DNA from: Massilicoli timonensis | GTDB taxonomy: Bacteria > Bacillota_I > Bacilli_A > Erysipelotrichales > Erysipelotrichaceae | DNA: 32,000 bases | Assembly (NCBI RefSeq): GCF_900199515.1 | Contig: NZ_LT963433.1 | Location: forward strand, 60,001 to 92,000 | Direction: 5' to 3' | Part shown: piece after piece, positions 1 to 32,000 of the stretch | Position numbering within the stretch: the stretch's first letter is position 1 | Layout of the letters: each line of letters begins with the position of its first letter | Notes under the pieces: generated by a model | What the model was told of the DNA's origin: nothing | The model's input: only the letters and a program-made list of their open reading frames with translations | The model's database searches: none | Made by a program: the position numbers and the translations under genes

Positions 1-1303
1 TATGATGCTGCACCAAACGATCAAAAAAGGTTTCATCCTTGTCATACATCAGATAATCATAGCGGATACCGGAGCGAATAAATACCTTTTTGACATTTGG
101 CAGCGCTCTGACTTGATCCAGCATATCGACATAATGACTGTGATTCACTTTCAGATTCGGACATGGCGTCGGCCATAAGCACTGCCGCTTCGCACAGGCG
201 CCATGTGTCTGCTGCTTATCACAGGCAGGTCGGGAAAAATTAGCACTGGGTCCGCCGACATCATGAATATATCCCTTAAAATTTTTCATCTGTGTGATCG
301 TTTTGGCTTCCGCTACAACACTTTCCACACTTCGTGTCGAGATGACACGCCCCTGATGAGAGGTAATGGCACAAAATGCACATGCGCCAAAGCAGCCACG
401 GTTGCTCGTAATGGAAAACTGTACTTCTTCGATCGCCGGCACATAATGATATTTAGGGTGAAAGGTGCGCTCATAGGGAAGTGAATAAGTGAAATCCATC
501 TGTTCCTGTGTCAATGGCAGCGGCGGCTGATTACAGATCACATACCAGCCCTCATAAGCTTCAATCAGCATTTTAGAATTGATCGCATCCTGATTTTCAT
601 ACTGGATCATAAAGCTTTTCGCATAGGCGCGTTTATCGGTTCTTACCTGTTCATAGCTCGGCAGCAGAATATAGTCATCAACGATCATATCCAAAGTTTT
701 GCTTTTCCACACCGTTCCTCTGATATAACAAATATCCTGCACTGCCAAACCGCTGTTCAAAGCATCAGCCACTTCAACGATCGTATTTTCTCCCATCCCA
801 AACATCAAAAGATCGGCCTGTGAATCGATCAAGATCGACCGCCGTACTTTATCATCCCAATAATCATAATGCGCCAGTCTTCGCAAGCTCGCTTCGATCC
901 CGCCGATCAGTACCGGCACATCGGGAAATAAGCGTTTTAGGATCTGCGTATAAACGATTGTCGGCCGATCCGGTCGTTTCCCCATGATCCCATCATCACT
1001 GTAAGCATCCTGATCCCTTCTTCGTTTATTCACTGAATAATGATTGACCATTGAATCGATATTGCCGGCGGACACCAAAAAGCCAAGGCGCGGCGTACCG
1101 AATTGTAAAAACTCCTCATCCTTATGCCAGTCAGGCTGCGCAAGAATGGCACAGCTATAACCAAATGCCTGCAAGGTGCGGGTAATGATGGCACAGCCAA
1201 AAGAAGGATGATCGACATAGGCATCACCCAGTACATAGATAAAATCGACCTGTTCATAGCCCTGCTCCTGCATTTCTTCTTTCGTTGTCGGTAAAAAAGC
1301 CAT
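1..1303 (-). CDS. YgiQ-family radical SAM protein (UPF0313), first ~434 codons; gene runs off the window start
   Basis: Not in the ORF track because it has no stop in the window; the 1030..1308 track ORF is the wrong frame. Minus-strand ATG at 1303 follows AGGAGGG and gives MAFLPTTKEEMQEQGYEQVDFIYVLGDAYVDHPSFGCAII... The radical-SAM motif NRGCFGACAFCAIT is encoded around nt 365-410. The frame stays open to nt 1. Confidence 0.85.
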   Translation of the reverse strand, partial: MAFLPTTKEEMQEQGYEQVDFIYVLGDAYVDHPSFGCAIITRTLQAFGYSCAILAQPDWHKDEEFLQFGTPRLGFLVSAGNIDSMVNHYSVNKRRRDQDAYSDDGIMGKRPDRPTIVYTQILKRLFPDVPVLIGGIEASLRRLAHYDYWDDKVRRSILIDSQADLLMFGMGENTIVEVADALNSGLAVQDICYIRGTVWKSKTLDMIVDDYILLPSYEQVRTDKRAYAKSFMIQYENQDAINSKMLIEAYEGWYVICNQPPLPLTQEQMDFTYSLPYERTFHPKYHYVPAIEEVQFSITSNRGCFGACAFCAITSHQGRVISTRSVESVVAEAKTITQMKNFKGYIHDVGGPSANFSRPACDKQQTHGACAKRQCLWPTPCPNLKVNHSHYVDMLDQVRALPNVKKVFIRSGIRYDYLMYDKDETFFDRLVQHH

Positions 1304-1568
1304 CCCATTTCCCTCCTTTTCCTTCCAAGACGATCCTTTCATCGTATTTTTCATCTCATCAATCTATACCAGTAGATTTTAACATGTAAAACCCTAATTG
1401 AAAATATCTAATTAAAAAGCATTTCCTTTCTTTTTCTTACCTCTTTCCATCCGATCAGCGATCATGAAAGATCAGTGATCAAAAAAAACATCTATCGTGA
1501 TGCGCAAGCAAGCCAAACCGCTTTATTATCCATCTGTCTATATCCTAACGGCTATTGCCAAGCAAAGT

Positions 1569-1630
1569 AAAAAAAACACCCTTTGGATAAGGAACACGAT
1601 CGTGCTTTCCACATCTGTCGGGGTGTTTTT
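1569..1630 (-). terminator. Rho-independent terminator downstream of dfx (hairpin flanked by A-run and T-run, usable in both directions)
   Basis: AACACCC (1575-1581) pairs with GGGTGTT (1621-1627). Inner palindrome CACGATCGTG (1595-1604). The A-run 1569-1576 gives the U-tract for the minus transcript. Confidence 0.5.
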
Positions 1631-1651
1631 CTTCTTGTTTAGTACGCTTGC

Positions 1652-2032
1652 CTATGCTTCGATTTCGCTCTTCCAAAGACCATGCAGATTGCAATATTCA
1701 TACACAGTGATCGGTCCATGATAATCTCCGATCGGGAATACCGCCTGCGGTTTGTCATCGGCGCTCAGGTTCACTCTTGCCACATGTCCATCATAAGCTA
1801 CCGCGATCCAAGTGATCCAGTGTTCCGGTGTCATCGGATGCTCAACATCCGCAACCTTGACCGAAACAACACCGTTTTCCACACTTGCGACCGGTACATG
1901 CTTTTCCACTGCCGCATCCGTTGTATTTGGTGTCAATTCTTCCATCGGTTTCCCACAGCAGAATACCGGAACCCCTTTATCAAATACTTTTTCCACTACA
2001 TTACCGCAAACTGAACATTTATATACTTTCAT
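1652..2032 (-). CDS. dfx: Desulfoferrodoxin (2Fe superoxide reductase)
   Basis: 126 aa. N-terminal desulforedoxin-like CSVCGN...CCGKPM, then SOR core (EKHVPV, HPMTPEHWITWI, EYCNLHGLW). RBS TAGGAGGATAAC before the ATG. Confidence 0.9.
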   Translation of the reverse strand: MKVYKCSVCGNVVEKVFDKGVPVFCCGKPMEELTPNTTDAAVEKHVPVASVENGVVSVKVADVEHPMTPEHWITWIAVAYDGHVARVNLSADDKPQAVFPIGDYHGPITVYEYCNLHGLWKSEIEA

Positions 2033-2132
2033 GTTATCCTCCTATGGCTTTCGCCTTTTGCGATGCAAATGATCGCTTTCTATCTCCATTATAACAGCAT
2101 CATCAAGAAACGCAACCGCATTGCCCAACAAT

Positions 2133-2996
2133 TTATTCGATTTCCTGTCTGCCTAAAAACTGTAATAATCGCACATAAGCATTTTGGGCATCGTTTCTGC
2201 CCTGTTCATAAAGCTGTTCCAGCTTTTCACGGTTCTTTTCGATACGTGATACACTGACCGGTTCCTTAGGACGAATCACAAACAGTTTTCCTTCTTCCTC
2301 CAATCGATCGATCTCGTCCATTCGTTCATTATAGCGAAGCGGAGCGGTGATCAAACGATCCACCAACGCCGGTGAAGACTTAAAGTGATTGCGGTAAATG
2401 CTTTGTAAAATAGGCGGTACACTGCTTTTGCGATATCCTTTATTGCGCGTCAAGATCAATACCAGCTGATCACATGCAAAGGGCAGCTCATCAAACAGCG
2501 GTACTGCACAAGTAACGCCTCCATCCAGATACTTTTGATCACGGATCACGACCGGGGCACTTAATAACGGCATACTGCTGCTTGCCTGACAAACTTTCAA
2601 AAAATCTTCATACTCACCTTTTTCCACAAATTCTAATTTTCCGCTCTCACAATTTGAGATACCGACATAAAAACGCTGCTTGGAAGCATAAAATGTTTCA
2701 AAATCAAAGGGCAGTAAATGAGAAAAGATCTCATCAAATACAAAATCAAAATTAAAAAAGCTGCGATCCCTTGCGAGATTGCCGACACCCATATAACGCT
2801 TGTCATTGACATAATTCAAATTTAACTGAATCGATGTTTCTTTCTGTCTTGAAATATAATAAAGGCCATTCAAAGAACCGGCTGAAATGCCGACAACATC
2901 ATCTAAATATAAATGGTGCTCCATCAATACATCTAATACACCGGAAGTATAAACACCTCGCAAAGCGCCTCCCTCTAACACCAAAGCCGTTTTCAT
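2133..2996 (-). CDS. Patatin-like phospholipase family protein
   Basis: 287 aa. Oxyanion LEGGALRG, nucleophile GISAGS (GxSxG), catalytic DGG (YLDGGV). RBS AAGGAG 7 nt upstream. Confidence 0.85.
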   Translation of the reverse strand: MKTALVLEGGALRGVYTSGVLDVLMEHHLYLDDVVGISAGSLNGLYYISRQKETSIQLNLNYVNDKRYMGVGNLARDRSFFNFDFVFDEIFSHLLPFDFETFYASKQRFYVGISNCESGKLEFVEKGEYEDFLKVCQASSSMPLLSAPVVIRDQKYLDGGVTCAVPLFDELPFACDQLVLILTRNKGYRKSSVPPILQSIYRNHFKSSPALVDRLITAPLRYNERMDEIDRLEEEGKLFVIRPKEPVSVSRIEKNREKLEQLYEQGRNDAQNAYVRLLQFLGRQEIE

Positions 2997-3068
2997 GTTC
3001 TCACTCCTTACCGCTGTTATTATAGTCCTTCTTTTTTAGACATGCAAGCAACCGCAATGGCGATGCTA

Positions 3069-3097
3069 TAAAAAGCAAGAGCTGATCGTATCTCTTG
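3069..3097 (-). terminator. Possible weak terminator downstream of the MerR-family gene
   Basis: CAAGAG (3076-3081) / CTCTTG (3092-3097), a 6-bp stem with 10-nt loop, followed on the minus strand by CTTTTTAT. Confidence 0.35.
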
Positions 3098-3205
3098 AAA
3101 TAAGCACTCATCCGTTTGCCAAATATCATTTCCGTAAAGAAAACTTCTTTATAGGCAACAAGGCGATGATGCTAATCACTGCAAACGGCTTTTATCAATA
3201 GATTC

Positions 3206-4087
3206 CTATTTCCCATATTTCCTATGACGATCGTGAATTGTCTGCTTTTCCATCAGGCTTGATTCATCCTCGATCTTTCTGACACAAAGCCGCAATACAT
3301 AATGATCCTCCCCTTTTACCGCGATTTCATCCATCAGTACATCCTCATAAATACGATCATCGATCCGCCAGCCATTCTTTGAAACCGCCTGCATCAACCG
3401 CTCATAGCAGCGATATGCCTGATCAAAGGAACCGACATGATAGGCGCAAAGATAAGTACCGGCCTCCCTGATCGTATAAGAAAGACGCTTCGGTCTATGA
3501 TTCATCAAGAAATAGACTTGTTCATAGCATCCATATCCCTTTTTCTCGATTGCTTCCCGTTTCATGCTGGCACCGATGCCGTAAGGTGAACAAAAACTGC
3601 CGCTCTTGCTTTTTATGATCAATTCGCTGATCTGTTTAGCAAGCGTATAATGATCATAAGCAGACAAAGGAGCCGCATATAAATATTGCTTCGGAAATGA
3701 CATAATCTGTATTTCTTCTACATTGATCGACAGTGCTTCTTCGATCACGCGCATCTGCTCATTGACCCATAATTTCATTTCTTTTAATCTGCGGATATGC
3801 GCATCCAACAGCTGGTTTTCTTCCTTTAACAAAGCGAGAAAGCGCTTCGGATCACGATTATCTAAATAGGCTTTGATCTCTTTCAGCGGCATGTTTAATT
3901 CTTTCAACAGTTCGATCACATGAAAAAGATCGATTTGGGAAATCGAATAACAGCGATATCCGTTTTCCTTTACAAGCTCAGGCTGAAACAAGCCGATCTC
4001 ATCATAATGAAACAGCGTGTGTTTGGTCGTTCCGACCGTTTTGGCAAATTCGCCGCATGACAGATAACGATCATTTTCCGGTTTCAT
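3206..4087 (-). CDS. MerR-family transcriptional activator with C-terminal GyrI-like effector-binding domain (BmrR-like)
   Basis: N-terminal HTH YLSCGEFAKTVGTTKHTLFHYDEIGLF...GYRCYS, a coiled-coil linker, then a ~150-aa C-terminal domain. Start set at the ATG preceded by GAGGTG (MKPEN...); the track ORF extends to a GTG at 4096. Divergent from a MATE pump. Confidence 0.85.
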   Translation of the reverse strand: MKPENDRYLSCGEFAKTVGTTKHTLFHYDEIGLFQPELVKENGYRCYSISQIDLFHVIELLKELNMPLKEIKAYLDNRDPKRFLALLKEENQLLDAHIRRLKEMKLWVNEQMRVIEEALSINVEEIQIMSFPKQYLYAAPLSAYDHYTLAKQISELIIKSKSGSFCSPYGIGASMKREAIEKKGYGCYEQVYFLMNHRPKRLSYTIREAGTYLCAYHVGSFDQAYRCYERLMQAVSKNGWRIDDRIYEDVLMDEIAVKGEDHYVLRLCVRKIEDESSLMEKQTIHDRHRKYGK

Positions 4088-4099
4088 TGTCATCACCTC

Positions 4100-4130
4100 T
4101 TGACTATCGGGTTACCCTATCGTTTATGAT
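4100..4130 (+). promoter_or_regulatory. MerR-type promoter of the MATE gene: -35 TTGACT, 19-bp spacer, -10 TATGAT, with an imperfect dyad in the spacer
   Basis: TTGACT 4100-4105 and TATGAT 4125-4130. The spacer 4106-4124 is 19 bp by direct count. Dyad ACTATCGGGT-T-ACCCTATCGT (4103-4123) has 8 of 10 arm positions complementary. Confidence 0.6.
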
Positions 4131-4162
4131 AGCACATGTCGATATCGAAAGGAAGTGATCAA

Positions 4163-5491
4163 ATGAAAAATCATATTGCACAGGATTTTACCTTTCCTTC
4201 TTTGATGAGATTTGTTTTCCCGACGATCATCATGATGGTATTTATGTCCTTATACACGATCGTCGATGGAATCTTTGTATCAAGACTGCTCGGCAGCAAT
4301 GCCCTTTCTTCTTTGAATATCGTATATCCGATCCTCAGTGGAATCTTAGCCATCGGTATCATGTTGGGAACCGGCGGCAGTGCGATCATCGCCCGCAAGC
4401 TGGGAGAAAATAAAAAGCAAGAAGCTTATGAAAACTTTTCTTTGATCAGTGTGGCGGCACTTGTGATCAGCGCTGTGATTTGTTTGTTGATCGTCTTGTT
4501 TCTTGAACCGCTTTGCCGCATACTTGGAGCAAATGATTTATTATTGCAGGACAGCAAAACGTATCTGCTGATCATGGGCTGCTTTGCGCCGATTACGATG
4601 ATGCAGCTCATCTACCAGACCCTGTTTGTCACAGCATCAAAACCTGCTCTTGGTTTAAGTGTTACGATCATTGGCGGTATCAGCAATATGGTATTGGATT
4701 ATGTATTTATGGGACCGATGCAGATGGGGATTGCGGGAGCGGCATTGGCCACCGGTATCGGTCAGCTCATTCCGGTGATCGTCGGTTCTGTTTTCTTCTT
4801 TACCAATCATAACGGTTTACATTATGTGCTGCCGAAGTGGAATGGACGCGTGCTGTTTGAAAGCTGTACAAATGGTTCCAGTGAAATGGTCAGCAATCTT
4901 TCCAATGCCGTGATCACATATCTGTTCAACCTGATCATGATGCGGCTGTTAAAAGAAAACGGGGTTGCCGCAATTACCATCGTACTGTACGCCCAGTTTT
5001 TATTTAATGGACTGTATCTTGGTTTCTCGATGGGAGTCGCACCGATTATCAGCTATCATTACGGCGCCCAAAACAGCGATGTCCTGCGCCGGCTTTATCG
5101 GATCTGCATGCGCTTCATCATCGGCAGTTCGATCGTCGTCGTATTGATTTCGATGTTCTGTGCTTCAGCTTTGATCACCATTTTTACCACGCCGCAGGAT
5201 CCGACTCATGATATTGCGCTGCATGGTTTTTATCTGTTTGCGATCAATTTCCTGTTTGCGGGCATCAATATTTTTGCTTCTGCTTTATTTACCGCTTTCT
5301 CCAATGGAAAAGTATCAGCCATCATCTCTTTCTTACGCACCTTTGTCATCATTGTCGCATGCGTCTTGATCTTGCCATCTCTCATCGGTGTGGATGGTGT
5401 ATGGCTTTCGATTCCTTTGGCTGAGCTGCTTACTTTATTTGTATCTTTGTTATATTTGCGTCTGTTCAAAGACATTTATCAATATGGATAA
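4163..5491 (+). CDS. MATE-family multidrug efflux transporter
   Basis: ~442 aa, 12 hydrophobic segments. N-terminus FTFPSLMRFVFPTIIMMVFMSLYTIVDGIFVSR is typical of MATE. Start moved to the ATG at 4163 (MKNH...), which follows GAAAGGAAG and lies downstream of the predicted -10. Confidence 0.9.
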   Translation: MKNHIAQDFTFPSLMRFVFPTIIMMVFMSLYTIVDGIFVSRLLGSNALSSLNIVYPILSGILAIGIMLGTGGSAIIARKLGENKKQEAYENFSLISVAALVISAVICLLIVLFLEPLCRILGANDLLLQDSKTYLLIMGCFAPITMMQLIYQTLFVTASKPALGLSVTIIGGISNMVLDYVFMGPMQMGIAGAALATGIGQLIPVIVGSVFFFTNHNGLHYVLPKWNGRVLFESCTNGSSEMVSNLSNAVITYLFNLIMMRLLKENGVAAITIVLYAQFLFNGLYLGFSMGVAPIISYHYGAQNSDVLRRLYRICMRFIIGSSIVVVLISMFCASALITIFTTPQDPTHDIALHGFYLFAINFLFAGINIFASALFTAFSNGKVSAIISFLRTFVIIVACVLILPSLIGVDGVWLSIPLAELLTLFVSLLYLRLFKDIYQYG

Positions 5492-5578
5492 GCGCTGCTT
5501 TCACAACGCCCTTTCAAAGAGCAGGAAACAAGATGCTCTCACAGCACGCTATATCCTTTCCCGCATACTGCTTCATAT

Positions 5579-5634
5579 AAAAACTGTTCCTCTACTCAGA
5601 TCATCATCGATCTATCCTATGGAACAGTTTTTTT
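5579..5634. terminator. Bidirectional terminator between the convergent MATE and DUF349 genes
   Basis: AAAACTGTTCC (5580-5590) pairs perfectly with GGAACAGTTTT (5621-5631). T-run follows on the + strand; A-run precedes, giving the U-run for the minus transcript. Confidence 0.6.
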
Positions 5635-5636
5635 GT

Positions 5637-6788
5637 TTATGCTTCTGTTAATCGTGCATCGATATCTGCAATTTCTTTTTCCAGTTCTTCAATAAACGCC
5701 TTTTTATCTTCAATGGCTTCTTCCATCTCATCGATCGCCCGCTGACCAAGCAATCCGACCATATCCTGCTTCATGTGTTCGATCTGGCGCTTCTGATTTT
5801 GGATCAGTTCTGCTTTGCGGTTTCGTATCTCTTGCATGTGTTGTAACCAGTTCGCATGCTTTTCTTCATTCCAAGCCTTCAATCCCGCAAAATAATCATC
5901 CATGATGGAACGGAATACTTTCCATACCTGATCTTCTTTTTCTTTTCCGCAAGAGCCAACCGCTTTCCATTTGACGCCAAGCTCTTTCATCGCCGCTGTA
6001 TGTTCCTTCGTATATTCCTTTGTATCGGCAATGGCTTTCGCCTGTGCGATCAGCGCCTGTTTCGCTTCGTATTTTTGATGCTGCTCCTCATGAAGTTCAT
6101 CGTAATGTGCATTTCTTCTGTCATAGAACTGCTGGCGGGCTTCCTTAAACGCATCCCACAATTCATCTTCATGTTCTCGGCCGGCACTGCCGACTGCCTT
6201 CCATTCTTCCATCAGCTCACGATATGTGTTGCTTGTTTTTTGCCACTGCTCAGAATCGGCTAACTCGCGTGCTTTGGCGATCAATTCTGTTTTTACGGCG
6301 CGCGCTTTTTCAAACTGTTCTTTTCGATTTGCCCAATAAGCACGCTTCAATTCATAAAACTGTTTACGAATTGCATGGAATGTTTCCCACAGCTCATCAT
6401 CTTTTTCTTTTCCGGCATTGCCTGCTTCTTTCCAGCGTGTCATCAGCGCATCCATTTCCTGAGCCGCTTTATTGAAATCCTGTGCTTCCAACAGTGCCTT
6501 TGCTTCCTCGATGATCGCTTCCTTTACTGCCTGGATGCTTTCATAACTCGCCCGCTTCTTTGCATAGTATGCATCCAGATATTGATCGAATTCTTCCATC
6601 AATTCATCTTCCAACACACTTTCCCAATAAGCGATGAGGTTCCATGCCTTTCTTAAATTTGCAACGGCACGCGCATCCGGTTCTTCTGCCGCCATCAGTT
6701 CTTTCGCTTCCGCAATCAATTCCTTGCGCAAAGCGATGTCCTGATCTAAATCACTCACTTCATACATTTCATCACGATCGTTATACAT
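5637..6788 (-). CDS. DUF349 repeat protein
   Basis: At least four ~75-aa repeats of the type W+x(A/V)Gxxxx(E/K)x(E/D)(D/E)xLWxxF+xxxxxFYxxR. Start set at MYNDRD (ATG 6788), which follows GGAGGATTATT. Confidence 0.8.
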   Translation of the reverse strand: MYNDRDEMYEVSDLDQDIALRKELIAEAKELMAAEEPDARAVANLRKAWNLIAYWESVLEDELMEEFDQYLDAYYAKKRASYESIQAVKEAIIEEAKALLEAQDFNKAAQEMDALMTRWKEAGNAGKEKDDELWETFHAIRKQFYELKRAYWANRKEQFEKARAVKTELIAKARELADSEQWQKTSNTYRELMEEWKAVGSAGREHEDELWDAFKEARQQFYDRRNAHYDELHEEQHQKYEAKQALIAQAKAIADTKEYTKEHTAAMKELGVKWKAVGSCGKEKEDQVWKVFRSIMDDYFAGLKAWNEEKHANWLQHMQEIRNRKAELIQNQKRQIEHMKQDMVGLLGQRAIDEMEEAIEDKKAFIEELEKEIADIDARLTEA

Positions 6789-7071
6789 AATAATCCTCCA
6801 ATTATTCATAAATCCTTTCTTATGAATCTTCACAATATAGATTTTACATCATATTGAAAGAAAAATCATTCATAATTTACAGTTTTTATCCTTTTTTTGT
6901 TTTTTATTGCTGTAAATTCGTAAATTGCCCCCGCTTTTTTGTATAAATACATACCAGCCAAGGTTTGAACAAAACAGGATCAAGAAGAATGGTTCTTGAA
7001 ACGATGTACTTTTACTGACACACCTTTTCCCTGCAACAGGCAGGATAAAAGGATCTGCTCTCTTTTCCCCA

Positions 7072-7098
7072 AAAGAAAAAAGGCTGATTCCCAGCCTC
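7072..7098 (-). terminator. Rho-independent terminator of the hydrogenase-fusion operon
   Basis: AGGCTG (7081-7086) / CAGCCT (7092-7097) with a 5-nt loop. On the minus strand it is followed by TTTTTTCTTTT. Confidence 0.65.
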
Positions 7099-7106
7099 TT
7101 TCTATC

Positions 7107-9155
7107 TTAGTAGTTTGTTGATTTTCTTTCAAAGTAAGCGCGTGAGTATCCGCAAGTCGGGCATACTTCCGGTGCTTCTTTGCCAAAGTGCAGGTGTCCG
7201 CACTGACGGCACATCCAGAAGATCTCTCCGTTTTCGTTAAATACTTCACCTTTTTTCAGACGATCCAACAATGTGCGATAGCGTTCTTCATGTGCTTTTT
7301 CCACACCGGCAACCAGATCGAATTTCTTTGCCAGTTCTTCAAAGCCTTCTTCGCGTGCTTCCTGCGCCATACGCTTATACATATCAGTCCATTCATCGTT
7401 TTCGCCCTGAGCTGCCGTTTCTAAGTTTGCGGCAGTATCACCGATGCCATGGAATTCTGAATACCACATTTTCGCATGCTGCGATTCCTGTTCAGAGGTT
7501 TCCATAAAGATCGCCGCGATCTGTTCGTAACCTTCCTGTGCCGCCTTCTGTGCGAAATATTTGTATTTATTTCTTGCCTGACTTTCACCGGCAAATGCTT
7601 CCATCAGGTTCTTTTCTGTTTTTGTACCTGCATATTTGCTTGCGCCTGCCGGTTTTGCTTCTACGATTTCTTCAAACTGGGAAGCCGGAACATGGCATAA
7701 CGGACAAGTAAAATCAGCCGGAAGCGCTTCTCCTTCATAAACATAACCACATACTTTACACTTAAATTTCTTCATTTTCTGTACCTTTCCTTTCTTTAAG
7801 TCGCCTGAGCGATCCACATAAGTGGTGTGTAATATTCGTTTCGCCAAATCGCTGAGCGGTTTTGCGTAAAACGTTTCGTAAATCTGTATGATCTCAGGAT
7901 TGTCATGCGAACAGCGAATCGTCATCGCCTCATCCCGATCATACAACGCCTGCATGCGTTTTGCATGCACATTTTCCTGCAATAATGCTTCTTTCGGTTG
8001 ACCGCCGCCGCCAATACAGCCGCCCGGACAAGTCATGACCTCGATAAAATCATACCGCACTTCTTTTGCTTTTAATTTCTGCAATACCTGTTTGGCATTT
8101 GCCGTGCCATAGATGACCGCATAGCTCAACGGGATACCGGCGATCTCTACACTGCCGGCTTTTACACCATCTAAACCGCGCACCGGCTCATAATGCAGTA
8201 AATCAGCCGGTGGGTTATTTCCGGTAATCAGATAATAAGCCGTACGTAATGCGGCTTCCATAACACCGCCGCTGTTGCCGAATAAAACGCCTGCCCCTGA
8301 CGCATCTGACATTAACGCATCATAGGACGCATCCTCCAGTGCTTCGAAAGCGATGTTTTCTTCCTTTGCCCATCGCGCCAATTCTCTTGCCGTCATGACA
8401 TAGTCCATATCGCGCAGATCTTCTAATCCCAGATAATCCTGCGCCGCATGCATTTCTTCACGCTTGATCTCAAACTTTTTCGCCGTACACGGCGTCAATG
8501 CGACATTGACGATACGTTTTGGATCGATATTTCGATACTTGGCAAAATAAGTTTTGATCGTTGGTCCCTGCATGGAAATCGGACTTTTTGCCGATGATAG
8601 ATTTGCGAGCATCGATGGCTCATAGGTTTCAACAAATTTGACCCATGCCGGGCAGCAGCTCGTAAACTGCGGCAGGACACCGCCGTTTTGAATGCGCTCT
8701 ACTAATTCGCTCGCTTCTTCCATGATCGTAAGATCGGCAGCGAAATTGGTATCCAGCACATAGTCAAATCCCAGTTTGCGCAGCAATGCCACCATCTTTC
8801 CTTCTACAAAGGCGCCGCTTTCCATGCCAAACGCCTCGCCCAAGGCAGCTCTGACAGCCGGTGAAGTGGATACGATCACGATTTGATTCGGATCTTTCAG
8901 CGCTTCTTTGATGCCATTTGTATCATCTCTTTCCATGATACTGTCTACCGGACAGACATTGGCGCACTGTCCGCAGTAAATACAAATGGCCCGATCACCG
9001 GTTTCCTCCAGCGAATATGTGCCGTGTACTGCAATTTGTTTTTCACAGACCTCTTTACACATACCGCAGCGAATACATTTTTCTTCAACTCTTACGATCG
9101 CCGGATTATCGGTATCGATCGCAACTCTGACGCTCAATGGTTCATGTCTGCTCAT
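7107..9155 (-). CDS. [FeFe]-hydrogenase (2x[4Fe-4S] + H-cluster domain) fused in-frame to rubredoxin and rubrerythrin domains
   Basis: Ferredoxin motifs [11 protein letters not shown] and [13 protein letters not shown]-cluster signatures [34 protein letters not shown]. Rubredoxin CKVCGY...CPLC. Diiron ferritin-like ligands [26 protein letters not shown]. Terminal CRQCGH...CPTCG. Start set at MSRHEPL (ATG 9155) after AAGGAG; the track ORF's earlier ATG lies inside the upstream gene. Confidence 0.9.
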
Positions 9156-9156
9156 C

Positions 9157-9546
9157 TCATTCTCCTTTTTCCGCTTTGCGGCATTCTTCACAAATCCCAT
9201 AAAACTCGATTGAATGTCCTTCAATCAAAAAACCGTTTACCTGCTCTACATCTTCCATGTGCGCCTGATAAGGGAATGGTGCATCGATTACCTTGCCACA
9301 GATACGGCAGCGCAGATGATAATGAGGAGGATTTTTTAATTCATAGTGCATTTCCGAATCATTTACCGGCACCTTCATGATCGTACCTTCTTCGCTCTCT
9401 TGATTTAAGATACGAAAGACGGTTGCCTTGCTGATCGTCGGATAATCGGCGCGCACATACGCATAGACCTGTGAGGCAGTCGGATGATTGTGCATCTTCT
9501 TTAAGGCGTTCATAACGATCTGTCTTTGTAATGTGTTACGCTTCAT
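9157..9546 (-). CDS. Fur-family metalloregulator, PerR-like
   Basis: Winged-helix N-terminus, [11 protein letters not shown] and CEEC (two CxxC pairs). ATG 9546 follows AAGGAGG plus 6 nt. The TGA stop ends 1 nt before the hydrogenase-fusion ATG. Confidence 0.8.
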
Positions 9547-9560
9547 ATACAACCTCCTTA

Positions 9561-9610
9561 TTGATACTCATTATCAATTACTATTATAATTAAATCACTT
9601 TTTTTGTCAA
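9561..9610 (-). promoter_or_regulatory. Sigma-70-type promoter with an overlapping Fur-family 7-1-7 operator
   Basis: Read on the minus strand: TTGACA (9605-9610), 16 nt, TATAAT (9583-9588). Then TTGATAATGAGTATCAA (9561-9577), whose core TGATAAT-G-AGTATCA differs at one position from the TGATAATnATTATCA Fur-box 7-1-7 motif. It sits between the -10 and the RBS. Confidence 0.6.
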
Positions 9611-9611
9611 G

Positions 9612-9666
9612 ATGATCCTGTTCTTTTTTTACAATTTTTATGATCCTGTTCTTTTTTTACAATTTT
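9612..9666. repeat. Perfect 27-bp direct repeat x2 separated by 1 nt (28-bp period)
   Basis: ATGATCCTGTTCTTTTTTTACAATTTT occurs at 9612-9638 and again at 9640-9666, directly upstream of the -35 of the Fur-like gene. Confidence 0.9.
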
Positions 9667-9820
9667 CTAAAATCATCTTTTTCATTTTAGAAAGTGTCGA
9701 AGCGTTGCTTATTGTTCAAACGATCCTTAGGCATATCGTATCAACATGAAATGACAGATGATCCTAAAAACACCTGCTTTCTTTTCACTGTTTATAAATT
9801 CCCTTTTTCGATTCATTCAT

Positions 9821-9853
9821 GAAAAAAACACCTGCTTATCACAGATGTTTTTA
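9821..9853 (-). terminator. Rho-independent terminator of nagB
   Basis: Minus-strand ACATCTG...CAGGTGT (9842-9848 / 9828-9834, one G-U pair) followed by TTTTTTT (A-run 9822-9828 on +). Confidence 0.65.
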
Positions 9854-9864
9854 TCTTCTCCAAT

Positions 9865-10581
9865 TTACAGTTTTGCGGCTGCTGCTTCGTCCACGATCAC
9901 GACAACATCCGGATGATTCTGCAATACCGATGCCGGACAATTCACATCCGGTGCTTTGTTTACCATTGCCGCAACCGCGTCTGCCTTATTCTCACCGGTT
10001 GCCACCAGCAAAATCTTCTTTGCTTTCATGATCGTAGCAATTCCCATCGTAATCGCGTGCGTCGGCACCTGATTGATGTCGTTTTCAAAGAAACGAGCAT
10101 TGTCCTGACGGGTTTTTTCAGTCAAGGTAACGATATGCGTTGTTTCACTAAACGGTGTGCCCGGTTCATTAAAACCGATATGTCCGTTAGCGCCGATTCC
10201 CAGCACCTGAATATCTACGCTGTAATCTTCCATTGCTTTTTCATAAGCATCGCAGTCAGCCTTTGTATCGCCGTATGGCACATGCACGTTCTCTTCTTTG
10301 ATGTCGATTCCCTTAAACAGGTTCTCATGCATGAATGTATAGTAGGACTGTTCATGATTGCGGTCGATGCCCACATATTCATCTAGGTTGAATGAGGTGA
10401 TATCCGCATAGCTGGTGCCGTTTTCCTGATGATCCTTGATCATGTTCTGATAAAGACCGATCGGTGAAGAACCGGTTGCCAAACCAAGTACCGCATTTTT
10501 CTTATTTGCGACTACTTCTTTCATCACTTCAAACGCTTTTTTTGATACTTCATCATAATTTTTCAAAACAATTACTTCCAC
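9865..10581 (-). CDS. nagB: Glucosamine-6-phosphate deaminase
   Basis: 238 aa. GLATGSSPIGLY, FNLDEYVG, GIGANGHIGFNEPG. GTG start after AGGAGGAACGAATT. Confidence 0.9.
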   Translation of the reverse strand: MEVIVLKNYDEVSKKAFEVMKEVVANKKNAVLGLATGSSPIGLYQNMIKDHQENGTSYADITSFNLDEYVGIDRNHEQSYYTFMHENLFKGIDIKEENVHVPYGDTKADCDAYEKAMEDYSVDIQVLGIGANGHIGFNEPGTPFSETTHIVTLTEKTRQDNARFFENDINQVPTHAITMGIATIMKAKKILLVATGENKADAVAAMVNKAPDVNCPASVLQNHPDVVVIVDEAAAAKL

Positions 10582-10611
10582 AATTCGTTCCTCCTATTTC
10601 TAACTGTTTTC

Positions 10612-10640
10612 ATCATATCACGAAATCAAATGAATTTCAA
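10612..10640 (-). promoter_or_regulatory. Putative nagB promoter
   Basis: Minus strand: TTGAAA (10635-10640), 17 nt, TGaTATGAT extended -10 (10612-10617). Confidence 0.5.
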
Positions 10641-10664
10641 TGTAACACTTTGGCCCGATTGTCT

Positions 10665-11525
10665 CTAAAAAAGAGTAATCGTATAAGCGGTCGTAAACAT
10701 CCGCCCTTTCGCCAATAGCATCGTTCCTTCACGATGATAAAAATCTTCCTTGCAGTCATAGAAATCGCCGTGTCCATACCATGGTTCAATACAGAGAAAC
10801 GGCGCGCCGCGTTTCGCTGTCCAAAAAGCCAGCAGCGGATAGCCGCCGATGCTTACCCGCACACCGTGTTCTTTCCCTTTTAAGGTGACATAGGCGCTGT
10901 GCATGCCACGATAGATCAATGTCCCGTATTTTTCAAATAACGCATAGTCCAGCGGCAGTTCCTTTAATTCCAGCATCTTGCCGGTTACCCCTTTTGGCGC
11001 GTTAGGATCGATGATCAGCTGTTCCAAATGCTCGTTTTCATCAAAACAAATCGTGTAATCTTCAAATGCTTCTCCCTGCACCAACGGGCAGTTGAATCCC
11101 GGATGCAGACCAAATAGAAACGGCATCGTCTGATCTCCGGTATTTTCTATTTCATAGCGAACCGTTAAGGTAAGACCATCTAAGCGATAAATCGTTCTGC
11201 ATGTGAAAGGAAAAGGATACTGCGAGAGCGCATCCTGATCCGCTTCATATTGAAAGATCACTTCTTCTTCATTCGCTTTGATACAGGTAAAATCCACGTA
11301 ACGAAGCAATCCATGATTTTTCATCGCATATTTTTTTCCATTGATCTCATACGTTTTCGTATAAGTATTGCCTACCATCGGAAACAAGGTCGGATTCTTT
11401 CCCGTCCAATACGCTTCCTCGCCTTGCCACATATATTGCAGGCCGTTTTCTTTGTTGATAAAGCTGGCGATCTCTGCGCCCTTTTCACAAAATGTTACGA
11501 CTGCCGAAGCATTTTCCAGTTTCAT
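10665..11525 (-). CDS. Aldose 1-epimerase (galactose mutarotase-like) family protein
   Basis: MKLENAS...GAEIASF...NPTLFPMVGN...LFGLHPGFN...CIEPWYGH are typical of the aldose-epimerase superfamily. Start set at MKLEN (11525); the track ORF extends to 11642. Confidence 0.8.
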   Translation of the reverse strand: MKLENASAVVTFCEKGAEIASFINKENGLQYMWQGEEAYWTGKNPTLFPMVGNTYTKTYEINGKKYAMKNHGLLRYVDFTCIKANEEEVIFQYEADQDALSQYPFPFTCRTIYRLDGLTLTVRYEIENTGDQTMPFLFGLHPGFNCPLVQGEAFEDYTICFDENEHLEQLIIDPNAPKGVTGKMLELKELPLDYALFEKYGTLIYRGMHSAYVTLKGKEHGVRVSIGGYPLLAFWTAKRGAPFLCIEPWYGHGDFYDCKEDFYHREGTMLLAKGRMFTTAYTITLF

Positions 11526-11676
11526 ATGACACCCTACTTTCTTTGTTTTTATTATTGTATCACGTTCCCTTAGACTTTGCCATACCTTCCCTTTTGCGTT
11601 ATTTTTATATCCCGATGACAGTTTCTCGGTGTCATGATACAATGGATGTAACCACCATGCAAAGGAGGATCTTATT

Positions 11677-11922
11677 ATGGAACTTGATCATCAGTTTATG
11701 GCAGAGGCAGTACACTTTATATGTAGCGGCGCAATGGTGTGGACCAAACTGGGGCGACTTGTCTATGGAGTAAACAGCATCGATTTATGCAATCTGATCG
11801 GTGAACAGGGATGTGCCTGCAGTGAAATGGTCTTTGCACATTCTTATCTGAAGCCGAAAGTAACCGCAGGTGTCTGAAAGGAAGAATGTATTGCGGGATT
11901 AAAAGCGTATTTTCAAAAATAA
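11677..11922 (+). pseudogene. Decayed CDA-fold nucleoside (cytosine/guanine/tRNA-adenosine type) deaminase: internal deletion plus in-frame TGA
   Basis: MELDHQFMAEAVHF joins directly to ICSGAMVWTKLGRLVYGV, so the HAE and PC zinc motifs expected between them are missing. After the TGA at 11875-11877 the same frame continues KEECIAGLKAYFQK*, a typical deaminase C-terminus. Confidence 0.65.
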
Positions 11923-11938
11923 AGAGGAGATCATCAGA

Positions 11939-12340
11939 ATGAAATCGATTTGGAATACTTTATATGACGAAGCATGCCGCATCCAAAATGACAGGACCCT
12001 TTCCGCCTATATAGAAGCAGGTGGAACAGCGTGCGCCCTGTTATCCGCGAAAGGCAATATTTATACCGGTGTCTGTATTGATGCCTGCTGCTCTTTAGGA
12101 ATCTGTGCTGAACGCAATGCGATCTTTCAAATGATCACAAACGGCGAACAGGAAATTCAAAAAATATTGACTTTGATGCCGGATGGCTCTTGTGCCATGC
12201 CTTGCGGCGCTTGCCGGGAATTGATGGTACAGCTCATGCCGCACACTTATCAAAATATTGAGATCATGGCAGATATCAAGAATCAGAAAACCGTTTCTTT
12301 AGGAGAATTGACGCCGCACTGGTGGATCACTTCCCATTAA
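11939..12340 (+). CDS. Cytidine deaminase-family zinc enzyme (small homotetrameric Cdd / blasticidin-S deaminase-like)
   Basis: 133 aa. Zinc ligands CAER (GICAERNAIF) and PCGACRE. The C-terminal half, PCGACRELMVQLMP...IEIM...KTVSLGELTPHWW, resembles BSR/BSD-type deaminases. RBS AAAGAGGAG. Confidence 0.8.
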   Translation: MKSIWNTLYDEACRIQNDRTLSAYIEAGGTACALLSAKGNIYTGVCIDACCSLGICAERNAIFQMITNGEQEIQKILTLMPDGSCAMPCGACRELMVQLMPHTYQNIEIMADIKNQKTVSLGELTPHWWITSH

Positions 12341-12374
12341 CATTATCTTATAAAATAAAAAAGGAAACACGTTT

Positions 12375-14102
12375 TTAACGCATTTCCTCCTGGGTGCGGA
12401 ACTGACTTTCATATAATTTATGATAAATGCCGTTTTGCGCAAGCAATTCCTCATGGGTTCCTTGCTCCCGTACTTCTCCGCCGGTGATGACGACGATCTC
12501 ATCGGCATTTTTAATCGTTGATAAACGATGTGCCACTACCAATGTCGTTCTGCCTTTGCATAATTCATCCAGCGCTTCCTGAATCAAAATTTCTGTCGTA
12601 TTATCCAATGCACTGGTCGCTTCATCTAAAATCAAGATCGGCGGATTTTTTAAGAATACCCGTGCAATCGACAATCGCTGTTTCTGTCCACCCGACAGTT
12701 TGACCCCACGTTCGCCGATATTGGTATCATAACCATTTGGCAGCGTCATCACATAGTCATGGATATTGGCACGCTTGGCAGCTTCGATGATCGCTTCCTC
12801 ACTTGCCCCCAAATCGCCATAAGCGATATTTTCTTTGATCGAACCGTTAAACAAAAACACATCCTGCTGTACGATCCCGATATTTTTACGCAGTGATGCG
12901 AAAGTAAGATCCTTCAGATTCTGTCCGTCGATCGCAATCGTTCCCTGATCAAGCGGATAGAAGTGCGGAATCAAATGACAGATCGTCGTCTTGCCGCCGC
13001 CGCTAGGGCCAACTAACGCCAGTTTTTCACCCGGCTTGATATGTAAGGAAACATCATTCAACACTTCTTTGCCATCCGCATAATGGAAAGAAACATGATC
13101 AAAAGTAATTTCTCCTTTAATGTTTTTCAATTCATGCGCCGCAGCGCTTTCTTCCTCTATCGGTTCATCGACGATCTCACAAAAGCGCTGAAAGCCGGTC
13201 ATGCCGTTTTGGAACTGTTCCATAAAGTTGATCAGCTTTTTGATCGGATTGATGAACTGATTGATAAACAGCATATAAGCAACAAAATCTCCATAATTGA
13301 TCCACCCCTGAAACGTATAATAGCCGCCTGCCACCAGCACGACCACATTCAACAAATCAATGATGAAATTCGAACCGCTGTAAAAATGTCCCATTGCCTT
13401 ATAAGCTTTTTCCCGTGCTTTGACAAAAGCCCGATTGCCCTTTTGAAATTTATCCACTTCAAAAGTATCATTGGTAAATGCTTTCGATACCCGGATACCG
13501 GAAATGCTGTTTTCTAAATTGGCATTCACGACCGCTACCTTTACCCTGCTTTCCATAAAGGCTGCCGTCATGCTTTTGCGAATCTGCATACAGAAGAAGA
13601 TCAGGATCGGTATGAAAATAAAGATAATGATCGTAAGGGAAACATTGATCGTACAAAGGTAAGCGAAAGCGCCGATCATCATGATCAAAGAAATAAACAG
13701 ATCCTCAGGTCCATGATGCGCCAATTCCGCAATATCCTGTAAATCATTGATCATACGGCTCATGATCTTCCCGGTTTCATGCTCATCATAGTAAGAAAAC
13801 GGCAGTTTCTGTAAATGAATAAAAATATCGCGGCGCATATCCGCCTGCATATAAACTCCTACCAAATGTCCATAATACTGCACAAAATAACCAAGCAAAG
13901 CTTTTATGATGTAGATCACAAGCAGAACAAATGCCCAGATAAATAATAAACGCATCTCATGATTAGGAATAAAATCATTCAACATGTCTCTGGTGATGAT
14001 CGGGTAAAACAGATCGCAGACCGAAATGAAAAATGCCGAGATCAGATCAAGCAGAAACAATCGCCGATGCGGTTTGTAATAAGCAATAAAGCGTCTTATC
14101 AT
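12375..14102 (-). CDS. ABC transporter, fused permease/ATPase (type I exporter, homodimer type)
   Basis: 575 aa. Six-TM N-terminal half, Walker A GPSGGGKTT, signature LSGGQKQR, Walker B ILILDEATSALD, H-loop VAHR. Confidence 0.9.
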   Translation of the reverse strand: MIRRFIAYYKPHRRLFLLDLISAFFISVCDLFYPIITRDMLNDFIPNHEMRLLFIWAFVLLVIYIIKALLGYFVQYYGHLVGVYMQADMRRDIFIHLQKLPFSYYDEHETGKIMSRMINDLQDIAELAHHGPEDLFISLIMMIGAFAYLCTINVSLTIIIFIFIPILIFFCMQIRKSMTAAFMESRVKVAVVNANLENSISGIRVSKAFTNDTFEVDKFQKGNRAFVKAREKAYKAMGHFYSGSNFIIDLLNVVVLVAGGYYTFQGWINYGDFVAYMLFINQFINPIKKLINFMEQFQNGMTGFQRFCEIVDEPIEEESAAAHELKNIKGEITFDHVSFHYADGKEVLNDVSLHIKPGEKLALVGPSGGGKTTICHLIPHFYPLDQGTIAIDGQNLKDLTFASLRKNIGIVQQDVFLFNGSIKENIAYGDLGASEEAIIEAAKRANIHDYVMTLPNGYDTNIGERGVKLSGGQKQRLSIARVFLKNPPILILDEATSALDNTTEILIQEALDELCKGRTTLVVAHRLSTIKNADEIVVITGGEVREQGTHEELLAQNGIYHKLYESQFRTQEEMR

Positions 14103-14231
14103 TCTGTCAGCCCCTTTCCTGATATTTATGTATTATACTAAAATCGGAAATTGAATGCAAAGTGAAAAGCATAAAAACACTTGCTTTCCACGTTCAAAAG
14201 AAACAAAAGCAAGCGCTCTGCCTGCACACAT

Positions 14232-14270
14232 AGAAAAAAGACGGCTCCCCGATCGGAAACAGCGTCTTTT
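14232..14270 (-). terminator. Rho-independent terminator of pgi
   Basis: AAGACG (14239-14244) / CGTCTT (14263-14268) with inner palindrome CCGATCGG (14249-14256). The minus transcript ends in TTTTTTCT. Confidence 0.6.
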
Positions 14271-14286
14271 ATCGTATGTTATTTTA

Positions 14287-15561
14287 TTATTGTTTGCCGA
14301 GCAGACGGAACATATTTTTCTTATACACTTCCACGCCCGGCTGATTAAACGGATTCACGTCAATGAGATAGGATGTCATACCGATCGCTCTGAAGAAGAA
14401 ATAGATCAGATAACCGAAAGAATGTGCGCTCATATCAGGGATTTCGATCAACAAATTCGGCACCTTTCCGGTTTCCACATGGGCTTCCAGTGTTCCTTTG
14501 GCAGCCATCTGATTGACCCAATGCAAGTTCTTGCCGCTGAGATAATTCATCTGGTCCATATTTTCTTCATCGCTTGGGAAGATCAGATCCTCACTTGGCT
14601 TCGATACATTGATGACCGTTTCAAACAATACTTTTTTGCCTTCCTGCACAAACTGACCGAGTGAATGCAGATCGGTAGAGAAAGTAGCGGAATGCGGCAA
14701 AATGCCTTTTCCCTCTTTTCCTTCACTTTCTCCAAACAGCTGCTTCCACCATTCACCGAAAGATGTCATCTGCAATTCATAAGTTACCAGCATTTCCACA
14801 TCTTTTCCGGCATTCTGCAGCATACGGCGTGCCACCGCATAGCGATAGGCCGGATTATGATGCAAATCAGGATCGCTCAGATCCGCATAAGCCGCCTGCA
14901 CACCTGTCATCAGTTCATCAATGTCAATGCCGGCAACCGCGATCGGTAAAAGTCCTACTGCAGTCATGACCGAAAAACGGCCGCCGATATCATCGGGAAT
15001 CGTATAAGTGTCATAGCCTTCCCGATCTGCGATCTGTTTTAATGTGCCCTTGGCATGATCGGTCGTCGCCACGATGCGTTTTGCGGCTTCTTCCTTGCCA
15101 TACGTCTTTTCCATGTACTGCTTCAATAAGCGAAATGCCAGTGCGGTCTCCGTTGTCGTACCGGATTTTGAAATGACATTCACAACGGCACGTTTGCCCT
15201 CGATATAGCGTAAGACCTGTGCGATATAAGTGGAAGAAAATGTATTGCCGATGAAGATGATCTCCGGTTTTTGACTTGGATATAAGCCGTTGATCATCTC
15301 GATTGCCGCTCTTGCGCCTAAATAACTGCCGCCGATGCCGCAAACTAAAAATACATCACAGTTTTCCCGAATCCACGCAGCGCGTTTCTTTATACGGGCA
15401 AATTCCTCTTTATCATAGGTATTGGGCCATTCTACCCAGCCCACATAATCATTGCCTTTTCCGCTTTTGTTCATCAGCATCGCATGACAACGGTTTACCG
15501 CTTCCTGATAAGCGTCAAAATCCTCCTTCAAAAACGCATGTGTTTCATCAAATCGAATCAT
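14287..15561 (-). CDS. pgi: Glucose-6-phosphate isomerase
   Basis: 424 aa. GIGGSYLGARA, ISKSGTTTET, GGRFSV, QLFGESEGK. RBS GAAGGAGG. Confidence 0.92.
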   Translation of the reverse strand: MIRFDETHAFLKEDFDAYQEAVNRCHAMLMNKSGKGNDYVGWVEWPNTYDKEEFARIKKRAAWIRENCDVFLVCGIGGSYLGARAAIEMINGLYPSQKPEIIFIGNTFSSTYIAQVLRYIEGKRAVVNVISKSGTTTETALAFRLLKQYMEKTYGKEEAAKRIVATTDHAKGTLKQIADREGYDTYTIPDDIGGRFSVMTAVGLLPIAVAGIDIDELMTGVQAAYADLSDPDLHHNPAYRYAVARRMLQNAGKDVEMLVTYELQMTSFGEWWKQLFGESEGKEGKGILPHSATFSTDLHSLGQFVQEGKKVLFETVINVSKPSEDLIFPSDEENMDQMNYLSGKNLHWVNQMAAKGTLEAHVETGKVPNLLIEIPDMSAHSFGYLIYFFFRAIGMTSYLIDVNPFNQPGVEVYKKNMFRLLGKQ

Positions 15562-15573
15562 GTTTAACCTCCT

Positions 15574-15921
15574 TCAGTCTTGCAAAGCCGCTTCGATCCA
15601 CGCATCTAAATGCGCCGCCAGTGTGGAAAAGCCTTTTTCACTTTTCGGCAGGCGATACGCTCTTGCGCTCTTTACCCGTTTATTTTTACGGTGCAGGGCT
15701 TTCAAAGACAGCCTTAGGTGCTGATCTTCATCTATATCCAATACTTTGACTCTTACTCTCTCATGCAGATGCACGAATTTCGATACATCATCTACATAGC
15801 CGCCGGATATCTCAGAAATATGGATCAGTCCCGTATGCGTATCATCAATGCTCACAAATGCGCCATACGGCTTGATTCCGGTTACGATCCCTTCAACGAC
15901 GCTGCCGATCGGATACAGCAT
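15574..15921 (-). CDS. S1 RNA-binding domain protein (YugI / general stress protein 13-like)
   Basis: IGSVVEGIVTGIKPYGAFVSIDDTHTGLIHISEIS is an S1 fold. Start set at MLYPIG after AGAGGTGA. Stop lies 12 nt before pgi. Confidence 0.85.
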   Translation of the reverse strand: MLYPIGSVVEGIVTGIKPYGAFVSIDDTHTGLIHISEISGGYVDDVSKFVHLHERVRVKVLDIDEDQHLRLSLKALHRKNKRVKSARAYRLPKSEKGFSTLAAHLDAWIEAALQD

Positions 15922-16010
15922 TTCATCACCTCTTTTATTGAACACATTATATCATATCTTTCTCACTTGTGTTATAATGAGATGTGTTTTTTAGAGATTG
16001 AGGTGAAAGT

Positions 16011-16475
16011 ATGAACGGTTCTTTATTTGTGCTGGCAGCCGCCTTGCTGTCTAATTTTATCGCACAAGGACTCAAACCGGTTTTTCTCTATATCCGCACC
16101 GGTAAATTCGATATTCATGAGACGATTGCCTGCGGCGGTTTTCCATCTTCCCATACTTCCACCGTCGTCGCGTTAATGATGGCGGTCGGATTCAGTGAAG
16201 GGTTTTCTTCTTCTTTGTTTGCGGTAACCGCTGTATTTGCCTTCATCGTCATTTATGATGCGGTCAATGTGCGCTACTACGCAGGTAAAAACATTCAGCT
16301 CACGAAACAGCTGATCGAGGACCTGGAGGCGAATACCCAGTTGCGCTTTCATGATCCGATCTATGATGAAAAGATCAAAGATGTGCTGGGCCATCGTTTT
16401 GTCGAAGCGCTGGGCGGTATTTTCTTAGGTATCTTGGTATCCACTGTATTTTATTTTTTCGTATTTATGTTATAG
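16011..16475 (+). CDS. Divergent PAP2 / DUF212 membrane protein (YuiD-like)
   Basis: 154 aa. GGFPSSHTSTVVALMMAVG, YDAVNVR, LGHRFVEALGG. Confidence 0.85.
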   Translation: MNGSLFVLAAALLSNFIAQGLKPVFLYIRTGKFDIHETIACGGFPSSHTSTVVALMMAVGFSEGFSSSLFAVTAVFAFIVIYDAVNVRYYAGKNIQLTKQLIEDLEANTQLRFHDPIYDEKIKDVLGHRFVEALGGIFLGILVSTVFYFFVFML

Positions 16476-16485
16476 GAGGTTATTT

Positions 16486-16716
16486 ATGGAAGAAACAGTC
16501 ATCAGAGTGCTGCGTACGCTCAACAAGATCCGCCCCTTTATTCAAAGAGACGGCGGCGATGTGGAATTTGTGAAATTGGAGGACGGCATCGTTTATGTCA
16601 ATTTGACCGGCGCCTGTGCCGGCTGTCCTTCTCGCTCCATTACGTTGCAGGACAGTGTCGCTTCCCTGCTCTTAGAGGAAGTGCCGGGCATTGTCGATGT
16701 GCGTTTGGCTGAATAA
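16486..16716 (+). CDS. NifU-like (Nfu C-terminal domain) Fe-S assembly protein
   Basis: 76 aa. IRPFIQRDGGDVEFV...GACAGCPS. Confidence 0.85.
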   Translation: MEETVIRVLRTLNKIRPFIQRDGGDVEFVKLEDGIVYVNLTGACAGCPSRSITLQDSVASLLLEEVPGIVDVRLAE

Positions 16717-16737
16717 AGCACTGCGGTGCTTTTTTTA
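16717..16737 (+). terminator. Rho-independent terminator after NifU-like gene
   Basis: AGCAC-TGCG-GTGCT followed by TTTTTTT. Confidence 0.75.
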
Positions 16738-16747
16738 TTGCATGCAT

Positions 16748-16776
16748 TTGGAAACAGCAGTGCCTTTTTATATAAA
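16748..16776 (+). promoter_or_regulatory. Putative sigma-70-type promoter of the bPH membrane protein gene
   Basis: TTGGAA (16748-16753), 17 nt, TATAAA (16771-16776). Confidence 0.5.
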
Positions 16777-16821
16777 ATGTGCTATCATTATTACATCTAA
16801 TCAAACAAGGAGGAATCCACT

Positions 16822-17325
16822 ATGAAAGAACATTCAAAATTTGGGATCTTTTTGCTCATTTGGCCATTATTAGCTGCTTGGAGCCTTTTTGTCATCATCA
16901 CTTCGCATCAGGATGTCGATTTTATCTCCAAACTGACAACGCCGCTTGGACTTTTATTACTGACTTTCTTCCTTTATGCCAGCACCACTTATACACTGCG
17001 TGAAGATGCGCTGGTGATTAAAAGCATGCTGGTATTTGAAGAAGTGATCCCCTATCAAAATATCAAAAACGGCACGATCTGCACCAACTTTACACCGGCT
17101 ACCGCATATAGCGCCAAACGGATCCGCATTGAATATAAATCGAAAGGGGTTGCGCGCTATCATCTTGTCTTTCTTTCACCGCTTCATCTGGAAGCGTTCT
17201 ATGAAAAGTTAAAGCCGCAGATTCCGATCGAAAACCGCGGTCTTGATGAACATACGTTCTATTATAATGAAAAAGAAATGGAACAGGAAATGCAAGACGG
17301 CGATCATCCGACCAAAATAATCTAA
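16822..17325 (+). CDS. Membrane protein with bacterial PH domain (bPH_4/DUF1200-like)
   Basis: Two N-terminal TM helices, then TYTLREDALVIKS...IPYQNIK...PATAYSAKRIRIEY. RBS AAGGAGG. Confidence 0.6.
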   Translation: MKEHSKFGIFLLIWPLLAAWSLFVIITSHQDVDFISKLTTPLGLLLLTFFLYASTTYTLREDALVIKSMLVFEEVIPYQNIKNGTICTNFTPATAYSAKRIRIEYKSKGVARYHLVFLSPLHLEAFYEKLKPQIPIENRGLDEHTFYYNEKEMEQEMQDGDHPTKII

Positions 17326-17380
17326 AAAATCGTTTCGGTGCATATCCCTATCTTCTCTACATTGATCCATGATCGAATAG

Positions 17381-17426
17381 AAGCAGTTGCATAGATGCAG
17401 ATACCATCGCTCCAGCTGCTTTTTTA
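17381..17426 (+). terminator. Rho-independent terminator
   Basis: AAGCAGTTG (17381-17389) pairs with CAGCTGCTT (17413-17421), 9 bp including one G-U, followed by TTTTT. Confidence 0.55.
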
Positions 17427-17439
17427 TGATGTTTCCCTG

Positions 17440-17904
17440 TCACTTTTTCAAATAACCGACTTCCGTGAAAAAGCGATCTAACCGCGACGCCAAAATACCG
17501 GTTTCTTTATCGGTCGTTTCCGGCGTCCACTCTAATAACTTTACAATTTCCCCTTTTTCATACTGCACCAATGTCGGAGAATATTTTACTCCATAGCGCT
17601 CAAACATCGGCTCCCGTTTCTCCTTATCCGTCAAGGCATCCGGCAATTCTTCATCCAGATCAACGACATACAGTTCTAAAAAGGCAGAATCCTCGCTTAA
17701 ATGATCAGCCAGATAATTTTCTTGAAAATGAATGGAATCTTCACAGTTTTGCGTCCATCCGAAATAGACGACCATATCTTCCCGCTGCTCCAATTTCTGA
17801 TCCAGTTCATCAAAATGAAGCCGTTTTAATTCACTGAATGCAACCTTGTCATTACAGCCGCAAAGCACTAGCAGAAAAGCGCTGATCCATAGAATTTTCT
17901 TCAT
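17440..17904 (-). CDS. Lipoprotein with thioredoxin-like fold (active-site CxxC not conserved)
   Basis: Signal peptide plus lipobox MKKILWISAFLLVLCGC. Thioredoxin-like layout VVYFGWTQNCEDS...YSPTLV. Start set at MKKILW after GAGGTGA. Confidence 0.6.
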   Translation of the reverse strand: MKKILWISAFLLVLCGCNDKVAFSELKRLHFDELDQKLEQREDMVVYFGWTQNCEDSIHFQENYLADHLSEDSAFLELYVVDLDEELPDALTDKEKREPMFERYGVKYSPTLVQYEKGEIVKLLEWTPETTDKETGILASRLDRFFTEVGYLKK

Positions 17905-17932
17905 CGCTCTCACCTCTTGCACTTATCATATA

Positions 17933-18610
17933 CTAATTGTCCTGATTATGCAAATCACTATAAGGAACAAGCTGCGGCACTTTTCCATTTACCAACTGGA
18001 TCACCAGCGGAACTTGGGTGGAAACGACCATTTCTTCCACACTTAAAGAAGTGATCGCCTGTGCCTTGATACTGATTTCCAAAACGATCTCGATCTTCGT
18101 ATTGTTTAAGCCATACGCTTCGGTCTTTGTTTTCAATTCTCCGTTCACATCGTTGAGCAGCTTCATGCGAATCGGGATCTTCGGTCCAAGATCCTGTAAA
18201 AAGCCAATGCCACTTAAATAGCCTAACGGCATTTCATAAATGATGCCATCCGCAAAAAAAACTTCATCAAGCAATGGATCATCTTTACCGTTTTGTGCGG
18301 CAATCAAGCTTTCATCAATGGTTTGTAAAGCGGAATACAACAGCTGATTTAATAGCAGCGTGTCATATTCGATCGAAGTGATATTCCCCTGTGCATCGCG
18401 GTTAATGATCAAAAGATCCTCTGTATCATAATCAATATTGCTTAATACACTGGATACGATACGGTTTACCGCTAAAGACACCTGTGTTTTCGCCTGTGCC
18501 TTTAAGCGGGGCTGAATAAACTGATTAAAGGAAATACTGGTGCTGATGAGCAAATACAAAAGCGCACCGATGAGCACAAGCAAACGGATGCGTTTCTTTT
18601 TCTGTTTCAT
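17933..18610 (-). CDS. yunB: Sporulation protein YunB-like
   Basis: 225 aa. An N-terminal TM helix is followed by a YunB-like body (AVNRIVSSVL...DYDTEDLLII...G.ITSIEYDT). Overlaps the upstream DUF1805 gene by 4 nt, the same neighbourhood as B. subtilis yunB-yunC. Confidence 0.65.
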   Translation of the reverse strand: MKQKKKRIRLLVLIGALLYLLISTSISFNQFIQPRLKAQAKTQVSLAVNRIVSSVLSNIDYDTEDLLIINRDAQGNITSIEYDTLLLNQLLYSALQTIDESLIAAQNGKDDPLLDEVFFADGIIYEMPLGYLSGIGFLQDLGPKIPIRMKLLNDVNGELKTKTEAYGLNNTKIEIVLEISIKAQAITSLSVEEMVVSTQVPLVIQLVNGKVPQLVPYSDLHNQDN

Positions 18611-18906
18611 GAAAACATGCCAAACAGTGCTTCTTCCCCGCTCATCCCTACCGTAATGCCCTTAGCTGCTGCCGCTGCCGTACAGGAAATGATCTGACTT
18701 TCCAACAATTCTTCAAAGCTGTCCCCTTGTTCCACGATTGCCATGACACACTGACTGCGATGCTCCTGCGTAAAGGAAACGGAAAACTGCGCAGTACATA
18801 AAATGCCATGTGTAGAGGTAATGAGACGTATCTCATTATGCGGCAAACGAATCGTAACGGCGATAAAATACTCTCCGTGCAGCTGCATGGTTTTCATGCT
18901 TATCAC
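18607..18906 (-). CDS. DUF1805 domain protein (YunC-like)
   Basis: 99 aa. C-terminal AAAAAKGITVGMSGEEAL is typical of DUF1805. GTG start 7 nt after GGGAGGG. Confidence 0.7.
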   Translation of the reverse strand: MISMKTMQLHGEYFIAVTIRLPHNEIRLITSTHGILCTAQFSVSFTQEHRSQCVMAIVEQGDSFEELLESQIISCTAAAAAKGITVGMSGEEALFGMFS

Positions 18907-18910
18907 TGAA

Positions 18911-18950
18911 AATCCCTCCCCTTCTATCTTATGAAGTGAGGGGAGGGATT
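18911..18950 (-). terminator. mscL terminator hairpin (12-bp perfect stem) that also contains the yunC-like RBS
   Basis: AATCCCTCCCCT (18950-18939 on minus) pairs with AGGGGAGGGATT (18922-18911). 16-nt loop, followed by TTTCA. Confidence 0.6.
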
Positions 18951-18958
18951 ATGAAAGC

Positions 18959-19348
18959 TTAGGATTGCTTGTCTTTCAGTAAATCGCGGATCTCGGTGAG
19001 CAATACTTCTTCCGCACTTGGCTGCGGTGCTTCTGCCGGCGCTTCTTCCTGTTTTTTCTTAAACGAATTGATTGCTTTGATAAAGCAGAATACACTGAAC
19101 GCTACCAACAGAAAAGAAACTATGGCATTGAGAAAATTACCGATCATGATCTGCGCACCGCCGATGCCGATCGACAGATTGCTGAAATCGACACCACCGG
19201 TAATGATACCGATGATCGGTGTGAATACATCGGCCACCAAACTGTTCACGATGGAAGTGAACGCACCACCGATAATGACACCGACTGCCATATCCAGCAC
19301 ATTGCCGCGCATCGCAAACGCCTTAAATTCCTGAACAAATTTTTTCAT
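18959..19348 (-). CDS. mscL: Large-conductance mechanosensitive channel
   Basis: MKKFVQEFKAFAMRGNVLDMAVGVIIGGAFTSIVNSLVADVFTPIIG. Start set at MKKFV (19348). Confidence 0.92.
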   Translation of the reverse strand: MKKFVQEFKAFAMRGNVLDMAVGVIIGGAFTSIVNSLVADVFTPIIGIITGGVDFSNLSIGIGGAQIMIGNFLNAIVSFLLVAFSVFCFIKAINSFKKKQEEAPAEAPQPSAEEVLLTEIRDLLKDKQS

Positions 19349-19751
19349 AACTGCTTCCTTCATGGTCCTTTCTTTTTACATGGCGCCTTTTTTCTAAAAC
19401 GCGCATCTTTCTAAAAATCAATTATGAAGATCCTCAACCCGATCAATAAAGCGCAAAGGCATGAAACAATAGTTATCATATGAACTTATATGGTTGCCCA
19501 TCGTTTCTTCAAACGACAGAAAGAGGATCGATCATAAAACATTTTTTACCATAACAGTATATGTTAATTTTAATGATTTGTAAATATTTGATTTTTCGAT
19601 CATTTCTTTTCCAAATCATAAAAAAGACATTGATAAAGGGAAGCAAAGCTGTCTGCTTGATCAAGCAAAAGATAAATCGAAAATGCAAAAACATTGTTCA
19701 GATGTTTAGAAACTCCTACATCGATTGTCTTTATATCCTCGTTTTTACCGT

Positions 19752-20384
19752 TTAACCGAAATCGTAGTGCTGCCCCTTGATCATGTAAATGATATGTTCA
19801 CAGATGTTTTTTACATGATCGCCGGCACGTTCGATATTACGCAGCATGCTGCTAATGCCAAATACCAGATCGACCAGGTCATCGCTGTTTTTTACGAGCT
19901 GCTTTAATTCCTGATACTGCTCGTCGATCAAAGCATCGCGCTGTGGGATCTGAAATGCTTTTTCACTGTCATGATCCATGTATGCCTGCATTGCTTCTTC
20001 CAGCATGATGATCAGATTTTGTTCCATCTGGTGCGCCGCACCGCGTACTTTTTCATCTAATGATTCATGCTTGATCAAATAAATGGCAATATGCTTGGCA
20101 TAGTCGCCGATCCGTTCTAGCTCCGAAGTGATCTTGATCGCCGCGATCACTTTACGCAGATCGCTGGCAACCGGAGAAAGCAGAGCCAGTGATTCTACCG
20201 CCATATCGTTGATTTCTTCTTCCAGACGATTGATGCGATCATCTGCCTGAATGATATCTAATTCTTTTGTCTTATCCGGTTTCAGCAGGACATCCATGAC
20301 ACTGCTGTGCATCTGGATGACTTTTTCCGACATGTGCATGATACAAGTTTCCATTTTATCTAATTTACGTTCAATTCTAATCAT
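19752..20384 (-). CDS. phoU: Phosphate signalling complex protein PhoU
   Basis: 210 aa. Duplicated PhoU motif: ELERIGDYAKHIA and NIERAGDHVKNI. Confidence 0.9.
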   Translation of the reverse strand: MIRIERKLDKMETCIMHMSEKVIQMHSSVMDVLLKPDKTKELDIIQADDRINRLEEEINDMAVESLALLSPVASDLRKVIAAIKITSELERIGDYAKHIAIYLIKHESLDEKVRGAAHQMEQNLIIMLEEAMQAYMDHDSEKAFQIPQRDALIDEQYQELKQLVKNSDDLVDLVFGISSMLRNIERAGDHVKNICEHIIYMIKGQHYDFG

Positions 20385-20395
20385 GTGTTTTCTCC

Positions 20396-21157
20396 TTATC
20401 CGAATCGTCCGGTAATGTAATCTTCCGTACGCTTATCGCTTGGCTGCTGGAAGATCTTTTTCGTTTCATCAAATTCTACCATTTCGCCCATCAGGAAGAA
20501 AGCTGTTTCATCACTGACACGGGCTGCCTGCTGCATATTGTGCGTAACGATAATGATCGTATAATCTTTTTTCAGTTCCATCGCCATTTCTTCGATCTTG
20601 CTGGTGGAAATCGGATCAAGAGCGCTGGTCGGCTCATCCATCAGGATCACTTCCGGTTCCATTGCGATTGCCCTGGCGATGCATAAACGCTGCTGCTGAC
20701 CGCCGGATAAGCCAAATGCACTCTCTTGTAAACGATCTTTTACCTCTTCCCACAAAGCTGCCTTTGTCAAAGACTGTTCGACGATCTCATCAAGAATTTT
20801 TTTACTTTTGATGCCCTGACATCTTGGTCCATAGGCGATATTGTCATAGATCGACATTGGAAAAGGATTGGCCTTTTGAAAAACCATGCCCACTTTGGTA
20901 CGCAAATCAACGACATTCATCTGCGTACTGTGAATATCGTTTCCATCCAGTTCGATCGTACCGCTGACCTTACAGCCGTCCACCAGATCATTCATGCGAT
21001 TCAAACAGCGCAGGAAAGTCGATTTGCCGCAGCCGCTGGGACCGATCAAGGCCGTGATCTTGTTTCGTTTAATATCCATCTTGATTTGCTTTAACGCCTG
21101 TTTATCACCGTAAAACAAATCCAGATGATCTACATGAAAGATTGTTTCAGCATTCAT
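20396..21157 (-). CDS. pstB: Phosphate ABC transporter ATP-binding protein
   Basis: [10 protein letters not shown], Walker [46 protein letters not shown]. Start set at MNAETIF after AGGAGG. Confidence 0.92.
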
Positions 21158-21168
21158 ATCCATTCCTC

Positions 21169-22413
21169 CTAATACCATGCTTTATTCAATTTCTTAGAAA
21201 GCAGTTTTACCGTGATATTTAAGATCAATACAAATATCAGGATCACGATCGAGATCGCACTTGCTAATTCAAAGTTTGGCTGCTCACTGCTCATGATGTT
21301 ATAGATATGCACAGCCAGTGATGTACCCTGTGACAATAGATGCGGTGCATCGTTCACATAAGTCCCCATCGTATAGATCAAAGCGGCGCTTTCACCGATG
21401 ACGCGCCCGATACTGAGCATCACACCGGTCAAGATTCCAGGAATCGCACATGGAAGCACAACTTTGAAAATCGTTTGGGATTGGTTCGCTCCTAGAGAAA
21501 GCGAAGCATCTCGCATGGATTTCGGCACGACGATCAGCGCTTCTTCCGTCGAGCGTATGATCGTCGGCAATAAGATGACCGCCATCGTAAACGCCCCTAA
21601 TAAAATATTGGTGGTCGTGGCGCCAAACAGCTGGGTAACCGGGAATAAAACAGTAACCCCCATCAAACCGAAAATAATGCTCGGCACGCCTGTCAACATA
21701 TCGATCGCACTGCGAATGAGCGCCGTTACCTTATTTTGCTTTGCATATTCATGCAGATAGATCGCCGCCGCAATGCCAAGCGGCAAAGCGATCAGCAAGG
21801 AAACGAGGATCAAATACAGGGTCGAAAGGATCGAACCGCGAATACCGCCGCCCGGCGTCTTAAAATATGCCTGTTCGATCACGTCCGCCTGATCCAACGC
21901 TTCACAAAGCTCTTTTGCATTTTGCGACATGATATTGCCTGCCGTATAGGTGATTCCATTTTCATCCTGATAACTGATGCGTTCCACCTGAAAGCCGCTT
22001 TCCGCAGACAGCGTTACCTGCTTATCTTTGATACTGTCATCTAACAGCCTTGCAAAAGGAGAAGCTTCATCTACATATTCGATCAAAATCACATTGTCCT
22101 TATTTTGATCTTGCGCATCCACAAAGGCGATCCCCCATTTGCTTGAGAAAGCAGCGCCCTCATTCAGATCAGCCGGCGCCTGATAATTCCCCGCCTGATT
22201 ATAGGATTCTTCAACGCTTACCAAATAATTATTAGACCAGTAGTTGCCTTTTAGAAGATCAAAGCCCAGTGAGGAAAACCCTTTGGAAAAAATAAAAACA
22301 AAGATGGCGATCAGAATAAACGCGCCTAAGCCACTGGATAAATAAGTAATGGCATTCAAACAGGCATCTTTGATCTTCCGTTTCTTTTTTACAGCCGCAT
22401 TTACCTGCATCAT
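21169..22413 (-). CDS. pstA: Phosphate ABC transporter permease PstA, with an enlarged first extracytoplasmic loop
   Basis: C-terminal two thirds is canonical PstA ([13 protein letters not shown]..., EAA-type loop [16 protein letters not shown]). ATGA overlap with pstC. Confidence 0.88.
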
Positions 22414-23342
22414 TTCATATTCCCCACTTTCTTCTTCACAAGATTCAAAATCAAATTAGAAAGCAGAATCACTGCCATTAAGACCAGCCCTGCCGAAAAG
22501 CGAATATCATAATCCAGACCGGTCGTTTCTTTTAACCCGGAAAGCATTGTCGTCGTCAAAGTCCGCGTTGTATCAAACAGATTAAATGTCGGACCGAACA
22601 TCTTATTGCCGGCGACCATTGCCACTGCCGTCGCTTCGCCAAACGCCCGTCCAAGTCCTAATATCGCTCCGGCAAATATGCCGGATTTCGCACTGGTCAA
22701 TACGACTTTGAAATTTGTCTGCGTGCGAGTCGCGCCCAAAGCAAGAGAACCCAGTTCTACATCTTTATCAACTGCCCGGATCGCCGTAATGGAAAGCGAG
22801 GTAATCGTCGGAAAGATCATGATTGCCAGCAGTAATATGACTGCCAGCAGCGAACTGCCCCCAGCCGTCACCAAGCCGAACTGCGCTGCCAATGTGCTGA
22901 CCAGAAGCGTGATCGTACCGGATGCAAACACCCCATATACGACCGAAGGAATCGATGCCAGCAGCTCAATGACCGTCGTCATCATCGCCGACAGTTTTTT
23001 AGGTGCGATCTTCGTAATAAACAAAGCGGTCAGCACCGATAAAGGAAACGACAGCAGCAGTGCACCGAACGAAGAAACCAACGTATTGACAATAATGAAT
23101 CCGACACCGTAGATTCCCTGATCCTTGCGCCATGTCGTTCCAAACAAAAAGGAAAAGAAATCCACTCCTTCTTGGAGGAAAGGCGTAATGCCTTTCATAC
23201 TGATAAATATGACAATGACTGCGATCGCACTGGAAGAAAGCAGCGCAGCTGTAAAAAAGCACGCACGCATTCGTTTGTCTTTTCTGAGCTTCTTTTCATT
23301 TTTCTCTGTGCTTATCACATCTCTCACAAAACTTTTCATCAT
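22410..23342 (-). CDS. pstC: Phosphate ABC transporter permease PstC
   Basis: 310 aa, six TM helices. GSLALGATRTQTNFKVVL, GLGRAFGETMAV-like motif GLGRAFGEATAVAMV. Confidence 0.88.
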   Translation of the reverse strand: MMKSFVRDVISTEKNEKKLRKDKRMRACFFTAALLSSSAIAVIVIFISMKGITPFLQEGVDFFSFLFGTTWRKDQGIYGVGFIIVNTLVSSFGALLLSFPLSVLTALFITKIAPKKLSAMMTTVIELLASIPSVVYGVFASGTITLLVSTLAAQFGLVTAGGSSLLAVILLLAIMIFPTITSLSITAIRAVDKDVELGSLALGATRTQTNFKVVLTSAKSGIFAGAILGLGRAFGEATAVAMVAGNKMFGPTFNLFDTTRTLTTTMLSGLKETTGLDYDIRFSAGLVLMAVILLSNLILNLVKKKVGNMK

Positions 23343-23417
23343 TCACCAATCCTATCATCTTCAATAAGAAACAGCCCAGATCACCAGGCCGTTTCTTCCA
23401 TTTCACGCTTGCGGCGC

Positions 23418-24359
23418 TTATTTCTCTAAATCTTCCCAGTTTTTGGTGGCACCGGTAAAGATTCCCTTTAACTGTTCCTGTGTCAGATTTTCGATCGCAT
23501 TGTCTTTGTTTACGATCGCCACAACAGCATCAATGCAGTACTGTCCGGAAAGCATCGCACCATCTACCGGTTCTTCATCCTTAAAGGTACGGGATGCAAA
23601 ACCGATATCCGCACGGTTCGCACCGTCTTTTTCAGCTCCTAACACACGTGGATAAGCATCAGAGCTTCCTGACTGATTCATCACGAATTTGAAGTTTCCG
23701 GCCATCGGCGAAAATGCTTCCAAAGATGCTTTCAGTGTTTTTTCTACGGAAGTAGAGCCTGCTGTCGTAATGGTGATGCCGGAATTGTCCTGATTCAATA
23801 CCGATTCATATTTCGGCGCCAGTTCGCTCCATGCAACCGCCTTGCTCTCATCTACTTCTCCGCCGTTTTTCTTCACGATTGCCATACCTTCTTTTGAATT
23901 CTGCATGAAATCTAAGAATGCGGCTACCAGTGTTTCTTTTTCTTCGCTTTCGAAATCACCTGCTGCTCGAGTAACGAACATGAACGGACGCTGTAAGCCA
24001 TAAGAACCATCTAATACGGTCTCGGTGCTCGCTTCAACACCTTCATATTTCAGCGCTTTTACCCCGTTCTTTTCAAAATCAGTAGATAATGAGGTATAAC
24101 CGATCCCATTAAGATCCGCACCGACTTTTGCGGCCATGTCATCGTTGCTGGCAACTTCATGTGCCTTTTTCGTAAGTTCCCCTTCAAAATCCACTCCCTT
24201 TTCAAACGCTTCTCTGGTACCACTGGATGAATCTCTGGTGTAAACCTGGAATGCGCCGCTTACCCCTTCGCTTGTTTTTTCATCTCCGCCACATCCCGCT
24301 AGTGATACACTCATCAAGCAGGCAAATCCTACTGCCATCAATTTCTTCATAAAACGCAT
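23418..24359 (-). CDS. pstS: Phosphate-binding lipoprotein PstS
   Basis: Lipobox SLAGCGG. RDSSSGTREAF and GSTSVEKT motifs of the PBP-2 phosphate binder. Start set at MRFMKK after AAAGGAGG. Confidence 0.9.
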   Translation of the reverse strand: MRFMKKLMAVGFACLMSVSLAGCGGDEKTSEGVSGAFQVYTRDSSSGTREAFEKGVDFEGELTKKAHEVASNDDMAAKVGADLNGIGYTSLSTDFEKNGVKALKYEGVEASTETVLDGSYGLQRPFMFVTRAAGDFESEEKETLVAAFLDFMQNSKEGMAIVKKNGGEVDESKAVAWSELAPKYESVLNQDNSGITITTAGSTSVEKTLKASLEAFSPMAGNFKFVMNQSGSSDAYPRVLGAEKDGANRADIGFASRTFKDEEPVDGAMLSGQYCIDAVVAIVNKDNAIENLTQEQLKGIFTGATKNWEDLEK

Positions 24360-24408
24360 GCTGATTCCTCCTTTTGCATACTGTGTATGTCTTTCCTCAT
24401 GCACGCTT

Positions 24409-24463
24409 ATTATAAAGCGCTGATTATCAGATTGTATTCAAGCGTTTGTTAAATGAACGTAAA
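24409..24463 (-). promoter_or_regulatory. Putative pst promoter: -10 TATAAT preceded by four hexamers phased at 11 bp (Pho-box-like)
   Basis: Minus strand: TTTACG-5-TTAACA-5-TTGAAT-5-CTGATA (24463-24425), then 10 nt, then TATAAT (24414-24409). Only TTAACA matches TT(A/T/C)ACA fully. Confidence 0.4.
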
Positions 24464-24593
24464 ATGAAAAAAAGGAAAAAGATGAAAAGATCGTGCATTT
24501 TAGAGAAGCGCTATAAAAAAGCACTGCCTTCATGCCAACGAAAAAGATAAGCAAAAAGGAAGATGATCCATGATCGAAGCCGCATTGCCAAGC

Positions 24594-24628
24594 TAAAAAA
24601 AGCTCCCTATTTATTCTTGATAGGGAGC
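24594..24628 (-). terminator. Rho-independent terminator after the cyclophilin-like lipoprotein gene
   Basis: GCTCCCTAT / ATAGGGAGC, a 9-bp perfect stem whose 5' arm is the last codons of the gene, followed by TTTTTTT. Confidence 0.75.
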
Positions 24629-25147
24629 AATCGTGACATTTCCTTGTAAATTTTCTATCTGTTCTTTCCCGCTGATGATCTCACCTAATGCGTATAACTG
24701 ACTTCCTTTCCCAAAATCATCATAGAACAAAACGACATCGCCCCAAGGCGCATAATAGGCAAGCGTTCCCTGTTTTGCATCGGCAAGCGGTGTATCTTCT
24801 AAAGACAGTTCCTGCGGCGGATAAAAGATTTTTTCATTGGTGCTGTAGTCCTGTATTTCTAAAGTGAGTGGAAGCTGTGCATAAAGGGAGCGGGCAGCTT
24901 GGCTTTGATTCAGTTCATAGATGAGTGTGATCGTATCTGTACGGATGCTGATATTCATCGTTTCTTCCTCCTTCGTCGCAGATGTTGCGGTATCTGTTTC
25001 CTGTGAAGCGTCATTTTCTTCGCGATCTTGTCTTTGTGATGTCTGCTCTTTTTCCACCGCTGTCGATGATTTTGATCTCATGCACCCGGCACAGCACAAA
25101 AGCGCAAACACCATACACAATAAAAGTTTGTTTCTTTTTTTCATCAT
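24611..25147 (-). CDS. Lipoprotein with cyclophilin-like fold domain
   Basis: Lipobox LLCCAGC and a low-complexity acidic linker. Then LNQSQAARSLYAQLPLTL...EKIFYPP...GTLAYYAPWGDVVLFYDDFG, typical of the cyclophilin-like family. ATGA overlap with the upstream gene. Confidence 0.7.
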   Translation of the reverse strand: MMKKRNKLLLCMVFALLCCAGCMRSKSSTAVEKEQTSQRQDREENDASQETDTATSATKEEETMNISIRTDTITLIYELNQSQAARSLYAQLPLTLEIQDYSTNEKIFYPPQELSLEDTPLADAKQGTLAYYAPWGDVVLFYDDFGKGSQLYALGEIISGKEQIENLQGNVTIAPYQE

Positions 25148-26337
25148 GCGGATTTCTCCTTCTGCTCATGCAGCTTCAAAAAATCTGTCAATGCCTGCTT
25201 CAGCTGCATCATCAATGCTTCCAGATCTTCAAAGGAACAGGCAGTATTGATGCGTAAGAAGCCTTTTGCATCTGCCGTATGGTTTTTTCCATAAGGAAGA
25301 AAAAGATCGTAGGCTTCACGCAGATAAGTTGCGAAATCTTTTTCAGAGATCGATGGTTCGATCAATTGCAGCTGTAAATAATCGGTATCCGCATAGGGAC
25401 TCATCTGCATCTGCGCAAGCTGTGTTTCGATGAAACATTCGAGGAATGCTTTGTTTTTATCTATTTGTTTTTGTACGCTTGCGTCGTCTTGATCGATCTT
25501 ATTTGTCAAGACCACACCTTTGGCAGCATCCAGATCCATGATCACTTCCCCTACCTGCGGTGCACAGATGAATCCGCTTAATGGATTTTTCACACTGTCA
25601 ATGGCAGAAGTAACGACTGCCTGCAAATCAGAACGTTCAAAGCAAAGATCGGTGTCGATCATCTCACAGTTGATGAGCAGCAGGTTTTTACAATAACAAA
25701 GCGGCTGCGTGCCGATGATCTTACAGTTGATCAAAGTCAGACCATCGCTGTACCACGCTAAATATTCTCCTTTCACAACACTGTTTTTTACAGTTACATT
25801 TTCCGCATGCCAGAATGCGTCTTTTGTGTCTAATACACAGTTCTCAAAATAAGCATCTTTGATATATTGAAACGAGTATTTTCCCTGAAACTGCACATTG
25901 GTAAAATGCAGATCATTGGAACGCATCATAAAATATTCACTTTTAACATCGGTATCGCTCATTTTGATGCCTTTGGTAAACCAGCCGAATTCCATAGAAT
26001 CAATATCACAGTGCGCAATGCTCACATTGGCACACTCTCGCAGCGCTTTAATGCCATGCAGCTGCGAATGTTCGATCTTTACCTGATCACAGTACCATAA
26101 AGCAGCCCGGCACAGCTCGCTCATTTCCGCATGATCAATCTGTAAATCATGATTGTGCCAAAACGGATAACGCAAATTGAAGAAGCAGTGGTCTACGGTA
26201 ATTGCTTGACACTCTTTTAGAGCGCTCTCGCCGTCAGCAGGCCCATCAAAAGCACATTCTTTTACCAATGCCTCGTTCAAACCGTATAATGCCCGTTCTT
26301 CATCAAAACGCTGTTCCTTTATGATCTTCATATTCAT
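25144..26337 (-). CDS. DUF3737 (beta-helix) protein with a ~115-aa C-terminal extension resembling the small domain of a MalY/PatB-type aminotransferase
   Basis: N-terminal ~280 aa: MKIIKEQRFDEERALYG...DGPADGESALKE...FNLRYPFWH...CRAALWY. Tail: DTDYLQLQL...SEKDFATYL...GFLRINTACSFEDLEALMMQLKQAL. An alternative ATG at 26331 is equally plausible. Confidence 0.75.
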   Translation of the reverse strand: MNMKIIKEQRFDEERALYGLNEALVKECAFDGPADGESALKECQAITVDHCFFNLRYPFWHNHDLQIDHAEMSELCRAALWYCDQVKIEHSQLHGIKALRECANVSIAHCDIDSMEFGWFTKGIKMSDTDVKSEYFMMRSNDLHFTNVQFQGKYSFQYIKDAYFENCVLDTKDAFWHAENVTVKNSVVKGEYLAWYSDGLTLINCKIIGTQPLCYCKNLLLINCEMIDTDLCFERSDLQAVVTSAIDSVKNPLSGFICAPQVGEVIMDLDAAKGVVLTNKIDQDDASVQKQIDKNKAFLECFIETQLAQMQMSPYADTDYLQLQLIEPSISEKDFATYLREAYDLFLPYGKNHTADAKGFLRINTACSFEDLEALMMQLKQALTDFLKLHEQKEKSA

Positions 26338-26349
26338 CCTTCCTCTCCT

Positions 26350-26601
26350 CTATTTTTCCTGTTTACTGCGCTTGATCTGATAAACCAGATAATCCACACA
26401 GTCAATCTGCTTTTCTTTCTGATGCACCATGCTAAGCAGACACGCACGATGCTGTTCCAACATCTGCAACAATGATTCCATATCATCCTCTGCCAGCTGC
26501 TTCATCAGATCGTCAATCATGTCTTTTGAACAACCGGCATCGATCAGATTTTGCATGACTGCCTGCCGCGAACCATAACAGATCGATTGTTCCAGCTTCA
26601 T
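26350..26601 (-). CDS. Small helical hypothetical protein with four Cys (83 aa)
   Basis: RBS GGGTGA plus 4 nt. First gene of the operon, 12 nt upstream of the DUF3737 gene. No family recognised; contains the patterns LIDAGC and QIDCVDYL. Confidence 0.6.
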   Translation of the reverse strand: MKLEQSICYGSRQAVMQNLIDAGCSKDMIDDLMKQLAEDDMESLLQMLEQHRACLLSMVHQKEKQIDCVDYLVYQIKRSKQEK

Positions 26602-26679
26602 ATCATCACCCTTTACTTTTTATCTGCTCCTATCATAAAGGAATTTATAGAAAATAACAAATACTTATAAATAATAGAC

Positions 26680-26702
26680 TTGTATAGTTGAAAACTATAC
26701 AA
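26680..26702. promoter_or_regulatory. Perfect 10-bp inverted repeat containing a T-N11-A LysR-type box
   Basis: TTGTATAGTT-GAA-AACTATACAA. It overlaps a TTGAAA(-35)/17 nt/TATGCT promoter for the LysR gene and lies upstream of the divergent operon promoter (TTGTTA/17 nt/TATGAT on the minus strand). Confidence 0.6.
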
Positions 26703-26763
26703 TATTTTGCTATGCTGATAACAGGTCATTACTGTAAACAGCAGAACAAGAGGAGGAAACGAT

Positions 26764-27678
26764 ATGGAACTACGGGTACTTGGCTATTTCCTTGCGATTG
26801 CGAGGGAACAAAGCATCATTCGAGCAGCTGCTTCCTTACATTTATCACAACCGACACTATCTACACAGATCCGCAAATTGGAAGAGGAATTAGGCAAACA
26901 GTTATTGGTGCGCGGCAGTAAGGGATCACGAAAGGTAACTTTGACGGAAGAAGGGATGATCTTAAAGAAGCGCGCTGAGGAAATTCTGCATCTCGTTGAA
27001 AAAACAGAGAAAGAGATCACCTTTTCTGATCATGGCGTAGTCGGCGATGTCTATATCGGTGCCGGAGAAACCGATGCGCTCAGACTGCTTGCCCAAGCCG
27101 CCAAAGCGCTGCACCAATCACATCCCGGTATTCATTATCATCTTTCCAGCGGCAATGCGGAATTTGTATTGGAGCAGTTGGAAAAAGGGCTGATTGATTT
27201 TGGGATCGTGTTCGGCAATGTTGATTTTACAAAATATAATGCTTTGAAAATGCCGATAAAAGATACTTGGGGCGTGCTGATGCGGAAGGATTGCGCACTT
27301 GCAAAAAAAGCAGCGATCACACCTGAAGATTTATGGGAGCTGCCCTTGATTCTCTCCCACCAAAAAAATCAGGAGGGTGCGTTTTACACATGGCTAAAAA
27401 AAGATGTAGAGCAGTTAGACATCATCGCTACTTATAATTTGTTGTTTAATGCCTCTTTACTGGTAGAAGAAGGACTTGGCTATGCGATCGGTCTTGACAA
27501 GATCATTCACACCGGCAAAAACAGCAAGCTGTGTTTTCGACCTTTGTATCCAAGCGTGGAAGCAGAGATGTTTATCGTGTGGAAAAAATACCAAGTGTTC
27601 TCAAAAGCGGCGGAGCAGTTTATGCGAAAAGTGAAAGAATTACAGGAAAGGGATAATGTCGTGTCTTCAGATCTCTAA
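26764..27678 (+). CDS. LysR-family transcriptional regulator
   Basis: MELRVLGYFLAIAREQSIIRAAASLHLSQPTLSTQIRKLEEELG HTH plus a ~200-aa substrate-binding domain. RBS GAGGAGG. Confidence 0.9.
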   Translation: MELRVLGYFLAIAREQSIIRAAASLHLSQPTLSTQIRKLEEELGKQLLVRGSKGSRKVTLTEEGMILKKRAEEILHLVEKTEKEITFSDHGVVGDVYIGAGETDALRLLAQAAKALHQSHPGIHYHLSSGNAEFVLEQLEKGLIDFGIVFGNVDFTKYNALKMPIKDTWGVLMRKDCALAKKAAITPEDLWELPLILSHQKNQEGAFYTWLKKDVEQLDIIATYNLLFNASLLVEEGLGYAIGLDKIIHTGKNSKLCFRPLYPSVEAEMFIVWKKYQVFSKAAEQFMRKVKELQERDNVVSSDL

Positions 27679-27732
27679 TATGTAAAACCAGCACAACAAC
27701 GACAAGTAAAATGATAAAAACATTTATTAAAG

Positions 27733-27758
27733 AAAAAAGCAGAAGAATCTGCTTTTTA
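27733..27758. terminator. Hairpin terminator flanked by A-run and T-run at the composition boundary
   Basis: AAGCAGA (27737-27743) - AGAA - TCTGCTT (27748-27754), then TTTT. AAAAAA precedes it. Confidence 0.55.
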
Positions 27759-27884
27759 AGGTTAAGGATAGATGTCATCATACCAATTCTCTTAGTCTTT
27801 TTTATCAAATGAATGAAAAGAGCGTAAATTTGAATTTAGGTTTTATTCAGTAACCGATCTTATTTTCTATCGTTAAACCCTTTT

Positions 27885-29636
27885 TTACGATTCATTATCG
27901 AGCTGCCAATGAGAACTTTCATTTTGTAATTCAACCATATGATGATATAGTCCTTTCTGCGCATACAATTGCGCTGGCGTTCCCTGTTCTTTAACACGTC
28001 CATTTTCCAGTACAACAATTTTATCAGCCGATTGAACAGTACGCATGCGGTGTGCAATAACTAATACTGTTTTATTTTTTAAGAGTCTTGATAAAGCTTC
28101 TTGAACTTTCGTTTCATTTTCGACATCAAGACTAGCAGTAGCTTCATCCAATAAAATGATCGGAGCATCTTTCAACAAAGCTCTGGCAATGGATATGCGT
28201 TGTCTTTCCCCACCGGAAAGCTTCGCCCCATTTTCACCAATAAATGTATGATATCCTTGAGGTAACACATCCACAAATTCATCACAGTTTGCTGCTTTGG
28301 CAGCTGCCAGTACTTCTTCATCTGTTGCTCCTCGCTTACCAAGACGAATATTTTCCATAACAGTATCATCAAATAAAACAACATCCTGAAATACCATTGA
28401 ATAGTCACTTAACAATATCTCTGGATCAACTGTGGAAATATCCACACCTCCTACCTTGATTGTACCTTTAGAAATATCCCATAATCTGGCTGCCAATCTT
28501 GCACAAGTACTCTTTCCTGAACCTGAGGGTCCAACCAATGCTGTCACTTCTCCCTCTTTGGCAGTAAAACTAATATCATGTAAAACTTCATTTTGATCGT
28601 AAGCAAAGCTGACATGTTCAAATACAATATCATGTCCTTGAGGATCAAACTTTTCTATACCGCCTGCCAAAGATGTTTCATAGATTTGATTCATACGATT
28701 GGCAGATATTTGAGAAACAAACATTTCCGCAATCAAAGCCAGACTTTGATCGAAAGGAGCATAAATACGTGTAATAACCATCAAAAATAAGAACAAAAGC
28801 ATAAAATCAATACTTCCGGATAAAATGAGATGTGTTCCTACAAGCATTGTTGTTGCGACACCAAGACGCATGATCACGCTCGCTGCATTGACAAAAAGTC
28901 CCGTTCCCAGTTCTCCCTGGATCATGACACGTTCATGATCGTCAATCTTCTGATATAATTCTTCTAAATATCGTTCTTCCTGATTGGTGGCTCGTATTTC
29001 TCTAATATTTTCCAACGTTTCTTGAATACCATCAGAAACACGAATAGCATAACTTTTTGTTCTTTGCGATGCTTGAGCAGTAAATTTTCTTGATCCAAAC
29101 AATAAAGCAAAAGCAACTGGAACACCCCACAGACAAGCCACAGCGAGTCGCCAATCATAGACAAATAAACAAACTGCGATAACTGTCGTAGAAATATAAG
29201 CACCATAGAGATAGCCTAAGACATGTGACCAGACATGTTCCATACGATTGACATCGCCCATAATCGTTTCTGTTAAATCAGCTAAATCACGCTTGCCAAA
29301 ATATCCAAGTGGAAGCTTGCGAAGTCGTTCAGCAAGACGCAAACGAGTTGCTTTCACTTCATTATACACAAGTCCATAAGTGGCTTTATATTGCTGTAAA
29401 TGTGTTATAAAAGACAAGAACACAAATACGACAAGTAAAGTAAGAATAAGTATGGTATGAGATAATGAACTTCCATCTATGAGAGCACTCATAAAATCAG
29501 ACATCATCAAGTAGAGAATACTCATCCCCATCATAACGATCAAATTAACAACGACTGTCCAAAATGTTCCTTTTTTGATGTTTTGTACACCTTGATCCGT
29601 GAGAGCATATTTGCGCTTAAATTTTTCTCCAAACAT
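27885..29636 (-). CDS. ABC exporter subunit (fused permease/ATPase), second gene of a heterodimer pair
   Basis: 583 aa. GPSGSGKST, LSGGERQR, ILLDEATASLD, IAHR. ATG directly abuts the TAA of the upstream ABC gene. Confidence 0.9.
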   Translation of the reverse strand: MFGEKFKRKYALTDQGVQNIKKGTFWTVVVNLIVMMGMSILYLMMSDFMSALIDGSSLSHTILILTLLVVFVFLSFITHLQQYKATYGLVYNEVKATRLRLAERLRKLPLGYFGKRDLADLTETIMGDVNRMEHVWSHVLGYLYGAYISTTVIAVCLFVYDWRLAVACLWGVPVAFALLFGSRKFTAQASQRTKSYAIRVSDGIQETLENIREIRATNQEERYLEELYQKIDDHERVMIQGELGTGLFVNAASVIMRLGVATTMLVGTHLILSGSIDFMLLFLFLMVITRIYAPFDQSLALIAEMFVSQISANRMNQIYETSLAGGIEKFDPQGHDIVFEHVSFAYDQNEVLHDISFTAKEGEVTALVGPSGSGKSTCARLAARLWDISKGTIKVGGVDISTVDPEILLSDYSMVFQDVVLFDDTVMENIRLGKRGATDEEVLAAAKAANCDEFVDVLPQGYHTFIGENGAKLSGGERQRISIARALLKDAPIILLDEATASLDVENETKVQEALSRLLKNKTVLVIAHRMRTVQSADKIVVLENGRVKEQGTPAQLYAQKGLYHHMVELQNESSHWQLDNES

Positions 29637-31439
29637 TTACTTTGCCTCCTTATCACTTGTAATTTTCCATTGAACTGCTTGGTTGTAATCTTGCCACATT
29701 CTAGCATACAAACCATCAGCATTAACCAATTCTTCATGTGTACCTTGTTCGACAAGCGTTCCTTTTTCTAATACGATAATCTTATCGGCTCCTACAACAG
29801 TAGAAAGACGATGGGCAATCATTATGACAGTGCGTCCCTTTGTAAGCATAGCAAATGCTTTTTGGATGAGCACTTCATTTTCTGGATCAGCAAAAGCCGT
29901 CGCTTCATCCAGTACAACAATAGGCGCATCTTTCAAAATTGCTCTAGCTAATGCAATACGCTGTTGCTCCCCGCCAGAAAGATAAGTTCCTTCTGTTCCA
30001 ATCTGTGTATCAATACCATCAGGTAACTTATCAATAATATCTTTGCATTGAGCTGCCATCAATGCTTCCATGACTTGTTCTCTTGATGCCTGTGGACGTG
30101 CAGCACGTACATTTTCTAAAATAGATGTTTTGAATAAACGATTGTTTTGGAAAACAAAAGCCACTTGATCCATAAGAACATGAGGATCCATTTGTGTAAC
30201 ATTCACACCCCCAATTTCTACTGCACCTGAACTGGCATCCCAAAATCTCGGAATCAGACTAGCAGCCGTTGTTTTCCCTCCACCAGAAGGACCAACCAGC
30301 GCTATTGTCTGTCCTGAATCTGCTATAAAAGATACATGTGAAAGTGCTGGTCTTATGGCTCCACCATAAGTAAAACTGACATCCTTAAACTCTACTTTAT
30401 TATTCTGCGGCATTTGTGGATGATCAGGTTTCTTTAATGTTGGTGCTTCTATGACTTGACGAATACGATCCAATGCTGTACCCGCCAGCATCATTCCTGA
30501 AGAAGCAAACATAATTTTAGCAAGAGCCGTAGAAATAATAGCAGAAAAAACAGCATAGAAAACAAAATCAGTGATAAACTCCGCAAACTGTCCGTTTGCT
30601 AAAGAATTAGGTGCTAAAAATAGAACAACAGGTACTAGAAAAATAAACGCACCTTCTGTAAAAGTCAAGTTGATTGTTTGAGGAATTTGACAGACATCCG
30701 CCTGATAATATTCAGCCTTATTGCTATAAGCCTCTATTGCCTCTTTGAATGCTCTAAAAGAATAAACAGTCTGCTGGAAAATTTTGACGACTGGAATTCC
30801 TCGAACATATTCCGTTCCTGCCTTTGTCATACGATCTTGAGCTGCCTGATACTCCCCAACAATTTGTACGTTTTTGCCACCCATCATCGAAAACATCGCA
30901 ATCACTGAAATAACCACTGTCATCAAACATGCCAATCCCATGCGCCAGTCAAAAACAAACATCATGACTATCATTGATATAAAAAGCACGATTGTACCCA
31001 CAATATCAGCTAAGTTATGTGCCATAAGCTGTTCTGTGTCAGCCGCTGCTGCGTCCAATCGTCCACGAATCAACCCAGAGGCATTGGAATCAAAATAGCC
31101 AAGAGGCACTTTCATCATATGGGCAACACCCTGTTTGCGAATATTCGCCGCAGTACGGAAAGCTGCAAGATGCGTACACATCAAGCCTATAAAATATAGG
31201 ATAATTCCACCAACTGCAAAACCAAAGGCTGCCCAGCCATATTGAGAGACATCTTGTGCCTGCGTCCAATTTGGTGCTGCTGCAATGAGATCGCGTGCTA
31301 CCAGCCAGATACAAATGTAAGGCACCATACTTAAAAGCATTGATACTGCTGATAAGACTAATCCTAAAAAAGTCAATCCTTTACGCTTACCCGCATATCC
31401 TAACAAAACCGTGATATCACTTTTTTTCTTTTCTTCCAT
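29637..31439 (-). CDS. ABC exporter subunit (fused permease/ATPase), first gene of a heterodimer pair
   Basis: 600 aa. GPSGGGKTT, LSGGEQQR, VVLDEATAFAD, IAHR. RBS AAGGAGGG. Confidence 0.9.
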   Translation of the reverse strand: MEEKKKSDITVLLGYAGKRKGLTFLGLVLSAVSMLLSMVPYICIWLVARDLIAAAPNWTQAQDVSQYGWAAFGFAVGGIILYFIGLMCTHLAAFRTAANIRKQGVAHMMKVPLGYFDSNASGLIRGRLDAAAADTEQLMAHNLADIVGTIVLFISMIVMMFVFDWRMGLACLMTVVISVIAMFSMMGGKNVQIVGEYQAAQDRMTKAGTEYVRGIPVVKIFQQTVYSFRAFKEAIEAYSNKAEYYQADVCQIPQTINLTFTEGAFIFLVPVVLFLAPNSLANGQFAEFITDFVFYAVFSAIISTALAKIMFASSGMMLAGTALDRIRQVIEAPTLKKPDHPQMPQNNKVEFKDVSFTYGGAIRPALSHVSFIADSGQTIALVGPSGGGKTTAASLIPRFWDASSGAVEIGGVNVTQMDPHVLMDQVAFVFQNNRLFKTSILENVRAARPQASREQVMEALMAAQCKDIIDKLPDGIDTQIGTEGTYLSGGEQQRIALARAILKDAPIVVLDEATAFADPENEVLIQKAFAMLTKGRTVIMIAHRLSTVVGADKIIVLEKGTLVEQGTHEELVNADGLYARMWQDYNQAVQWKITSDKEAK

Positions 31440-31457
31440 GGCAATCCCTCCTTAATA

Positions 31458-31475
31458 AGTTAGTTATAACTAACT
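31458..31475. promoter_or_regulatory. Perfect 18-bp palindrome, candidate TetR-type operator of the ABC pair
   Basis: AGTTAGTTATAACTAACT is its own reverse complement. It lies 6 nt upstream of the RBS of the 29637..31439 gene. Confidence 0.55.
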
Positions 31476-31566
31476 CAAACTCTAAAAAAAGAAAATTTCT
31501 AGGCCTTCCTCTTATTGATAAAGTCTGAAAACCATTATATATCATTTTTTCAACAGACTCCTTACG

Positions 31567-32000
31567 TTATATAGGAAATAGTTTTAGCCATCCAGCAGTA
31601 TAAAATTCTCGTAATTGTTCGACATCACGCATTGCTTCTTCTTTAGGCATATCATGGATTACAATTTCAAAAATTCCACCCAGCATACCACTAGCAATAA
31701 TATGGCACAGCGAATGACTCAATTCATGTCCTTCATACCCTAAACTACGAAGCGTTTCCACATATTGCATCGTACTTTCCACTTCAACTTCAACCATATT
31801 ATGGATAAAATTCTCATAATCCGTACCATCAGCGCCACATATCAACAATTTGACCGGTTCTCTATGTTCGCAAATGTAATCCACCATCCAGCGAAGACAA
31901 GATCCAGATTCTACTCCAACATGTGTTATTTTTTCTTTTTCGGGCAATTTGGCAAAAGAAAGCTGAGCATCCATAAATCTTGACATCAAAGCTTTCGCGT
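31567..32000 (-). CDS. Probable TetR/AcrR-family regulator, C-terminal ligand-binding part only; 5' end beyond window
   Basis: The frame is open to the window edge (..AKALMSRFMDAQ...). All-helical ~140 aa with no HTH in view. The call rests mainly on position upstream of the ABC pair and the palindromic operator. Confidence 0.45.
   Translation of the reverse strand, partial: AKALMSRFMDAQLSFAKLPEKEKITHVGVESGSCLRWMVDYICEHREPVKLLICGADGTDYENFIHNMVEVEVESTMQYVETLRSLGYEGHELSHSLCHIIASGMLGGIFEIVIHDMPKEEAMRDVEQLREFYTAGWLKLFPI

Follow-up and report, generated by a model that had tools for sequence, protein, structure and literature searches.

A two-gene operon of the gut anaerobe Massilicoli timonensis, located on the minus strand of the 32-kb stretch of DNA that we analyzed (hereafter, the window), joins a perR-like regulatory gene to hydR, which encodes an [FeFe]-hydrogenase, a rubredoxin (Rd), and a rubrerythrin (Rbr) in a single chain. 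The operon probably specifies an H2-dependent H2O2 reductase controlled by a PerR-like, peroxide-sensing repressor. The present analysis establishes the architecture, metal ligands, homology, and operon layout, and it shows that both the operator and the link to the regulator are conserved. The H2:H2O2 oxidoreductase function as such is already known from C. perfringens HydR and is not new. Two observations go beyond the published biochemistry. Judged by sequence, a PerR-type gene immediately precedes hydR in about one-third of the sampled loci, together with a conserved putative operator, and a candidate internal translation start is conserved at the junction between the HydA hydrogenase module and Rd.

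The hydR gene (7107..9155, minus strand) runs from an ATG at 9155 to a TAA at 7109-7107 and encodes a HydA(M2)-Rd-Rbr fusion of 682 aa. No stop codon interrupts the frame between 9155 and 7107, confirming the continuous 682-codon ORF described in an earlier, sequence-only reading of this DNA. In the ORF listing the frame could extend to a TTG at 9224; we assigned the start to the ATG at 9155 because the homologues all begin there, with M1 invariant. Domains were called with Pfam and NCBIfam profiles, and residue invariance was judged in 53 homologues. Pfam detected two Fer4 domains (aa 20-75), Fe_hyd_lg_C (aa 92-384, E 2e-89), Fe_hyd_SSU (aa 396-449), Rubrerythrin (aa 515-630, E 5e-21), and RUBY_RBDX (aa 647-676 and a second stretch). 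Scores were above the NCBIfam cut-offs both for FeFe_hydrog_A (TIGR02512; 472.8 bits, cut-off 405.95) and for the rubrerythrin equivalog NF045767 (238.7 bits, cut-off 200; residues 507-682).

At the N-terminus, the F-cluster domain (8931..9098, minus strand) contains two [4Fe-4S] motifs, made up of Cys 27, 30, 33, and 37 and of Cys 58, 61, 64, and 68, and all eight cysteines are invariant among the 53 homologues. The H-domain (7809..8882, minus strand; Fe_hyd_lg_C plus Fe_hyd_SSU) has L1 (TSCCPAW), L2 (TPCTAKKFE), and the L3 motif. The rubredoxin domain that follows (7665..7775, minus strand; aa 461-497) is weak in Pfam, yet its four cysteines (466, 469, 484, and 487) are invariant in the same homologues. 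The diiron four-helix domain of the rubrerythrin (7254..7631, minus strand; aa 509-634) carries E524, E557, H560, E585, E588, E619, and H622, including both ExxH pairs, and these ligands are likewise invariant. Compared with D. vulgaris Rbr (1RYT/1B71), it lacks exactly 13 residues, which would fall behind G571 in the loop between helices B and C. The C-terminal rubredoxin-like Fe(Cys)4 domain of Rbr (7110..7223, minus strand; Cys 649, 652, 665, and 668) supplies the terminal CxxC...CxxC, and HydR has two predicted Fe(Cys)4 centers in all (CxxC...CxxC at 466-487 and 649-668). An AF2 monomer model (pLDDT 83.9) was used solely for domain and linker boundaries. Pfam, NCBIfam, and the alignments together bear out the domain order given in the sequence-only reading (two ferredoxin-type clusters, three H-cluster signatures, rubredoxin, complete rubrerythrin), and the borders proposed there differ from those of the HMMs by no more than a few codons. 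Meyer 2007 and Calusinska 2010 had reportedly predicted this combination of hydrogenase, Rd, and Rbr domains in their classifications.

The characterized member of the family is C. perfringens HydR (CperHydR, CPF_1076), an [FeFe] hydrogenase-rubrerythrin chimera with an H-cluster, 2x[4Fe-4S], two Fe(Cys)4 centers, and a diiron site (Taylor et al, JACS 2025; PMC11926857). Under H2 it catalytically reduces H2O2 and shows essentially no H2 evolution, and it is itself O2-sensitive (PMC11926857). In BLASTP, the window HydR was colinear with the C. perfringens protein of strain SM101 (ABG85712.1, not the exact CPF_1076 entry), with 57% identity and 73% positives (806 bits, 1-682 vs 1-696). The SM101 protein was reached through a homology search started from L061, a homologue from a low-GC Clostridium. 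The domain order (2x[4Fe-4S], H-domain, Rd, Rbr diiron, C-terminal Rd-like) is the same in both enzymes, the L2 motif is identical, and the 13-residue helix B-C deletion is common to both. The two differ in origin (Clostridia vs Erysipelotrichia) and in length (696 aa vs 682 aa in the window, whose Rd-Rbr linker is shorter). Moreover, no PerR-like gene adjoins hydR in the C. perfringens locus that we read, whereas hydR in the window is the second gene after one. By analogy with this 57%-identical homologue, the window HydR would contain the same cofactors and would reduce H2O2 with H2. The intramolecular wire suggested in the sequence-only reading, carrying electrons from H2 to peroxide, thus matches an activity shown for CperHydR, with which architecture, ligands, and L2 are shared. 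Its remark that the physiology of such proteins is barely characterized was outdated on the biochemical side after the 2025 publication (PMC11926857), and its estimate of novelty was too high because HydR biochemistry had already been published.

Individual modules also resemble known proteins. CpII of Clostridium pasteurianum is an uptake-biased M2-type hydrogenase, and its Thr/Ala-variant L2 has been linked to a bias toward H2 oxidation (PMC11926857). Compared by description only, the window HydA has the M2 layout and an L2 of TPCTAKKFE, against TPCTAKKYE in CpII. CpII has no Rd/Rbr modules and still evolves H2 at low potential, which CperHydR does not (PMC11926857). The C-terminal 174 aa of HydR align end to end with 9FJ2 (178 aa; E 8e-64) and with DvRbr (E 2e-44), and all diiron and Cys4 ligands of the rubrerythrins 9FJ2, D. 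vulgaris 1RYT/1B71, and P. furiosus 2HR5/1NNQ are present in the window, where Rbr is of the short-loop type seen in P. furiosus Rbr (PfRbr). Unlike in these rubrerythrins, a hydrogenase and an additional rubredoxin precede the domain in the same chain, so that electrons would come from H2 instead of from the NAD(P)H-rubredoxin oxidoreductase/rubredoxin chain. The use of H2 as reductant for a rubredoxin-dependent antioxidant chain has a parallel in Thermococcus onnurineus, where the FrhAGB hydrogenase is reported to reduce rubredoxin with H2 (PMC13333549). As described there, that enzyme is [NiFe]-type, multi-subunit, and archaeal, and involves separate proteins rather than a fusion.

In the mechanism that we propose, H2 would be oxidized by an [FeFe]-hydrogenase module of the CpII-like, uptake-biased kind, with its H-cluster and two [4Fe-4S] clusters. 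The electrons would travel by way of the fused rubredoxin and the rubredoxin-like Rbr center to the diiron site, and the diiron site would reduce H2O2 to water. The active enzyme would most likely be a domain-swapped homodimer, because its Rbr is without the 13-residue loop needed for closing the four-helix bundle within one chain; a homodimer is implied for CperHydR, which is also without the loop (PMC11926857).

Both the fusion and its assigned reaction have to be weighed against alternatives. A homology search yielded more than 120 clusters of fusion homologues of 680-700 aa, and a genome scan at least 563 HydR relatives among the matches listed, which include neither M. timonensis nor C. 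perfringens. In M. timonensis itself, however, the metagenome contigs designated L085 carry a split allele (452 aa + 222 aa), and RefSeq lists a 222-aa 'rubrerythrin' whose start corresponds to Met461. Both would be expected if the true state were two genes, hydA and rd-rbr, and the fusion an artefact of assembly or sequencing, a reading that we regard as having a negligible chance of being correct. The ORF in the window is unbroken, the identical 682-aa product was found on 59 contigs of independent assemblies against 3 with the split form, and the fused C. perfringens protein has been expressed and is active (PMC11926857). Furthermore, hundreds of species encode the HydA-Rd-Rbr fusion at 99-100% coverage. 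The gut bacteria with HydR belong to Erysipelotrichaceae, Oscillospiraceae, Lachnospiraceae, Negativicutes, Sutterella, Fusobacteria, and Spirochaetes. HydR is not an assembly artefact, since the fusion occurs in hundreds of gut anaerobes; for the window, an assembly-made fusion is ruled out by the 59 identical contigs and these fused homologues. As for the reaction, the physiological substrate might instead be O2, NO, or organic peroxides, or Rd/Rbr might protect or gate an uptake hydrogenase that uses another acceptor. The CperHydR authors leave room for other functions (PMC11926857), and HydA-Rd fusions without Rbr exist (L068-L075), and therefore a hydrogenase-Rd unit can serve other partners. 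We nevertheless consider a different reaction very unlikely, given that H2-dependent catalytic removal of H2O2 was directly shown for CperHydR (PMC11926857), that none of the Rbr diiron ligands varies among the 53 homologues, and that hydR is linked to PerR-type regulators.

The perR-like gene (9157..9546, minus strand; Fur family, 129 aa) has the RBS AAGGAGG at 9559-9553 and ends with a TGA at 9159-9157, separated from the hydR ATG by a single G. The distance of 1 nt between the genes agrees with the sequence-only reading. The translational coupling proposed there may follow from this adjacency, but hydR also has a Shine-Dalgarno (SD) sequence of its own, AAAGGAG, within the final perR codons. 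An intrinsic terminator (7071..7097, minus strand; AGGCTG-GGAAT-CAGCCT, then TTTTTCTTTT) lies 10 nt past the hydR stop codon. Upstream of perR, a sigma-70-type promoter (9583..9610, minus strand) consists of TTGACA at 9610-9605, a 16-nt spacer, and TATAAT at 9588-9583, and matches the consensus at 12/12 positions. The candidate operator (9560..9578, minus strand), ATTGATAatgagTATCAAT, is an ATTGATA-N5-TATCAAT palindrome with perfect 7-nt arms; it begins 4 nt past the -10 hexamer and consequently overlaps the expected transcription start. Its 7-1-7 core, TGATAATGAGTATCA, differs by 1 mismatch from TGATAATNATTATCA and is the sole such site in the 32 kb, so the strong promoter and near-consensus box reported earlier were both recovered. 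Abutting the -35 hexamer is a tandem repeat (9612..9666, minus strand) of two perfect 27-nt copies of AAAATTGTAAAAAAAGAACAGGATCAT in a 28-nt register. No such repeat (0) is expected by chance, and another M. timonensis assembly (L085) has the identical copies; the repeat is possibly an UP-element-like A-tract or the site of a second regulator.

The sequence-only reading had also pointed to a superoxide reductase gene nearby. This gene, dfx (1652..2032, minus strand), indeed encodes a desulfoferrodoxin-type superoxide reductase of 126 aa, and four unrelated genes lie between it and hydR. Its promoter has no Fur/PerR-type box, and no second copy of the box was found anywhere in the window; dfx is therefore probably not co-regulated with hydR, and we rejected a shared hydR-dfx regulon on these grounds. 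A search of the 32-kb window for hydE/F/G maturase genes gave none, and Rfam families and tRNAs were likewise absent from it.

Whether the regulator is a PerR or a Fur bears directly on the signal to which hydR would respond. The protein (PF01475, E 7e-23) is identical to WP_102265963.1, a 'Fur family transcriptional regulator' of Massilicoli timonensis, and its best PDB match is B. subtilis PerR (BsPerR, 2FE3), at only 32% identity. It has the Fur-family fold and the structural Cys4 Zn site in common with BsPerR: C80, C83, C119, and C122 align with C96, C99, C136, and C139. The His/Asp regulatory site is retained in part: the residues at BsPerR positions 37/85/91/93/104 are H, E, H, H, and D, with 4/5 identical and D85 replaced by Glu. 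Peroxide sensitivity is associated with Asp104 (B. subtilis PerR numbering), which the window protein retains. NCBIfam PerR models ranked at the top but below their cut-offs (NF052545, 90.3 bits, cut-off 180; NF047406, 81.9 bits, cut-off 200), and the best Fur model, NF051892, was also below its cut-off, at 64.1 bits vs 220, with other Fur models lower. The box fits PerR less well. Measured against the B. subtilis consensuses, it has 3 mismatches from the PerR consensus TTATAATNATTATAA and 1 from the Fur consensus TGATAATNATTATCA; its half-sites are TGATAAT (Fur-like) vs TTATAAT for PerR, and it carries G2/C14, which we take to mark Fur boxes in the discrimination between B. subtilis Fur, PerR, and Zur. 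By its sequence, the box is Fur-type in B. subtilis terms, not PerR-type. The earlier designation of the regulator as PerR-like is supported by the best PDB match, the model ranking, the Cys4 site and four of the five regulatory ligands, and the recurrence of perR-type genes and operators before hydR in other lineages.

An iron-sensing Fur, under which hydR expression would follow iron rather than oxidative stress, would account for this box, for the perfect Fur-consensus box that precedes hydR in the related locus L084, for the Glu at position 85, as in Fur proteins, and for a score under the cut-off of every PerR equivalog model. We consider it unlikely all the same. The PerR models outscore Fur (90 and 82 vs 64 bits), BsPerR is the best PDB match, and the Asp at 104 is kept where the aligned C. 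jejuni Fur has Glu. The regulators linked to hydR in other lineages use PerR-like boxes, and derepression of an 18-Fe protein under iron starvation would be physiologically odd. With a PerR-like repressor, transcription would proceed from the consensus promoter, and the metal-loaded protein would repress it at the palindrome over the start. Peroxide would then cause metal-catalyzed oxidation of the repressor His ligands and derepress both genes, making the perR-hydR circuit autoregulated.

Comparison across loci is consistent with such control. Boxes of the 7-1-7 type occur at the same place in relatives, namely TGATAATCATTATCA in L084, TAGTAATAATTACTA in L083, and TAGTAATCATTATCA in L001. A Fur-family gene lies 0-75 nt upstream of hydR on the same strand in 21 of ~62 evaluable loci, and the PerR site is kept in all of them. 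The sequence TTAGAATNATTCTAA, 2 mismatches from the PerR consensus and used by the other regulator subfamily before hydR, immediately follows the -10 element in 17-19 of these 21 perR-hydR loci and hardly occurs elsewhere in the 744 kb searched. The closest HydR relatives (L081-L084, 68-74% identity) have no adjacent perR, and 7-1-7 boxes stand directly upstream of hydR without an adjacent perR in L084, L083, L078, L051, and L058. Comparable arrangements are known for rubrerythrins: Rodionov et al. 2004 described perR-rbr(-rdl/-roo) operons in Desulfovibrio and Geobacter with palindromic boxes in front (PMC545781), and boxes of the C. acetobutylicum PerR regulon lie downstream of the -10 element (PMC5050335). 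The window resembles the former in having the regulator gene first and a rubrerythrin-type peroxidase next (PMC545781), and resembles both in its palindromic box at or just past the -10 element (PMC545781, PMC5050335). It differs from the perR-rbr operons in that the regulated peroxidase brings its own hydrogenase. In the biochemical paper on CperHydR, an oxidative-stress role is only discussed and regulation is not mentioned (PMC11926857), and no published perR-hydR link was found in literature outside subscription journals. The PerR-type genes and operators before hydR thus support the proposed oxidative-stress role.

The HydA|Rd junction contains a candidate internal translation start (7773..7793, minus strand), in which the SD-like sequence AAAGGAAAGG at 7793-7784 is followed 8 nt on by the in-frame ATG of Met461 (7775-7773). 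It sits in the disordered linker, where the AF2 pLDDT dips. An in-frame ATG or GTG was present 4-8 codons before the rubredoxin in 66/66 HydA-Rd-Rbr genes from several phyla, and in most of these genes a core of AGGAG or AGGAGG lies 7-12 nt ahead of it. Duplexes with the anti-SD averaged -9.0 kcal/mol at the internal site, no weaker than at the genes' own 5' starts (-8.4), against -2.8 for other internal ATGs. Synonymous-codon resampling gave a mean of -6.7 kcal/mol, and 0/500 replicates reached the observed -9.0. Taken singly, only 10/65 loci were significant, since codons for the residues K-G-E in themselves make up an SD. We therefore gave weight only to the aggregate result, to cases in other frames, and to Rbr-less controls. 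The internal SD is kept in differing reading frames and residues, in a linker whose length ranges from 11 to 53 aa, and the SD-start pair is missing in 8/8 HydA-Rd fusions without Rbr (L068-L075) and in extra Rd copies. These patterns suggest that the internal SD is under selection at the nucleotide level. Native C. perfringens DNA has AGGAGG-N7-ATG at the same junction, a feature shared with the window, and split or truncated alleles of both M. timonensis and C. perfringens break exactly at this start site. The evidence leaves about an even chance that hydR is a two-product gene, giving a 76-kDa HydA-Rd-Rbr protein and a free 222-aa Rd-Rbr. Published work on CperHydR used a codon-optimized gene (PMC11926857) and for that reason could not detect an internal product; internal initiation in rubrerythrin fusions was not found in literature outside subscription journals.

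If the two-product reading is true, the 222-aa form could self-dimerize into a conventional rubrerythrin fed by other reductants, or it could pair with the full-length chain through a domain-swapped Rbr bundle and so set the hydrogenase:peroxidase ratio. Use of the internal start would mean that HydR stoichiometry, dimer assembly, and the published electrochemistry need rereading. The perR link is the first regulatory evidence for hydR and offers a simple handle for testing its oxidative-stress role. HydR is widespread in gut bacteria and no clostridial curiosity, and the class, whose function is established for C. perfringens HydR, would allow strict anaerobes to destroy H2O2 using the H2 of their own fermentation.

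The hydR gene was found on the minus strand as one uninterrupted ORF of 682 codons, running from an ATG at 9155 to a TAA at 7109–7107, as the sequence-only reading had described, and a stem-loop with a T-run was present 3' of the stop codon. The domain order and borders proposed for it were matched in Pfam searches, with two Fer4 motifs at residues 20–75, Fe_hyd_lg_C at 92–384 (E 2e-89), Fe_hyd_SSU at 396–449, Rubrerythrin at 515–630, and RUBY_RBDX at 647–676 and in a second stretch. With NCBIfam models, the protein scored 473 for [FeFe] hydrogenase group A (curated cut-off 406) and 239 for rubrerythrin (curated cut-off 200). The H-cluster, rubredoxin (Rd) and rubrerythrin (Rbr) signatures listed earlier were all present, and the three H-cluster motifs, eight ferredoxin cysteines, two CxxC...CxxC sets and seven diiron ligands were invariant in alignments of 11 and 53 homologues. 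The domains were modeled confidently by AlphaFold2 (pLDDT 83.9), with low-confidence linkers at 451–460, 500–503 and ~631–660.

Exact protein look-up identified Massilicoli timonensis (Erysipelotrichaceae) as the source of both HydR and the PerR-like protein encoded upstream. An assembly artefact was ruled out because independent assemblies from NCBI, ENA and Logan carry the identical 682-aa product on 59 contigs and fused homologues are widespread. The best 120 homologue clusters were all 680–750 aa long, with 99–100% coverage and hydrogenase and rubrerythrin Pfam domains throughout. Orthologues are not always split into separate genes, a possibility raised earlier against the fusion: a scan in which each species was represented by a single genome returned at least 563 relatives, and about 65 of the best 80 were full-length fusions. 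The fusion-bearing taxa among these 80 were Erysipelotrichaceae, Oscillospiraceae, Lachnospiraceae, Phascolarctobacterium and Selenomonadaceae, together with Sutterella, Burkholderiaceae, Fusobacteria and Spirochaetales. Other architectures were also observed, namely HydA-Rd proteins without Rbr (Phascolarctobacterium/Acidaminococcaceae, Clostridium moutaii and Fusicatenibacter), double-rubredoxin variants of 734–746 aa, and HydA-only relatives, besides the C. perfringens HydA-only allele described below (collectively, loci L068–L075, L061, L076–L080 and L087, and protein P0036). Public annotation of M. timonensis contains fragments only, namely two entries named 'rubrerythrin', of 222 and 165 aa, and one partial 'hydrogenase group A' (window 7110–7775; RefSeq WP_219718828.1, WP_245858031.1 and WP_418289953.1); the fusion would therefore escape a search by name. 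The cluster listing gave no named full-length RefSeq entry.

The HydA-Rbr domain combination was, as the sequence-only reading noted, catalogued in earlier classification surveys (Meyer 2007; Calusinska 2010). More recently, the C. perfringens chimera 'CperHydR' was expressed and shown to remove H2O2 catalytically under H2, with an extreme bias to H2 oxidation (Taylor et al., JACS 2025, PMC11926857). The same study tied this bias to a Thr/Ala L2 variant, common to the uptake enzyme CpII, and argued for a homodimer from a missing 13-residue Rbr loop. We compared the window protein with C. perfringens HydR (the cluster of protein P0202; P0303 is ABG85712.1 of strain SM101). The two are colinear from first to last residue, with 57% identity and 73% similarity, the L2 motif TPCTAKKFE is the one printed for CperHydR, and the window Rbr domain, aligned with D. 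vulgaris Rbr, is shorter by exactly 13 residues between helices B and C. Because of this colinear homology, the shared L2 motif and the same Rbr gap, the window gene is, judged by its sequence, a bona fide HydR. The homology supports the earlier proposal of an H2:H2O2 oxidoreductase, but the accompanying statement that their physiology is barely characterised no longer holds at the biochemical level, the function having been published for CperHydR in 2025. The proposed activity, already demonstrated for the C. perfringens homologue, is supported for the window protein but is no longer novel.

The Fur-family gene upstream (9546–9157, minus strand, 129 aa) ends, as noted before, one nucleotide ahead of the fusion, in the order TGA, a single G and the hydR ATG. 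Translational coupling of the two genes is only plausible, because a Shine-Dalgarno (SD) sequence serving hydR itself, AAAGGAG, is embedded in the 3' terminal codons of perR. The strong promoter and near-consensus 7-1-7 box previously assigned to the pair were borne out: the sigma-70 promoter TTGACA-16-TATAAT (9610–9583, minus strand) fits the consensus at 12/12 positions, and the candidate operator ATTGATAatgagTATCAAT (9578–9560, minus strand) starts 4 nt past it, its 7-1-7 core having one mismatch to TGATAATNATTATCA and being the sole such site in the window. Directly upstream of the -35 hexamer, a 27-nt sequence is perfectly duplicated in tandem (28-nt register, 9612–9666); the duplication is identical in a second M. 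timonensis assembly, is unique within the window and is missing from L001, a relative in the Erysipelotrichaceae.

The regulator itself looks PerR-like from its sequence. Its closest PDB match was B. subtilis PerR, PerR models ranked first among the family models, and the Cys4 site, H37, H91, H93 and D104 are retained; this much of the earlier assignment stands, but all model scores fell below their cut-offs and position 85 is Glu. The main rival is that the protein is an iron-sensing Fur. The box is indeed Fur-like in B. subtilis terms, but a repressor that released an 18-Fe enzyme just when iron is scarce would be hard to rationalise, and partly for this reason we consider a Fur unlikely.

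The published CperHydR work makes no mention of PerR, an operon or a regulator (PMC11926857). Upstream sequence sufficed for evaluation at approximately 62 hydR loci; 21 of these carried a Fur-family gene 0–75 nt upstream on the same strand, and two more had one with a single intervening gene. At L066, which lies at a contig edge, the 3' end of a Fur-family gene was seen, and at one further locus the gene lies downstream of hydR. All hydR-linked regulators found keep the PerR-type site, and they form two subfamilies. The window-like one ('HPTA...') occurs at L001, L039, L041, L050, L062 and L066, and the second, with the signature 'MTKY...HMTAEQIF...LATVYNNLNRL', in Oscillospiraceae and Lachnospiraceae. 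The second-subfamily regulator is always preceded by the near-invariant TTAGAATNATTCTAA, directly after the -10 hexamer and ~410–430 nt upstream of hydR (L003, L005, L006, L010–L012, L014, L016, L022, L023, L027, L040 and others); in 744 kb of loci this sequence was almost absent outside these promoters. Boxes of the 7-1-7 type were seen between the -10 element and the hydR ribosome-binding site even without an adjacent regulator gene (TGATAATCATTATCA at L084, TAGTAATAATTACTA at L083, TTAGAATCATTCTAA at L078, and also at L051 and L058), and no adjacent perR was found at the closest HydR relatives, L081–L084, or at the C. perfringens locus. The window pair matches the design of the perR-rbr operons of Desulfovibrio/Geobacter (PMC545781), and its box that of C. 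acetobutylicum PerR boxes (PMC5050335). From the PerR-like features, the recurrent regulator link, the boxes and the match to known designs, the window is read as a putative autoregulated perR-hydR operon that would be derepressed by peroxide, with the Fur-like box and the lack of an adjacent perR at L081–L084 and in C. perfringens as caveats.

The superoxide reductase gene reported nearby was recovered as a desulfoferrodoxin gene (dfx) at 2032–1652. Its promoter region (2040–2110) has a promoter-like pair, TTGATG...TATAAT, and a short inverted repeat, GCGATcatttgcATCGC. No Fur/PerR-type box was found in that region, and dfx therefore seems to be controlled independently of hydR. The interval from dfx to hydR contains a MerR-family regulator (3206–4096, minus strand) that diverges from a MatE efflux transporter (4136–5491, plus strand), and a DUF349 gene (5637–6833) lies immediately downstream of hydR. 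In positions 1–1650 of the window no ORF exceeded 93 aa and neither an Rfam family nor a tRNA was detected; the stretch may be a decayed gene or one running off the window edge.

At the HydA|Rd junction, hydR contains an internal SD, AAAGGAAAGG, followed by an in-frame ATG (Met461 at 7775; 7773–7793, minus strand), and residues 461–682 are exactly the RefSeq-annotated 222-aa 'rubrerythrin' of M. timonensis. Met461 is nearly invariant in homologue alignments. We examined this signal at relatives' loci L001–L066, L081–L084 and L086 (4360–4382) and in the window (7773–7793). In 66/66 HydA-Rd-Rbr genes, an in-frame ATG (GTG in two) precedes the first Cys of the rubredoxin by 4–8 codons, with an AGGAG or AGGAGG core in 51/65; the spacing is 7–12 nt (mode 8). 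The mean anti-SD duplex energy was -9.0 kcal/mol at the internal site, compared with -8.4 at the genes' own 5' starts and -2.8 at 1234 other internal ATGs; resampling of synonymous codons gave a mean of -6.7 kcal/mol, and 0/500 replicates reached the observed value. The SD is retained in other reading frames and over other residues (KGE, QGG, LGG, VKEE, KEEV), in linkers of 11 to 53 aa. Both Met and SD are missing in 8/8 HydA-Rd fusions without Rbr, as well as in the extra rubredoxin copies of double-Rd variants and in L067.

Natural alleles divide the gene at the same junction. In the M. timonensis split allele (metagenome contig L085, 2805–2915, against window 7740–7850), GGCGAC has become GGAAC and a TAA arises after 'DRSGT', 20 nt before the internal ATG, so that hydA (452 aa) is split from rd-rbr (222 aa); this allele was found on 3 contigs, against 59 for the fused form. 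A HydA-only C. perfringens allele of 461 aa, present in many genomes, ends right after 'LGGE' and thus lacks Rd-Rbr precisely from the internal start onward. The native C. perfringens DNA at the junction is TTAGGAGGAGAAAAAATG; the published CperHydR work used codon-optimised genes (PMC11926857), and therefore an internal product could not have shown there. We give roughly even chances that hydR would yield a free 222-aa Rd-Rbr in addition to the full fusion; alternatively, the SD-ATG may serve to pause translation or be a relic retained from the gene fusion. What the present analysis adds for HydR is the breadth of its distribution, its regulatory link to PerR-type repressors and its conserved internal start signal.
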